From contig NW_005434571.1 of the NCBI RefSeq assembly GCF_000315625.1, positions 14,027-78,026 on the forward strand: 64,000 nt of DNA, in the 5' to 3' direction. This DNA comes from Guillardia theta CCMP2712 (Eukaryota; Protista; Cryptophyta). Positions 1 through 64,000 of this stretch are shown here, piece after piece; positions within the stretch are counted from its first letter, which is position 1, and every line of letters begins with the position of its first letter. The position numbers and the translations under genes are program-made. The notes beneath the pieces are model-generated. The model did not search any database. It had not been told where the DNA came from and was given only the letters and a program-made list of their open reading frames with translations.

Positions 1-33
1 GGAGGAGGGGGGAAGAGAAAGGCGCGGACGAAG

Positions 34-640
34 TCATAGCTGAAGGATGTAAGAGGAGCCAACGAACGCGAACGAGAGCATGTACCTTCCTTGGAAACCA
101 TACAGGATAGCAAGGTTGCTGAGGATGAGCAAGTAGATGTTGAGGACGATTGCTAACAATACCAGCCACTTTCCGAGACTGTTCGCCAAGGCGATCATGA
201 GATCTCCATCACACTCTCCATCATCACCACAAAACAAGGGTGCAGCCATTGGCAACAACAGCTAACATACAACACAACACCGCCATCAACAATACTGTCG
301 TCAACAACACTATCAGCATCCGATCAAACCTGCCACCACCAACATGCTCTTGACAGGCATGCATACCCATCTTCACAACGTCTCTGCAGGCTGCTCCCCT
401 TGAAGGCCTTGGAGACAGAGATCTGAAAGTCAATGAGGAAGAGGAGGAGGAACAGATAAGGAGGTCGGTTACCTCAAAAGTCATGAAAGCGCAGTTAAAG
501 AGAGCCCAGGCCTGGAGGAGGAGGAGGAGGCCAAGCATGAGCAGGAGGAGTAGAAGAAAGCATCCCACCTCAATGAATGATTCCATCGCACCCTTGTAGC
601 ATTTGTACTCTCCAATCCTCTCATTGCAGAAGAACACGTG
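34..640 (-). CDS. Partial multi-exon gene for a hydrophobic/membrane protein of unknown function (5' part probably in the gap)
   Basis: Exon-like segments FFCNERIGEYKCYKGAMESFIEVGCFLLLLLLMLGLL...TFE|gtaacc and GDLMIALANSLGKWLVLLAIVLNIYLLILSNLAILYG with transmembrane character; no family recognised. Confidence 0.35.
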
Positions 641-672
641 GACCTTGCTGCAACAGAAGTCAACCTACCAGC

Positions 673-786
673 TCTAACGCATACAGCTGCTTGCAAGATA
701 TCTAACGCATACAGCTGCTTGCAAGATATCTAACGCATACAGCTGCTTGCAAGATATCTAACGCATACAGCTGCTTGCAACATATC
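673..786. repeat. 28-bp tandem repeat, ~4 copies
   Basis: Unit tctaacgcatacagctgcttgcaagata at 673, 701, 729 and 757. Confidence 0.95.
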
Positions 787-892
787 AAGGTTGGTAGGAG
801 TGATAACAGTGACGATAGAGGTATTGATACAAACATAGAACACACGATACCAATGATCTTATGAGCGATGACACAAATGTTTTCAGACAGCC

Positions 893-1861
893 NNNNNNNN
901 NNNNNNNNNNNNNNNNNNNNNNNNNNNNNNNNNNNNNNNNNNNNNNNNNNNNNNNNNNNNNNNNNNNNNNNNNNNNNNNNNNNNNNNNNNNNNNNNNNNN
1001 NNNNNNNNNNNNNNNNNNNNNNNNNNNNNNNNNNNNNNNNNNNNNNNNNNNNNNNNNNNNNNNNNNNNNNNNNNNNNNNNNNNNNNNNNNNNNNNNNNNN
1101 NNNNNNNNNNNNNNNNNNNNNNNNNNNNNNNNNNNNNNNNNNNNNNNNNNNNNNNNNNNNNNNNNNNNNNNNNNNNNNNNNNNNNNNNNNNNNNNNNNNN
1201 NNNNNNNNNNNNNNNNNNNNNNNNNNNNNNNNNNNNNNNNNNNNNNNNNNNNNNNNNNNNNNNNNNNNNNNNNNNNNNNNNNNNNNNNNNNNNNNNNNNN
1301 NNNNNNNNNNNNNNNNNNNNNNNNNNNNNNNNNNNNNNNNNNNNNNNNNNNNNNNNNNNNNNNNNNNNNNNNNNNNNNNNNNNNNNNNNNNNNNNNNNNN
1401 NNNNNNNNNNNNNNNNNNNNNNNNNNNNNNNNNNNNNNNNNNNNNNNNNNNNNNNNNNNNNNNNNNNNNNNNNNNNNNNNNNNNNNNNNNNNNNNNNNNN
1501 NNNNNNNNNNNNNNNNNNNNNNNNNNNNNNNNNNNNNNNNNNNNNNNNNNNNNNNNNNNNNNNNNNNNNNNNNNNNNNNNNNNNNNNNNNNNNNNNNNNN
1601 NNNNNNNNNNNNNNNNNNNNNNNNNNNNNNNNNNNNNNNNNNNNNNNNNNNNNNNNNNNNNNNNNNNNNNNNNNNNNNNNNNNNNNNNNNNNNNNNNNNN
1701 NNNNNNNNNNNNNNNNNNNNNNNNNNNNNNNNNNNNNNNNNNNNNNNNNNNNNNNNNNNNNNNNNNNNNNNNNNNNNNNNNNNNNNNNNNNNNNNNNNNN
1801 NNNNNNNNNNNNNNNNNNNNNNNNNNNNNNNNNNNNNNNNNNNNNNNNNNNNNNNNNNNNN
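893..1861. other. Assembly gap (N run)
   Basis: Continuous Ns. Confidence 1.
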
Positions 1862-3808
1862 TGAAATCCGGTTCGGAGGGCGACCGCAAACGATGATCTG
1901 TTTGGATTCTCAATTCACGACATTGTTACAATCAAGGGGTTCAAGATACCTCCACCGTCTCGACGACTGCTGCAGAAATAGCCTTGTCTGTTCTAAGTCA
2001 AAAACCAACCCCATCCTCCTCCTCTTCCTCCTCCTTCTCCTCCCTCCTCCCTCCTCCCTCCTGCCCTCTCGTCTATCCCTCAATCTCCTCCCTCCCTGCC
2101 TTCCTCCTCTTCTTCCCTCCTCTCACCGTCTTCGAACACGCATATCCTCCTCGAGTCGCCCAGAAGGAAGGTCTCCTTGGTGTTGCTGGGGTTCACGAGA
2201 GAGTATCCTCCTCGCAGGGTCTGGCGCAGAGCAAGGCCGGGGACACGAGGAGCTTGCAAGACTGTTGCGCACTGCGCACAGCTTGCCAGGAGGAGGAGGG
2301 GGGTAGCACGAAGCATCGCACGCATGGTTAAGTTTTGAAAGGCCTGGTATTAGGTCATTCACGCAGCCATGGGAGGAGACAACAAACAGAAGATGACAGG
2401 AATGTGTTTGCTGCGCTAGTGCATAACGCTCCCATGACTCTGTATGTAATCATAATTCTTGCAACTTGGCTAGAGTTTCAAAGATTCTCCTCATCTATCC
2501 TGATGATGCCTCGCACCTCAATGCCAATCTCTCTCCTCATCCGATCCAAAGATTGGTTGAACCTACATCTCTTGACCTTGCTTCAATCCTTTCACCTATT
2601 TCATCTTGCAAAAACAAGAAATTAAAGTTCAATCTATCTACACACTATCAGCATCGTTCTTCTCCCGTACCTTCCATCTCTGCTCTGCTCTGCTTTGCTC
2701 TCCCCTCCCCTCCCCTCCCCTCTCCTCTCCTCTCCTCTCCTCTCCTCTCCTCTCCTCTCCTCTCCTCCTTTCGTTGTGTCCTCCCCACAATCGTCAAGAG
2801 CATTCTTCTTATGTCCACCCACCCCACCTCCACATGTCCTGTAAAATCCACCCTACCCCTCAATATATAATTTTTGAATACTTCCGTGGAGGAGTTGTAC
2901 CCCCTACTTGCATTGCTTCACCGCAATAATAATGACTATAGCTGTTTTATCTAATTGATCCATTGGGAAAATTCAAGGGTGATGGTACTAGGCTCAACTA
3001 TTAATTTCTGGTACCCCCTTAATTTAAAATGTCTGTACCCCCACCCCTCTAGTTTATCCCAACACTCCTGCTGTCTCCTACGCCGGTTGTGGGAATGGGA
3101 ACCACCCTACCCCTAGAACACCAATTTGTCAGGTCTAATGGACCCCCCATAAATCACTGTCACCCCCATTTTGTATAAACAAGTACCCACCCAGTTGAAT
3201 CCGACCCCTACCCCCACAAGTTGACCCATCTTGCGACCCACCATTGACACCCCCAGGATCCAGGAATGTCGGCGGCGGACGACGCTGTATGAGGAGGAGG
3301 AGGGTACGATGACAGAGATTGAGGGAAGGAGAGGGAGAGATCAGGGAGAGCCGGGAGCAAGGTATCGGGTGCAATCTGCATATCTTCTAGGAAGTACTCG
3401 CAATGGAATGTGATGTAAGACGATCGAAATCAAAGGAGGAAGAAGATTTCACGAGCATCGTAGCAGCTCGAGCGGAGCCATAGGATGCATGCATTATGAG
3501 GGCTTCAGGGATTTACCAAATCATTGTCTGCACATGACTGACAAGGTTTGTCTCACTGAACTGAAGAGTTCATTCTTGCATGTCACATATTTCTCACACC
3601 GACAGTCTTGCTCGCTTTGTTCCAATCTCAACATATCTGGTGTCATATCCTCCAATCCACAACATCTCACCCTTTCGTTGTGTGCTTTGTGCTCAAATCT
3701 CACTTGCTACTGCAAGCGTCAGAAATTTTTAGTGTAGTTCCCAGAGACAAACAATAAGAAATTCATTTCAAGTGTAAGACCAGCCAACATCAAGCCCTTC
3801 AGTAGTTC

Positions 3809-5548
3809 TTACTCTCCCTTAATGTTGAAGACAGCCTGATAAAACACAACTCAAAACGCAAGAAGCTTCCATGGCCTGATATCCTATCCCTTCTTCCCTC
3901 CCCTCTCTTCCCTTTTTTCCCCAACCCCCACAACATTTCCTCCCCCCTCCTCTCCTTGCAGATCCCCATCCCTTTTCCCTTCCAGATTCTTACCTGGTCG
4001 CCGAGCTCCTGTCCTTGGAGGCCATTCTCGGCTACATCCTTGAAGAACTCTCTGCAGCTAACATCACCCCCTCTCTCAATGCAACGTTGCCTTCACCTGA
4101 GGGTGGTGGTGCCGTAGGATGGGCCAACCATGTCCTCCGTGGCGTAGTAGCGGCCGATGCGAGCGAATTCAGCCTTGTCCTTGAAGCTGCAAGGATGCAG
4201 AGTAAGGATATGAGATGAGATGAGATGAGATGAGATGAGATGAGATGAGATGAGATGAGATGAGATGAGATGAAAAGAGTGGACGAGAGAAGCGAAGAGG
4301 AGACATGGGAGGAAGGGAGATGGGAAGGAGGAGAGACAAAGAGAGGATGAAGAGAAATCGAGAGGAGGCAAGGAGCAAAGTAACAGGAGAAGGGGGTAGG
4401 TATGGAGGACGAGAAAGAAACCAACAAGAAAAGAAACAACGAACAATTGCATCGAAAGGGAACAGACAGAAGCACATGGAACAGAAGGTGTCGCAAGCCG
4501 AAGGAGGAGGATAAAGTCGTTCAAACCTCGGGAACAAGAAGGCAATGCCGTCAAGCAGGCCGATGATGGCGTCGAACACCGCAACAGGCACTCTGATATA
4601 CTTGGGCTCAAGACCGAAGAGTTCGAACAGGATCTTTGACTGCTCCAGGGGGGTGAGAGGCTTTCCAGGGCCTCCAACGGGGAGCACTTTGTTCCATCGG
4701 GACTTGTCAGTGATGCAGTCCGCCATGACGATGGCAAGGTCAGGCTCGCTAATGGCGTTGGCCTTGCAAACTTCTCCGTCCCCGAACATGACGTAGGGGC
4801 TGCCGTTCTTGACCAAGTTCACTTGCCCGGCAAGACTCTTGAAGAAGGCGGTGGGTCGGACGATAGAGTAGGACACGTCCTGTTGCTCCATGATATCTCC
4901 CTCCAGCTTCAGCTTCGCCCGCTGGAACTCCAACAGAGGCTTCTGCACACAGATGGCAGACAGGAGGACGTAGTGCGACCCTCCCTGCTCCCGGAGCACG
5001 TCGAGGCAGTTCTTGCTCGCCTGGTAGTCGATGTCCCACGAGTCCTGCAGCCCTCCTGTCCTGCTCGCAAGGCAGGAGACGACAACGTCGACTTTGTCCT
5101 TGAACGCAACGCTTCTCAAAGACTCCAAGTCGGTCACGTCTCCGAAACGGACATCAGCGCCCTTGAAGTCCTTGACCACGTCGTCCATAGACTTCTTCCC
5201 TCCCACCCCGGATTTCTCGCGGGAGAAGGCGACTACCTTGTAACCCCTTGAGATCAGCTCCTTGGTCACGTATCTCCCGATGTACCCAGTGCACCCAGCC
5301 ACGAGCACCCGCACATCTTCCGGCTTGGCTGTGGACAAGTCCACCTTCATCGATAGGTCCCTTGAGGACTGGGAAAATCTCACAGCCGAGGTGCGAGGAG
5401 ATCTGGCCGAGTATGCCGGCTGGAAGGAGCGGGAGAAGGACTTTGAGACACTAGGAGACGTTGGGGATCGGAGAAGAGGGGAGGAGAGTTGAAAGCCATG
5501 CACAAGAGCCACAGCGGCGGTCAGCACGACCAATCTCAAGGTGGACAT
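3809..5548 (-). CDS. DVR: Divinyl chlorophyllide a 8-vinyl reductase (NADPH-type), plastid-targeted; exons ~5548-4527, 4186-4097, 4051-3994, 3835-3809
   Basis: Rossmann GCTGYIG, SCLASRTGG, LLSAICVQKPLLEFQRAKLKLE, YSIVRPTAFFKSL, AEFARIGRYYA, spliced C-terminus GQELGDQAVF; N-terminal signal peptide ending VHG-F followed by a Ser/Arg-rich transit peptide; GT-AG boundaries keep frame. Confidence 0.93.
4210..4273. repeat. (ATGAG)n microsatellite in DVR intron 1
   Basis: About 12 perfect pentamer copies. Confidence 0.95.
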
Positions 5549-6109
5549 GGTTCCTCGATTGCTGCGTTAACCGCAAGACCTCCTGTAAGGAAACAACGTC
5601 AGCAAAGAGCAACAGAAGAAGATTTCAAAAAAAAAAACTCAATGAACGACTACCAGCAGCAAGAAATTCAAGCGAGCTGCGAGCGCATTTCAAGGCAGCA
5701 CAAAAGTGTTGGATAGGTCAATATGATGTTGATTTCTTCACATCACAGCAAGATTGTGCTCAAGAAGGTAAGGAAATCAGAGGAAGGTTAAAAAGACCGT
5801 GTGACGCTGCTACGACCCACCGCCCTCATATAAAGGAACACGAAGGGATCTTTCATCGTTCACAAGGATCGTTCAGAAAATCTTCGGATCACCCAACAAG
5901 AAGCAACCACACATTCATCGAGAGAACACGAGAAGAAGTCTACAGCTCAACGTGCATGTGCGGGCATGGCAGCCAGCGCGATACACGCTGCGAAACCATG
6001 GCGAGGCCGCTATACATGTAACAACCCCGCGTCGGAGGGCTCTGCTTTTCCTGGTAGTTTATGTGCTGCTGTCTTTCCGACTCCGGCGAGGCGAGCTTGA
6101 CCTAACTTA

Positions 6110-6830
6110 CTCGGCAAGTCAAGTTGGGCCCGGCCGTCCGAGGCGCGGCGCGGCAGGCGAGTCGGAGTGACCGTCTCCGAGTCGGTCACGGCTAGTGCAG
6201 TGACCGCACGCGGGGAAGGCGGCCGGCGGCCGGGTGGCCGCCCGGCCCGGCGGCGCGGCCGGACCGTCCATACCGTACCGTGCCAGGCAGGTACCGTGGG
6301 CCGGCCGGCCCCGTACCGCCGTACCGTACGGTAGTACAGTACGGTACCGTACGGGCGTACTACGGCGTGACGCACGGTACGGTCACCCCGAGTGACTCAG
6401 CGGGCGGAGGTGGCCCCAGTGGCCCCCGGCACATGGGCCGGCAGTGAGAGTCACTGAGTCAGCCCGGCCCGCGCGCCGTATGAATTTGAACCGCCGGGCC
6501 GGCCGCATTGCCAAGTTCAAGGTTCAACCGTTCAACGGTTGCTGAGTCACGGTGGCGAACTTCCGAAGTTCCGAGTTCCGCCGGATGATTCGGTGACGAG
6601 GAGTCACGCCGCCGCCGGGCCGGGCCACCGTGGCACTGCCAGGCTGTGCAACTTGGCAATCCGATCCGACTGATCCGGCGGCGGACGGGCCGCCGGGAAC
6701 TCAGCGGAACGGACTCCAACCCTGAGTGGACTCAGAGCCGTCGCAGGATCTGAGCCAGGAGCCTGTCCCACACTTAATTGAGAGTCAAGGGTCCGGCCAC
6801 TGACCCCTGACTGGGGTCGGAGCCCTGTCT
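6110..6830. repeat. GC-rich palindrome-word island 1
   Basis: Dense ccgg/ggcc/gtacggtac/tgagtca/aagttcaa words; no credible ORF. Confidence 0.75.
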
Positions 6831-7247
6831 GCTTGACTGCCTTCAACTGTCACCGGATGAGCCTTCACTGACATTGCCAGGAATGAGTGAACTCGGAAGA
6901 ATGATTGCATGATTCTGACTACTGACAGTCTGACCCACAGTGTCATGCGGCGGCTATCCTGAGGCTCTGGCCGCGGGTACTGCAAAGTCAGTCAATGACA
7001 GGAGTCTGATGCACATCAAGCTAAGTTCGTCTGCGGTCACCGACGCGGCGGCATGCAGCCGCTCGGGGTACCGCGGGTTGCTGCACCGTTCACTGAACTC
7101 GCATCGGAGAGCACTGCATTGAAACTGATCACTTATGCTATGATTGCATATTTGTTCAGAAACTTTCAACAAGCATGTTGGGCTATCGTTTTGTTGTGTT
7201 TATTTACAATCTAGTATATGAGAGGATCCAGTATGTACATCGCGAAC

Positions 7248-7751
7248 TCAGAAAAAATGAAAGCCAAAAAGTCGCGTGCAAAGGCTGTCAAAGTTTCCGT
7301 TACCGTCTATCGCGCTCTTCAGCGGGCTCCTATGGCTGAACTCAAGAGCATCGAAGCTCCCTTGGCCAACGAAGTTTCCAGCACGGTTGATCGACTTGGA
7401 GTAAAGGGAGGGATCACAAAGGTACGTAGTCGACTCCATTGAGCATGTCCGTGATTCACAGGGCAGGGAACCTTCACTGCAGCTGTACATGCCAGACTGG
7501 ATGTTTTTCTTCCACTCGTTGAAGCTGTCGCAGCTTGAGGTAGGAGAGAATACCTCGATGGGAGCACACATTGGCGAGGAAGGAGCAGAGATCGAAACTG
7601 TAATCACCGATGGGCAAGAGCCCCTCCTCCTGCGCATGCATTCCAAGGGGGAGGGGATTCGATGGGAGCTGTGAGAAGAGATCAAGTCTCCCCCTCTTGG
7701 TATGATATGAGAAGTAGAATCGTTTGAAAAGCTGAAGCTAGACCTCCTCAT
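7248..7751 (-). CDS. Intronless 167-aa protein with tandem SI-x3-GNF motifs (paralog of 36465..36935)
   Basis: ATG-started ORF; RRRRGSCPSVITV and SINRAGNFVGQGSF...AIDGNGNF align with the 36465 ORF. Confidence 0.7.
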   Translation of the reverse strand: MRRSSFSFSNDSTSHIIPRGGDLISSHSSHRIPSPLECMRRRRGSCPSVITVSISAPSSPMCAPIEVFSPTSSCDSFNEWKKNIQSGMYSCSEGSLPCESRTCSMESTTYLCDPSLYSKSINRAGNFVGQGSFDALEFSHRSPLKSAIDGNGNFDSLCTRLFGFHFF

Positions 7752-8862
7752 TTGGGGAACTCGGGATGATGAAGGTGGGTAGAGAGGTGGAAGAGAGAAG
7801 GTTTAGGAGCGGGGGCAGCAGAACAGAAGCAACAGGAATGCACAAGGACTGCCTTGAGAGACGAGAAGAAGTCGGAGGAGCACAGGAACGTGGGGACTGT
7901 CGTGGAAAGGTCGAAGGTTGCGATTCCTCGAGCGTCTCCTTGCAGTTATAGGGGACCAATTGACTCCTTTGACCTCTGGTCCGTGGGCCAGGCGTGCTTG
8001 TGGCTACCATTTGCTTCCACCACAATTGTGTACTGAGAATTATGCTCAATAAGCATCTTTTGGTACAATTATTGATATTGTCTAATTATTTCATTGAACC
8101 ACCCATCCCTTCTCGGTTTGAGAGGCTCATGAAGGGAGGGGTCTTTTGATGGGGAAAACGTGGGGTGAAGGGGATATGGGGGTGGTTTACTCCAAAGTCT
8201 GCTCCGCTACTTTTAAGATGGAATGTTTTAAAAGAGCTCTAGAACTATATTTGTGGAGCAAAAAGGCATGTAAAACAGTTTTATGTGTCTTTTTTTTTGT
8301 CGCTCCAGTCGAAACCGCAGGCGGATTTGAAATGTAGAGTTTTAATATACTAAAAGAATATTATGAGTAAAAATGTGTTTTTTTTGGAATGGCGTCACGG
8401 GGCACTCAAAGGTCTGACGAGGGGGGTAGTAGTCCGTGGATATAATATGAAGGAGGGGGTGGGGCGAACAGGAAAGAGATGAACACCACTGGGCAAACCG
8501 TACAAACGTACCAGTGAATGATGAAATAGGGGGTGGGTAGTACCAAGGAAGGGTACCAAGGTGAAACGACGAGGTCAGAAAAGGCGGAGACACCCAAAAG
8601 GAACCCAAGAGGTTTAAAGGTGGGTGCGAGAATCAGTAGAAATGGGGGGTGGGGTGGTGAGTGGACATGCGTTCAAGAGGTTGGCTCTTTGGGGGGATCG
8701 TACAGAAACAAAAACTCATTCTAAATTTTCTCATACAATGTTTTAGTATACTTGTGGTTATATAATAAGAGTTTCCAAGAGACGCTGCCCATGGTCTGGA
8801 GTAAACGGAGGAGTCAGAAAGGACAACGTTTCGCGCCACCACCGGGCGTCGCTATTGCCCTG

Positions 8863-9545
8863 GTACTGAATTTTAACTCAACCTTGAGTAAAATAGGGCC
8901 CTTCAAGTGACTGACAGTCTGATAAACATTATTGCCATCGGAGTCTTTTTACTCAACTTTGAAAAATGAGTCCGTCGGATCCGAGGCGCGGTCAAATTGA
9001 AACGAAGTTGAAACCCGCGTCGGACCGGCGCGGCTCCCGGACTCGGACGGCGCCGGGGTCCGACTCAGCCTTGACGGCCGCCGGGCCCGCAGCGCCGCCG
9101 GGCCCCCGGGGCCGCGGGCCCGGGCTGTCGAGTACGCCGTCACCGGGTCGCCAGACTCAGAGACCGGGTCCGGGAGTCCTGCCCTCCGAGTCACTCACTA
9201 CGGCCGATGACGGCGTGAAAGTTTGAGTTGCAAGTCCGGTCACGAGTCCCCGGGCCCAGAGCTGACACGGATCCGATGTTCAACCGGGCAAGTTCCGACG
9301 CCCGGCCGCCGTTCGGAAGGGCCCGGGGCCCGGGGCGCCGCCTTCACTCAGCCAAATTCCGAGCGGACTCCGGCTCACTGGCCCGTACTGATTTTTAACT
9401 TCACTTTGAGTAAAGGCCCGACACACGATCGGACGGTCACGGTGTTTCAGGCCGATGCCCGGCCGGGCCCAGCGGCCCGGCCCGGCCGGGTCGCAGTTCC
9501 GTCAGTGAGTGCCGCATTGCCGCCGGGCGCCCGGGCCGGCGGAGT
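8863..9545. repeat. GC-rich island 2 with two copies of the 31-bp edge motif (8863-8893, 9385-9415)
   Basis: gtactgaattttaactcaaccttgagtaaaa and gtactgatttttaacttcactttgagtaaag plus a GC palindromic core. Confidence 0.75.
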
Positions 9546-9973
9546 TTGCAATTTTAGCCCCCATGATGACAACCGTTGTAATTTTCAATTACAATGACAT
9601 GAAAAGAAGTTATTTCAAAAATAACCCACCATATATTCCCCACACCCTCAAATGCGAACCCCTCAAATTGCCTTATATTACACTGCTACTACCCGGTCAT
9701 TTGGGCCAGTCAAACCTGGCTACCCCTGATACAATGTGGGTACCTACCCTGTAGTTCATGGCTGTTGAGGAGATTGAGAGGAATGCTATAGATACTACCA
9801 TGTGTGTAATTTCCTATTGATCCAATTAGAAAAGTTTTTTTCTTTATATGCTTCCAAGAAAATTATTCTGGAGGACCCCACCCTCTTGCGAATACAAGAA
9901 TCGACTGGATGGCCGCTTCTCCTGTATTCCCTGACGTCTGCGTGATCAGCAACTTTAGCTCCTCCTCCCGCGT

Positions 9974-9975
<2 letters not shown>

Positions 9976-10037
<62 letters not shown>
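9976..10037. repeat. (CCTGCT)n microsatellite
   Basis: About 10 hexamer copies; a similar array lies at ~32455-32527. Confidence 0.9.
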
Positions 10038-10038
<1 letters not shown>

Positions 10039-10910
10039 ACTCCTTCTCCTTCTCCTTCTCCTGATACACCTCATCTTCTTAACCCTCCTCCTCCTCCTCC
10101 TCCTCCTCTTCCCTTCTCCTCTTTTAGCTGATCGATTCACTTCTCACCTTGCCAACGTCTTCTTTTGGAACTCTGGTTTCTCGTTCTCCTATCTTCTTTC
10201 TGGTGTTGTATTTCACTCGATTATCTCCTTTCCTTTCTTCCTGGCGTCCGGAATATTATCCTTCAATATTTCTAAAGACTTTTCTTCACCAGTACCTATC
10301 GGCTAGAACAAGCAGCTCGTTCCTCTTCCTCAGCATAAGAATCTATCTTCAATTGACCCCTGACATAGAAAACGACAGCAGCACTCAAAAGTAATCCCAT
10401 CTAGTACGATGGAGCGTGAGCATATCACAGATCTCATCTCAATTACGGAGAGTGGATGGTCTTTTGTGCAGAACGTCAGGAAGAGATGGACAGTGAGGAA
10501 ACCGCCGTCATTTAGATACATGTGCTGTTCGAACCGATCCTGCGCACGCTACGAGGATCGATGCAGGAGCAATCTGAGACGAGCGGTCAAGAAATGCAAG
10601 AACTCGCCTTATAGCCAACTCGGAACTGATGTCATCTACCAACCTGCTCTGTTGGGTCTGATACTTGTAAATAGCATTTGGCTGGGTATAGCTTGTTTCA
10701 TGTCTTCGTGTACACGGGAGTGATTGAAACCAGTTATCAGTAATCTCTACAATCTATCTACATGATTCTTGTTCTTCTTGCTATTCTTCACCCTCCCTAT
10801 TTCTCATTCAGCGGTTTGCTGTTCGTCCCGATAGTTATGCTCATCCTCGTCGTCTTGAATCGTCTTGAATATCGTTATACCATTCACTTTCATTCCCATT
10901 CAACTTTCAT

Positions 10911-12064
10911 TCACATCCAATTGTTTTTCGCAAGCCGCTCAAGCTTCAGTTCCACCAGACAGATCGATCGAACTCCCTCCGTCACCTGCAGCTGTATGAG
11001 ACAAGAAGCGGTCTCATCGTTTGTCCATCACCTCAGATACTGCGTGGTCAACCTTGGGAGTGCTGTAGATAACGGCGTCCCCGCTCTCAAGATTGATGTC
11101 TGTTGGATCGCTTGTGGGATGGAACTGAATGATGCCCATCAGCTCATTGCAGGCGAGCGAGCAGGCATGCATGAGAGCGGACCTGAAGAACTCCTCCTTC
11201 GAAGTCTTTACCGGGCTCCGAAATCATCATGATGGTGTTGAAGTGGCTAGTAGGATCATCACGGTGCCATGGGCAGGAGGTCCCCTTGCGGTAGGTGACG
11301 TAGCGGATGTCTTGAGCAAAGTTGACGTTGTCAAGTTCTTCCTGGCACAGCCCGATCAGTCTGCCGAAGCTGTTCTTCTGTGCGATGATGCGGGAGAAGA
11401 CGCCTGGGAATTGCTTCTTGAAAGGGTCAGGGCACCCGTAGAGCTGGCACACCGTGGGTTCCGATTCACTTGATGGATGATTTGTGTTGCGTGCAGGTTG
11501 TGGAAGTTTGCAAACCAAACAGATTGGATTACTTTCAGGAAACAGCCTGCAGTAGAGGGAGGTTTGCAATGAATTCGCTTACCTGTAGTTCTCGTTGTTG
11601 TTGAGGTCCTCCCCGTCAAAACTTGTTCTCTTGATCTCGGGAACTGTCCTTTCGACAAACCATTTTTTCAATTGCTGCACCTCATTGGCTGAGAGGAAGT
11701 TCTTCACAACTGCGTATGCAAGAGGAACGTGATCTTGGGCGTCCTTGTAGCAGGTGTTTGGCTGAATGATGTCGTTACTGACATACGCAGATCCTGACCG
11801 GCTCTCCTTGTCAGCTTCTCCTTTAAAGGTGTAATTCCCCGCTAGCTTGAACGACATCACAAAGTTGCTGCCCTGAAAACATAAAGGTCAGGTCTTTTGT
11901 ATCTTTTGATCATTATTTGGGGCTGTTTTCAAATGTTTACCCCATTCGAGACGATATCCTATCTAGCGACAAGAATATACATGTGCGAATGACATGAAAC
12001 AAGCATATACGTGTGCGCATGACATGAAAAACAGCCAACAAGCACAAACATCATACTTTGCCAT
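10911..12064 (-). CDS. 2OG-Fe(II) oxygenase (prolyl-4-hydroxylase-like), multi-exon; 5' end uncertain
   Basis: Spliced sequence contains VVKNFLSANEV, WHRD (HxD), DFEGGVLQF, GDAVIY, DHAVSEVTEGVRSICLV (distal His and 2OG-binding Arg). Confidence 0.8.
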
Positions 12065-12869
12065 ATCTTTGCAGTATTCTCAACTCTCGCTAGCTAGGAA
12101 ACTTGAAATGAGAATCATCATAATTTGATCAGAACAACATCCTTGACACAAATAGCGTGCTGCTGATTGTGGAAAGGATTGATCATGGTAAATGATTGAA
12201 GATTCTGTGAAGCATATCATCATCATCATCATCATCATTCATATTGGTACTAAACTTGTCTTCTTTCCCGTTTTACTCCCCGCCACCTTTTTGTCCTCTT
12301 TAATCCCTCTGTCATCGTAATCCTCCAAACCATATCCGACACTATCAATCGTCGGCGCGGTCTACATAGTAATAATCATCATAACCATCCCCATCCATAT
12401 CAGTTCCGATGTCAGCCTCATTCTTGTGCGTTTGATCCAAATCATTATCTTCAATGATGGTATTTATACCATCATTTGCCATCATCCAATACACAAAGCT
12501 ATCATTTGCCACAGCTCCTATCATTATTGTTGTTTTCCCCATCACTTTCATCGCAGGTTTCATCTCATCACTGTCATCCACCATATCATTGTTATACAAC
12601 ACGCATCTGTTACAAATGACAAGACAATATTCGACCGATTCTCTGCATCGTCATCGCCATCGCCAGCATCCATTCCTTTTCCAACCCCCTTCCTCCATTT
12701 CTCCCTCTCTCTCTCCCTCCCTTCCTCCCTCCCTCCCTCCTTTCTTCCCTTTATTTATTGTCTTTCTGACACCTATCATCGTATTAACAGAAATCTTGTT
12801 ATAATTGTCATCCCTATCACCTCCATCATCAACATCTCCGTCGTCTTGATCGAAATCGGCATTATCGTC

Positions 12870-13400
12870 CTGATGACCATGATCATCATCATCATCATCA
12901 AAATCATCATCATCGTCAACAACAACAGCAGCAACAACAACAACAACATCAACAACAACATCATGATCATGATCATTATCATCATCATCGTCATCAACAT
13001 CATCACCATCATCATCATGAACAACAAAATCAACACCACATCAACACCTACTACACCAACAATTAAAACTACATCATCAACATCAACATCAACATCAACA
13101 TCAACATCAACATCAACATCAACATCAACATCAGCAACTTCACCTATAGCTACTACATCAACTACCACAACAATCACATCTTTCACTTCAACTTCAACTA
13201 CTACTACATCAACTACAACTACCGCTACAACTGCATTTACAACTACAACTACATTTACAACTACAACTACAACTACATTTACAACTACAACTACAACTAC
13301 AACTGCATTTACAACCACAACCACAACCACAACTGCATTGACAACTACTACTGCATTTACAACTACAACTACAACTACAACTGCATTTACAACTGCATCT
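12870..13400. repeat. Compound microsatellite (ATC)n/(AAC)n/(CATCAA)n/(ACTACA)n
   Basis: Directly visible low-complexity tract. Confidence 0.9.
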
Positions 13401-13459
13401 ACGTAGTATCACAGCAACAGCACATTCGCCATGACCGACATGTAAACATGTTTACGCAT

Positions 13460-14280
13460 GCGGCCTCTGGCTAGCTAGTTGAAAGTGCCAAGCCCGCCCC
13501 AGCTGAGGGCGGCATCGCCGGGGCGGCGGCCCCCGGCCGGCCGCGGGCGGCGGCCCGGCCGCCGGGGTCACGGTCTCGCCGACCGTCTCCGCCGGGGCCG
13601 ACCGTACCGTACGGCCTAGCCGTGCGGCCGCAGTGCCACGGACCGGGAGTTCGCCACAGTCCGCCGGGCCGCCGGGTCCGATCGGACGCCGGGTGACTCG
13701 CCGGTGAGTACGGCGTCACTCGCGCCGGGCCGACGTTCGGACGGAGCCTGCGTACTCACAGTCACTGAGCCTCGGAGTGTTGACTCTGAATGCCGGGCGG
13801 CCCGGCGTGGTGACGGACCGGGCCGCCCGGCCCGGGCGCCCGGCGCCGCGGCGTTCGGGGCGGCGGGCTGCCGCAGTGCGGCAACCGTGAACCGGAGTCC
13901 GAGGCTCAGCCCGCGGCCGCGGCCCGGCGGCGCCGCGCCCGGCCCCCCGGCGGGCCCGGCCCCGAACGGGCCGCGGCCGGGCGGGGCCAAAGCGGCCGAG
14001 CCTCGGAAAACCGTCAGACTCCGAAACTTCAGGCTTCCGAAGTTCCGGCGACGGGCCCGGGCCCTCGTCCGATCAAACACTGCGGTTCAGAGCACGCGCC
14101 GGGGCCACGGTCGGTCCCACCCGGGCCCGGCGGCCAGTCCCGGCGCCGGCCCGGCGGGACCGTACTCTGAGGGCCGGACTCCCCGGATTGCCATCACCGT
14201 TGCGGGCCGCGCCCTCGGACACTCAAGTGACTGTCCGACTCCGACTCGGACTTGACTTGTCGGAAATTGAGTAAAGCCTC
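13460..14280. repeat. GC-rich island 3
   Basis: Same word vocabulary as islands 1-2; ends in aaattgagtaaag. Confidence 0.75.
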
Positions 14281-14642
14281 CGAGACGGTGGTGGGTTTAG
14301 TTAGGTTCAAGTTCAGTCCCACAAACAATTTTGAGCACACAGCAAGTTCCACTTGGATCTTCCTGGTACTACCCCCTACCCCCTACTTGTCCCCAGGAAC
14401 GCTGCTTCGTTCTCCTTATTCTCTTGCCTATATATACCGGTGGAAATATCATCTTTCGCTGACTGCAAAAATACCCTACCTCCATACCTTGCCTCAATCA
14501 ACTACCTACCTCTGGTCTCGACATACCCCCTACCCCATTTCTTACCTACAGGAGGGAGTGGTGATGTAGCACTCTCCTGTAGGTAAGAAATTGGTATTTC
14601 TCCCAACCTGCTTCCCGCTCCAAGCAACCCCCCCTGCTAGAG

Positions 14643-14748
14643 CTCCCTCCCTCTACATCTCCCTCCCTCTACATCTCCCTCCCTCTACATCTCCCTCCCT
14701 CTACATCTCCCTCCCTCTACATCTCCCTCCCTCTACATCTCCCTCCCT
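14643..14748. repeat. 16-bp tandem repeat (~6.6 copies) just upstream of the RBR gene
   Basis: Unit ctccctccctctacat. Confidence 0.95.
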
Positions 14749-14830
14749 TCCCTATCTTCGGCTCTTCTTCAATCAAGATCTTCATAGCTCTCCTACTTGC
14801 ATTTGCGATCAAAAAGACTCTTCCTTCTCC

Positions 14831-17281
14831 ATGTCTGCTCCGAGCAGCTTCGAAACTCTGGTTGTGATGCCAATGAAACGGAAGTACGAGTTCCTGCAGG
14901 AGGTCTGCAGCGAGGATGCTGCGAGGTACCTGATCCTTGCATGTGCTGAGATGAGAAGCTCACTGACGCGTGCGCGCAGCATATGGGATCAGACGTGCGG
15001 AGACTCTGGCAAGATAACAGACCTCCTCAGCAAGCGCTTTGTGGACTGCAACACATGCTCCTCTCAGCAGCATAACGACGAGGTGGAGGTGGTGGAGGAG
15101 GAGGAGTCAGGCCGCGAGTACTTTTGCGTGATCTGCCAGGAGACAGACTTTGGCATGAGGAACAAGGTGAGCTTGACCTGCCGTCACATGTTCCATGCCT
15201 CTTGCTTCAAGAGGCTGCTCGAGCACGTCCTCCATGACGAGCATCAATCCCTGGTGCCCCCTCCCTGCCCTCATCCCGGATGCAGCACCATGGTCGGCTA
15301 CAACATCCAAGCTCTGCTCCTCATCTACGCTGACGATGAGCAAACGCAGCGTCTGCTCAAGGCTTACGATATCAAGAAGAGCAAGTACGACGCTTGGAAG
15401 TTGGGTCATCTGCCCTGCTTGTCCCCTTGCTGCCAGGCCGTCTCGAGGCTGGTGTTGATTCGACATGCGGCGAGCGAGGCTACGGTCAAGTGCGACAGCT
15501 GCATGGCCACCTACTGCGCTGCTTGCTCGATGGCGTCCGGAAGCTTGGTTCCCTCCCACATTCTCGTCGGCTGCGAGCAGCGAGTCCTGACTGAGGAGGG
15601 GTTGCGAGCTCTCGATCAGGTGTACGATGCGACGGGTGATCAGCTGAGAAGGATGAGACTGCGCGACCCTCCCGCAGCACTCAGACGGTACCCTCGTCCG
15701 CCGCCCGCCGCCCGCGACCCTCGCCCGCCCACAGTTGACGGCAGTCAAACGCATGTGGCGGCAGCAGACACGAGGACGCAGGAGGTCGAGGCGCAAGGGA
15801 CCGAGCAGGCAGACAGAGGCGCTGAAGCCCAGCAAGACCCCCGGCTGCGAGCACGACTACTTTGGATGGATCTGTACAGGGGGGAAGACCGACTGGAGGG
15901 CGAGGAACGCCTTGAGCTCCATGAACACGTGCGCTGGAGGATGAGGAGATTTGAGGAGGAAAGCGACTACGTGGACGAGGAGCTGCAGCAGACTATGCAA
16001 GGCATGCGGGACCGGCTCAGCAACATCAAGAGGAGGGAGGAGCTAGAGATCTCCGCCATTTCCCGGCAGCTCCATGCTCGTCCTGCCGACAAGGTCGCCG
16101 TCGAACTGGTTGATGCGCGTTTGCGGATCGTCGAGCAGAAGCGTGAGCTGTTCGAGAGCACGCGACAGACGCTCGAGGGTATGATCCGCAACCTGGCGGT
16201 AGAGGACCCGCAGCACCATGCTCTGCCGGAGGCGACGACGTCGCTGAGCCTTCAAGACATCCACAGCATGTGCGATAAAGCTTTTCTCACCTCCCTGAAG
16301 GCGAGGATTAGCAGGATCGCCAGCGGCGAAGAGCGCGAGGAGGCCGGAGCAGAGGCTCCCAGTGACCAGGAGGAGATTGCAAGGACCTCCAAGCCCTGCA
16401 CCCAGTGCGGGTACCGCATCGTCAAGACGGGAGGATGCGACCACATGACGTGCAGGAAGTGCCGGCACGAGTTCTGCTGGAGGTGCCTCAAACCCCCGAT
16501 CGACCACTTCCGCCGCAGCTGTCAGGGGAAGCCAGACCTGCTGTCGTTCTCTGAGGAGCTACAGCCTGCCATCAAGGACGTCATCGACAAGTACCGCGGA
16601 GTCGAGTCGCCTATCGAGAGCAGCCTAGTCGAGTACGCGCAGAGGCACTTGGCTCCCGGCCAGCCTGTCGACGAGGACAGGAAGAGAGCGGACTCGCAGC
16701 GGATCTCCGCAATGCTGGAGCGGCGCGAGCCCTTCATGCTCAGATACTTCGACCCCCGCGAGGTCAGACGCACAGCGGAGATGAGGAGACTGCAGGATAT
16801 GCAGCGGGAGGTTGAGCAAGAGAGGATCGCCTGCTCCTTTGTGCTCCGTCAAGTCCGTGACAGCAGTCGCAGCCCCATCAGCAAGGACGCAGCCCTCCGA
16901 GTCTGCTCGGACCCCTCCAAGCAGTACCTCAAGTACCGGGCCGCCAAGCGCAGCCTCTTGGACGCGCAGGAGAAGATGAGGAGGGAGACACGTGAAGCCC
17001 CGGTTGACTTCGTCGAGCGTCAGCGCCGTATGATCGACTGTCAGTGCCAAGTCATCGACGTGGATCTTGCTCGCCTGGAGATGCAGAAGCAAGCTTGCGT
17101 CCTCATGGGCATGGACGTGCCTCCCTGGCTCCTGTCATGCTCCGAGCGGCTCTCAGATGCCAAGGAACAGCAGACGCAAGACATCAGCCAGGCTGCCTGC
17201 ACCAGGACCTTTCTGGACGCTCATCGAGACTACATGCTCTCGAGGATGAGCCAACGAGTAGAGCCTCGGCGAGAGTCCTAG
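14831..17281 (+). CDS. RBR-type (RING1-IBR-RING2) E3 ubiquitin ligase, intronless, ~816 aa
   Basis: CVIC...CRHMFHASC...CPHPGC (RING1); CLSPCC...CDSCMATYCAAC...H...C (IBR); KPCTQCGYRIVKTGGCDHMTCRKCRHEFCWRC (Rcat with catalytic Cys); first ATG at 14831. Confidence 0.9.
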   Translation: MSAPSSFETLVVMPMKRKYEFLQEVCSEDAARYLILACAEMRSSLTRARSIWDQTCGDSGKITDLLSKRFVDCNTCSSQQHNDEVEVVEEEESGREYFCVICQETDFGMRNKVSLTCRHMFHASCFKRLLEHVLHDEHQSLVPPPCPHPGCSTMVGYNIQALLLIYADDEQTQRLLKAYDIKKSKYDAWKLGHLPCLSPCCQAVSRLVLIRHAASEATVKCDSCMATYCAACSMASGSLVPSHILVGCEQRVLTEEGLRALDQVYDATGDQLRRMRLRDPPAALRRYPRPPPAARDPRPPTVDGSQTHVAAADTRTQEVEAQGTEQADRGAEAQQDPRLRARLLWMDLYRGEDRLEGEERLELHEHVRWRMRRFEEESDYVDEELQQTMQGMRDRLSNIKRREELEISAISRQLHARPADKVAVELVDARLRIVEQKRELFESTRQTLEGMIRNLAVEDPQHHALPEATTSLSLQDIHSMCDKAFLTSLKARISRIASGEEREEAGAEAPSDQEEIARTSKPCTQCGYRIVKTGGCDHMTCRKCRHEFCWRCLKPPIDHFRRSCQGKPDLLSFSEELQPAIKDVIDKYRGVESPIESSLVEYAQRHLAPGQPVDEDRKRADSQRISAMLERREPFMLRYFDPREVRRTAEMRRLQDMQREVEQERIACSFVLRQVRDSSRSPISKDAALRVCSDPSKQYLKYRAAKRSLLDAQEKMRRETREAPVDFVERQRRMIDCQCQVIDVDLARLEMQKQACVLMGMDVPPWLLSCSERLSDAKEQQTQDISQAACTRTFLDAHRDYMLSRMSQRVEPRRES

Positions 17282-17489
17282 AATGGTGACCGTCGGACCG
17301 AGCGATAAGCCGGGGAGCGAGATCGGACTAGGAGAGCAGCAGAGCTCTGCAGGACTTTCGGAGGACGAGCGGTGAGGGACAGCTACCCCGAGCCTGCAAG
17401 GTTGGAAGCCTCACTGCGTCATTGGCGGACTCTTAACGTGACTGCGCGGCTACTCAATACATAGAGAACTGAAACAAGTCACTAACTTA

Positions 17490-18720
17490 CCGTTGAATGA
17501 GGCCCAGTGACTCAGGGGAGGGGGCCGCTGACTCTATTCCTGGCAGCCGGAGTGCCCATCCGATGATGGCAGCAGCGAACTCAGACTGAAACAGTTTGAG
17601 CCGTCTGAGCCTGAACTTCGGAGAAACTATCTGATAGTAGTAACAAGGATCCCCCCACTGCCAGTCCGACACGGCCCGCCGCGCCTTGAACGGCCGCGGG
17701 CGGCCTGAGTCACACTGGCAAGCGGGAAGCCTTCCGATCACTCCGAGAGAGGCTCAAGCACTGAGACTCCGAGTCATTGTGATCGGCCCGGCCTGCCAAT
17801 GATCATTGCAAGTTGGCAAGTTGGCGGCCAGGAGCCGCTCGTTGACCGTACTCGCCGGGCGCCGGGGGGGTCGCGTGGTCCTGTACCGGCGTCCTGTACT
17901 ACGGTACGATACCGTCCACGCCGTGACGGTAACCGTCACGTTGAACCGGGCCCGGCGGGTTCAGTCCCGGCGCCGGGCCCGCCGGGCCCGGCGGGACGGG
18001 CCGTTACCGTGCCGGCCGCGGCCGCCCGAGTGAACTTGAACTTCGGACCGTCGTGACAGCGAGACTCAACCAAAACGCCGGCGCTGAACCGTTAGCTCGG
18101 AACCCCGGTAGTACGGACTAAAGTTAACTGATAACCGTAGCCTAGTAAGTTCACTCAGTGCCAACTGTGCGCAGAACCTGCCGCCGCACCCCGGCCCGTT
18201 GACCGGGCCGGCGCCCGCCCGGGCCGTACACGGCGCGGCACTCCGCCCCCCCGGGGCCCCGGGGGCGGCCGTTGAATCGGACGCGCGGCCGCCGGGCACC
18301 GTGGCACTGGGCCACTGCGGCGATCCCGGGCCGTGACCGTACGGTCACGGTATGAAAGTTCGGGTCACCGGGCCGCCCGGCGGGTGGTGGCCGGGCAACG
18401 GTTGAACCGTTAGTCGGAGTCCGGGCCATCCGATTGTGACTCAGTACCGTACTCAGGCTGTACTACCGTACGCTGGCCCGGGCCCCGGCACTGCTACCGG
18501 CGTACGGCCCGCGGCCTGTCCGTCAGGCCGGCCGCCGGGCTGTCACGCGGCGGGGCCGGGGCGGCCGCGGCCCGCCCATCCGATTGTGACTCAGTACTGT
18601 ACGCGGGCCCGGGCCCACTGCTACGCCGCCTGTACGGTCAGGCCGGGCTGTCACGCGGCGGGGCGGCCCGCCCGCCGCCCGGCCCGACCGCGCGGCCTTA
18701 CACCCCAGTCGCAGAGATGC
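17490..18720. repeat. GC-rich island 4 with an internal ~150-bp-period duplication
   Basis: ccatccgattgtgactcagtac at ~18426 and ~18575, each followed by gtcaggccgg...ctgtcacgcggcgggg. Confidence 0.75.
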
Positions 18721-20853
18721 ACCTCGCCGCCAGGAACCAAGGGATGCGACGATACCAGGGGTGGCCTACCAGTCTCCCTTTTGTCAAGACCTTGAGAACC
18801 CATGTTATGCATCTTTGAGTAGTATCTCAATTAAAGAAGATGCTATGTTTGCTACTCTAAACATTGGTTGAAGTTTGAGACTTTCTAGAAGGTGGGGTGG
18901 GTAGATAACGCTGGTCATCCAAGTCCCAGAAACACACTCGGGATAAATCGAAAAAGGTACATTTGAGATAATACAACAATAATTTTGATGTCCTATAAGT
19001 CTAAAAGTCACGAAAACTTGTATTGTGGAGTAATGTGGGATGAAACGTTGTAATATCAGCAATCCTGTCAGGATCTCCGACGATCTCCTGACCACGATGT
19101 GACCACCCCCACCCATAACAAATCCTCAACCAGCCTGAACTTGTACCCGGTCCTTTTCTTTCTTTCTTTTCGCCCACCCTGCGTTCTTCCCCTTCGGGCT
19201 GTTGATCCGGTGTGGAAACAGGGGGTGGGGTGATTAACAGATTTTATTCCTCTAGGGTGGGTGGTTGAGATACGGCTGGTGCTTACAACATGTGGCAAAT
19301 ACATCGAGGAAGCGGGTTACACTGACTGCCACATTGCATAATCCAAGAACCTAGAGGCTATAGGCTGTGTATTCCTTCAGGTCCGCTCTCAGAAGGGGGA
19401 GCTCTTTGAATATGTACGGGTGGTTCAAGTCTTGGTTGTAAACCAAAAGGGACACGCAAGGGTACTTGTGCAGGGTTTTACCCTGGGGAATCCGGCAGGG
19501 TAGGGTACTAGGAGAGGTTCAAGGGTGGTCCGATTTGAAGAGTAGTATAGACATGGGAAAGGTAGGGTACCCTTTGAGATCCCTGACCAGAATTCTAGTG
19601 GGGTGATGAATGGGTCTCTAACAGATGGTGGGGTACATGAGTGGGGGGTGGGTCAGGTAGAGTAGTTGTTTGATAGTAGGAGGCCGGCTTTACCATAGCC
19701 AGAAGGGGTAGGGGTGGCTTGAACGCTGAAGTCACCCACCTACCTTGATGGTGTGAATTAGTCATATGTTCATTTAGACGATCGGCGGTGCTGTGTGGGC
19801 ACGGAGGCAAGCCACATGGAAGGTGTTCCTTGATGGGTAGGGTCAAGTTTCAATTCCGGGCTGGATAGGGTGATCGATCAATCCCCACACTAATGTGATT
19901 CTAATAATAAAGTAACTAAAGTATGTAGGTACCGAAAGTTTACTTATCAAATCTAATTCTAGGATCTGGGTGGGTTACTGGAATGACCCTGCAAAGCCCT
20001 GGCGGGAAACCTGTCAAGTACCCTACCTATCCCGATTCAGCTACATGATGGGAGCACTACCCTCATGAAAATGACCCCACCCTGCTGCTTAACCATATTG
20101 ATCAATCGGACCAGTAGTTTGAAGCTTCATGACCCGTCAACGTGGGAAATCATCACTCCATAAGGCCTACAACCCCTGATACAGTACCCACCCTGCCTTT
20201 CGATCTTCGTTAGCAAGTTTGTGATATCATCTACGATACTGGAGCAATACATAAATTATTTTCCTATCGAATTACCCCATAGTGTGTATGTAGTGGAAAA
20301 AATCAACATAGAAATGTACCCCTACCCCTATTTTCCATTCCAAAGCACAAGACTACCCTATGAAATCGGAATGTACCCGTCGTGTTGATCTGTGTTTCCT
20401 TGGAACAAGGGTAATTCAGTACCCCCACCACCAAACAACAGTATTTTCCTTTACCACCCCCTCATCGGAAGGTACCTTACCCCTTTGGACACCTAAATTT
20501 TATTGTTGATGCTACCACCCCCCCGAAGGAAAATTGACTACCCCTACCAGGTTTTTCCACATGATATGAACGGGTCCCTCCCGCTCCCTTTCTCCCACCC
20601 CCCCTGCGCTCGAGCTCACTGCCTAAACCCCTGCCGCCTCCTCCTCCCTCCTCCCTACCCGTAACAACCCGAAACCCGCTGCTCAGAGACACACTGCTTG
20701 TAGACAGTCGTGTCCTGAGTACTGCAGACTGCTCAATCCTTCACGGTCATAGTCTGACGCCCTTTGTACACCTCGTTGCTTCCGGCGAGTAGGAGGCCAC
20801 GAAATTACTTCCCGGTGTCCCGTCGGCGAGGAGAACAGATTAGCGCCAGGAAA

Positions 20854-23136
20854 ATGCTTTCCAAGAAACTCATTCTACTTGGAGCAGCAGCAGAGCTCTG
20901 CTCCGTCAATGCCTTCCAAGGTTTCACCCCAATGCAAGGGATCCAGTCGAGGAAACCCCAGATCTCAAGAGCTTCCCCTCTCCGTCAGTTCAGGATGACG
21001 GCGACTGCTCCTGGTGACTCGGAGACCTATCAAGGAACGCAGACCTTGGAGAACCAGGTGACAGTGTAGCCGATCATCAGTCCTGGGGAACCTAACAAGA
21101 GTGCAGTTGAGAGTGAGAATCGATGACGTGTGGTACGATCTCTCGAGGTGGAGGAAGGCCCATCCTGCGGGGACTCACTGGATCGACCTGTACAGAGATC
21201 AGGTAACATGCATGCATTGCTGTTGAGCGAGCGAGACTGACTGAGTTGCAATTAGGATGCAACGGAAGTCATGTACGGGTTTCACTCCGACAAGGGGATG
21301 GAAATGCTGAAGAGATTGCCTAAAGCGAAGACAGGTACATGACCAGGAAGCGTGGTCAGGCACCTTACATGCCATGCTAGTTCCTGAAGGAGTCAAGGAG
21401 CCAAGCTCAGCTACGATGAACTTTAGAAAGTTCAGGAAGCAGCTTGTTGACGACGGGTGGTTCGAGGTTTCGACACTTGCACCTGAAATCGCTTTTCAAC
21501 TTATAGTGTTGCAGAGGGACTGGGCACATGAGGCCTTCAACTTGGGTTCTTGGGCTGTAAGATGTTTCGCTGTGCACTATCTGAAATCCTGATGATCTTC
21601 ACAGGTTTGGCTTACTGCTGGAATTATGCTTGCCCAGTTTAGCACCTTCCCGATGCAGTTTGCCGCTGCCATGGTACGATGCCCTTACACACTCAAAAGA
21701 TGCATTCCAGTTACACTGTCGCAGGTCCTTGGTGTCTCCAATACCATTGCTGGATGGCTTTCACACGACTACGTCCATGGAAGAGGAAAGTTTGCGGATT
21801 TCATGCGCCCATTTGGCTACCTCTGCGGTGGAATGGGTCCTACGTGGTGGAGCGACAAGGTTATTTCAAGAATATTATTTCTTGTTTTGTCTTGACATCC
21901 AATCAGCACAACCTTCACCATGCCAGAACTAATGAAGTGGGCATTGACGAGGACATTGCAACTGATCCCGCTCTCTACATCTGGTAGTGCTAACTACTCT
22001 TTTTCTGATGCGGCTCATTTTGTCCCTTCAGGGCTCCGGATCCCAAGAACGATGCGCCATGGCGCAAGTATCAGGGTCTTTACCTCCCTCTCCCCATGTC
22101 TCTCCTCTTCTTTATCTGGAGGTTCGACTCAATCAAGGTAAACTTTTAGCCACTGTTGGTATCGATTGGTGAATCTGTCATTAAGGTCGCTGTTGAGCGC
22201 AAGCTTTGGAAGGAGCTCGTTGGTCTTGCCTGCCATTATGCTTTCATGTGCCTTTTTCTCGCTGCAGTGACTTCTTCAATCTTACACGTGCTTAAGGCTT
22301 TACTGGGTCCCAGCTGGCACCTTTGTAGGAGCTCTCTTCTTGTCGGGGTGTGTGGTCGATGGTTGGAGCGAGGGGCAAACTAATGTTTATTGCAGATTTA
22401 TGACAGCCATCATCACCACTGTCACTCATCAGTCTGAGGAACTCTTCTTTGACGAGAATCCTGAGTTTGTAGAGGGACAGTTCCGTTCCACTAGGTTTTT
22501 CATCTTGTGTCTGTGGGATGTTCTTGACCCGCTTCTAGGGATGCTGTTTGTTCCAATCCGTTCTCGGAATGGCTCTGGGGAGGAATGCAGTACCAGCTGG
22601 AGCACCACCTTTTCCCAACTATGCCCAGGTGATATTTCTTCCTTCTATCTCCTTGAGAGACCTCTCTGGCTTTATTTCTCTTATTCCCCATGCAGATACC
22701 GATATCCCGCATTGGTTCCTCATGTCAAGAAATTTGCGGAGGAGAACGGCTTGGAGTTCAGGATCACTCCGGTAATGCGTATTGTGATTTTGTGATGATC
22801 GAGCTCATATCCTATACAGGAGTTTGAGCTCCTCAAGATGAATTGGAAGCTTTACAGCGACATCGCCAAGCTCCCTGCCGAACCAGGTCAGCCGTCATCT
22901 TAAATCTCATGGTTGCTTACGCTCCCCAGGTGCGAAAGCGAGCAGGCCTCCAGCCCCCAAGCAGGACATCACAAGGTAAGAACCTCAGCAGTGTGTTTGG
23001 TCGTTGACCTTGGATGGTGCAAGTTTTTTTGCGAACATCTCTGGGCTTTTCACGGTGAGTTTATTCGCATCGGGTGATACTTTCCTCTGATGACATTTGA
23101 TTGCAGAAGAAGAACAAGGCAGCCTCGTCCAACTGA
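20854..23136 (+). CDS. Plastid-targeted front-end (cytochrome b5-fused) fatty acid desaturase, ~18 exons
   Basis: Signal peptide ending VNA-F; b5 heme motif HPAG (WRKAHPAGTHWID); His boxes HDYVH, HNLHH, QLEHH; ~50-nt introns join in frame. Confidence 0.9.
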
Positions 23137-23336
23137 GGAATCGAAGGGGATTTTGTCATGGGAACCCTTTCAACACTGTTCCTGGGGAATATTGCAAGAA
23201 TCGCACATGTTAGTATAAGAAACAAACGAATATTGTCGGTTATTCTTTAATTGAGTTTCCCCTGGAAACAAACTCTATGATTTTGTTTAAAAGAACAAGA
23301 ACTCTCTACATGTGAAAAGCATATACTACAGGCACA

Positions 23337-23651
23337 TCATTGTGTCCGGTTGACTTCAAGGATCAACTTCGACTGATCGAAGGCACGTGATGTAAGTAGG
23401 AACACCCCCTCGTATATCTTCCGCTGCTGATCCTGGTGAAGCAATCGAGTCCTTACCCCGAAAACCCTTTTCATCGTCATAGGCGTGTTCCCCATTGACA
23501 GTTCTTGGATCAGGTTGCTCAGGCTTCCGGCAGTTCTAGCACACATCTTCTGTCTGACTGATCTTGTTGGAAATGCAGAAGCATATGCATTGCTCATCAC
23601 TACGAAGCTGCTGACAACGCCACAGGCGCAGACAAGAGGCATAGAGGACAT
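23337..23651 (-). CDS. Small (~104 aa) putative plastid-targeted protein of unknown function
   Basis: MSSMPLVCACGVVSSFVVMSNAYASA-FP signal followed by a basic/Ser/Thr transit-like segment. Confidence 0.5.
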   Translation of the reverse strand: MSSMPLVCACGVVSSFVVMSNAYASAFPTRSVRQKMCARTAGSLSNLIQELSMGNTPMTMKRVFGVRTRLLHQDQQRKIYEGVFLLTSRAFDQSKLILEVNRTQ

Positions 23652-24472
23652 GGTGGTAGACTTTCGATGTCGCAGAATCGGATCCGGAATACTCAAGCGA
23701 TGGAGAGGTTCTGAAGTTGAAGGCAAGTTGATTGTGCGAAGAAAGACTAGCGATGACAAGAATCAAACTCAATCTGAAGAAGAATCCTGTCTGTTGCAGT
23801 AACCGATGGCCGCAAAGTTGATTCTTTCCGGGAAGGGAGAGGAGAAGAAAAGTGTCGGAGGGTGATGTAGGGTTGAAGGAGAAAGTTTAGGGGAGCTAGG
23901 AGGAGGAGACGCTCGTGCTATTACGACAACGTCAAGGTATGGACGGGGAGGCGAGGAGCAAGTAAAGGGGCGGTACTCAAAAGAACACGCAGCAGCAGAC
24001 TAAAATGGGTAGGGGTGGTACATGTACCCCTATTTTTCTCATACTATACACCGGTACTTTGTACGATCGTAGGGGTACAACATGCAAGCTGACTGCCCAC
24101 ACGTAAGCCCTTGCTTACTAGCAACTTGGTCATAGGGGATGTACGACCCCATAGACGTAAAGTACCAGTTCGTATCCAAAATAAAAGGGGGGGTACATAC
24201 AACAAATCAAAATGGGGGTACGAGATTGAGTACCCGGTGGTTCCAGCGCTATTTGACGGGTAGAGAGACCGAAAAAGTCATCGACCGGTCTCATCTCATC
24301 CTAGCTGTGAGTCAAGGTGATGCATTAAGTGACTTGTAAAGCTTTCAGTGATTCCGCGGCGTCTCGGGTCGGGCCGACCGAACCCGGGAACAAGAGGTAT
24401 AACTATACAACTCGAAGGTATAAACACAGTCTACCCAGTGGATCCTCACAAACCATCGGAGAGGACGAGGAG

Positions 24473-26716
24473 ATGAAGGCGGCAAGCATGCGGCTCAAGA
24501 ACCTCCTGCTTCTCCTCTCCCTCCCTCTCGTCCTCTCCTCCTCTCCTTCTCCCACAGACCTGGTGCGCCTCAGCTCATCGCGTTTACGAGGTGCGCTAAG
24601 GTACTCACCAGGGATCATGGCGATACATTGCTGGGCTGAATCGATGTTGCAGAAGGGCGGTACAGGAAGAGGAGACATGCATCCAGCGTCTGATCCCTTT
24701 GAGGTGCTGAAACCCTTCACTGCGACCCCCGTGTAGCTCGTGCTGCCCTCCTGTTTGCCCTCCATTCCGTGAGCAGCTCTGATGACAACGCAGAGGGGGC
24801 GCAAACCCAACGGGAGAGTCGACCAAGAGGATCTTTCAAGACACGCGGAAGCTGTAAGAGTCGCTGTCTCACTTCGCTTGCAAAATGATTGCTGCCTCTG
24901 CTATGAGCTGCATGTTCGTGAAGACACAGATGAGACCAACTTGTTCAGTCAAGTGACATGCGCTTTCCGCTTGCTTTTCTGTTATCCCGATTAGCAAGTC
25001 AGTCTGTGCGATTATAGCGATAGAGCGGAAAACATGTCTGTTTGTTTAGCTGTGTGCTATTTAGTTGCTCCATACTCGATCTCGTATGCCAACACATGCT
25101 CCAGACGTTCTTGTGTGTTTGAATGGATCCAGCTCAATCGATCTCAAATTCCGGTCAAAGACTCGAATCTTTTCCACTGACTTCTGGAATCTTCTCTTTC
25201 TCCAGGCAGATGAGCAGTTTTAAGGTGATCGTTACAAACGAGAAGACCATGAGGGAGTTCTCCGTGCTGTTCCATGGCCCCAAGGACAGTAAGTCTATCA
25301 GCAGAGGGTTCTAGTTGAGGTGTAAGGAGACTAGACCAGCGTTTCGAAGGAAGGAGGGCAGGGAAATGGGGGGTTGAGACTAAGATGAGGGGAAGGAGTT
25401 TAGGATCTGTTTCTTTTCTTATATCTCCTCTACAATCTCCTATCTTCTCCTCTACTGTCTACACTGTCTGCCCTCACTCCTTCCGTTTCTCTTCTCTTTC
25501 ACGTGCTTTGTGCCTCCCTCCGTGTCTGCCTCTCTTCTTGTTTTTTACGCACGCACACCCTCCCTGCCTCCCTTCCTTCCTGCCTCTCTTCCTCCCTTCC
25601 ACGCTGCCTCTCTTCCTCCCTTCCTTCCTGCCTCCCTACCTGCCTTTTTGTCTATTTGTCTTGTCTCTTCTACCGGCTCTCCCTTCCCCCTCCCTGCGTT
25701 ATTCCCTGCCTCCCTCCTCCCTCCCACCTGCCTCTCTCCTCCATCCATTCATCGTTCAGTTCTGACAGCTGACATGCGCAGCTGCTTACGAATCAGGAGT
25801 CTGGAAGGTGAATGTGGAGCTCCCGGTGGAGTATCCTTACAAGTAAACCATCCATGCTTCGACTACCTCCTTCCTGACGCTCTATTAGATCGCCTTCTAT
25901 CGGGTTTGCCAACAAGATTTTCCACCCCAACATTGTTGCACATCTCTGCACCAACTCATTTGTATTGACATGTCAGCAGGATCTGCAATCCGGATCCGTA
26001 TGCCTCGATGTTATCAATCAAACTTGGAAACCCATGTTTGATCTAGGTACATCCTCCCTGCCCTCCTCCGGTCCCTCCTTCCCTGTTGCTTTTCGTTGTA
26101 CCTGCTCTTGCATGCTCTCGTCTTTTGTGCATACACTGCTCCTCTGCACTTTTGAGTAACCTGGTCTTATCATGATCCCTTTGCTTGCCTGCTTGCTATC
26201 CTGTCTCTTTGTTTGACTCTTGTACACAGTGAACATCTTCGAAGTATTTCTTCCGTGAGATACTCGCTGCCCTCTAGGACATACTCTAACACTCTGCAGT
26301 CAGCTACTGACATATCCTAACCCTAGTGACCCTCTCAATGCGGATGCTGCTGGTAAGCAGGAGCTTTATCTATTGTATTGTTCCTTAACAGTTTATGCGG
26401 CACAAGCTCTGTCCATGAAGGATCCTCAGACCTATCACTCCAAGATCCGTATGTTCATCGACAAGTATTGTCAGGTAGCTTGCTGAAGCTATGCTGCCAT
26501 GGGGTTGCATGGAATATCTCACGAGAAAACTTGCAGGGGGTAGAAGAAGAGTTTATGAAAGCACTTCCAAGCGAACAGCAAAGTACAAATCGACATGTTG
26601 CTGCAAACCCGGAGAGGTGAAGAGCTTGTTTCAGCAGCGACACTGCTGTTGATTTCTTTGTTGTCAGTCTGTGGAAAGAATCGTCATCGGAAGAATCCTC
26701 GTCTGGAGATGAGTAA
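24473..26716 (+). CDS. UBC8/UBE2H-like ubiquitin-conjugating enzyme E2 with N-terminal signal peptide and LRGG-ending linker; multi-exon
   Basis: Spliced: [19 protein letters not shown]...[94 protein letters not shown]; exons 24473-24600, 24653-24703, 24794-24853, 25206-... in frame; last exons less certain. Confidence 0.85.
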
Positions 26717-26878
26717 CCAAACATAAATTTGAGCACAACATGGAATAAACTGGTAGCTAGAGAACGCTCACGATCATCCGATGCACAATCGTGTATGACT
26801 TCACGTATTCTTGTAGCCGTTTTAATTGAACATCACATACATCGACCTTTATAATCTACATTCACGGTAAGATCCCAT

Positions 26879-27982
26879 TTACTTGACCTTGACACGGCTG
26901 CAAATTCTTTTCCTCGCGTTGTTGAACCAATGAACGATCTGTTCAACCGAGAGACCAGTAGCCTGAGAGGTATGGGTCAGCTTTCGGATTTGTTCGATAT
27001 ATCTTCTCACGTTTGCGAGCTGCTGCTTCTCCAACAAATTGGGGAACGGATTGCGGAAATTTGCAAATAGCCATTTCTGTTTGAAGTGAATAAGCTACAA
27101 ATCCAAGTGTAACAAAGGAGTCAATACCTGAAGAATAGTGACAGAGTCCCTCGAATGATGCCTCCTTCCCTTCTTTGACTTCTTGGAGACCCTCACTGTA
27201 CCATCGCCACCCTTGTCTTCGTCTTGCATGAACGACCGGTTTTGCACACCGTCGGTATTCCCGGCAAGCAAGGCATCCCTGGCACTCCTGAACGCGTTGG
27301 ATTGGATGGCAGCCATCTGATACTCTTGTGCTGCTGCAATCTGAGCCAAGAGAGCGACACCACTGCAGATGTCCGCCCTGACTGCAGGAACGTCTTCTGG
27401 TGACTTGGCAGTCTTCTTCTCTTCCACGATGCTTTCCTCGAGATGGTTGAGCGCTTCGTCGAAAAGGGATTGGTCATTCAGGCAGTCTTCCTCAGAGTTC
27501 TTCTTCATCTTCTTCTGGCTGAGCTCATCCCACAGCTCGTCAGCTTTTCTCTTGCCCAGGAACTGATCGATCAAGCTTGATCGTGGACAGGCCTTGGGTG
27601 AAACTTCGCAGTCAAACACGAATCCTTTTGGCACGAAGCTCTGAGGGAACAGAAGTGAAGAATCTTTCAAAGCCATGGAAAACCTCTGGAAGGTTGGCAG
27701 CTTTGTGTTGTGAACGTCTTGAAATCTCTTGTGCAGGAAAGATGCGGTTTCGTCCATGGCTAATTGGATGTGACCCATGTCGTCTTCGGAATTGGGTGAG
27801 CCAGTTTCAAGGGGAGAGGAGGAAGCTTCGATCTCCGTTACTGAGCGGCAAGAGCAGTCGTCTTCAAAGGAGGAAGCAGACTCTGTGCGAGCTTCATTCA
27901 CTGACGATACAAAGATCCTGATGTTAGGCAACATCAACTTGGTGTGATGGGCGTCGATTGATGGCAGGTTGGACACGAGCAT
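26879..27982 (-). CDS. TALE-class homeodomain transcription factor (3 exons)
   Basis: Spliced C-terminus RRHHSRDSVTILQ|KWLFANFRNPFPNLLEKQQLAN|ATGLSVEQIVHWFNNARKRI: three-residue loop extension, PFP for PYP, WFxN helix 3. Confidence 0.88.
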
Positions 27983-29795
27983 TTCGATGTAGAAAGAGCT
28001 GAGAGTGTATGGAAAGGGAGAGGAGCAGAGAGGCTGTAGAGGAGAGGACGGGGAGAGGAGTGAAGGTAGGTAGGAACGAGAAGCAAGGAGCAGGTGCTAG
28101 GGAACGAGCCTGTGGGAGGAAGCAGCAGGAAGGTGAAAGATGTAGTGGGCAAGAAAGGCCACCCCACCTCCCCAGAAAGGATTCCTCGGGGTGGGTCAAC
28201 CAAATCTACATGGGTAGGGTAGTTCATCTCTCTTTTCTGGTACAAATATGGTTCGGGACTGGTTCGTGCGGGGGGTGGGTATGAAGCTACTAACTTGGAA
28301 CATAGGTGGGGTACTTCGATCAGAGCAGGGGTGGGATGTAGTGTAGAGATCAGCTCCCCAGGAAATGGAGAGATGCAATGGACAACGTCAGGGAAGGGGG
28401 GTAGGGGTGGGCAACAACCACACCTTGACCCCCTCTTTGGAATCACGTTGGAAAGGAATCCAATTCCCCACTTAAGAAGGGGGGTACTCTGCAGGATCGA
28501 AAGGGGTCCAGTTGTGGAATCTGGGGTCGTGACCCTTGTAGGGTGGGGTCAAAGGGAGAACGCTGGGGTCCAAATGATGAGAAGATTTGAGGGGGTCCTG
28601 ATGGTCAATTTTTTTTTGGCAATAAATGGTTTTAATGGAAACCCGTGACCCCTACCCACCTGATGCATGGAAGTACCATCGAGGGGACGGTCCCCCAAAT
28701 ATTGTACCCCTACCTCCTGTGTTTCATCTTGTCCATCTCGTACCCACTAAAATCCCATCAATTGAGACAGATTTTTCATGTCCTCTGCATACCGGTTGCC
28801 CATCAACCGGTTCCTTTCACACCCCACCCCTCATGGAAACTTACCACCAAAGCAACATTCACTCACATCCCTCTGAATATTACCTATGACCCTACCCAGG
28901 GATGTTTATCTGGTAACTCCTCCTTTTAGTGACCTTGATGACCCTACCCCCTCGATCCTTATCTTCTGCTCTTTCTCAACCTTTTCACTTGCATCTGTAC
29001 CGGTACTACCAGTATCTTCTGCTCAATCTAAACTACCCACCTTTTACTCACGTTTTTCACGGGTCTGTCTCCCACATGCGAGCCACTTTCTACACTACCC
29101 ACCCTCCACAGGAAGGAGAGCGTTGAACTAGTCAACCACCTACCCCACCCACTGGGCCGTACTGCGATTCAGCGGCGTTTGCCACCCACCCTACATGACC
29201 TTCACGCCCCCCTGGATTATCTTGAATCTACACAACACCTCGTTTGATCTTATCTATTCGTCAACCACCGGTGACCCCACCGAATCCCCTTGTTATCCAT
29301 CAATAGTACCGCACCCTCTCGATTCTGAAGGGTAGGGGTACTAAGTAGAATTGATGGGGCTCTGACCATTTGAAGGTGGATGAGCCAGCCGTCATGAAAG
29401 GAGGGGTGGTCACACCCCCGGCGAATCAGTACAGGGCCGTAACTTAGTAGTGAACGCCAATACCTGTCCCACGGTGACAGGGTGGTGGGTGGGTCCTGTC
29501 ATTCAGACCTTTTTTTGTAAAAAAAAATCTGGTCGGGTTGCTGTAGCACCCCAAGAATGGGCACGAAAACGTGGGGTGGTGAGAGATAACGCGGCTCAGT
29601 GAGGGGTAAAGATAAGGAATGACCGGTAAAAACTCACCAGCCGTGCTAAAATAGACAAGGTACAAGGATCCGAGGATGACAGACTGGGCAAAGTTTGATC
29701 AGGGGGGGTGGGGTACTCTGTCGGATGATTCCATTTTCGAAATTTGAGGGGATGTGACGAACTGGCCGGGTTTACTTGTACTGCTACAATTAGAA

Positions 29796-30085
29796 ACTGA
29801 TTTTTTAACTTAACTTTGAGTAAAGAGCGGTACTGTGCTGAGGGTCCGATCTCAACCGTGATCCGGGACCTCCCAAAATGGCTGCGAGGGCGGGGGGCCT
29901 TGCGGCAGTTCCCGGAACTACCGTTCATCGGCGATGAACGGTTCAGTACGGCCCCGCCCGCCCGCCCGCCCCCGGGCCCCGCCCCCGGGCCGCTACCGGA
30001 CTGGCATTCAATCGGAGTAAAGAGTCCCGGCACTGCGGCACCACTCAGACTCCGGGCCCGGCAGCACTGAGCCTCCGAGTCAGAT
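29796..30085. repeat. GC-rich island 5 with 31-bp edge motif (+, 29796-29825)
   Basis: actgattttttaacttaactttgagtaaag followed by a GC core. Confidence 0.7.
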
Positions 30086-30090
30086 TAACT

Positions 30091-32451
30091 TCAGAGATAC
30101 CCTGAGTGCTTTCCCAGCTATGCAGAAGCAAAAGTCATCCTCAACGAGGGCAGTTAACGCCTGACCTGGGGAACAGTGTTCTTTGCGGGGTACCGGAAGG
30201 TGCTCACAACTGCTGACACCTGCCAGCACAGCAGGTAGTAAGCGAGGGATGCCCAGGAGCAGGCGAGTCGGAAGGGACGGCAGACCATCTTTCCCAGGTT
30301 TTCGTAGGATTCTAACAAGGTAGCATCCTGACGTGCTGTGAGCAAGAGAGGAGCGGCTGCCTTGCTGGCAGACCTTGCTCCAGGCAAAGCAGTCCCTGGT
30401 GATGAGCGACTTCTTGACGTGGCTCTCTAGGATAGTCGACGACCTTGAGAGCAGCGGACGGGGGCGCGTCAGGCTCTTTTACAGCTGCTGCTCCTCCCCT
30501 TCTCACCGAGTCTGCAAGGGTGTGGCAATGCTGCGTCGATCAGTCAGCGAGCAAGCCAACAAGGCGCTACTTGCACCTCTTGGCTGTCGACATGGCCGAC
30601 TTGGGCGTCCTCCCCCGATCTAATGCGTCCTGAGCAAACCAGAAGGGGATCTCAGAGGAGGAGCAAGGATGCTTGCGCTGACCTCCTTCCTGATCTGCGA
30701 GGACAAGACAGCCGTCGGTAGACTACCCTTCCTTCCTAACGGTATCCTGGATGACGACTGGCGATCGATCCCTGTACGGCGTGTCAAGCTTGTCAAGCAA
30801 GTTGCGCACTCAGTATCGTCGCTACCTTGGCTGATCCCTCCAGTGCCCGTCATCAAGTACCTCGACTGCCCACGACTGCCCTTGCGGTCGTGAAGAGCCT
30901 CGTGCTCGGAGGACGAGACTTGATGCTGCAGCCTGTAGATCCTCGCAGACTTGGGAGGGTGAGCGGGAAAGTCTCGGCAGGGAGCTCAGCGTCCTTACCT
31001 TCATCTGCTGCCCCACCCCCATCGACCAGTTTGCAACGAGGATGCCAGGTTCCTGCTCGTTCAATCAGCCCTTGGACACAAGATGCTGCGTTTGTGAGGA
31101 AGGATTTTGTGCTCCATGGTTGATGTAGGGATTGCAGGAGTTGACATCCCTGTCAGAACAGCCTGACAGCTCACTTGCTGTCTAGTTCACTCCCCAAGGC
31201 CTCACGTCATGTGTTCCAAGTGTATCACACGATCCGCGGCATCAGCTACACTTGCTATGCTAGCAAAGCGAGGGAGGGAGGGCACAGATACCTTGGAGTA
31301 TCTCAGCAAGAAGGTTCCAGGGGGAGCCTGTTGTAGTTTGAGCAACGAGGGAGGAGACAACTGTTTCTCACCTCCTGCACTAGGAGGCGGACACTGTCCA
31401 TGGACTGGTCGAAGTAGAACCAGTCGGCAATCCTGCCAATCGTGTGAGAGAAGGAGGAGGGAGGGGAGGAGAGAGGCAGTGATCGTTCGCACTTGAGTTG
31501 CTTCTCCTGGCCGTCGCGCATCTGGAGAGGACGGGACACCCATTGGCAAGAATAAGTTCACAAGGAGTAGAGCAAGAGGAAGGAAGAGATTGGAAGTCGG
31601 AGATGACAGGCAATGGGGAAGGGAAGGACGGGAAACAAGGAGACGGATGGAGGAGGAGATTGGGAGGTAGAGGGGAAGTGAGGGAGGAAACGAAAGTCAG
31701 TGTTGTGGGAGGCAATATCATGGAGCACAAGAGAGCAGAGGACGGGAAGAACATAGAGGAGCGATGAGACAAAGGACACAAGCACAAAGTTTGCTATCAG
31801 CAGTCTCTTCAACAGCTCTCTTACATAAGACTTGACTTCTTGAACAAGAGACTTTGCGGCCGCCTGTCCTCAGCCTTCATCTTCCTAACACCTCCACCCA
31901 TCTCCTTCGCCTTACCTTGATCGCTACCTTGAGCGGGTGATGCGGTTTCGGACCGAGGTCAGCTGAGCTGAGCTCGTACATGCGATCCCTCAGGCGATCC
32001 CTCAAGCTCTCTTCCTCCTGGATCGTGGTTGACATGTCAGCCTCTTCCTCCTTCTCTCTCCATCCTCTCACCTTCATCCTGGCACGCACGTTCGACAGCT
32101 CCGCTTGCAGCAACGCCACGTCCTCGAGCTTTTCTCTGGAGATGGCGAGCTCCAGCTTCTCCTCCACCATTACTTGACTTCTGTTCAAAGTCTCCGACGC
32201 GTCCTCGCTCTCCGCAAATCTTTTCTGCTCAGACGTTTCCGTCAGCAAAGAGAAACTAATTTCCCCTTCCTCCTCCAACCCCTGCTGTTCGATTGGATTG
32301 TAAGCTGACTTGAAACAGCACCAGCTCCTCGCCTCCTCTCTCTTTTCTCGTTTTCGTCTCCATCTCTGCGATTATTCCACATCTTCCGCTCTGATCCTTT
32401 TCCTTGTGTTCTTCCCTGTCCTTGATCCGTTCTCATCTTCTGCCCTCTATT

Positions 32452-32528
<77 letters not shown>

Positions 32529-35414
32529 CTCTTGATCCTTGTTCACCTTCATCCACGCCTGCAACCCCTTGGGGGTTGATCGCCATAGTCGCACGGCTCC
32601 AATGAGGACCAAGACGAGGGAGCGGAACTTGCCTGCTGGGCTCATGCTCGTCGACCCCTCGTGCTGAAAACGAGAAGTAAAGGGAATGCGACGGGTAAGG
32701 AGGGGGAAACAGTATCAAGATGGAGAAGAGCGAGGAGGAGGAGGAGGAGGAGGAGGAGGATTGTGTGTGTGTGAGAGAGAGAGAGAGAGTTTGGGGCGGG
32801 GGAGGTGGAGGTGGAGGAGGTAGAGGTGGAGGAGGTGGAGGTGGTAGAGGTGGTGGAGGTGGTTTGGGTGGAGGAGGTGGTGAGGTGGCGGAGGTGGCGG
32901 AGGTGGTGGAGGTGGTGGAGGTGGTGATGAAGGAGGAGAATGAGAGGATTCTGTGAGGAAGGAGCTGAAGCAACAAGGGAAAAAAAGTGGGAAGGGTCAC
33001 AAACAGGAGGGGGAGGAAGGGGAGAGGAATACCTTTGCCCTGATAGGGAAGAGGTTTCGAGCCCGGAGGTTGAGCTCGAATGATAGCTTGAGGAGGAGAG
33101 AGGCATTCCTCCCTGTCTCAACATACATGTGCGGGAGAATTCCTTTGCGTCTGAGAATCGTTTTTTATCATCCTCGGGGCACCTGATACAAGATTATCAT
33201 CTTGTCGGCCATTCACAACTTTTTGGATTCATTCAATTGCCCGTCCCCATCCCTGTCCTCGTCCTCGTCCTCGTCCTCGTCCTCATCCTCGTCCTCGTCC
33301 TCGTCCTCGTCCTTGTGTCTGTCCTCGTTCTCGTCCCCTTCCTCGTTCTCGTCCCCTTCCTCGTCCCCTTCCTCGTCCTCGTCCTCGTCCTCCCCCAACC
33401 TTCCAACATCTCCCCACTCTTAATCATCATCACAGTCATCGTCTTCATCCTCCCCATCTTTTCTCTACCCCAGCAAAAGGCTCAAGGCCATTCCCTCACG
33501 ACAGCAGCATCGTCTACCGCCAACAAGGATCCTTCACTCACCAGTAGTCGATGATCACTTGCAGCTGCCTGCAGTCTATGAACTCTTGCGTCGCCTCCAC
33601 AGCATCATCCAGCATCCTCCTCCTATGCTCTACCTCATCCACAAACTGCCGCCATGCTCGCTCCCCATCCGCATCCTTGTCCCCCTTCCTCCTCTCCATA
33701 CCCGACCCGCTCTCCTCAAACGCCCTGAGCTTGTCTCTGAGATCTCCGATAGCCTCAGCATGGCAGCAGGGGTCTGCCCCGAACGTGAACTTCCCTCCAT
33801 GATGGTAGTCGCAGCATCCGGATCCCAGCAGGTAGGGCAGGACGAGCATTTCTTCCCTGCTCAGCTTAAAGTATCGGATGATCTCTTCCGCCACGAGTTG
33901 TATGGGAGCTTGAGTGACCGCGTCTTTGCATGCGAGTACTTCCTGTTGGGAGATGAAATCAGGAAAACAGAGAGAGGGAAGTTGGAGAAGGGGCAGACGA
34001 ATTTGATAGGGGAGGTGAGGGAAGGAAATTTGGGTATCCTCTCCATCTCGTCTCCGTGCCTCCTCCTCTTCCTCCTCCTCCTCCTTGTTCACTTCCTATT
34101 TCACCCAACCTCATCGCATCCTCCCTCTACTTGGAGGCAGGAAGCAACATTCGAGCACAGAGCAAGTTTCATCATCTTACCTCTATCCTGCTCGGGTGTA
34201 CACATGGCACGCTCCTTTTCTCCATGACCGTCACGCTAGCCAGCACTTTTGGAACCACCTGCCTGTACCAGAAATCTCTTGCCGCAGGAGAGATTATCTT
34301 CCTCTTTACTCCAAAGTTTGGCTCCTTCATCAGCCTCTGGTAGATGTCTAGTCCCGCGATCAGCCGTATCCTCCTGCTGTGCTGGTGTAGCTTCCGGCAG
34401 CGGGAGAAAACCCTCCAGCAGTGCCAGACTTGCTTGCCCATCCTCCTCCTCCCACCAACGTGAATCCATTCCACCACATCGGAGCTCAGAGCTCGCACTT
34501 GCTGTAACGCGTTGCCCATGTCGGAGAACATCTCTTCCCACCGTTGGGAGGCGAAGGATTGCGTATGCTTCGCTTCGCCATCCTCCACCCCATCCTCTTC
34601 CTCCTGCTCCTCGTCTTCGCTCCTGCCACCAGGAGATCAAAGGCGTGTAGACATGTTCAGTTAGAATGACAGGAGGCTGAGGTTTTGGTATGAATACAAC
34701 AGACAAGGACTATTCTGATCGGGGTGCCAGCATGCACAAGCATGTTAGCAGGTATCACAGTAAACAAAACAACAGTGAAACCGTACACAGCGAACTTTGT
34801 GACATAGAGAAAGTTTCTTGTTTGATCACGAGATATGCAGCTGTGCAGTGGAAACTTGTTACCAGTAATCATCATCGAGAGGATTCTTCTCCTTGCGCTT
34901 CTTGGCATGCTCTTCCACGTAGTCTCTGTACCAATCCTGATCTTCCGACAGCATGGACACTGTCAGATTCGCGATCTCAACCTCTTGCAGCATCCATGTG
35001 AGGCTGTGAAGCTGTGCCGGCGATCAGCACATAAAGGAGAACAGCAAAGAAACAAGATCAACACCAGACGACACAAGAATCCGTAAACACAGAACGGCAG
35101 CGACATCCAACCGTACCTTGATGTCTTGCTCAATACATTCATCGACCTCATTCAGCAGCTCATCCTTTGCCGTCAGAAACCTTTCCTTCCACCACTTCAA
35201 CCCTGTCTGACCCACCCAGTCCTTTTCGAGCCAGCTCATAGAACCAGTTATCCACTTGCTTCTTCCTTCTCACGAGCTTGCGGGCTTGCTAGTGTGCAAG
35301 ATACGGCGAAGACCTCAACTCAATCTTCCGGCTCTATCTGCTCTGTTTCATAGTTTGACATGCCAACTATGACATCTCGTAACTAACTCCCTTCTCTTTC
35401 TCTTCCTTCACCAT
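30091..35414 (-). CDS. Large multi-exon gene (possibly two genes) with coiled-coil and an SH2 domain near the C-terminus
   Basis: Many exon-like ORF pieces flanked by GT/AG; spliced KQLK|IADWFYFDQSMDSVRLLVQE|APPGTFLLRYSK|EPGILVANW matches the SH2 N-terminal half (~31433-30998). Confidence 0.65.
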
Positions 35415-35439
35415 GGCGCGGTTCTGAGGTAACAAGCAC

Positions 35440-35662
35440 TGCCAGACCGCCAGTGCGGCACTGGGCCCCCGCCGGCGGCCGGGCCGGGCGGCCGGGCGAG
35501 GCCCGGCAGCGGCCAGCTCACTGACGCGTTCAGGGTCCGACGGCGACGGTGGGCCAGCCTCGCCTTCTTCTTTACTCAAAGTTAAGTTAAAGATCAGTAC
35601 GAGGCATCACTTTGAGCTGTGATGCTAGTATAGGCCGAAGTTTTACTCAAAGTTAACTTAAT
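35440..35662. repeat. GC-rich island 6 with 31-bp edge motif (-, 35570-35600) and a partial copy at 35641
   Basis: Reverse complement gtactgatctttaacttaactttgagtaaag. Confidence 0.7.
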
Positions 35663-36464
35663 TTATGTGGTACAGTTGACTTCCGACTGAGGCGTACCGG
35701 GCAGTACAAAGTGATGGGAGAAGCTGTTTTTGGAACAGGGGATTGGAAGAAGGGAGGGGTGGTATCATTCAGGGGCAATATGCCCCTGTCAACCAGGGGT
35801 AGTGACCCAGTAGAGCGTAAAGGACGATAATATGTGAGGAGCAAACAGGGGTGGTCAATCTTTTGATGGGTGCAAAAGTGAGTAGGGTGGGTAGGTAGAT
35901 GGGTTGTGGGACCTTTTGCTGGCGGACAGGGGTGGAGGGTGGGGGAGGAGGAACTTGGGAGTAAAGTTGGGTACATGAAGGGTTTTTAGGGGGTAATGGC
36001 ATAGATGTGGTGGGGGTAAGGGGTGGTGCTAAGGACTCGGTCGGGGTGGTCGGCGAACCGACGGTATTAGAGATTACTGGTGGCCGTCATCAAGTAGGGT
36101 GAAGTGGGCAATATCACCCCTACCCCAATTCAAGTACTGCGGATCACCGGTTACCCCGCATTGCGCGAGGGACTCCTTGAGTACTGTTGCTGCAAGTTGC
36201 TTGGGTTGTTGGAGCGTCAGTTGTACATCATGATCGATCCCTCAGACTTGTAACCAGAGAAGAAGACGACGAGAAACTTGTCTTGAACTGAACGCAAGTG
36301 AAGAAAACGCAGAAGCGCTGAAAACTTGGGAAAGGATTGAAGAAGCAGGCGGATTAGGCGGGAAAGTACGGATCAGACTACAGCGCAAAAGGATCCCACA
36401 GCAGTGATCAGCTGCGACAATAACATATCAACAACTGATAGAAAATCATTGCTTTGACACAGCA

Positions 36465-36935
36465 ATGTCAAAACAACGATCGAGGAAAAACAGCATTGAT
36501 CATTTTGTCCCCGAGAAGGAGATGAAAGCCGCGAGGAGGAAGAGCTGCATCATCACGGTTGAAGACGAGATAATAGATTTTGCAGACATTCCACACCTGT
36601 ACTCTCACTTCATGGAAAGCGTGACAGTAGAGGACCTAATAGCAAGATCTCCAACAGCCAGAATAGGAGATAACCGAAGGATGCCTTGGGCCTACGAAGA
36701 GCGTTCGTCGTTGTCGAGCCCGTTGGAGAAGGCTGAAGCAACTGATTCCATAGATCGGTTCGGAAATTTTGTGATGGAAGGATCCTACCTTTTTGCAGAC
36801 AATGCAAGGAACAGTTTGGGTAGATCCATCAACTCCCATGGAAACTTCGTTTCGAGCATCGAGTTTTGCTCTGAGTCCTCCAGTGACCTTTCGGTGGATG
36901 CCTCGGACTGGGAGGAGACGAAGCAGTCCGATTGA
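36465..36935 (+). CDS. Intronless 156-aa protein with tandem SI-x3-GNFV motifs (paralog of 7248..7751)
   Basis: RRKSCIITV; SIDRFGNFVMEGSY...RSINSHGNFV; acidic Ser-rich tail. Confidence 0.72.
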   Translation: MSKQRSRKNSIDHFVPEKEMKAARRKSCIITVEDEIIDFADIPHLYSHFMESVTVEDLIARSPTARIGDNRRMPWAYEERSSLSSPLEKAEATDSIDRFGNFVMEGSYLFADNARNSLGRSINSHGNFVSSIEFCSESSSDLSVDASDWEETKQSD

Positions 36936-38048
36936 TGTAATCTCTCGGAAGTTCTCAACGATCTTTGTAAATTGTTTGTATTGTGTCTTGACTGGTCTTT
37001 GAAGGCTGATTGTAAATATTTGTATGTTCGGCATGCTTAATGCAAAGGTGTTGATCAGGTGTTATCGTCTGGATCCTGCCCTGAAAGCCTGTACCTGTAT
37101 CAGTTTCAGAAAGAGATTGTGTAAAAATAAAATGCTTCTTGACATGAAATCCTGTTGCTTCCTGAAGAAGACTGTAAGATGTAGAACCCATCTCAAAATG
37201 ATCGGCAACCTTCTCTGCCTGATGTTGGGTTTCCCAATGCAAAGAAGACTGACCTATTTATTTCCTTGATGAAGTGCTGAACTCTGCTCCCAAGTTCACA
37301 GCGGCATCAAATATCGAATGGCCATTGCGAAAAAAATACTCATCTGACTTGAAGTATTTAAACCTCGTTGATTTATGCACTGATTTGCGGCTCGGGTATT
37401 ATATCAGAACGTCAATTCAAGAGAGTTAAGAGTCTTATTCTTTGGGCAATTGATAGGCTGCTTCCAAATTTTTGGAAGTTTGCTTCACACAATCAAACGA
37501 CATCAATGGGGAATTCCCATGCACGACAGTCAGGTCAAGGAAACGAAGAAGGTGTTTGATATATGGTGTAATGAACAAAAAATGACCTTGTCCTTTGTAA
37601 TGGACTCTCAACATCAAGAAAAGGCCTGAAAATAACGACCTGGGAAGACAATACAATCGGGTTGTCTTTCATCTCTGTCAAAAGAGATTACTTCGCAATG
37701 TCAGAAAATGCAAGGATGATGCGTGCGGTTGTGTGCGTATTGCACAAGCAAGAATGGAGAGTGATACACGATCGTCAATTGTGATCGCATATTGTTCTGC
37801 AACTACAGCTACAATAGAAATCATGGGGACAAGAGTTGAAGAGTACAGGAGGATAACACAAGCGTCATCTACCTGCACGTAGGTTGCAACACTAATCCAG
37901 GCCCAATGACGTGTGATTTTTTGTATTTAAGAAACCATTGAATGCAATGTACAGACAGAAGTTTAGTTGATGAATGCATGAGTGCGCTCAAAATGCTCAG
38001 TAGCGAGGCGAAGGTTATTTACAACATCGAATAAAACTTAAAGATATC

Positions 38049-38279
38049 CTAGCAAAGCGTTGATAACAGGTCGTTCACCGTCCTAGTTTGCTGCTTCTCC
38101 GTGATGGACAGTCTCTTGAAGTCAACTGTCTCAAATTCGTCAACCCACTCAGCAGCTTCCTCCTGGATGTTGAAATCGAGCATCAGGTTCAAGCTCGAAG
38201 ACACAGGAGAGATGCTTGGAGATTCTCCAAAGAAGAAGTCGAACGCTTCCTTCCTGAGAGGCTCTGCGATCTCAGCCAT
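38049..38279 (-). CDS. Microprotein family member 1 (76 aa)
   Basis: PLRKEAFDFFFGESPSISPVSSSLNLMLDF...EW; shared with the ORFs at 39863 and 42052. Confidence 0.78.
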   Translation of the reverse strand: MAEIAEPLRKEAFDFFFGESPSISPVSSSLNLMLDFNIQEEAAEWVDEFETVDFKRLSITEKQQTRTVNDLLSTLC

Positions 38280-38390
38280 CCTCTTCCGGCTACCTCGAGC
38301 ACTTCTGTGAGCTTGGGCGACCTCGTGCTGTGTGGACGTGGAGGAGCAAGCGGCTTCACGTTCTGTTTGCTTATGAGTTGGTGACCCTCA

Positions 38391-38396
38391 TTTATA
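38391..38396 (-). promoter_or_regulatory. Putative TATA box of microprotein 1
   Basis: TATAAA on the minus strand ~110 bp upstream of the ATG. Confidence 0.4.
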
Positions 38397-38829
38397 AAGA
38401 TTTAAACATAGAATGTTCGATACAGATGCCGAACGTTGAGGTTTAACTCTATTTGATAGCATTGCGATAAAAGAACCCGTCTTTTTATGTTGCAATCTAG
38501 GGGTAGTCGTATACGTGTTACACGAACCCGCCAGAGGTCCGGAGGGACATTAGCGAAAAGTATCATGATCGTCTGCTCTTCCTTCGTTGCATCTCGGTAA
38601 TGACCTCCGGGAACCACCAGCGCTGACCGGAGGTTTTCTGCCCTGAGCTCATAACGGATTGTAAGTCGTTATCATAAGACAAACATTCTGCCCACGTTTG
38701 AATCCAATTGAGTCAACGAGGCGGGTTGTTCAAACTCTACGAAAAACTTCGTGCTAGCAGCTCCGCCGGAGTAAACCCGGTGATCTCCTAAAACTACTGA
38801 GAGCCTTTCGCCTCGTTCACGTGACGTGT

Positions 38830-39340
38830 CAGATACCGCAATGCAGCATCTCAGTCCGTACGGCGCGGCATCCAGCGGAGGAGCACCAGTGGCGGCCGGC
38901 GGCGCCCGCGGCCCGCCGCGGCCGCGGGACTCCTGGACTGTCCGGCTCGCCGGGCGGCCGGACCCGGGCGGCGGCCCGGCCTGCCACCGCTGGCAGTCAC
39001 GGAGCCAGCAGTGCCGCGGCGGCCCGGTGCCCCGGCCCGTGGCCGGCGGGGCGGGTTTGGACCGTACCGGAGTCCGTGACGGACGGTGCCACGGCCCGGA
39101 TCGGACGCCGTGACGGCCCCGGGACGGTGATCGCCGGGATCATGGCTGCGGGCCCGGGGCGCCGTCCAACTTGGCAACTTGGCGCGGCAAGGCCCGGCGC
39201 GACCGGCCGCCGGTCAGGGTGTCGGAACGGGCAGTCACTGGCCGGGCACCGGCGCGGCCGCGCGGCGCGGCGGCCGAGCCTGCCGCGCCCTGACTCACTG
39301 AGTCAGTGAGGGCCGCGCCGGGCTCAGTACTACTAAGAGT
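38830..39340. repeat. GC-rich island 7
   Basis: Same vocabulary (accgtaccgg, tgactcactgagtca, aacttggcaactt). Confidence 0.75.
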
Positions 39341-39550
39341 CAATAGTGTGCAGACACCATGTCAAAACCTATGGGCAGGTTTCGGTCAGGCAGGCTATAC
39401 AGTTCAACTGTTGAACGTTCCAGCACCCCGATTCTTTCAACGGCGGTTGGCACTGCGTCAAGAGCAGCGTTTGTCTATGCCACCGATAGTACAGCGAGTC
39501 CGACTTGAAAGTTTAAATGAGTCGGATTCAGTCTGCCACTGTGTATAAGT

Positions 39551-39572
39551 CTAAACCCTAAACCCTAAACCC
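39551..39572. repeat. Interstitial telomere-like repeat (CCCTAAA/TTTAGGG) x3
   Basis: ctaaaccctaaaccctaaaccc. Confidence 0.7.
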
Positions 39573-39862
39573 TTTTTCATGCAAGGACTATGTATTGTTG
39601 AGATCATGGACGAATGGACCTCCATAGAAAATTTTTGCTCAATATCAACACTTCACGATGACTTGAGAAATCTCTCTCAAGTCTAATCGCACCTGTTCTG
39701 TTGAATTGTGCCCTATGTGCGCAGTTAGACAACACACCGACAAAAATAGGATGGAATCCTGTCCGCCTTAATGAAAGTTTCCTTTTATCACTAGAACGAA
39801 AATGAAGATGGGGTTTCTATGCAGTTGGGTTTAATGTACATAAACATACGTTCGGCCAGGTT

Positions 39863-40054
39863 CTAGGAATATGTTGGTCCCCAATTTCTTTTCAGCGAAT
39901 TTTCCTCGGGATGAGAGTCTGAAGTCCATTGCAAATCCTCCACAGCCATGCTAAAATCCAACATTAGATTCGAGCTTGATGAAACTGGAGAGACAGTCGG
40001 AGACTTTCCGTAAAAGTTTTCGAACATGTCTTTTTTGCATGGTTGATTCATCAT
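39863..40054 (-). CDS. Microprotein family member 2 (63 aa)
   Basis: PCKKDMFENFYGKSPTVSPVSSSSNLMLDF...QW. Confidence 0.7.
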   Translation of the reverse strand: MMNQPCKKDMFENFYGKSPTVSPVSSSSNLMLDFSMAVEDLQWTSDSHPEENSLKRNWGPTYS

Positions 40055-41005
40055 TTGATCTTCAGAAGGGAGACAGTAGAGGTCTTATGGATGTCCTTCT
40101 GAATAGCGTTGCGTAGTGTGCCCACTTTAGTTAACCTTCAGAAAGGGGTTAAGATCTAGGTTAAATCCATAGATGATCCTAGCTAAAGATTCCGGTTATC
40201 AATTTGTACCACAACCATTGCTTTTTTTGAACTGTCAACCACTTGTTCCATCGATGCATTCATGCGGTTGCCATGCTATGCAGAAAGAATGCAGATCTGA
40301 TGCGTATGCGAAGGTTGCGTTGCACTCATATGAGATTGTAGCTTCAGGGATATTGCATGAGCGGCTCATGCAATATCCCTGATGCTGTCAATGCAGGAAA
40401 TCAACGACATGAAACGTACAGTATGAAATCTTTTATTGCATGAACTTCCTAAATTCAAGCTCAAGCTCACGATATTTGTGTCCCCTTCAGGATTAATGTC
40501 TCCAATCCTTGGTGACTACAAATGAACTCACTGGAATCTGCATAGCTTGACACATGCACAGGAAGCGGTGACGTTAGCCCGTTGGAATATCCTCTTTACC
40601 TCTGCCTGTTCGTGAACATATGCATGTTACTATGAAAAGATGCTGTATGTTAATCATATGTACCGTTGAACATTACATTTGGATTCGTTATCATTGTCCT
40701 CGTTGAATACACAACAGGAAAGCTTTCAGCAACACAATCTTGCTGTCTCAGAGATGTTCAACAGCGAGCAACAAGAGCTGATAAAGAGTGAGGGTGAGCT
40801 CATGTGTGCAGGCTGGCATGAGTCTATGCTGACAGGATGATAGTTGATGTTATGTTGTCAGTCAGATGGAGAGGCAGAGGTACACGAGAAGGAAGTCGGA
40901 CGAGGCTGCGCACGCCATGTGTACGCTGTGTGGAACGCCCTGCCAGGGCGCCGCTCGTCGGCTTTTACCGAGAAGTCGAACCGTTGTGATTTAGCTATTC
41001 AAACG

Positions 41006-41056
41006 CTATTCAGGCCCTGAATAGTGACATAGGAAACTATTCAGAGCCTGAATAGT
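41006..41056. other. Two tandem short inverted repeats CTATTCAG-N3-CTGAATAG
   Basis: 41006-41024 and 41037-41055; identical arms, different 3-nt spacers. Confidence 0.85.
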
Positions 41057-41792
41057 GTCTGAATTCAGAGCCAAGTTAAGTAAAACTTTAGTACCTACGC
41101 TACGCAATTCAGCGCTTCCATAAGACCTCTAGTGACAGCAAGCGGTGTCGAGTATGACTGTCAGCCTGCAAGGCAAAGCACAGACAAACTCCTGTCCTTT
41201 CCTCTTGCGACTTGCTGATTGAAACCCCTTAGTCGTTCAACCTTTCCCCCACAGTCACGCGACAACAGACCAACGTACTACTGTACGTGGCTACGTTAAT
41301 TTAACCTTACCTGCTGACCATATACGTCACACGCACTCAAAACGACGCGATCTTGAGAACTGATTGACTGTCATGGCACTACAGTCATGTCCGAAACAAA
41401 CATCTACCCCCTACTTTGACCTTAGTCTCACCCCTTGTGATACTGATGCTGACCACAACGTTCTGCGGAGAGGCCTATCAGGTGTAGGGGTGGCAAGGTA
41501 CGTTTTCGGTACAAGAGAAGCAGATTTCAGGTGTCAAGGGGGGTGGGGGTACGATACATCCTTTTGATCATGCCTCACAAGAAAGATGGCGGGACATTGC
41601 TGAAACGATGGGGTCTGGGTGAATTCGGGTGGGGTCCTTTATAGCAAAAAAACTCTATCCAGATGGGTACGTAGTCAAAAGGGTGGGTACCTTCAAGGGG
41701 TAACACATACGGCTGTCAGATAGGAGCAAAGCTTAACGGCAAATCCTTTTAAAATTTATTTTAACTTCTCAAAAACAGTTTTACACAATTAG

Positions 41793-41802
41793 TATATATA
41801 AG
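41793..41802 (+). promoter_or_regulatory. Putative TATA box of microprotein 3
   Basis: tatatataag ~250 bp upstream of ATG 42052. Confidence 0.35.
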
Positions 41803-42051
41803 ATGAGTCCCTTTTTAATCCACACCCGTGCCGCCCCCCGCACCCTCATCGAATCCCTCCACGCTTGTTGTGGCATCAGCACCGCCAGGGCTGTTGAGCA
41901 GGAAGAAGCAGCCAACTGTTTCAGCTGTGGCTGATTTCCTCTGTCCTGCACAAGGAAGACTTGTGGACCGGAGCCAGCACGAGTGGAGATCGTGACCGTC
42001 TCTGAAACACTGCGATCTTTGACAAGCGGGACAACCAGCTGTGGTGAAACA

Positions 42052-42324
42052 ATGATGTCACAAGATCCACTGGACAAGGAGGCCTTTGATGCTTTTTTTG
42101 GGAAATCTCCCTCTGTCTCTCCGGTTTCCTCACATAAAAACCTGATGTTAGATTTCAACATTGGAAACTACCCAGCAGAGTGGATTGATGATTTTGAGGC
42201 GATGGATTGGCTAAAGAATTGCGATCTTGAAAGGGCAACATCGAATTCATCGGACTGTACAGATGTAGAAATGGAGGATGCGTGTAGGTTTGATTCAGTA
42301 GTTTCCAGGACAGATTCTTTTTGA
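42052..42324 (+). CDS. Microprotein family member 3 (90 aa)
   Basis: PLDKEAFDAFFGKSPSVSPVSSHKNLMLDFNI...AEWIDDFE. Confidence 0.78.
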   Translation: MMSQDPLDKEAFDAFFGKSPSVSPVSSHKNLMLDFNIGNYPAEWIDDFEAMDWLKNCDLERATSNSSDCTDVEMEDACRFDSVVSRTDSF

Positions 42325-42619
42325 GGTGGTATTCTTTTTAATAAGTTTAACAGCATGAATTAAAGCGTGAAGATAAAAGCTATTACCCCTCTTGCATACA
42401 AAATATTCTGATCAGTCATATTATGGAATTGATTACTTAAAACTATAAAAACCGTGTATACTGCACACATTTCTATGGTCGTCATGTTTCATCTCTTGCA
42501 AGATGGTCAACAGACTCTGGTAAACTTATATAAACTGCTAGTTTCCACTTGAAATCGGACACGCTTGAGAACCTGCCTGCCTAGTTCTATGTTTCTGTGC
42601 CATGGCGGATAGGAAAGTC

Positions 42620-42865
42620 AGGCTCGCCGATCTTCTGTGGGCAGGCCGGGGCCTACTACAGCGACCCGCCCGTGGCTCTGGGCACCGAAGTTGAATGATG
42701 ATTGCTCAAGTTTTTTCTTTGAGCTCGGACTCGCAGCCTGAGTGTGAGGAAAGTTACTGCGGCGCTGAGACTTGAGACTTGGCCGGGCAGTGGAAGACCG
42801 TGACTGTGTGGTTCTTCAAGATCCTGACTCGCCGGACGGTTTTTAACAACTTGGCAAGTTAGAGA
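42620..42865. repeat. Short/degenerate GC-rich island 8
   Basis: ggccggggcc, gactcgc, aacttggcaagtt words. Confidence 0.5.
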
Positions 42866-42938
42866 TGAAACGCGAGGAACGGATCGAAACTATGTTCTAC
42901 CTTCAACACTTCCGAAGGCCCAGGACCTGAAAACACCT

Positions 42939-45900
42939 TCACTCCGCTCGCGTGTTTCGATACGCCACGTATCGCTGGTGCCCATTGCTGTGCATGGCCC
43001 AGCTCTTGTAGTCCTTGAGCGACAGCTGCAGCTCGCACACGTGAAAGTTGACCCCCAGCCGATGAGTCTCCTCGTTGTCAAGACGGACGTTGAGACACAC
43101 GTCTCGGTATGCTCCTGACTGCTGCGACGTGAAGTCCGGATCGAACCGATTCTTAACTCGCAGGATGACGAGCTCCTGGTCCTCGCAGATCCCTTTTAAG
43201 CATCTCACGATCTCTTCCAGGCTCTCGAACACCATTGATTGCCGCACCACGTCGAGCAGCCTCCACACTTTCCCCTTGTATGACCTGTGCAGCTTCTCAA
43301 TCGACCGATCGAAGCCCTTGAGCCTTGCCCAGCCGTGTAGAGCCGCCGTCTCCTGCCCCTCATACCTCACCCACCTGATCTCACTCTCATCCCCCGCCTT
43401 CTCCTGCACAAGCCCTCCCCACCGCTTCAGCAGCTCCTTCACCTTGCGCAGGAAGGGAAGCTCGAGCAGCATCGCCTGATTGTAGAGCTGATCGAGACAA
43501 GTTATCCTCGCCGCGTCATATCCCATGGGTCGTTGCAAAGATGAGATACCATGCCCGGGCTCCCCCCTTTGCAACTGGCATATGGCACCCTTGCTCCAAG
43601 CCTCAGATCCGGAAGCGACAATCTGCTTCAACTTCTTCACTTGCCCCATGGTCCCTTGGTCTGCCGTCAGCGCTCGCCACACCTCGTTATAATACTTCAC
43701 GTCGTCTTCTATCCCCAGCCATGCTCGATGGATTGCTCGTCTTCGCATCAACTGCACAGCCATCCAGCTCACCAACAACACCAATCCGGTTATAGGAAAC
43801 TGAAAGTTCCCTCCCCCCAAAGTAATGAAGTAAAATGAAATAGAAGCAACCACGGTTATGCAAGCGTTGAAGAGAACTGTCGGCAAAAATTTCTCCTCCC
43901 AAAATACCAAAGACAGTCCTGTGGTCGAAGATCCCCAGCCTAGCAAGAAGAACAACAAGGCGACCCCCGCAGAATCTCCATGCACAGCACTGCTGATCGC
44001 GGCAGCGATCCCTAGAACACCAGTCCCCCAGAAGGCGAAGGAGAAGCACACAACTCCCATGCGAGGCCTCCCAAGAATGCTCACGATGGGGCCAGAGAAG
44101 CACCCGAGGACCACGGGGAAGAGGAAGAAGACGGTGCCAGCAGCCATGTACAGAGGGGTGACAAGGCTGATGACGTTTTCAGCTCCTCGTTGCAGGTCAG
44201 TGGGATAAGTCTCATCCCAACGGGGGATGCAGGCGGCATTGTAACGGTCCCAATCACATTTGGTACCGGACTTGAGGGTCCAGCTTGTGTTTGCCAGCTG
44301 CCAGGGGCTCCCCGATGCGGAGGTGACATCCAGCCGGAAACGGACAGGGTCTCGTCCCTCGGTTCCGGAGCGACTGTCCGTGATGAAGTAGAATGCGTTG
44401 GCTGATTCGAGACTCGGGAAAGAAAAGTAGAAGATATCCCCGTCCTCCACTCCTTGGACCGCTGAGGAGGTCTTACACCCGTTCAACATCCATCCCAGCT
44501 GAAGAGAATAGTTCCCTCCTGCTGAAACTGAGTCCTGCCTTCGTTGCAGAACTATCATCCTTGCCGATCTGACTTGAAACACTTGCTTGCGCATGTACGT
44601 TTGCCATAATCCTCCTTCCCCGAAACCGCGGACTGCATAGAAGATACCCCATATAATCAGCAGCGCCTTGAACCAGGTCTTCTGCATCGCTAGCGTGCAA
44701 GGGATGGAAGTGAAGAGCACGCTGGATGCTGATGACTTCTTCACTGCATGCTGCAGCTCCTGGAGTCTTTTTCCAAGGGTATCCCCAGCAAACAGGCATC
44801 TCTGTCTCAACAAGTCCTTGTGTCTCTCTTCGTCCGTCAAGGTGTGAGCAGCAGATCGGAAGAGTGAGTTCAGGGACCCGGCCTCCCTTCCCGTCTCCGC
44901 AAGCGTTTCAACCAGGACCCTCGAGAGTTTATGGATCTTGTGATGCTTCAGTCTCCGGATCCAAGCGGAACAATCAAGCCTCGACCAAAACAACAAGCAT
45001 CTGATGGATATGTTCACCTGATGCATTCTCCGGTACCCCTTCAAGTCTTTCAACATGCTCGTGGTGGCGGCAGATTGCAGACAAGTCAGGACTAGACGGA
45101 TTTCACACACAAATGCACAAATGCCGTAGAACCTTGTTTGCTCTGTGATCAACCGTGCCTTGAGACACACATCCCTGACGTGTCCCAAGTTTTTGACCTT
45201 GTCCCTCCCAGCGAGTCTGTTCTTCAGGCTCACAATGACCACTTCTCTGTCTTCCATCAGAGTCTGCAGACAATCTGCGATGTCTTGTATCCTATCGAAC
45301 ATGATACTCTGCCGCACTAGATCCGTATGTCTTGCAACATCTCCATGGTATTTGCGAAGAATCTTTTCGCAGCTAGCTTCAAAGCTCTTCATAGGGGTCT
45401 CTTCAAAACGAGCTGTAGACCCGTGAGCGGTCTGCAGTCTTTCAACGAGGACCAACAACTTGTCGACTAACAGTTTCTGCATCGTCACTCCCTGAGCGTT
45501 CAGTTGGTCAAAGTTCGTGATTTCCTTGGTTTCAGCAAGCGATACACTTGCAAAGGAGGTGAAGGCCTCGGATGCTGCAAACTTGGAGGGAGTGCGAAAT
45601 CTTCTCGACGAAGCAAATGTTTCGAGGGCTCGAATCCTATCCATGTCTGTCCTTGAATCCTCCTCGGTTACTGGATTGTATGCCATACGAAATTGCCGCA
45701 ACTTCGCCGTCTTGCGTGCTTTTCTGTGACAAGCCTGTGCAACTTCCTCCAGCAGCATCAAGCTTGATTCCTCTCCCTCGGATAGAAAGTCCTCCCAGAC
45801 CTTGTCGAGCTTGGCCTGGTGCATCATGGCAGACTTGCGGGAGGAAGCCCTGTGAGATTCACGGACTGCTATTAGGAAAAGAAAGAAGAACAACTCCACA

Positions 45901-47070
45901 GCTCTGATGTATGCCCCGTCTGATTTCAATGCAGCTTCGACCACGAGGAGGAGTAATGATGATGCCGCCCCGAGCTCCAACACCAAGCACTCGTGGAAGA
46001 CGAGGGGACAAGGAAACAGGAACAGTATCTGCAGCAAACAAAGTCAGGTGAGCAGGAGGAGCGCGGCTGAGCAGTACCGTGAGGCTCTCGATCAGCACAA
46101 CGTAGTCTGCCTTCAAGTTGCAGCTGCTCACCCTCACGATGAACTGAGAGATGCCAACGACGGCAGCAAGGAAGTATCCCAAGCACACGCTCTGCGCACA
46201 ATCTCATCACTCGTACATCATTGCTATCTTTGGTAACGCTCTTGCCTGCACTGACGACTTACACTTGCCCCAACTTGCGCATACAACAGCAAGCAAGAGC
46301 CCGAGCCCTTTCAACAATCGCTCAACGATGCTCGCGAAGGCAGGCCACCGGCATGTGATAGCGTTCCAATCGATCTGATACAGTTGTTTTGGCTGCCACG
46401 GAGGAAAACCCCTCGAGAAATCTTCCATGGGCACGTCTTCACCCACTGAGACAGTCGCGACGCGAGCTAAGGACAGCATGGACGGCATCACGTACACTCT
46501 CCAGTGCTCGCCATCACTAGACGACTCAAGCGTGAATTCAACGGGGAGGAGGCCACTACTTATGTTAGGGGTGATCAAGTAGAAGCCGTTGAAAGAGAGT
46601 AGCGAATCTGATCTCAGGGTCAAGGACGCTTTTGCCCCCCGTTGTACATAAAAGTGCTCCTGGTCGTTTGAGACTCCTGGCATCGGAATCATGCAATTGC
46701 CTTTCAGTACCCCAAAGGATTGTATCCCAGGAGAAGTTATTGCAGGCCCTGCCAGTCCATTCTGAAGCTTTCTTGCTGTGAAGCGAAAGTAGCGAGCGGG
46801 CCCTTCCGCTTCTTGGATGCTCCCAAACGACCATAGCGCAGATTCAAAGGGAGGTGCGAAGAATAGCAGGAAAGCAACCAGGACCAGAGCCACTCGGAAT
46901 ATCCTCGCGGAAAGAAACCAAGTGAAGGGGTGAGGTGAGCACAGAACTTCGAACAGTTTCTGCGAGGCGATCTTTGTCCACGCGGCTTCAAGAGAATCCT
47001 GCAGTCGGTGACCCTTCCCCTGGCTGCTGGCAACAAGATAGTCGAGCCATACCTGAGGAAACTCGGCCAT
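42939..47070 (-). CDS. ~1342-aa internally duplicated multi-pass membrane protein with two RelA/SpoT-like nucleotidyltransferase domains; exons 47070-46246, 46191-46078, 46028-42939
   Basis: C-terminal domain RLKGFDRSIEK-LLDVVR-RVKNRF-GAYRDV-CELQL-GHQRY; internal degenerate copy PMKSFEASCEK-HTDLVR-SLKNRL-GHVRDV-CEIRL; each preceded by a TM, a soluble loop domain and several TMs; introns of 54 nt (GC-AG) and 49 nt preserve frame. Confidence 0.85.
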
Positions 47071-47689
47071 GGAGAGTGGTTCAGAGGAGATGCATTTACA
47101 GGTGTTGCCTCCCTCCCTTCACAAGGCCACCACCACCATCGTCGCTGCTATAGCATTGGGACAGCTTCACGCAATCAGGTGGTTAGGTTCCCGCGTCTAG
47201 CTAGTGCAAGGTAAGAGATTATCTAATGGACTTCATATGTTATCTTGTCATAGTATAGAGCTTATATTGATGAATGAAAACATTTTTTTCAGGAAGGAAA
47301 ATTATTGTAATCCAAACGGTTACGGATGATTGTTTTGTAACGACTGAGGCGATCTTTGAATTCTGTGTTGAAATTTCAAAATAAATGATTGATATTCGAG
47401 ATTTCCAGGTCTTATGTAACTTTATTTTATATTTTACTCTTGACCTCGACCGCATCGGTTCAAATAAAATGTTTTTTACTGATGACCGAGCCGACCTTTT
47501 GCGGCGGGAAATCATCAGCAGCTAGGGTTCAGGGTTCAACATTTCATAATAAACACCTTAGTATTTCGAGTCGATCGTATTACCCGCCCTCCCTTCCGGT
47601 CTGATCGTAGTAACAGTTTTATAGATTGTAGGGGTTTTAGCGGAAGTTAAAAAAAATAATAATAATAACCATCACTGCGGCGACCATGA

Positions 47690-48320
47690 TATGATGGACC
47701 GGCTCCTGTGCCGCCGCGGTACTATATGAGCCGTACTATGATTCCGGGGCCGAACTCAGTAATGGCACGGCCGACCGGGACTCGCCGGACTCGGAGGCTC
47801 GGAGGCCGCGCTGTCGGGACCGTACGGTACTCACTGAGTCACTCGGAACGCCGCGGGGGCCGCGCCGAAGTTCGAGTCCCGGAGGCCGGAGTCAAAACTC
47901 AGTCAGCGGCAAGCTAGTCTGAATCGACAGCGCGGCGCGGCGGCCGGACTCCCCGGCCCGGAGTCCCGGATCATGGCCGCCCGCGGCGTTCCAACTGAGT
48001 TCACTGTCGGCCACCGTCGGGCCGGGGGGGGCGGGTGACTGGTGACCCACCGTCCGAGCGATACCGTGACCGTACGGTACGGTAGTACGGTCGGTGCGGC
48101 CGCACGGTCCGGCCGCCTCGGCCGCGGCGGCGCTCAGGCCTGAGCGTCACAGTAGTATGATGGCCCCCGCCGGGCCGCCATCACGGTCCGATCACCGTCC
48201 GACTCGCCGACGGTCAGTGCCCGGCCGGGCCGCGGAGGCTCATCGGAGGCCCACATCAGTACCCGGTGGCTATCATCGCCCGGCCGGGATACCCGGGCCC
48301 GGTCGGACGGACCATACCAT
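47690..48320. repeat. GC-rich island 9
   Basis: ccgtacggtacggtagtacgg, cactgagtcactc and similar words. Confidence 0.75.
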
Positions 48321-50869
48321 TCTGGGGTCTTTTGTGGAAGTTGTAGTCTGGAGGGTGGTGGGTGCGGAAATGGGGGTCATACGACGATTTTCAGCTATAC
48401 CTGAAATCTGATTAGTAATATTTCAGGTTCATGTCCAAATCCTGTTTATTAATGGCTTTTTAAATTTTGAAGCCGGGGCACACGCCTTCCCCCCCCTTCC
48501 ACGCTTCTCCCTGAGCTTCCCCTCCTCCCTCGGGCCTTGCCTGCCCTTGCAAGTTGTACTCTTCGCTCTCCATTCTTCAGCTCCCTCAGTCACAACGCTT
48601 CTGGATCTCTCTGCTCTCCTCCGAAATTGATTTCCTCCTGAGTTTCATGCCTTACACACGCTCACGGCCTGTGCAAGGTTGAGTTACAGATAACTGCAAC
48701 ATGGCGCATCTTGACAAGGAAGCTCTTCGTACCGTGCCATACAAGACCGTTGTCAAGCCCTACATGGCACTTTGCCAGTAGATCTACCGGGAGAAGGTTT
48801 GTTTCGTCGTTTGATGGAAACTAGGAGCGACGAATGCAACAGTGATCGACAGCCTTGGAATTTTCTTGCTGCAATGGGTTAAAATGCTGATATGAATAGT
48901 CTCAGGCTTATTTTCGGACAGTGACAAAGAACAGAAAGCATGGAAATATTCGATGATTCAAAGCTCCAACACCTTCGATGGTTGTGACATTTTGAAGTCG
49001 AGGGTTTCACTATGCATGACAGTGAGCATTGTTCAATTCAACATTATAATGATAAAAAGAGCAATATGAATCCATGGAATGTTCACAAAGTTGACGCTGT
49101 GATTGAGAGCAATCTCATACACGTAAACATTTTTTTTCCTGTCAGCGTACCGTGATTAACATGCGCACTTCAATATGTCTTACTTTCTAGGTTTGCTTCG
49201 CGAAGTCCATTGCAGCCAGTGCGCGCAATCTTGAGCCTTCACCGATGGTTAATTTTGTTGAGAGCTTTCACTTTTTGTGATGTTAGCATACAATCATACC
49301 TTCCTTCAGGATTCTTTCATCGTTTCATTAAGGTTTCTTTCATTGCAATCATGTTCAACCGTAAGCTTAGAGTCCTAATGATGCGTTCCATACATAAAGG
49401 AGACATGCACAGAAATGAACCAACAAATGTTTGTGTGAATTTCTTGTAAGGTCAACCGCATCATGTATGCATGCTTCTCTATTGTGAAAACCTCTTGTGA
49501 TTTGCTCAAGTTGTCATTGACAAGCAAAACCAGTGATGTTTAGCATTAGCATTTACAACGCTAACATGCATCACTATTTGGAAATTGTAAGATGACATGT
49601 TTCTTTCCATGATGTGCACGCATGCATACACTCAGGTGTAGACATGAGAAATGACAGTTGATGTATTCAATTCAATCCAGTGCTGCAAGCGCATGGTGCA
49701 GGATGTAGAACAACACAAGCACAAGCCCACTTCAAGGTGGTATATTTCAGTAAGAATGAACGAGATGAAACATCGCAAAGCATTTGCAAGTCTTCATTAG
49801 CACTTTGGCGAGAACATGGCGTATCCATGTGAAACTTGAAGTGTCGCCCAACACGACGTCGGCATTAAGTTCACGCGGGGCAGGAAGAGCCTGGACTTCG
49901 GAAGAAAGCGATAGTCCGATGATGCAAGTTGTAGGGCTATCTTACCTAAAGGCCGCTCTGTGGGAAACTGATTTGAACAAGGATTTTGAACAAGGATGCG
50001 AAAAGCCAGCTCTGCTGTGTATCCAAGAAGTGATCAATCTGTCGAACTATCCACAGAATCATGATGGTTTTGAATCGCTCTATCGTCATCGAGTCCAAAG
50101 CATATGTTCTATCAAGCAATGCAGCAAGTTGCATCACGCCTTTGCAACGTAATTTTGTATCCACCACACGCTGAATGGTTTTATCACCAGAGTGAGGGAT
50201 ATCGGCTGTCCGTAAATCGAGGCATGCATGCCAGATGGCAACAATTTCATAGTTCTGCTTTCAATCATGTTAGACTACATCAAGATTCGAAGTCTCTAAG
50301 CTTGCATAATCGTATCTAGCGCGTTGGTAAGGTGCCTTCCCCATCGCCTCTTGCCCTGGCCTGTGGTGTCGCCCTGTGGAGTAGAGGAATAAGACCACCT
50401 CTACCTTATTTTTTCCAGCGATTTCATCTGGATTGGGGGTAGGGGGTAGTGATTCAGGTCAAATAACAATGATTCGAAATTTGGGCTCAGAACCCCCTTC
50501 ATGGATTTTAAGATGTGGGGTGGGGTAATTTTTGACCACTCGTTACTTCAAATTGAATCGTAACGGTAACCCAAGAGGAGTCTTTTCGACTTACCCAGTG
50601 CTAGCTCAAGTTCGAGGTGACCCGGGAATTCTACAAGTACCGGCCCCCCACCGACCGCAAACCAGCTTAATACCCCGCAAAAACCGTGAGGGGTCGGTAT
50701 CCACCCCTCCCCTGAGAAACGAAATGCAAATATCGTCGATTTGTTAAGAAACGACTTCCACAAAAGACCCGGGCCAGAATGTACGCCGGGTGTGTAGTAG
50801 TGCAACCGTTGAAGTGACTTAAGGGTGGCAATCATTGAATGGCACCCGGACCGAGGCTTTCGAGTTTCA

Positions 50870-51360
50870 ATGTGACTCAAAGTTATTGAACAGTGGCCCG
50901 CCGGACTCCGGGCCGGGCTGCCGGCGCTGGGCGGCCGCCCGGCCGGGCCCGGCGCCCGGCGGCCCGGCCCGGCGGGGCTGAGAGTTAAAGATCGGTACTA
51001 CGGTACGACTCCCGGCCCGTTGAATCAAGCCCTCGGCGAGTCACGGCGGCTCATCAGAGGGCCGCGGCCCGGCCCGCCGGGCCCCCGTTCAACGCCGGGC
51101 CCGGAAGTTACTACTGCCACGGTACGGTCACGGTGGTGACTCGCCCGGGGCCGGGTGGAATGTACCGGGTCTGAGTGGCACTGTCACTGCCAGACGCCGC
51201 CCTCCGGCCGGGAGCCCGGGCCTGGTGGCCGCAGAGTCACGGGCCGATCCGATCGCACCCGGCGGGCGGATCACCGTGCCCGGTCAGACTCTCCGATCGG
51301 GCCCGTGGCTTGCGTGACTCAGTCCGGGCCGGGCCGGACTCTCAACCGGACGGCCGAGCA
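50870..51360. repeat. GC-rich island 10 with partial edge motif (gttaaagatcggtac at ~50984)
   Basis: Same vocabulary; lies immediately upstream of the kinase-fusion gene. Confidence 0.75.
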
Positions 51361-51568
51361 GAACGTTAGACAAGTTGAAACGGCACTGGAACCAGCGTCA
51401 GTGAAGGTGGCGGCCGCGATGGGGGTGAAGTGAGCGGGGAGGAAGTAAGAGCAGGAGAAGGACAAGACACTTCACAAGCAGCATCAAAGACATACGAGAG
51501 AGCTCCTGCTCTTGTGCTGCCTTCGATCTTGACCCGCCATGCCTCGTCTCCATGGCGCCAACGAGGCT

Positions 51569-54237
<2,669 letters not shown>

Positions 54238-54340
54238 CATGAGACACTGGGATCCGGAAGCAAAATAAAAGGTGTTGGAACAAAATTACAATTTGATACA
54301 AGAAGAATAAAGAATAAAGAACCCTCTCATCAACTAATAA

Positions 54341-54397
54341 ACATCTCATCTCATCTCATCTCATCTCATCTCATCTCATCTCATCTCATCTCATCTC
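54341..54397. repeat. (ATCTC)n microsatellite
   Basis: About 11 copies. Confidence 0.9.
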
Positions 54398-57300
54398 GTG
54401 TCTGCCTTTTCTTGTTCTTCGACTTCTTGAAACCTTGCGATCCTCTTCTTCACCTCCTGCAATTCAAACGTCACGCAAATCCCCTTCAAACTTCCATCCT
54501 CTACATCCCCCACCTTCCCCCCTCCCCTCCTTTCCTTCAGATCCTCTGCTCTCCTCCCCCATCACTCTCTCCTCTGTCCTCCTCCGCCTCAACTCCCTCC
54601 CCTCTCCCTCTTCTCCTCTTCTTTCTCCTCACCTTCATTGTAGCTTTGAAGTTGCTAGCAGGCGCTAAGAACTTGTCGCTCATCTTGCTGATTCCAAGCT
54701 GAGAGTGAATGAAATTGAGGCCCTGAGCCTACAGTCAGCTCCTCCTCTCCTCCTTCTTCCCTCCTCCTCCTCCTCCTCCTCCTCCTCCTCCTCCTCCTCC
54801 CCTCTTGCTCCCGCCCCCCTGCTCCCCCCTCCTCATCCCATTTTTCTCCTCCTGCTCCGTTTCTTTATCTCCGTCGTCCTCCGTGTGTTGTTCCTCACGC
54901 TCTTCCTCACTTCCTTTCTTGTCCTCGCATCTATTCTCACCTCAGAGATCATCTTCAAAGCACTCGATGCCTTCGAGCCGACGCAGAGGAGGGCAAGGAA
55001 ACCTGAGAACCAGTGAGGAGGAGAAGGATGGGAGGAGGAGGAGGAGGATGGGGGGAGGAGGAGGAGGAGGAGGAGGAGGAGGAGGAGGAGGAGGTAACTG
55101 ACTTACCAGCAGCAAACGAGTCCACAAGCATGAAGGCAGTTCCAACCTGTTCCTTCAGTGTTAGCAGCTTCCTCGCCCCCTCCCCCTCTCCCGCCTTCTC
55201 TGCCTTACTTTCTCCTCGAGGTCGAAGGNNNNNNNNNNNNNNNNNNNNNNNNNNNNNNNNNNNNNNNNNNNNNNNNNNNNNNNNNNNNNNNNNNNNNNNN
55301 NNNNNNNNNNNNNNNNNNNNNNNNNNNNGCTTCCTGCATTGTTCGACCGAAATTTGGTCTAAATTTTGTGGGCGATGGGAAGTAACCGCGAGTTCCGGGG
55401 GACCATTCTGGTAACCACCATAGATGGGAGACCGTAATGCGAGGCCGTCCCGTGCTCTGTCAGTCCTGTGCTTTGCAGGGTCAAGAGTCTTCTTGGGGGT
55501 AGGGGTAGTAAAAGGAAAATGATGGGGTTATTTGATATCATTTCTTAGTCATTTAGGGGGGTAGGGGTCTAGGATGGATGAGTACGAGGGGGTACCCAAC
55601 AGGCGTAGTCTGCGGGAGCCCTTGCATGTGATGGCGGGAAGCGAGGTTGTTCATGACAGAGGGATGAGAAGAGGAGAAGAATCAGCATGATGAAGTTGGC
55701 AGTGACGAAGACGATGAAGATGCTGCGACTAGGATGAAGGGACGGAGAAGGGAGGAGGTGTAACGACGGGATGCACAGCCTGTAGGACAGGAAATTTGGC
55801 GAGGAGATTGACGTCGACGATGACAGCGGGAGAGGAGGACAAGAATTCAGAGAGGGGAGGGTGTCAGAGACCATGACAAAGATCGAGTAGTTGGTAATGC
55901 AGGTGATACTGTAAGCTCTATGCTCAAGTAGAGGGCAGACGTAGGTTGAAGACTCGTAGCAAAGCAGACACCAATGCATAGTGCCGTTCTGATCTACCTG
56001 ATTGTAATTATCTGACTCTTCTTCCTCCTTCCACAGCACCTCCTCCTCCTCTTCCTCCTCCTCCACCACCTCATCTTCCACCACCACCACCTCCCCCTCC
56101 TCTCACCGCCCATAGTCGCGGGTATCCTTCTTCGTCTCTGAAAGCCACAAAGTCCACCGAGATGTACCCGATGATCCCTTTGTCGGCGCAGACCTGAAGA
56201 GAAGGCGATGAGAAGGAAAGAAAAAGTTGGCAGGAGGAAAGGATGATGGAGGAGGGAGGAGGGAGGAGGGAGAAGGGAGGAGGGAGGAGAAAGGGAGGAG
56301 GGAGGAGGGAAGAGGGAAGAAGGAGGAGGGAGGAGAGAAGGGAAGGGAGGAGGGAGGAGGGAGGAGGGAGGAGGGAGGAGGGAAGAAATTTTCTCTTTCT
56401 TCAATCTTTCAGGGAGTTTTCTCACCTTGCCGATAGCTGTGGCTGCAGCGTTCAAGGCTTTCTTGTTTGCTGATAGCAAAACAATTCAGTCACGAACTCC
56501 TCCCACTCCTCCCCTCCCCTCTTCACTTTTCATTCCCTTCCTCTCTCTCCTCTCCTCTCCTCTCCTCTCCTCTCCTCTCCTCTCCTCTCCCCTATCATGT
56601 TCAAAGCAGCTAACCTGTCTGTTGAGGAAAGATTGCACCCATGTAATGATAATCTTGAGTGAACAGATGGTCATGCGTGGAATGAATAGAAACCTGTAAA
56701 CAAGTATGTCACCTTCACTCAAGCCCAGCGCTTTTTCATCCTCAACCCACCCCCCTGCCCCTGCCCCCGCCTTCTGCCCCTGCTCGCCCTCTCTCGCTCT
56801 CTCCGTGTTCACCTCTCCGGTGGGCAGGATGAAGAGGTTGACGCAAGGAGAGTCGACTTGCCCTCCTGCCGCTGCCTCGATGGTCCCACCGACCCGCGTG
56901 AACGTTTCTTCGTACGCCTCCCACGTGGGATAGATGTCCTGAGGTTGAAAGGTGAGGAGGAGAGAAAAAAGGAAGGAGAGGAGAGGAAGAGGAAGAGGAA
57001 GAGGAAAAGAGGAGAGGAGAGGAGGAGAGAAGAGAAGAGAAGAGAAGAGGAGAGGAGAGGAGAGGAGAGGAGAGGAGAGAAGAGCGGAGGAAGAGGAGAG
57101 GAGAAGGGCAGCGGAGAAGGAAGAGATCACTGAAGGTGGAAGATGCGGGAGGGGAGAGGAGAAGGTAGCTGCATGCTCGTAGTGTCACCTTATGTGCTAT
57201 CTGAGCTCTCTTTGGAAGAATCTGCTCGAGCTCCTCGACTACCTGTGGACAACTTTGTTAGCTCAAGGTATCCTCTTGTTCAGCCCCCCGCATTTCCCAT

Positions 57301-60300
57301 TCACCCCCTTCGTTTCTTTCTCCTCCTCCTCCTCATCGCTTTCCTTCTACACCTCCTCGCTCTCCTCCTCCTCCTCCTCGACACTCTCCTACTCCCCACT
57401 CTCCTCCTCTTGGTCACTATCCTCTCCCTCTCCCTCTCCCCTCCCCTCCCCTCCCCTCCCCTCCCCCTCCTCCTCTCACCTTTCTGAGCGCCGCCTGCTG
57501 TTTCTGCGGGTCCATCCACAGGTTGAGGCTCCTTTCCCGCTCTCTCAGCAGGGCCGCGTGACTTTGAAGGGCTGAGGTCTCAAGCCAGGCGTGCCCTCTC
57601 CCTCCAAACTCATCGTCGATCTGCCGCTTCCCGTCAGTGTCCTCGTCCTTGTCCTGATCCTTGTCCTGATTCTTCTCCTGATCCTTCTCCTACCTCTCCT
57701 TCCTTTCCTCCCTCCTCCTTCCCTTCCCATCTCACTCTTCATCCGTTTCTTTCTTTCTCCAGCGCCCATCTCTTGACCCATCCACTTCCCCCCCAGCCTT
57801 CCTCCTTCTCCTCCAATCAAGTTCTTCTCCTCCTTTGACTCTTCCTCCACTCAGTCTCATTCTCCTCACCTTGAACAGCCATCTCTGCACGTCTAGTCGC
57901 TCGAATATCAGGCGAGCAAGAGCATGCAGAGTTTCTTCTGTGCTGTAAAGATCGTAGGCTCCAGGAGGAGAGTTCACCTGCCGCTCCGTCATCATCTCCT
58001 TCCTCCTCGTCCTCTCCTCCTCTCTTCCTCTGCTCTCTGCCTCCTCCCCTCCCCCCTTTCTTTCTTCCTCTCCTCTCCTCTCTTCTCCTCTCCTCTCCTC
58101 TCCTCTCCTCTCCTCCAACCTTCTCCTCCTCTTCTCCTCCCCCCCCACCCTCCAGCTTCCTCCTCATTTCATCTGCACCTCTGCGATTGAGAATATTCGG
58201 CGAGATCCTGACTTGGAGGAGTAGACGGTGGCAACTTGAGGCTCCGGGGAGAGGAGGGGCATGTTGAGACAGCACGCAAGCTAAAGCACGTGTATCAGGA
58301 ATATGAGCAAAAGGAGGAGAAGGAGGAGGAGGAGAGAAAGGAAGAGAAGGAGAAGGGGGTTGGAGAGAGAGAAAGACAGAAAAGGAGGAGGAGGAGGAGG
58401 AGGACGGCCGTTGATGGATCCGTTTTACCTTCAGATCTTCTGGACCAACTACACCCGGGATTATGTATGCGTCCTTCCCCTGTTCAAGATTGTTATGATA
58501 CCAACATTATCATCTCTATCTCCATAATCAATATTCCCATATATCATCATCACCACCACCACCACCAACATCACCATCACCATCACTTCATCAAACCCAT
58601 TCATACATTCAGTTCGCCATACCTTGGCAAAGTTGATGATCCGCTTCAAGCATCGAGGAGAGTAGAGGAGGATAGAGGAGATAGAGAAGTGAGAAGGAAA
58701 TCGATCGTAGTTCTCAGGAAACACAATCTGAAAGTTGAGCATGTCAGAGCATGTTGCCGAGAAAGCACAGGCAAGGGAGTGGGTGAAAGACAGCAGGGAT
58801 AGCAAAGAAATGAACTGAAGATAAAAGAGCGGGAAGGGGGTTGGGGGAGGAAAGGACATGGAGAAGGAGGAGAAAGGGAGAAGTAGTTATAGTGGTAGAA
58901 GGAGGAAGAGGAGGAGGAGGAGGACAAGGAGGAGAAGGAAGAGCAGGAGAGAGGAGGAAATAGGAGGATAAAGGAGGAAGAGAAGGCGAGTCAGGAGGAA
59001 ACCTTGAATCGATCATCGGCTGACTCGGTTCCTCGCACTTGCAGGAGCTTGGAGTAGTACTGAACAACATCCGGGCTGAGAGGGAAGGGAGCAACGTAGA
59101 TGACCTGGCGGAAGGTGAGGAGGAGAGAAGAGCAGGAGTATGACCCGTAAGGTTGCATGATGAGAAGCAGTAAGGCAAGACATCGTGATGAAGAGGAGGG
59201 GAAAAGGGGGGAAAGGAGGAAGGGGGGGGGGAGGCGGGGAGGATGATGATGATGAGGAGGAGGAGAGAGTAGGCGGAACAGGTAGAGAGTGATAAAGAGG
59301 GCAAGAAGATGGTTTAAGTCTAAGGAGGGATTGGCAGAGGAGAAGCGAAAAAGAAGGAGAGAATCAAAGAAAAGGTGGAGGATGAAGAGGAGAAGGAGGA
59401 GGAGGAGGAGGAGGAGGGTACCTCGACATCGGGGGAGGAGGACCAGGTGAGCCTGCCCAGCTGATTGTTCTGCCTGATGGCAAAGTCTTGCACGCTCATC
59501 CTCTGAGCCTCCTCGCGGGAGATGGAGGGAACGTGCACGACCACTCGTTTTCTCCTGCTCATGTCCTGCCACTGCTGCTGGAGTTTGATGGAGAGCTGCT
59601 GAAACTGCGTCTTCCTGTCTTCGATCTTCTCCTCGATGAGCTGAAGGAGGAACGTGGTGAGAGAGGTTCAAGGTGAGGCGAAGGAAGAGACAACAGGGTG
59701 GAGAGGAGGGAAGGAGAATAAGCGGGGAAGACGAGGAGGGAGAGGAAACGAAGGAGAGAAGAGAGCAGATGAAAACAAGACATGGAGACCCGGCAAGAGG
59801 AGAGAAGAAGAGGATGAGGGAGAAATAAACAAAACAGGAGAAGAAGCAGTTGGAATTGTATTAAGTGGTACCTTGGTTGCTCGTCGGAACGTGATGATTG
59901 TCCTCCATTGTCTTTGTATAATACAACACGACTGCGATATTAACACAATCAGTTTCTCCCCAACACCAGAAGCAGACAAACAAACCAACAAACAAGGAGG
60001 GGGAGGAGGAGGAGGAGGAGAAGGAGGTAAAATCACGAGACAACAGAATGAAGCCTTCAAGCACCAACACAACGACATGCTCCAACCTTGTATCTGTGCA
60101 ACGATTGCCGGAACTGCTTGCGGCAGAAATGGCCTCGGTAAACTGACTGCAGCACTAACGAGGCGCTTCTCTCCTTGTCACTTCCTCGGTATCTTCCTCC
60201 CGGAAGCTTGACAAGCTCAAGAACCTGCAAAGACATCACTATCGCAATGATCGGCTGACACAAAACGACTGGGGTGTAGAAACCAAAGAGATGAAATCGA

Positions 60301-61942
60301 AGGATGTTTACGGCATTATGTAAAGAAACACAAGAACACGTCAACAGTCTCTGAGTGTCGCAATGGATGTTTGATCTACGAAACAAACAGGTGCAATAGG
60401 CATGCTTGGCCAACATAATAGAGTCGTCACTCACTAGTAGATCACGACAGCAAAAACAATAGAAGAAAGCAACTGAGAAGCAACCTATTCGAATAAATCT
60501 CACCTGTTCGAGGTTGACCAAACAATCGAGGAGGTCGTCGTTACTGGGTTCTTTGTAGTCCAGCTGAGCCAGCAGCGCGACTTTGTTGCCATCGACGTAA
60601 GCAAGAGGAACATTGTAGTTGCCAAGGAATCTCTCGAGCCTATCGGAGAGTCCGGTGAGAAACAAGGAAAGACAAAGAAAACAAAATACACAGAATCATC
60701 AACATCATCAAAAGTGATTCTCATCCCCAACAAAATCATATCGCTCATCCGTCTCCTCTCACGTGAACAAGCTCTCCTCCCCCCTCCCCCTCCTCCCCTC
60801 CCCCCTCCTCCCCTTCCCCCTCCTCACCTGGAAATAATATCTTGAATCGCTCCCCACATCACCGTGTGCTTCCTCTTGTACGACTCAAACTCAGGGGTGG
60901 ACGAAAGTGTCAATCCTCTCCGTATGATGAACTGATGCAGTGAAAACTCGTCCAGCAGCGTGTTGTAGTCCCTGGGTGTCCCTCCTCCCTCCTTCTTGTC
61001 CCTTCCTCCTCCCATCTCCGGCAAATCTTCATCCCCCCCTTCCTCTCCCGCAGGCGCTATCGCAACCGAGACCTTGCGTACCTTGGACTCCTCCTGTTCG
61101 CCCACTTCCATCTGCACGCTCATGCTCTTGTGCGGCTTCGACCTCATGGACGCGGTGGATCTAGGGAGCGTGTTCAGATCAACCTGTCTGGCTGAAGAAA
61201 TCATATCCATCTTCACTCCCGCCAGCGAGAACCCTGTCGGGTTGGTGTACGGCTCCTGCCGCACGAACTGCTCGTCCCAAGGATGCATCTGTACAGGCCC
61301 GCAGAGGACGGGGGCAGGCGTGCGGACGAAGGCAGGAGTGAGATCGACGTACTTGGGTATCAGTCCCTTGTTGACCAGCTCTGACATGCCCTTATGAATG
61401 TCCTTCTGCGTGAGGCGAGGAGGAGGAGCGCTGGGGTCGCGGCGAACAGCAGCAGGAAGGACGGTGCCTGGTTCCGACGTCTTGGATCGGATGACACTGC
61501 CTGGGACCTTCTTAGGTTGCCTTGGCTTCGGAGGAGGAGGAGCGGCAACGCCAAACCTCTCCTGCAGGAAGTTTCTTGCTTCGGAGGAGTTGGGCTGCAT
61601 AATCAGATCCATCTGCCTCTTTGACTGCATCTGCTCCTTAACAGATAGGCGGCGGAGAGACGCTGAGTTGGGCCGTGAGGTGGATCTTGACCGCTTGGTG
61701 TCCCTGATTGCCGGTAGAGTTGTGTACTGCTCGTTGAAGGCATTGTTCAGCACAACCTCTGTCTTCAACTTGATGTCGTTCTCAGCTTTGTCGATGAGCT
61801 GCTGTAGCAGAGAGATCTTCTTGGTCGCGCTGGCCTCACTGGTGGACGTTGCCGAGAGGTCTGAGCGCAGTGCTCGCAGATTGTTCTGAACCTCGAGGAG
61901 GATCTTCCCAACATCCTCGGCATGATACGAGGTACTCGGCAT
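54391..61942 (-). CDS. IQCH: IQ motif-containing protein H-like (ciliary), multi-exon, interrupted by a gap
   Basis: YHAEDVGKILL; LLDEFSLHQFIIRRGLTLSSTPEFESYKR; NYNVPLAYVDG; IQ-like LQSVYRGHFCRK; VVVHVPS...QNNQLGRL; VIYVAPFPL; IVFPEN...LLYSPRCLKRI; GIIGYISVDFVAF; GTAFMLVDS. Confidence 0.8.
55229..55328. other. Assembly gap (100 N)
   Basis: N run. Confidence 1.
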
Positions 61943-62268
61943 GGCAGAAAACTTGCCTTCGAGCAAGGCTCTTACTCTGACAGTGTCAGCCCTTCTGCTC
62001 TACACACACATCGTCCTCTTCCAGCTCCGAGGTACAACATCTCTCTCTCCTATCCTTTCTCTCCCTCCTCCCTTTCTCCCTCCTCCGGGACGCCCAGCCT
62101 CGCCTTCCACCGGCTGCATGCCCCAACGGAAACTGACCGTTGCAAGACCGTTGCACGATTATACCAAACCCGCCTCGAATGAAATTCAGGTGGGACCCCC
62201 AATTTCATGGCCAATTTGGGGGTGGCTAGACCCCTCCTCCACCCTCCTGCCCAACGGCAGGGCGGAGC

Positions 62269-63827
62269 ATGGAGGGGTTCAATCTAGAGGAGCAGGCGGC
62301 GATCAGAGATCGAAGCGGCGAGCTAAGCGACCAGGTACGTGGACGATGATGAGGGCGATAATGATCATCGATGATATCATGTTGATGTTGACGAAGCAAA
62401 GATGTTGACAACAAGATGAGAAGCAGTTTTGTTGAGCAGAATAATGAGATGTGAATAATTCGGTTTTGTCGACAAGAGGCTGAATGTGTTGATACTGCTT
62501 GGTTGATTCCTACGTGTGGGCCGATGATGACAATCATGGTCAGTATCGCAAGTACCTCGCGGATCATCCGGAGCTGACGCAGATAATGCATGACTTTCTT
62601 GTGAATGTCCTAGTGAACAAGCCTGAAGACTGTTTCCAGTGAGTCTTTCTCCTGTCTTTACTCCGTCCTTTTCCACCTTCCCTTCCAACACTTGATTGTT
62701 TCTTTGTTTTCGAAGCCCATCTCCGTTGATTGCTGTCCCGTTGAACACTCCTGTTTGCTCCCTCACCCCGTCCAATCAACTCTGTTTCTCCCTCCTTCAT
62801 CCCTCAAGTCAGCTGATGGAGACCTTAGGTTCTGCAATGAATACTTCGAGAGCTTCAAAGGAGGCGATGGCTCAGGGGATGCGGTAGATGGGTGGGGGTA
62901 TGCGAGGGCAAGACCGCTCCTCCTGGTCGGTCCTCCTGAGAGCGGCAAGAGGGGACTAGCGCGGGACATGGTGAAGGCTCACATTGATAAGTTTGGGGTG
63001 CTGGTGGCGTTCACGGATAGGGAGCTAAAGGAGAAGGAGAAGGAGGGGGTCGACTTTCAAACCATGGACCGAGGCTCTTTCAGCATAGCGGCGGGGGCGG
63101 ACGAGTTCATCGTAGAGCAGGAGATAGGAGAGAGTCACTATGGCTGGAAGCATTCGAACCTTGAGAGCATCTTTGAGACTGGTAGGTGTGCCCTGATCCC
63201 TTGCCCGTACTCCTGCTTCTCCTCCTTCCGAACTGCTCTAGCGGGAAAGTTCATGCCAAGATGTGTCCTTATCAAACCAGAGGTCGAGGCCTTGAAGCGT
63301 CGCCAGCAAGAGAAGGGCTTGAGCAATGAAGAGATTGAGAAGAGGGCGAATGAAACGATGAACATGTATGCTGAGATAGAGAAGAAGGTTGGACTGTTCG
63401 AGAAGGTATGAATGCACTAGGTCATGTTGTATCGACTGACGAGACTCGCAATGAAAGGAGTTTGTTGTGGAATATGACCAAACTTCGATTTCTAGAAAGT
63501 CTGCTGAACAGATAGTGGGTGCGTTCTCAACATCCTCTCTTCCCTCTTTGTCTTCATTTGACTTTCAAGCCTATTTTTTGATCTTTTTTTATCTTCTTTC
63601 CCTTGTAGAATGGACGCTCTCGATCGACTGGGAGCTGAAGCTGGACAAGGACTTGTCGCATGCAGCCACCAAGATTCAAGGGCAGGCGAGAAGACGACGA
63701 GACGCTCGGAGAGTGAAGAAGCTCAAGGAAGGTAACAGTGCCTCTTGCGCGCACAAACGCTCTCCTTGCCGAACTTACTTGCGTATCGTTTGCTGCAGAG
63801 TCGAAGTCGAAGGAGAGTTCAGAATGA
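62269..63827 (+). CDS. RIIa-like docking domain + guanylate-kinase-like domain + IQ motif protein, multi-exon
   Basis: YLADHPELTQIMHDFLVNVLVNKPEDCFQFCNEYF (RIIa/DD); LLLVGPPESGKRGL...FTDRELKEKEKEGVDF...HYG (degenerate GK); AATKIQGQARRRRDARR (IQ). Confidence 0.75.
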
Positions 63828-64000
63828 AGAGAAGCTTTCTGATTGTATATGAACTGCAGCAAAGATTGAGAATTCAATAGCTGTGAGCGCCATTGCAGCC
63901 TGTCCTACACACCAGAGATGTCCCGAGGCACGGGTCTGCCTTCACTCCCTCAGGGCAAGGAAGGAGAAACTGAACTCTTTCTCGTGCAGTGAATTGCATC

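Follow-up and report, generated by a model that had tools for sequence, protein, structure and literature searches.

A leader-bearing Ubc8/UBE2H-type ubiquitin-conjugating enzyme of Guillardia theta and a ubiquitin-tail motif that probably marks a trimming site of periplastid leaders

Ubiquitin-conjugating enzymes (E2s) of the Ubc8/UBE2H type are the dedicated E2s of GID/CTLH ligases, as is also stated in the titles of PDB entries 8pjn and 8pmq. The E2 of the SELMA import machine falls into the Ubc7-like 'Atg7' group in all lineages, including the duplicate found in cryptophytes, and the Ubc8 group is not listed among the plastid-predicted E2 groups (PMC12412216). Several SELMA parts of cryptophytes arose by duplication of host genes, and cryptophytes are without the deubiquitinase ptDUP that is present in other lineages (PMC12412216). 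For periplastid bipartite signals the rule has been given that the signal peptide is followed by a residue other than an aromatic one or Leu (PMC3101018). We analysed a window of 64,000 nucleotides from Guillardia theta CCMP2712 (contig NW_005434571.1), in which a first-pass annotation had read an E2 with a signal peptide and a leader ending in LRGG, the C-terminus of ubiquitin. The gene is a nuclear gene of 12 exons at positions 24473-26716 of the window on the + strand, with the following features:

24473..24600, + strand: exon 1, with the start codon, the predicted signal peptide (residues about 1-22) and the first part of a Ser/Arg/Leu-rich spacer
24653..24703, + strand: exon 2, with the remaining spacer up to L-I-P-L and the first two bases of an Arg codon
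24693..24800, + strand: ubiquitin-tail box I-P-L-R-G-G, residues 57-62 (coding bases 24693-24703 and 24794-24800)
24794..24853, + strand: exon 3, with G-G, a short linker and E2 helix 1
25123..25205, + strand: 3' part of intron 3, opening with an in-frame ATG (25123) from which the transcriptome-derived ORF P0004 (204 aa) starts
25206..25288, + strand: exon 4, E2 core, with GAG (Glu) at codon 92 where CAJ73851.1 has Gly
25782-25842, 25889-25934 and 25980-26046, + strand: exons 5-7, E2 core, with splice sites
25923-25931, + strand: HPN motif of the E2 core, in exon 6 (25889-25934)
26001-26003, + strand: codon of the catalytic Cys151 of the E2 core, in exon 7 (25980-26046)
26230-26254, 26300-26352 and 26407-26474, + strand: exons 8-10, E2 core, with splice sites
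26537-26616 and 26668-26716 (with TAA stop), + strand: exons 11 and 12, C-terminal extension with a Ser/Glu/Asp-rich tail

The exons were searched singly, and the full-length proteins used are the database records found with the exon 1 peptide. This peptide alone retrieved a deposited 256-aa protein with 100% identity over residues 1-42, in both CAJ73851.1 and XP_005823789.1/EKX36809.1. The splice junctions rest on these deposited proteins, each of which contains all four joins letter for letter. CAJ73851.1 was deposited before the genome as a G. theta ubiquitin-conjugating enzyme, and since one residue (92) differs from the genome, it represents an independent sequence. Leaders of G. theta proteins of the same accession series were reportedly tested in Phaeodactylum by Gould et al. 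in 2006 (MBE). The gene itself is already known, ordinary and in the databases; its accessions were not mentioned in the literature searched, and the protein is absent from the lists in the ASAFind 2.0 supplements. Exons 11 and 12 were placed by mapping XP_005823789.1 onto the window; compared with the earlier reading the 3' part is corrected, with exon 10 starting at 26407 and an extra last exon at 26668-26716.

Exons 1-4 are bordered by GT donors and AG acceptors throughout, with phases 0/2/2/2: exon 1 ends on a GT donor in phase 0, and exon 2, also present in the deposited proteins, has an AG acceptor and a GT donor in phase 2. These borders and phases, together with the same joins in CAJ73851.1 and XP_005823789.1, bear out the splicing proposed in the first-pass annotation (24600/24653, 24703/24794 and 24853/25206), and exon-by-exon translation reproduces its peptide pieces exactly. 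Exon 3, which in an alignment of N-termini is the counterpart of the first coding exon of a leaderless paralogue with the ATG gone, contains no in-frame ATG, and a TGA is located at 24783-24785, so that the coding sequence must begin in an exon further upstream. The box is interrupted by intron 2 (24704-24793): L is the final whole codon of exon 2, the Arg codon is split over the intron as AG and A, and GG opens exon 3. The LRGG motif thus exists only once the transcript is spliced, in agreement with the earlier claim. The transcriptome ORF starting in intron 3 shows incomplete splicing of some transcripts and points to retention of intron 3 or to an internal start.

Judged by its sequence the enzyme is an intact Ubc8/UBE2H-type E2, the family to which it had been assigned at first reading. 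The Pfam domain UQ_con (PF00179) is matched over residues 74-207 with 137 bits at a cut-off of 27, and H140-P141-N142 as well as C151 are invariant in an alignment of 48 relatives. AlphaFold confidence (pLDDT) in the E2 core is mostly 88-98, with drops to 83 and to 63 around residues 151-160. Among solved structures exon 7 best matches 1yf9, 2onu, 2z5d (UBE2H) and 8pmq_E (yeast Ubc8), and a database search returned thousands of homologues named UBE2H/Ubc8, E2 8 or plant UBC4/5. Pfam scans of single exons, pieces too short for the purpose, gave only one weak UQ_con match, and exon 4 gave no useful match to solved structures. The C-terminal tail is short and rich in Ser, Glu and Asp, a composition like that of the acidic tails of Ubc8/UBE2H relatives.

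The leader starts with three basic residues, followed by an 11-residue hydrophobic core (mean Kyte-Doolittle 2.93) and a Ser-rich stretch. Phe, Tyr and Trp are absent from the whole leader up to the E2 fold; the first residue after the predicted signal peptide is non-aromatic and unlikely to be Leu, the likely cleavage region being rich in Ser and Pro. Only about 35 residues separate the signal peptide from the box, which ends three residues ahead of where Met1 of the leaderless paralogue falls in the alignment. A putative signal peptide followed by a Ser/Arg-rich spacer free of aromatic residues gives the leader the layout of a periplastid bipartite signal, as had been suggested. AlphaFold pLDDT is 44-69 over residues 1-67 and below 50 at the LRGG (about residues 60-63). 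The leader had also been called ubiquitin-like, which is correct for its tail (LRGG) but not for a domain, as neither a Pfam match to the ubiquitin domain (PF00240) in the protein nor a confident AlphaFold fold in the leader was found. Exon 2 aligned in register to the ubiquitin C-terminus scored 3 over the whole exon (p about 0.05), and a 12-residue stretch chosen post hoc scored 13 (p about 0.008); given such marginal scores, no Pfam match and no confident fold, an origin of the spacer from a decaying ubiquitin is not supported. Copying of the leader from another gene was rejected, since matches elsewhere in the genome were confined to its hydrophobic core, whose CT-rich coding tract resembles CT-rich sequence at three other places.

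Canonical Ubc8/UBE2H members were found to be leaderless, as had been stated, including a second copy in the G. theta genome with an acidic tail on another contig (G000:C93). Among 5.8 billion proteins one other leader-bearing relative was detected, the P0008 cluster from an uncultured marine cryptophyte, whose adjoining RPL5 gene shows 71-78% identity to named cryptophytes versus at most 59% to matches named as non-cryptophytes. A profile search gave no further leader-bearing Ubc8 besides G. theta and this one marine cluster, and among MMETSP transcriptome matches there was no close orthologue except G. theta's own. Longer Ubc8 matches (Ectocarpus, Pylaiella and others) were discarded as candidates because their extra length is C-terminal only. 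In a tree whose rows were all picked from Ubc8/UBE2H-type matches, so that it is no test against other E2 groups, the two leader-bearing E2s form a clade (99/99) on a long stem, grouped weakly (44/83) with cytosolic Ubc8 from cryptophytes and Goniomonas and not with red algae. From these sequences the leader-bearing E2 is a fast-evolving, cryptophyte-only paralogue of the leaderless Ubc8 copy.

The start in intron 3, together with a hydrophobic core encoded by a low-complexity tract of a kind present elsewhere in the genome, could be taken to mean that the leader has nothing to do with the plastid, the protein being secreted or retained in the ER or endomembranes, or that the working product is a leaderless isoform made from an internal start. 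We regard this as very improbable. Without E1, ubiquitin and ATP an E2 would serve no purpose, and the periplastid compartment is the only place beyond the ER membrane where these are known to occur; the intron-3 ORF is without E2 helix 1; and the marine orthologue has the same layout in an uninterrupted ORF with an unrelated signal peptide that is not CT-rich.

The leader of the marine orthologue ends in L-S-I-R-G-G-A and is otherwise unlike that of G. theta, R-G-G-A with a preceding hydrophobic residue being the sole stretch conserved between the two. In shuffled leaders of the same composition a 4-mer was shared in 8% of trials, and the E2 gene alone would therefore prove nothing; RGG appeared in both shuffled leaders in only 0.6% of trials. 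On another reading the E2 is periplastid but LRGG is a chance string, and an ordinary transit-peptide peptidase trims the leader at some other site or leaves it untrimmed: the spacer abounds in Arg, Gly and Leu, the first two positions of the box are I and P instead of the L and R of LRLRGG, and the resemblance of exon 2 to the ubiquitin C-terminus is weak. The confinement of conservation to this one stretch of two otherwise unrelated leaders, the rarity of a shared RGG on shuffling and the position of the box at the border of leader and mature protein, as in 40 other sampled leaders, argue against coincidence, which we consider unlikely.

The recurrence of the box was determined on the first 100 of 353 genome matches to a degenerate LRLRGG pattern, for which a reversed control gave 255 matches. 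Exact LRLRGG was encoded by 73 of these 100, where about 32 were expected (p = 3e-17), and at 40 of the 73 places an in-frame Met and a hydrophobic core lie 28-110 residues upstream. In this sample LRGG recurs at the end of many signal-peptide-like leaders; a genome-wide enrichment of this kind had been named as a check in the first-pass annotation. In a control with the LRGG part broken, none of ten places had a Met and hydrophobic core upstream. In the 37 cases with a leader no longer than 75 residues, Met and box are 28-70 residues apart, with a median of 44; in the G. theta E2 the distance from Met is 56 residues to the start of the six-residue box and 58 to LRGG. The E2 box, its orthologous counterpart L-S-I-R-G-G and ubiquitin's own L-R-L-R-G-G all fit hydrophobic-x-hydrophobic-R-G-G. 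Two exact boxes directly abut what we take to be the N-termini of EF-1alpha-like and Trm112-like proteins. Among the searchable literature no paper describing the motif and none combining LRGG with Guillardia was found; a match of LRGG with 'cryptophyte' was LRGGG in Omp85 and unrelated. This leader ending probably represents a trimming site, not described before, of proteins bound for the relict endosymbiont cytoplasm.

Recurrence on signal-peptide leaders would also be expected if the box were not cut but served as a sorting or retention signal, a mimic of the ubiquitin tail that separates residents of the periplastid compartment (PPC) from stroma-bound cargo. The missing ptDUP of cryptophytes (PMC12412216) fits such a signal, as does the outcome of a search for the protease: at UCH (PF01088) and Ulp (PF02902) loci no single-exon signal peptide plus RGG was found within 1.5 kb of the domain matches, and hence no leader-bearing candidate; USP (PF00443) has 47 matches in the genome. 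Known ubiquitin receptors, however, bind the globular body and not the tail, and the box sits exactly at the border of the conserved domain, in places abutting ancestral first residues. Such a placement is predicted by a cleavage site and not required by a sorting tag, and there is only a small probability that the box acts in sorting alone.

We therefore consider it fairly likely that the gene encodes a cryptophyte-specific Ubc8 paralogue which resides in the periplastid compartment, has its leader cut at the ubiquitin-tail box and works with a GID/CTLH-type partner rather than with SELMA. The sequences establish the gene model, the E2 family and the anatomy of the leader, and they show that the box recurs and is conserved; where the enzyme resides, how its leader is cut and by what kind of protease, and which E3 it serves are inferred in the following scheme. 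Two added 5' exons would supply the bipartite leader, consisting of signal peptide, a disordered spacer of about 35 residues and I-P-L-R-G-G. The protein would enter the ER co-translationally, lose its signal peptide, cross the periplastid membrane and be retained in the PPC. The box would form the border of leader and working protein, and the leader would most likely be cut off there by a protease reading the ubiquitin-like tail, leaving an E2 whose N-terminus would have roughly the length seen in the cytosolic enzyme. The first-pass annotation had proposed a deubiquitinase-like protease; deubiquitinases mostly require ubiquitin's folded body, of which this leader has none.

A periplastid-type leader on an E2 had suggested a role in SELMA, which needs such an enzyme, and the gene is seemingly a host-gene duplicate like several cryptophyte SELMA parts (PMC12412216). 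As the E2, or one E2, of this machine it would ubiquitinate incoming preproteins. SELMA E2s of all lineages belong to the 'Atg7' group, however, and no plastid candidates of the Ubc8 group are reported (PMC12412216), so that the SELMA role could not be upheld. The dedication of Ubc8/UBE2H to GID/CTLH ligases (general knowledge and titles of PDB 8pjn and 8pmq) also speaks against it, and a paralogue in two cryptophyte lineages only would be odd for an essential import factor; we give this role a low probability. Since the E2 is Ubc8-type with a Ser/acidic tail, the likeliest partner in the PPC would be a ligase of the GID/CTLH type.

In two CTLH-domain genes, located at G000:C14:806563-807702 and on G000:C97 (around 27751-27945), a signal-peptide-like start and L-R-G-G share one open reading frame with the domain. 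The first is GID8-like (E = 5e-12 to 9soc_B/7nsc_H); for the second the best solved match is human MAEA, a weak one (E = 0.037), with RMND5/MAEA clusters as the nearest Atlas leads. The only RMND5-like RING subunit found is leaderless, and single-sequence searches gave no paralogues of the RMND5-like and GID8-like genes. The sequences of the two leader-bearing genes hint at a periplastid Ubc8-GID/CTLH ligase. A more speculative extension, to which we would give a modest chance, is that the PPC keeps a complete module of this kind (E2, GID8-like and MAEA/RMND5-like proteins) on box-ended leaders. A tail-reading protease would cut at GG and remove the leader, and any ubiquitin that import had attached to it, in one step, replacing ptDUP, and the new N-termini could be read by an N-degron ligase such as GID. 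If so, this reading possibly controls the starch and sugar metabolism of the compartment.

The biology of complex plastids has yet to explain how periplastid residents are distinguished from cargo destined for the stroma, and which enzyme trims their leaders. A box at the border of leader and mature protein offers a sequence rule for predicting the periplastid proteome of cryptophytes, a precise, mutable test site (GG to AA) and, through its tail-reading protease, a biochemical handle for enzyme discovery. The E2 adds that the first two positions of the box tolerate variation, that the box can be assembled by splicing, and that it occurs on a component of the ubiquitin system itself. The Ubc8 type of this E2, taken with the two CTLH-domain genes that carry leaders, points to a hitherto unconsidered ligase pathway of the relict cytoplasm.

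Compared with Ubc8/UBE2H (yeast Ubc8, human UBE2H, plant UBC4/5/6), the G. theta protein is of the same family, with intact HPN motif and catalytic Cys and a C-terminal extension likewise rich in Ser and acidic residues, but it carries a 62-residue leader found in no canonical member and its leader-bearing clade sits on long branches; its tail is much shorter and less acidic than that of the cytosolic paralogue. It shares with the SELMA s_Ubc (Toxoplasma TGME49_295990 and relatives), which works in the endosymbiont-derived space, nuclear encoding and a bipartite leader, whereas s_Ubc belongs to the 'Atg7' group (PMC12412216) and the G. theta gene to the Ubc8 group. As in periplastid signals of cryptophytes and diatoms, a putative signal peptide is followed by a Ser/Arg-rich spacer without aromatic residues; the literature searched defines only the first residue after the signal peptide and makes no mention of a conserved ubiquitin-tail box where the leader ends.

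Ubiquitin fusions, NEDD8, ISG15 and the substrates of viral LXGG papain-like proteases have the same four residues directly before the released sequence. Ubiquitin and Ubl precursors, in contrast, possess a folded beta-grasp body, which the G. theta leader is without, so that a fitting protease would have to recognise the tail by itself, like the viral enzymes. PUBL and the leader-bearing nucleus-encoded ubiquitin of G. theta (PMC12412216) are likewise components of the ubiquitin system that reach the same compartment via a leader. These are true ubiquitin-fold proteins, whereas in the E2 the tail motif alone is present, upstream of an unrelated enzyme. With a real ubiquitin tail in the periplastid compartment, enzymes that read such tails must be there too.

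The first four exons of the E2 gene (24473-24600, 24653-24703, 24794-24853 and 25206-25288) are bounded by canonical GT/AG sites in compatible phases, and their exon-wise translation gives the peptide pieces reported in the first-pass annotation. That annotation had also claimed that the ubiquitin-tail motif LRGG at the end of the leader is created by splicing, which is indeed the case: Leu closes exon 2, Arg is split AG/A by intron 2 and Gly-Gly starts exon 3. Exon 3 encodes helix 1 of the E2 fold; it contains no in-frame ATG and a TGA lies just upstream, so that upstream coding exons are required. We searched the exon 1 peptide alone against 1.84 billion representatives and retrieved a 256-aa protein matching with 100% identity over residues 1-42 (CAJ73851.1/A2AX45, annotated 'ubiquitin conjugating enzyme [Guillardia theta]'). 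Its cluster includes XP_005823789.1/EKX36809.1 from the CCMP2712 genome annotation as well as a 204-aa MMETSP transcriptome ORF (P0004). The gene is already deposited in databases, and all four joins linking the upstream exons to the E2 exons are present in CAJ73851.1 and XP_005823789.1/EKX36809.1. Residue 92 is Gly in CAJ73851.1 and Glu in the genome, and the accession series of the former is older than the genome. Since a gene with 11 introns is hardly predictable without a cDNA, we infer that CAJ73851.1 represents independent transcript evidence. P0004, which has no E2 helix 1, starts at an ATG at 25123 within intron 3 (window 25123-25205); this start reflects either intron-3 retention or an internal transcription start and has no bearing on exons 1-3. 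Mapping the deposited protein onto the window located the following downstream exons:

Start 26407, plus strand: exon 10
26668-26716, plus strand: exon 12, encoding the Ser/Glu/Asp-rich end

Several features were noted around and within the gene. Upstream of the start codon, short repeats in direct and inverted orientation cluster in 23959-24234; they are built on GGGGTAC/GTACCCC (for example TGTACCCCTA and TAGGGGTACA) and could be promoter elements or the relic of a small repeat. The signal peptide owes its hydrophobic core to a CT-rich tract (24503-24553); CT-rich stretches of 85-90% identity to it occur on three further contigs, and intron 4 (about 25400-25750) is filled with similar runs. 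Such tracts may be an easy source of signal peptides, because Leu, Ser and Pro have the codons CTN, TCN and CCN. A TALE/KN-type homeobox exon (26882-27037, minus strand; Homeobox_KN, 27 bits) converges with the E2 gene on the 3' side, some 165 bases beyond the E2 stop codon.

Pfam recognises a single UQ_con domain (residues 74-207, 137 bits) and no other domain. In an alignment of 48 relatives neither the HPN motif nor Cys151 varies. The AlphaFold model built on this alignment has a pLDDT of mostly 88-98 over the E2 core, with dips to 83 and, around residues 151-160, to 63; leader residues 1-67 adopt no confident fold (pLDDT 44-69, LRGG residues below 50). The assignment to the Ubc8/UBE2H type holds, as the nearest solved structures of exon 7 are 1yf9, 2onu, 2z5d and 8pmq_E, and database homologues are named UBE2H, E2 8 and plant E2 4/5. 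A second copy on another contig of the same assembly (G000:C93) has a canonical N-terminus from the first residue and a long acidic tail and is the ordinary cytosolic enzyme. Its Met1 aligns three residues past the GG of the window leader, which indicates that exon 3 is the ancestral first exon with a splice acceptor in place of the start codon. The window gene encodes a Ubc8-type E2 that is intact and is preceded by a signal peptide, a disordered, aromatic-free spacer and, at the border, a conserved and recurrent ubiquitin-tail box (hydrophobic-x-hydrophobic-R-G-G).

Among 5.8 billion proteins an N-terminal extension was found in only one other cluster (P0008, 27 members, marine metagenomes); every other long relative carries its extra length C-terminally. 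In P0008 the E2 is encoded by a single unbroken ORF, and the genome around it is compact. Its adjoining RPL5 shares 71-78% identity with named cryptophytes and at most 59% with matches bearing a non-cryptophyte name, which identifies the host as an uncultured cryptophyte. The marine contigs of this organism (12-15 kb) show a nuclear genome that is very compact and apparently poor in introns: the RPL5, DENN, SH3, SNARE and bestrophin genes each form one long ORF, with short spacers between them, in strong contrast to the intron-rich E2 gene of G. theta. Signal peptides and spacers of the two E2s are unrelated, and the window spacer resembles the body of ubiquitin only marginally. Common to both leaders is the ending hydrophobic-x-hydrophobic-R-G-G-A, namely I-P-L-R-G-G-A in the window and L-S-I-R-G-G-A in the marine cryptophyte. 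Some 4-mer was common to both leaders in 8% of shuffling trials, RGG in just 0.6%. Taken alone, this common ending would be modest evidence.

In a maximum-likelihood tree of 37 hand-picked rows, with the remaining matches left out, the two leader-bearing E2s form one clade (99/99) with long branches. The nearest neighbours of this pair, at weak support (44/83), are the cytosolic Ubc8 proteins of cryptophytes and Goniomonas, and a well-supported red-algal clade is separate from it. Duplication of a host gene would therefore fit the tree better than an endosymbiont origin, at a placement that is itself poorly supported.

The enrichment of LRGG after signal peptides, suggested as a genome-wide check, was borne out in the places sampled. 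In the 87.1-Mb, 669-contig assembly a degenerate L-R-L-R-G-G pattern matched 353 places, compared with 255 for the reversed control. Closer inspection of the first 100 of these matches (contigs C1-C22) revealed exact LRLRGG in 73, none of them in a ubiquitin gene; free choice at the degenerate codon positions would give about 32 (binomial p = 3e-17). A Met and a hydrophobic core lie in the same open frame 28-110 residues upstream of 40 of the 73 exact boxes, as called by a crude hydropathy rule by which about 3 of the 40 look false; leaders interrupted by introns, as in the window gene, escape the open-frame rule. For the 37 leaders of up to 75 residues the distance from Met to box is 28-70 (median 44). 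The same upstream signal accompanies 5 of 17 near-misses keeping LRGG and none of 10 places with a broken LRGG (Fisher p = 8e-4). The box adjoins the conserved part of the protein; two sampled boxes directly precede residues that we take to begin an EF-1alpha-like and a Trm112-like protein. The window leader, in which LRGG follows 58 residues, belongs to this class in slightly degenerate form. Two neighbouring LRLRGG pairs are recent duplicates sharing box and downstream sequence: G000:C13:130708-131205 and 133826-134323, where one copy has lost the signal-peptide part from its open frame, and G000:C18:773613-774110 and 774754-775251, in opposite orientation.

Ubc8/UBE2H is known to pair exclusively with GID/CTLH ligases (PDB 8pjn, 8pmq). 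The genome contains eight CTLH-domain matches; in two of them the open frame of the domain also encodes a signal-peptide-like start and L-R-G-G, a new observation:

G000:C14:806563-807702 (region 805264-808656), minus strand: GID8/TWA1-like CTLH gene, E = 5e-12 to human GID8 chains
Within G000:C97:26251-29445, minus strand: LisH/CTLH gene, weak best solved match human MAEA (E = 0.037)

The former begins with a hydrophobic, signal-peptide-like stretch, and the same frame continues into a spacer that ends in L-N-L-R-G-G about 110 residues ahead of the GID8-aligned part. In the latter the signal peptide is clean and the leader closes with L-E-R-L-R-G-G; RMND5B/MAEA are the Atlas clusters nearest to this protein. 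The Ser/acidic tail is kept in the window paralogue. Given the exclusive pairing, this tail and the two leader-bearing CTLH genes, the window E2 would probably work with a GID/CTLH-type ligase. The clear RMND5 orthologue of the genome has neither leader nor paralogue, which leaves a complete second ligase as a candidate only.

Targeting to the periplastid compartment, as first proposed, is well supported in silico, and we infer that the E2 would be imported there. It is plausible that the leader is cut at the box by a putative deubiquitinase, as part of the genome-wide pattern; the protease is presumed to read the tail, since the leader has no ubiquitin body. None of the UCH and Ulp loci of the genome shows a box-type leader in a single exon within 1.5 kb of the domain match. 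About 20 near-identical partial Peptidase_C48 (Ulp-like) matches on many contigs (e.g. C42:52235-52591, C23:3599-3955, C234:52634-52987), in open frames of 400-1400 residues, look like a repeated protein of a mobile element and not like SUMO proteases of the cell. At G000:C98:154069-157284 a ubiquitin unit without its own Met (..FQVFVKTL..) continues an upstream frame and ends RGG-S-Y, with a second, weaker ubiquitin-like match about 200 bases upstream; this may be the leader-bearing nuclear ubiquitin of PMC12412216. A non-exhaustive literature search did not find LRGG combined with Guillardia, and found it with 'cryptophyte' only in an irrelevant context; an earlier description is possible.

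The established rule for periplastid leaders covers just the residue that directly follows the signal peptide (PMC3101018). The ptDUP deubiquitinase is missing from cryptophytes, and in all red-plastid lineages the SELMA E2 belongs to the Ubc7-like 'Atg7' group, which together with a stramenopile Ubc6-like group makes up all E2 groups listed as plastid-predicted (PMC12412216). The window E2 falls into neither of the two; lying outside the 'Atg7' group, it is unlikely to have the SELMA role first considered for it.

What the first reader, a model, noticed from the sequence alone, without database searches (positions are those of the whole stretch)
38049..42324. Cluster of three intronless microproteins sharing an unrecognised motif
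ORFs of 76, 63 and 90 aa on both strands share P-x-x-K-[ED]-x-F-[DE]-x-F-[FY]-G-x-S-P-[ST]-[IV]-S-P-V-S-S-x-x-N-L-M-L-D-F-x(8)-W. Flanking DNA is not obviously conserved and codons differ synonymously, which suggests protein-level selection. Two have TATA-like boxes. Tandem SP sites between an aromatic helix and an LMLDF docking-like motif, plus acidic tails, suggest (inference) phospho-regulated short-lived regulators such as kinase/phosphatase inhibitors or degron-bearing immediate-early proteins. I do not recognise the family.
Basis: partly seen in the sequence, partly recalled or inferred. Interest (0 to 1): 0.75.

Follow-up and report, generated by a model that had tools for sequence, protein, structure and literature searches.

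The report
Cryptophyte-only small-protein family, N-terminal module
The three small ORFs are real, intron-less genes of the alga Guillardia theta. They belong to an undescribed family of at least 60 small, mostly disordered proteins, found only in Guillardia and its sister genus Hanusia, that share a ~50-residue N-terminal module of unknown function.

Summary
Observation confirmed. ORFs of 76, 63 and 90 aa sit at the stated coordinates and share a ~45-residue N-terminal motif. The DNA flanks do not align. In the core, synonymous sites are saturated (pS 0.82-0.88) while amino acids are kept (pN 0.23-0.32).

The trio belongs to a family with 66 six-frame matches in this 87-Mb genome, mostly in small local clusters. 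A search of 1.84 billion protein representatives found 32 relatives. Every one whose source was looked up or matched comes from G. theta, Hanusia phi transcriptomes or one Guillardia-like metagenome. Eight one-to-one Guillardia-Hanusia ortholog pairs exist, including partners of genes B and C. Pfam, PDB and the ESM Atlas gave nothing.

AlphaFold predicts two short helices joined by an extended Pro-rich stretch and no compact fold. I read the module as a docking peptide for a shared partner, with variable tails (inference).

Both Ser-Pro sites occur together in only 13 of 52 members, and tails are acidic in only 16 of 52.

Unexpected: in five other clusters, neighbouring genes share a 150-300 nt core at 95-98% DNA identity with sharp edges and unalignable flanks. 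This looks like core-limited gene conversion.

This scan has reported other Guillardia/Hanusia-only small-protein families on other DNA, but not this one.

The parts
38049..38279 (-). Gene A: 76-aa small protein with a single uninterrupted ORF. The exact protein is already in NCBI/UniRef/EukProt.
   Evidence: ORF. Exact sequence in the collection with sources NCBI, UniRef and EukProt (P0020). Sister to C plus its Hanusia ortholog in the core tree, support 0.85.
38124..38261 (-). Conserved N-terminal module of A (Pro7 to Val52): aromatic helix, Pro-rich extended stretch, N-L-x-x-D-F, then W-x-D-E-F-E.
   Evidence: Alignments; family logo.
39863..40054 (-). Gene B: 63-aa small protein, not annotated in this form. 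It has the first helix, the Pro-rich stretch and N-L-x-x-D-F, but lacks the second acidic-aromatic helix.
   Evidence: ORF. Exact sequence absent from the 15-billion collection. Orthologs are P0011 (Hanusia phi, tree support 0.93) and P0025/L053 (ENA metagenome). Against L053 the CDS and 3' flank align with only in-frame indels, while DNA more than about 40 nt upstream of the ATG does not align.
39926..40042 (-). Conserved module of B (Pro5 to Trp43).
42052..42324 (+). Gene C: 90-aa small protein, not annotated in this form. Translation starts at the ATG at 42052, not at the mechanical GTG at 41983.
   Evidence: ORF. Exact sequence absent from the collection. Hanusia phi protein P0009 is also 90 aa, 67% identical over 100% of the length, with the same start and the same last residue. 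Tree support 0.90.
42067..42204 (+). Conserved module of C (Pro6 to Met51). AlphaFold helix 1 covers residues 9-16 and helix 2 starts at residue 43.
   Evidence: Structure predictions; logo.

Best explanation
A, B and C are three old, independently maintained, intron-less protein-coding genes. They belong to a family restricted to the Guillardia/Hanusia lineage, with at least 60 loci in G. theta. Members are small (53-175 aa, median 123), mostly net-acidic and largely disordered, and have no obvious hydrophobic signal peptide. The defining feature is an N-terminal module of about 50 residues placed 7-27 residues after the start Met in most members. It has four elements: (1) an amphipathic aromatic helix, K-x-x-F-x-x-[FL]-[FYW]-G; (2) an extended stretch, S-[SC]-P-x-x-[SAC]-P-V-[ST]; (3) N-L-x-x-D-F; (4) after 8-12 variable, often acidic residues, a second helix, [WF]-x-[DQ]-D-[FWY]-E-x-[LMI]. 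My reading is that this module is a composite docking peptide that folds on a common, conserved cellular partner, and that the divergent tails give each paralog its own output or cargo. Shown: the genes, the family, its taxonomic limits, purifying selection, ancient divergence, orthologs among Hanusia transcriptome-derived proteins, and the lack of a predicted compact fold. Inferred: the docking mechanism, the existence of a shared partner and the cytosolic or nuclear location.
For: Family size: 55 and then 66 six-frame matches in the own genome, best E = 1e-31. Distribution: 32 hits among 1.84e9 representatives, none longer than 231 aa, so there are no fusions to known domains. All hits whose source was looked up or matched are G. 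theta, Hanusia phi or ENA PRJEB17505. Selection: core pS 0.82-0.88 against pN 0.23-0.32 within the trio. Two close ortholog pairs give omega 0.34 and 0.40, with gap-free CDS while the flanks carry indels. The core tree holds eight one-to-one G. theta-H. phi pairs. Logo: F14 in 58/58, G19 in 59/59, V27 in 58/59, N32 in 53/58, L33 in 54/58, D36 in 50/58, F37 in 49/58. Structure: pLDDT 64 and 73, pTM 0.26 and 0.25, only two helices with an extended middle. There is no recurrent neighbouring gene family in 20 x 10-kb contexts, so these are stand-alone genes. The N-L-x-x-D-F-like element recurs a second time in some tails (L004/P0018, and the C-terminus of P0024, P0028 and P0029), as expected of a modular peptide motif.
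Against: No partner is known and no binding was tested. The nine or so conserved aromatic and aliphatic positions could equally form the core of a small folded or self-assembling domain that AlphaFold cannot model from 27-37 sequences. I obtained no direct transcript or peptide evidence for the three G. theta copies themselves: exact-protein look-ups were blank. Expression is inferred from Hanusia orthologs. Gene B lacks the second helix, so the module is not indivisible.
Confidence: 0.55

Rival explanations
1. The conserved ~50 residues form a small autonomous folded or self-assembling domain (a structural or scaffold protein), not a docking peptide.
For: The invariant positions are mostly aromatic or aliphatic plus Gly and Pro, as in a mini-domain core. 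pLDDT reaches 78-87 in the first 20 residues of the core-only model.
Against: pTM is 0.25-0.26 and no tertiary contacts are predicted; the middle 30 residues are modelled as extended. Gene B and several paralogs lack helix 2 (motif found in 34 of 52). No PDB sequence relative exists.
Confidence: 0.15
2. One reading: phospho-regulated, short-lived regulators (kinase or phosphatase inhibitors, or degron-bearing immediate-early proteins) with tandem Ser-Pro sites between an aromatic helix and an LMLDF docking motif, plus acidic tails.
For: A, B and C and their Hanusia orthologs do carry two S-P sites. Position 28, after P-V, is Ser or Thr in 58 of 59 cores and could be a non-proline-directed phosphosite. 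The proteins are small and disordered.
Against: The Ser before each Pro is replaced by Cys or Ala in about half of the family: S34/C13 at the first site and S28/A23/C7 at the second. Both SP sites occur together in only 13 of 52 members. Tails are acidic in only 16 of 52. No similarity to any known inhibitor family.
Confidence: 0.1
3. Conserved leader plus variable cargo: the N-terminal module is a recognition leader for a processing, modification or unconventional targeting machinery, and the variable, sometimes Cys-rich tails are the functional products (a RiPP-precursor-like or effector-like architecture).
For: The conserved part is always N-terminal. Tails vary widely in length and composition, and some hold 5-8 Cys. 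Five clusters keep the core near-identical while everything else differs.
Against: No recurrent neighbouring enzyme or other gene family appears next to the clusters. No hydrophobic signal peptide was evident on reading the sequences. Tails are conserved to the last residue between some Guillardia-Hanusia orthologs (L005 vs P0015, C vs P0009), unlike hypervariable core peptides. The tail omega of about 0.45 indicates constraint, not diversifying selection.
Confidence: 0.07
4. Not genes: a dispersed repeat, a transposon fragment, or the first exons of longer spliced genes.
For: The family has many copies, some in tandem arrays with whole-unit identity (C4, C130, C148). A few copies are broken: C4:357025 has an in-frame TGA and no start, and C76:285589 has no start.
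Against: pN is far below pS. Flanks are unalignable. No transposon-like neighbouring ORFs recur. There are no hits in IMG/VR. Hanusia-derived ORFs and most NCBI models equal the uninterrupted genomic ORFs. No hit in the 1.84e9 library exceeds 231 aa.
Confidence: 0.03

Closest known systems
Other Guillardia/Hanusia-restricted small-protein families noted by this scan (s1-435488, s1-432772, s1-446765, s1-450608)
   Same: Same genome and same taxonomic restriction. They have similar size (40-150 members), small mostly disordered proteins, one conserved module next to variable sequence, and local clusters. One of them is also described as a near-invariant cassette beside hypervariable sequence.
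   Different: Their motifs differ (for example [NS]FVLxNILxAR, or C-terminal cassettes) and I did not test any relationship. Here the conserved module is N-terminal. These are unchecked AI notes.
Short-linear-motif docking peptides with acidic-aromatic helices (Pex5 WxxxF/Y repeats, Atg8-interacting LIR/AIM, PCNA PIP box, acidic activation domains); recalled from memory, so leads only
   Same: Aromatic residues at i, i+3 and i+4 in short helices set in acidic, disordered sequence. Positions 49-53 fit W-x-x-x-F. Positions 53-56 preceded by D-D fit the LIR core in many members (for example F-E-T-V in gene A). Positions 11-18 echo a PIP box.
   Different: No canonical consensus is fully met. The PIP positions 1 and 4 are K/L/M and F instead of Q and I/L/M. 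The LIR end residue is Met in gene C, and gene B lacks the element. The segment is predicted helical rather than extended.
Amanita MSDIN-type precursor families (conserved leader, variable remainder); recalled from memory
   Same: A large, lineage-restricted family of very small genes with a conserved N-terminal part and a variable remainder.
   Different: The conserved part here is about 50 residues and the tails are 5-109 residues. Tails are conserved between orthologs, and I found no associated processing-enzyme gene and no sequence similarity.

Membership tests
Any Pfam-A family | Match to a curated profile at or near its gathering score | tested here: not met
   No families for A, B or C at E <= 10. 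Among 27 members only five unrelated single-member hits appeared, with E = 0.09-0.24.
Any protein with a solved structure | Sequence-profile match to a PDB chain | tested here: not met
   hmmsearch of profile A4 against 177,635 distinct PDB sequences gave 0 hits at E <= 10.
   First site S34/C13/other 12; second site S28/A23/C7 among 59 cores. Both SP sites in 13 of 52 members and neither in 25 of 52.
   Needs phosphoproteomics or pulse-chase.
PCNA-interacting PIP box | Q-x-x-[ILM]-x-x-[FY]-[FY] | tested here: not met
   Logo positions 11-18: position 11 is K26/L10/M8/R4 (Gln is not among its five commonest states); position 14 is Phe in 58/58, not I/L/M. Only the aromatic pair fits: F40/L13 at 17 and F33/Y13/W8 at 18.
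Atg8-interacting motif (LIR/AIM) | [WFY]-x-x-[LIV] preceded by acidic residues, bound as an extended strand | tested here: inconclusive
   Position 53 is aromatic in 47/52, position 56 is L/M/I in 35/50, and positions 51-52 are mostly D. Gene A fits (F-E-T-V), gene C ends in Met and gene B lacks the element. The segment is predicted helical. Binding was not testable.
Pex5-type diaromatic motif | W-x-x-x-[FY] in an amphipathic helix that binds the Pex14 N-terminal domain | tested here: inconclusive
   Positions 49 and 53 are [WF] in 47/54 and [FWY] in 47/52, in a predicted helix. The pattern is short and generic, and binding was not testable.
RiPP-type precursor family (conserved leader, hypervariable core) | Hypervariable product region, and processing or modifying enzyme genes associated with the family | tested here: not met
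   No recurrent neighbouring gene family in 20 x 10-kb contexts. Tails are conserved between Guillardia and Hanusia orthologs and have omega of about 0.45 in close orthologs.
Transposable element or dispersed repeat | Similarity extending into flanks, element-type ORFs nearby, neutral substitution pattern | tested here: not met
   Flanks are unalignable. pN is far below pS. No recurrent neighbouring ORFs. No IMG/VR relatives.

The most novel reading that the evidence does not exclude
The family may be a conserved-handle, variable-tail system. Core-limited gene conversion would keep a common docking handle uniform while the start leaders, tails and promoters of neighbouring genes diverge freely. 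That would give the cell a repertoire of adaptors (or processed peptides) that plug different outputs into one hub, for example in self/non-self, mating or antiviral recognition. The same logic might underlie the several other Guillardia/Hanusia-only small-protein families.
Probability: 0.1. Interest if true: 0.8.

Novelty: categorically new. Interest (0 to 1): 0.45.

Why it matters
No protein family, structure or paper that I could find covers this module, although a dozen members sit in NCBI as 'hypothetical protein GUITHDRAFT_...'. Two of the three window genes are missing from the annotation in this form. Together with the other lineage-only small-protein families noted in this genome, the finding shows that the model cryptophyte carries a sizeable, largely unannotated layer of small disordered proteins that has been retained since before the Guillardia-Hanusia split. 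The sharp-edged, core-only DNA identity between neighbouring genes is a clean natural example of homology-limited concerted evolution and gives a handle on recombination in cryptophyte nuclei. 'Categorically new' refers to the sequence family only. No new mechanism has been demonstrated, and taxon-restricted small-protein families are common in protists, so the interest is moderate.

Tried and rejected
- Pfam on the trio and on 27 members, a PDB profile search and the ESM Atlas gave nothing usable.
- Pattern scans of JGI metagenome contigs and IMG/VR found pattern matches, but none was confirmed by tblastn.
- Literature searches for motif strings, GUITHDRAFT identifiers and the ENA project number found nothing relevant.
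- Link to the neighbouring alarmone-synthetase-like membrane-protein family: 85 domain matches genome-wide, but only 2 of about 25 small-gene clusters (C103 and C30) lie within 10 kb of one. My rough chance expectation is about 0.3, so I rejected this as a general module.
- Shared upstream cis-element: the best k-mers occur in only 6-12 of 29 non-redundant upstream regions and have no positional consistency. Rejected.
- A weak fourth hit at window 2589-2645 (E = 0.16-1.9) translates to low-complexity sequence with a stop. Rejected.
- Exact-protein look-ups for A, B and C in assembled public runs were blank, so there is no direct transcript evidence for these three loci.
- I did not run fold search, because pTM 0.25 would give meaningless matches.
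Full report
**What is there**

The window is contig C103:14027-78026 of an 87.1-Mb, 669-contig genome. Its proteins carry the NCBI name Guillardia theta CCMP2712.
- A: 38049-38279(-), 76 aa.
- B: 39863-40054(-), 63 aa.
- C: 42052-42324(+), 90 aa. The ORF tool lists C from a mechanical GTG at 41983.

Within the 64-kb window the pairwise tblastn E-values are 1.7e-13 (A-C), 3.6e-5 (A-B) and 1.2e-5 (B-C), and there is no fourth copy. A weak hit at 2589-2645 is low-complexity sequence with a stop.

**Coding sequence, not a repeat**

A DNA alignment with 300-nt flanks shows similarity only over about 130 nt, and the repeat finder does not see these genes as DNA repeats. Over the 39 core codons, pS is 0.82-0.88 (saturated) and pN is 0.23-0.32.

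**A large family**

A profile of the trio finds 55 six-frame matches in the own genome. A profile of 27 members finds 66, with best E = 1e-31. All lie in open frames of at most about 330 codons. Most sit in small local clusters on contigs C4, C10, C38, C68, C76, C125, C130, C148, C158 and C256.

The motif's anchor Phe lies 7-27 residues after the first in-frame Met in most members. From 59 unique cores the family signature is:
- P8, K11, F14 (58/58), [FL]17, [FYW]18, G19 (59/59).
- S20, [SC]21, P22, [SAC]25, P26, V27 (58/59), [ST]28.
- N32, L33, D36, F37.
- After 8-12 variable residues: [WF]49, [DQ]51, D52, [FWY]53, E54, [LMI]56.

ORFs are 53-175 aa (median 123), and 41 of 52 are net acidic overall.

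**Distribution**

The word-index search with the family alignment returned 11 proteins. The full HMMER scan of 1.84 billion cluster representatives returned 32, none longer than 231 aa, so the module is never fused to a known domain. Source look-ups and matches to genomic ORFs place the hits in three sources:
- G. theta (NCBI 'hypothetical protein GUITHDRAFT_...').
- Hanusia phi (MMETSP and EukProt; several records are named as transcripts).
- One ENA metagenome project (PRJEB17505), whose contigs are 86-92% identical to G. theta DNA.

JGI metagenome contigs and IMG/VR gave no confirmed relative. Pfam, PDB and the ESM Atlas gave nothing.

Protein A is already in NCBI and UniRef. The exact B and C proteins are not in the 15-billion collection, so they are not annotated in this form.

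**Orthology and expression**

Hanusia protein P0009 is 90 aa, 67% identical to C over its whole length, with the same start and the same last residue. P0011 and the ENA protein P0025 match B. A FastTree of 64 core columns shows eight one-to-one Guillardia-Hanusia pairs. These include C-P0009 (support 0.90) and B-P0011 (0.93). A is sister to C plus P0009 (0.85), and B is distant from both. The family had therefore split into at least eight lineages before the two genera diverged, and each lineage was kept.

Because several Hanusia proteins are named as transcriptome ORFs and are colinear with the uninterrupted genomic ORFs, the coding regions are intron-less and orthologs are expressed. For comparison, 79% of G. 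theta genes have introns, with 5.3 per gene on average (PMC6260743).

Two close ortholog pairs with the ENA contigs give omega 0.40 and 0.34 (core about 0.18-0.34, tail about 0.44-0.48). Their CDS is gap-free while the flanks carry indels. At locus B the ENA ortholog aligns only from about 40 nt before the ATG to just past the contig's end, with in-frame indels in the tail.

I could not obtain direct transcript evidence for the three G. theta loci.

**Structure**

AlphaFold2 on full-length C with 27 sequences gives pLDDT 64 and pTM 0.26. On the 61-residue core with 37 sequences it gives pLDDT 73 and pTM 0.25. Both predict one helix over K-E-A-F-D-A-F-F, a second helix from the Trp onward and an extended middle, with no compact fold.

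**Context**

In 20 x 10-kb contexts plus 20 kb of the window, no other ORF family recurs next to the small genes. No upstream k-mer is shared in a positionally consistent way. Only the C103 and C30 clusters lie near one, so I do not regard the two as a module.

**Interpretation**

Shown:
- The genes are real.
- The family is undescribed, lineage-restricted and selectively maintained.
- The N-terminal module shows no predicted compact fold.

Inferred (about 0.4-0.55): the module is a composite docking peptide for a common partner, and the tails give paralog-specific function. A second N-L-x-x-D-F-like element in some tails (L004/P0018, and the C-termini of P0024, P0028 and P0029) fits a modular peptide motif.

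From memory, parts of the module resemble a Pex5-type W-x-x-x-F motif, an Atg8-interacting motif and, loosely, a PIP box. None is fully met (see the membership tests), and such patterns are frequent by chance.

The two Ser-Pro sites are a feature of this subgroup only, and acidic tails are not general. The Ser/Thr after P-V (58/59) remains a possible non-proline-directed site.

**An unexpected pattern elsewhere in the family**

Neighbouring genes share only the core at 95.5-98% DNA identity in five clusters:
- C158 (two genes 9 kb apart).
- C76:284-289 kb (three genes).
- C10.
- C125 (an inverted pair).
- C76:171-173 kb.

The shared tracts are 152-297 nt long, running from about -18 to -84 nt to about +134 to +258 nt relative to the anchor Phe codon. 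The edges are sharp. A sensitive blastn (word 7, E <= 0.01) over 600 nt upstream and 900 nt downstream finds essentially nothing else.

Summed over the cluster-mate pairs compared (which also include some whole-unit duplicates), pS is 0.03 in the core and 0.33 in the tails. Purifying selection on the protein cannot explain this difference. The simplest reading is recurrent gene conversion whose tracts are bounded by the only homology left; copying of a cassette is the alternative.

Other clusters (C4, C130, C148, C78) are ordinary recent whole-unit duplicates. The window trio shows no such homogenisation.

**Earlier notes of this scan**

The scan describes several other Guillardia/Hanusia-only small-protein families on other DNA of this genome, one of them with a near-invariant cassette. 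I did not test these notes. They suggest this family is one instance of a wider phenomenon.

**Verdict**

The sequence family is new and its function is unknown. Interest is moderate.

Noticed in passing
L040:4840-5169 vs L041:4827-5156 (C158); L038 (C76, three genes); L042 (C10); L051 (C125); L047 (C76): Neighbouring family genes share a 152-297 nt core at 95.5-98% DNA identity with sharp edges. Start leaders, tails, promoters and 3' flanks are unalignable. Summed over the cluster-mate pairs compared, core pS is 0.03 and tail pS is 0.33. Most simply explained by homology-limited gene conversion.
   Followed up: yes
window 38800-39400: A GC-rich island (68-78% G+C against about 40-50% around it) lies between genes A and B. 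It is full of overlapping mechanical ORFs on both strands. Earlier notes describe similar islands in this genome.
   Followed up: no
window 42939-47070 (-) and G000:C30:477356-490310: A gene with two alarmone-synthetase-like domains lies 615 nt from the 3' end of gene C, in convergent orientation. On C30 another family member (481893-482132) sits between copies of the same large family. Only 2 of about 25 clusters show this adjacency, so it is probably coincidence or inherited neighbourhood.
   Followed up: partly
P0024, P0028, P0029 (C-termini); L004:1462-1836 and P0018 (tail): A subfamily with Cys-rich tails ends in a conserved W-G-D-L-V-L-D-F-E-I. Another member carries F-M-M-D-F-S-M in its tail. 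Both echo the N-L-x-x-D-F element of the core, so that element seems able to act, or be duplicated, on its own.
   Followed up: no
L026:1396-1665 (C43:283943-284074): This member has an internal tandem duplication of the first half of the module: P-T-S-K-x-E-F-E-L-F-F-G occurs twice, 17 residues apart.
   Followed up: no
G000:C4:357025-357441; G000:C76:285589-285792; C38 and C68 matches: Some copies look broken. The fourth C4 copy has an in-frame TGA and no start codon before the motif. One C76 copy has no in-frame Met. Several C38 and C68 matches contain stops. The family therefore also decays.
   Followed up: partly
window 40055-40500 vs L053:1-460: At locus B the Guillardia-like ENA contig aligns well in the CDS and 3' flank but not at all more than about 40 nt upstream of the ATG. 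Upstream flanks of two other family genes align at 86-90%. The promoter region of B has been replaced or scrambled in one lineage.
   Followed up: partly
window 893-1861 and 55229-55328: Runs of N (969 and 100 bases): assembly gaps or withheld stretches.
   Followed up: no

Follow-up and report, generated by a model that had tools for sequence, protein, structure and literature searches.

A Guillardia theta membrane protein with tandem small-alarmone-synthetase-type domains belongs to a very large cryptophyte family

A 64,000-nucleotide stretch of the Guillardia theta CCMP2712 genome (the window) carries on its minus strand, at positions 42939-47070, a single expressed gene of three exons whose 1342-amino-acid product, translated from the spliced exons, consists of one membrane-anchored unit repeated in tandem. 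The C-terminal domain of the unit escapes Pfam but belongs, as a synthetase domain of the small-alarmone-synthetase (SAS) type, to the RelA/SpoT superfamily. The size and architecture of the family to which the protein belongs suggest an undescribed eukaryotic receptor-to-nucleotide signalling system.

The reading frame opens with an ATG at 47070 and closes with a stop codon at 42939-42941. Two contigs derived from RNA, each from a different study (X1 record 1, 5184 nt, and X6 record 8) join 47165..46246 to 46191..46078 and 46028..42800, with the X1 contig extending to 47165 at one end and beyond 42800 at the other; because these contigs place a splice joint at 46246|46191, exon 1 was set to 47070-46246 (Table 1). 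A JGI transcript contig (L001), in which intron 1 is unspliced, matches 47145..46069 and 46029..42825. Expression was seen in ordinary cultures in several studies. The NCBI model that overlaps the gene, GUITHDRAFT_145446, is incomplete. An artefact or dead gene, whether two genes or an open reading frame broken by the TGA TGA between the frames of exons 1 and 2, could be argued from that model, which has just 997 aa, and from L001, where the 54-nt stretch is retained and two separate reading frames were called. Against this, 46245-46192 and 46077-46029 are precisely removed in two independent RNA contigs, which connect the three exons without breaking the frame, paralogues P0003 and P0004 align residue by residue with the spliced product over both junctions, and 1342 codons run without stop or frameshift. 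We consider a broken or split gene wholly improbable, and the spliced contigs spanning three exons refute it; exons 1 and 3, treated as one gene in an initial annotation of this DNA, are joined in a single transcript.

Table 1. Positions in the window of the transcript, its exons and introns, and the segments of the encoded protein
Feature	Position	Strand	Basis and remarks
Transcribed span	42825..47165	-	RNA-derived contigs; 5' UTR at least 95 nt, 3' UTR at least 114 nt
Exon 1	46246..47070	-	275 aa; splice joint in two RNA contigs
Intron 1	46192..46245	-	54 nt, GC-AG (CAG|GCAAGA...GCGCAG); in-frame TGA TGA inside
Exon 2	46078..46191	-	38 aa: TM3 and beginning of TM4; RNA contigs
Intron 2	46029..46077	-	49 nt, GT-AG; absent (spliced) from L001, X1 and X6
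Exon 3	42939..46028	-	1029 aa and stop: remaining TM4-TM6 of half 1, domain 1, entire half 2
Half 1 N-helix, cytosolic	46927-47070	-	Exon 1; translation, half-2 homology
Half 1 TM1	46852-46926	-	Hydropathy; homology to half 2
Ectodomain 1	about 46342-46827	-	Translation; homology to half 2
Half 1 TM2	46267-46335	-	Hydropathy
Domain 1, residues ~480-652	45012..45530	-	Degenerate SAS-like; phmmer from domain 2, residue mapping
Half 2 cytosolic N-terminal helices, residues 717-761	44685..44819	-	Profile match to half 1 residues ~15-48; AF2 helices H14-44
Half 2 TM1, residues 764-782	44622..44678	-	Hydropathy; AF2 helix 48-66
Half 2 ectodomain, residues ~797-934	44166..44579	-	Beta-sandwich; AF2 strands 81-218, pLDDT above 90
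Half 2 TM2-TM6 bundle, residues ~939-1096	43680..44153	-	AF2 helices 223-248, 252-279, 284-306, 308-332, 343-380; hydropathy; conservation
Juxtamembrane helix motif I1086..D1089..Y1093..W1097	43677..43712	-	Directly after TM6; conservation
Domain 2, residues 1153-1342	42942..43511	-	Intact SAS-like domain; family profile, AF2, Foldseek, VIA-align, conservation

Each unit begins with a cytosolic N-helix and TM1, continues with a beta-sandwich ectodomain of ~140 aa, five further TM helices and a conserved juxtamembrane helix, and ends in a C-terminal domain of ~190 aa. Twelve TM helices are predicted in total, six per half, from hydropathy and, for half 2, from an AF2 model, in line with the M1-C1-M2-C2 layout resembling adenylyl cyclases that had been proposed initially. 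The homology of the two halves, claimed at the same time, was also borne out: phmmer recovered domain 1 with domain 2 as query (E 1.5e-21), and, when a small local database was searched with a profile of the N-terminal, ectodomain and TM part of half 2, the corresponding parts of half 1 were matched, in this protein and in its relatives alike, with E from 1e-12 to 1e-15. The N-terminal strings on which that claim had drawn (GxRLQ..., ...LF..(I/L)(P/C)... and TM1) lie inside the profile-matched region. Plain blastp self-comparison left the repeat undetected. Conserved residues of the half 2 ectodomain comprise R803, R810, C831 and D873-P874, with W896 invariant; E1024, at the turn between TM4 and TM5 of half 2, is likewise conserved. 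Among relatives, the Tyr of the juxtamembrane motif is invariant, and its Asp and Trp are found in at least 90%.

Clusters of basic residues follow TM6 in the sequence of each half and are consistent with a cytosolic placement of the catalytic domain. A cleavable signal or bipartite plastid leader was read as absent from the N-terminus because the first hydrophobic segment begins only at residue 49. Neither Pfam nor NCBIfam gave any match to the window protein, and HD hydrolase, TGS and ACT domains were absent; both the lack of a hydrolase domain and that of a plastid-targeting signal had been noted before. A structural search of the PDB with the ectodomain and TM bundle returned no confident relatives. 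Loose similarity of the six-helix bundle to helical bundles of other membrane proteins (TMEM45A, Z 8.7; rhodopsin-like, Z ~6) scored under the tool's noise mark for such bundles.

The AF2 model of domain 2 (pLDDT 92) was compared with known structures. The best 50 Foldseek matches in the PDB were all Rel, SAS, CapRel, Tas1 or FaRel2 (lowest E 7.9e-6). VIA-align superposed the model on RelQ with Z 14.1 and an rmsd of 2.7 A over 146 residues, covering residues 4-183 of 190, and gave Z values of 13.4 for RelP, 12.0 for Tas1, 11.9 for CapRel and 7.0 for FaRel2; NTase folds other than RSH reached at most 7.3. A family profile built from 104 domains was searched against 177,635 PDB sequences and matched Tas1 (E 4.9e-5), in the N-terminal third of the domain only, and RelP/YwaC (E 1.8e-3), over profile positions 65-186, which is the whole catalytic domain. 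As a single-sequence query, the window protein found no PDB match. Family profile, AF2 model, Foldseek and VIA-align thus all uphold the Rel/Spo-like domain of the initial annotation. The outcome with Pfam RelA_SpoT (PF04607, gathering score 27 bits) was divided: the window protein gave nothing at E <= 1, whereas sub-threshold matches appeared in relatives (25.4 bits in P0005, 21.9 bits in P0007), and 14 of the 104 family domains scored at E <= 0.01.

All family-invariant residues are present in domain 2, and seven are gone from domain 1. The motif set of domain 2 consists of R1215-x-K1217, K1225, D1239, R1242, K1272-N1273, A-Y1287-R-D (equated with the RelP GYRS motif by HMM alignment), E1312-x-Q1314 and H1330..Y1333; the key residues also include R1221, Y1230, H1309 and R1337, and the R-D after Y1287 is R1288 and D1289. 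Domain 1 retains K527, K535, D549, R552, K582-N583 and E622 and carries P525 at the Arg position of RxK, with A531 in place of a family Arg, H596-V597 (GHVRD) for G-Y, F619 for His, R624 (EIRL) for Gln, and L639 and L642 for H..Y. This mapping agrees exactly with the earlier reading, in which half 2 keeps close matches to RelA/SpoT motifs and half 1 has lost the Tyr and the Gln. The asymmetry is repeated in 38 tandem relatives, so that one intact and one degenerate half, as first described for this protein, is a pattern across the family.

In roughly 90-100% of D2 (the second domain of tandem proteins) and single-unit domains, equivalents of K..K, D..R, GYR, ExQ and H..Y persist; they are relaxed in D1 of the 38 tandem proteins. 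About 18 positions show roughly 90-100% conservation over 138 single-unit and 38 D2 domains. The catalytic Asp is kept in 138/138 and the Glu in 137/138 single-unit domains, and both in all complete D2 domains, while the G-loop Tyr, which is V597 in domain 1, is kept in 34/36 D2 and 128/138 single-unit domains. In solved SAS enzymes, these Asp and Glu residues bind Mg2+, and the G-loop Tyr stacks on the acceptor base. Judged from sequence, the high conservation of the ~18 positions would indicate that catalysis has been retained. The ATP-motif region of domain 2 reads R1215-x-K1217-x3-R1221-x3-K1225, with both Lys invariant or nearly so in the family. It departs from the canonical RxKxxxSxxxK in that the leading Arg is unconserved in the family and the Ser is replaced by Arg, as in Tas1; even domain 2 lacks two canonical elements, His in GYxSxH and RT in ExQxRT. 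Given these differences from canonical RSH motifs, substrate and chemistry could differ as well.

At least 111 matches to the domain were found in the G. theta genome, many of them tandemly clustered. At its curated threshold PF04607 detects 2 genes in the same genome, and curated Pfam thresholds therefore miss the entire family. Only two canonical long RSH genes are present, on other contigs (C47 and C24), with HD and RelA_SpoT domains. A stand-alone Mesh1-type hydrolase was not found in a six-frame search of the genome, and all PF13328 matches lie in the pair of long RSH genes, which leaves no obvious pathway for breakdown in the cytosol. When relatives are compared with the window protein, identity has a median of 43% over the Rel core, 20% over the ectodomain and 16% over the TM bundle; this divergence, like the tandem clustering, resembles the evolution of receptors. 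Some relatives consist of a single unit and measure 600-900 aa. Named relatives come almost throughout from cryptophytes, some paralogues are auto-named "RelA/SpoT domain-containing" in UniRef, and our literature search found no paper on the family. Separately, the ESM Atlas gave a lead toward candidate diatom and ciliate clusters. The "receptor-coupled alarmone synthetase" of the initial annotation is thus only partly supported: in its Rel/Spo fold, its twin 6TM-domain layout and its intact and degenerate halves, but not in its treatment of the gene as a singular oddity.

We think it probable that this is a two-unit membrane protein with cytosolic SAS-fold domains, in which domain 2 acts as a pyrophosphokinase, domain 1 is regulatory, and the ectodomain and TM bundle exert control through the juxtamembrane helix. 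TM1 of each unit would serve as a signal anchor, placing the ectodomain on the outer or lumenal face. Domain 2 would be an ATP-dependent enzyme that moves the beta-gamma pyrophosphate group from ATP onto the 3'-OH of a purine nucleotide, forming a cytosolic compound of the (p)ppGpp or (p)ppApp type, and domain 1 a non-catalytic or weakly catalytic partner. The logic may be that of 6TM-C1-6TM-C2 membrane adenylyl cyclases, with the 600-900 aa single-unit relatives corresponding to homodimeric cyclases. More tentatively, cryptophytes may possess a receptor-driven cytosolic second messenger, be it (p)ppGpp, (p)ppApp or a new 3'-pyrophosphorylated nucleotide, made by dozens of 6- and 12-TM receptor-synthetases, each with its own ectodomain, whose tandem forms are regulated by a pseudo-enzyme; we regard this as a real possibility, at somewhat less than even chances.

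An immune or defence receptor with a toxic effector seems to us rather unlikely, yet it has several points in its favor. Once a pathogen or a sign of non-self was recognized, the SAS-like domain would behave in the manner of toxSAS, CapRel, FaRel2 or Tas1 and pyrophosphorylate tRNA 3' ends or drain ATP and ADP into (p)ppApp, shutting down translation or metabolism rather than forming a reversible messenger. The top PDB sequence match of the family profile, with the common string K-x3-R-x3-K...Y-x-G-D...D-x-x-R, is to Tas1, a (p)ppApp-making toxin, and CapRel (Z 11.9) and Tas1 (Z 12.0) score near RelQ and RelP (Z 12.4-14.1). RelA_SpoT domains occur as effectors in fungal NLR-like proteins; the family is very large and tandem-clustered, with a fast-diverging ectodomain, like many recognition-receptor families; and the lack of an evident cytosolic hydrolase also counts this way. 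However, the highest-Z structural neighbours are housekeeping SAS enzymes, with FaRel2 at just Z 7.0, and both an antitoxin-like partner and a pseudo-zinc-finger sensor are absent. Expression in ordinary cultures is incompatible with an unrestrained toxin, although an autoinhibited one would be tolerated.

That the Rel-like domains are silent or perform other chemistry (nucleotide binding or sensing, or another transfer), the protein working as a transporter or channel or in adhesion and being regulated through a nucleotide-binding domain, we judge improbable. The missing His (GYxSxH) and RT (ExQxRT) would fit such a role, as would the failure of every member tested to reach the curated Pfam threshold and the loose, below-noise likeness of the bundle to TMEM45A and rhodopsin-like proteins. 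The constraint on the ~18 positions, which include the Mg2+-binding Asp and Glu and the stacking Tyr, argues against it, and domain 1 of the same proteins exemplifies what relaxed constraint looks like.

Domain 2 shares its fold with RelQ (SAS1) and RelP (SAS2/YwaC; PDB 5DED, 6FGK and 6EWZ), aligning over 145-152 residues at Z 12.7-14.1, and has equivalents of their Lys pair, catalytic Asp, G-loop Tyr-Arg, ExQ and H..Y. It differs in an identity of only 13-17%, in remaining below the Pfam threshold, in the Arg that replaces the Ser of RxKxxxS and in lacking a His after GYR. SAS enzymes are soluble homotetramers, whereas the G. theta domain is eukaryotic, predicted to be cytosolic, tandem-duplicated and attached to a receptor-like module of six TM helices. 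A 32-residue stretch around K-x3-R-x3-K...D-x-x-R has about half of its residues in common with Tas1 of Pseudomonas aeruginosa (PDB 6OX6). Tas1 is an interbacterial (p)ppApp-synthetase toxin delivered by type VI secretion and has an immunity protein; in G. theta the domain forms the output module at the C-terminus of a membrane protein. With the toxSAS tRNA pyrophosphokinases CapRel (PDB 7ZTB) and FaRel2 (PDB 8PU4) it has in common the catalytic fold and a synthetase domain fused to or governed by a sensor module, but the putative sensor is here a membrane and ectodomain module, not a pseudo-zinc-finger or antitoxin, and the eukaryotic gene context provides no operon partner. PADLOC defence models gave six weak matches to one unnamed candidate model and nothing else.

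Membrane class III adenylyl cyclases (6TM-C1-6TM-C2) and protist receptor-type cyclases are alike in layout, with two 6-TM modules each bearing a homologous, predicted cytosolic domain, one conserved and one degenerate domain, a conserved helix between membrane and catalytic domain, and single-unit relatives as possible homodimers. There is no homology: the G. theta protein has an RSH/NTase fold, lacks PF00211 in the Pfam search and carries a large ectodomain between TM1 and TM2. Each SAS domain has a complete active site, so the comparison does not entail a cyclase-type mechanism at a shared interface. The long RSH proteins of plants and algae (RSH1-4/CRSH, of plastid (p)ppGpp metabolism) belong to the same superfamily and are likewise encoded by eukaryotic nuclear genes; the window protein lacks their HD, TGS and ACT domains and plastid leader, has a membrane architecture and carries a synthetase domain below the Pfam threshold. 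The divRel proteins are divergent eukaryotic SAS-only proteins of Dictyostelium, Aspergillus, Gibberella and diatoms, which were left unplaced in bacterial subgroups and unexplained in function, with no obvious partner hydrolase (Atkinson et al. 2011, PMC3153485). They too are eukaryotic nuclear genes with an RSH synthetase domain alone; that survey mentions neither cryptophytes nor transmembrane architecture, duplication or family expansion (PMC3153485).

Whether alarmones are produced in eukaryotic cytosols, and by which enzyme, is a long-standing question. Alarmones of the (p)ppGpp type are seen as signals of bacteria and plastids. The divergent eukaryotic SAS genes catalogued in 2011 were never explained (PMC3153485). 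The present analysis delimits a specific family, expressed and very large, in a culturable and genome-sequenced alga, in which a well-conserved SAS-like domain is linked to a receptor-like membrane module. Domain 2 (~190 aa) is the candidate enzyme, domain 1 a natural inactive comparator, and D1239 and E1312 are clear choices for mutants. If the domain is active, the family would represent a new class of receptor-enzyme with a new eukaryotic second messenger, or else a new type of eukaryotic immune effector. Should the product prove to be a messenger, the system would be a eukaryotic counterpart to receptor cyclase signalling, based on RelA/SpoT chemistry.

The initial annotation had proposed a membrane protein with RelA/SpoT-like domains at 42939-47070 of the window, which is nuclear DNA from Guillardia theta CCMP2712, a cryptophyte alga, and lies at C103:14027-78026 in an assembly of 87 Mb. 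ORF calling returned minus-strand reading frames of 287 aa (47070-46207) and 1032 aa (46037-42939). Two RNA-derived contigs from different studies, X1 record 1 (5184 nt) and X6 record 8, both assembled from public runs with RNA-like behavior, connect the segments 47165..46246, 46191..46078, and 46028..42800, and the spliced three-exon product is 1342 aa with no internal stop. Both splice junctions are collinear with the paralogues P0003 and P0004. Together, these joints and the collinear paralogues establish that the proposed interval is exactly the coding sequence and that exons 1 and 3, whose membership in a single gene had been in question, lie on the same mRNA. The raw RNA run X19 contributed 18 reads only, mostly at the 3′ end, and none crossed a splice joint. 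Alternative intron 1 donors, GTATGC and GTAAGT, were considered and ruled out by the GC-AG boundaries in the RNA contigs. Intron 1 carries two consecutive in-frame TGA codons and is in phase with both flanking exons. In the JGI transcript contig L001, intron 2 is removed and intron 1 is kept, which could reflect regulated retention or merely unprocessed RNA; such retention would truncate the protein after TM2.

The public 997-aa gene model (GUITHDRAFT_145446, P0002) is wrong. It matches the 1030-aa translation of exon 3 at 99% over 66% of that translation and, compared with the RNA-supported product, omits some 85 residues from the TM bundle of half 1, along with nearly all of D2, the C-terminal Rel-like domain of half 2 (residues ~1153-1342). 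The X1 contig also extends about 920 nt past the 3′ end of the gene seen in L001 (42825); the extension below 42800 could be a longer 3′ untranslated region, read-through, or an overlapping neighbor transcript. Elsewhere in the window, positions 1-2000 have a G+C content of 25%, compared to about 50% in the remainder, a 28-bp tandem repeat (4.1 copies, 98% identity) occupies 673-786, and there are CT-rich simple repeats at 2014-2124 and 2678-2767.

Features of the gene, of D2, and of related loci in the G. theta assembly (G000); intron positions are those of the window
Feature	Position	Strand	Remark
Intron 1	46245-46192	minus	54 nt, GC-AG, RNA contigs
Intron 2	46077-46029	minus	49 nt, GT-AG, RNA contigs
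ATP-binding lysine counterparts	K1217, K1225		D2
Catalytic Asp counterpart	D1239, with R1242		D2
G-loop Tyr-Arg counterpart	Y1287-R1288		D2
ExQ counterpart	E1312, Q1314		D2
H..Y counterpart	H1330, Y1333		D2
Clusters of paralogous twin-domain genes	G000:C30:477353-529490; C206:46645-57045; C1:833989-842928		some head-to-head
Long RSH genes	G000:C47:131263-132737; C24:131220-132315
Second family loci	G000 contigs C229, C4, C71, C32, C31, C53 and others; L002:124-3195:+; L003:2496-4970:-

Direct searches did not recover the catalytic fold: the protein had no Pfam or NCBIfam match, a single-sequence search of the PDB with D2 found no match, and 104 family C-terminal domains (alignment A1) searched against NCBIfam and PADLOC gave nothing useful. 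When 1.84 billion representative proteins were searched exhaustively with HMMER, 1485 relatives reached an E value of ≤0.001; in some of these PF04607 (RelA_SpoT) fell just below threshold (25.4 and 21.9 bits versus 27), and 14 of the 104 family domains matched it at an E value of ≤0.01. Against the PDB, the A1 profile gave two matches only, Tas1 (E, 4.9e-5) and RelP/YwaC (E, 1.8e-3), the latter spanning the whole catalytic domain. An AF2 model of D2 (pLDDT, 92) had only Rel, SAS, CapRel, Tas1, or FaRel2 structures among its best 50 Foldseek matches. Structural scores were highest for RelQ (Z, 14.1; rmsd, 2.7 Å over 146 residues), followed by RelP (13.4), Tas1 (12.0), and CapRel (11.9), with long RSH enzymes mostly at about 9 to 10 and unrelated NTase folds at 7.3 or less. 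As modeled, D2 is closest to the single-domain SAS enzymes. Because relatives and Pfam, the PDB profile, and structure agree, the fold assignment is secure, and the Rel/Spo-like domain first recognized by motif is borne out by both profile and structure.

Residue equivalences were taken from the RelP and Tas1 alignments of the A1 profile search. Across the family, about 18 positions hardly vary, among them the five sets of D2 counterparts in the table. Compared with canonical RSH enzymes, the family does not conserve the leading Arg of RxK, has an Arg at the expected Ser (as in Tas1), and lacks both the His after GYR and the RT after ExQ. Key residues are kept at about 90 to 100% in 138 single-unit and 38 D2 domains, and several of them are relaxed in the 38 matching domains of half 1, termed D1 (R69 in 23/38, Y135 in 17/38, Q162 in 18/38, and H178 in 23/38). 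The asymmetry between D1 and D2 is a family-level pattern. In the window protein, D1 (residues ~480-652) has A531, H596, V597, F619, R624, L639, and L642 at substituted positions, so that the previously noted losses of the G-loop Tyr (V597) and of the Gln (R624) are both seen, and it still has K527, K535, D549, R552, and E622. Given these substitutions against the residues kept in D2, D1 is probably not a normal enzyme, whereas D2 probably is.

A self-comparison of the protein by blastp did not find the proposed internal repeat, as the method was too insensitive; HMM methods detected it. The last 190 residues (D2) match the D1 region at ~500-650 (E, 1.5e-21), and a profile of the N-terminal, ectodomain, and TM part of half 2 matches the half-1 parts of the window protein and of nine relatives, with E values of 1e-12 to 1e-15 for the closest. 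This match contains the N-terminal strings that had been aligned by eye between the halves. A FastTree analysis of D1, D2, and single-unit domains (179 rows) excluded duplicate or fragmentary records and domains of <150 aa, the window's own D1 among them. D1 and D2 were not cleanly separated (8 changes), and one ancient duplication event is therefore not claimed.

By hydropathy, each half has TM1 and five further hydrophobic segments. In the half-2 AF2 model (residues 717-1097; 42 homologues; pLDDT, 91), short helices at the N terminus are followed by TM1 (model residues 48-66), a beta-sandwich (81-218), and five long helices. The final helix extends into a juxtamembrane helix that is conserved at I1086, D1089, Y1093, and W1097, with the Tyr invariant. 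Six TM helices per unit would place the N terminus, D1, and D2 on one side of the membrane and both beta-sandwiches on the other. Since basic clusters follow TM6 in both halves and the fold requires ATP, we infer that the Rel-like domains are cytosolic. Searches with the ectodomain and TM model gave nothing in Foldseek at an E value of ≤0.001, with only weak C2/PLAT-like beta-sandwich rows, and a wide VIA-align search gave TMEM45A (Z, 8.7) and a galactanase CBM-like domain (Z, 6.1), both inside the noise range of the tool; the modeled ectodomain and TM bundle are without confident structural relatives. A discoidin/F5-8-type-C ectodomain, suggested solely by a weak Pfam match in P0004 (E, 0.035), was not adopted; the modeled domain is a beta-sandwich, yet neither Foldseek nor VIA-align found a discoidin match. 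A complex prediction for D1 with D2 scored 0.12 against a tool mark of 0.34 and speaks neither for nor against an intramolecular pair.

Searched in six frames, the G. theta assembly yielded at least 111 A1 matches, many paired about 2.1 kb apart inside one long ORF. Tandem clusters of twin-domain genes on contigs C30, C206, and C1 point to recent local amplification of the family. Most matches that look single-domain (600 to 900 aa) have one copy of the module of N-helix, TM1, ectodomain, and multi-TM region. Median identity to the window protein is 20% in the ectodomain, 16% in the TM bundle, and 43% in the Rel core, the former two diverging much faster than the core. Canonical long RSH genes (HD_4 and RelA_SpoT), found by PF04607 and PF13328, number two only in the assembly, and six-frame searching found no stand-alone Mesh1-type hydrolase. 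G. theta also has a second family that is more divergent (about 20 or more loci; ORFs of 800 to 1080 aa) and has no Pfam match. Its members combine one early TM segment with a longer ectodomain and a block of several TM segments, and their Rel-like C-terminal region matches the Rel-like profile over its N-terminal half, at genome-wide E values of ~1e-9 to 1e-11. Nearly all named members of the first family come from cryptophytes (Guillardia, Hanusia phi, Hemiselmis tepida, and Cryptomonas paramecium); one weak EukProt match is labelled INCI, and the remainder are environmental or transcriptome sequences. Putative ESM Atlas pointers lead to diatoms and ciliates.

The anatomy of the protein fits a receptor-type enzyme, in which an outside domain and a membrane bundle, both variable, would connect through the conserved juxtamembrane helix with a conserved SAS-like pyrophosphokinase in the cytosol. 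Where two units stand in tandem, the degenerate first domain would serve as a regulatory partner. The working logic resembles that of the 6TM-C1-6TM-C2 adenylyl cyclases, to which the protein is not homologous. Hints as to product diverge, the top structural scores being to (p)ppGpp-making SAS enzymes and the best sequence match to the (p)ppApp-making Tas1; CapRel-type tRNA modification may also be a candidate activity of D2. An immune receptor with a growth-arresting effector would suit the family size, the clustering, and the ectodomain diversity, and we regard this role as unlikely.

SAS-only "divRel" genes, unplaced and with their function left open, have been recorded in Dictyostelium, some fungi, and two diatoms (Atkinson et al. 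2011, PMC3153485), and a few G. theta paralogues are automatically named "RelA/SpoT domain-containing protein" in UniRef. The literature searched, which covered few subscription journals, held no description of the family and no paper on cryptophyte members, the membrane receptor architecture, the tandem intact/degenerate arrangement, or the expansion. Overall, we therefore conclude that the family places a known catalytic fold within a eukaryotic architecture that is new, receptor-like, and massively expanded.
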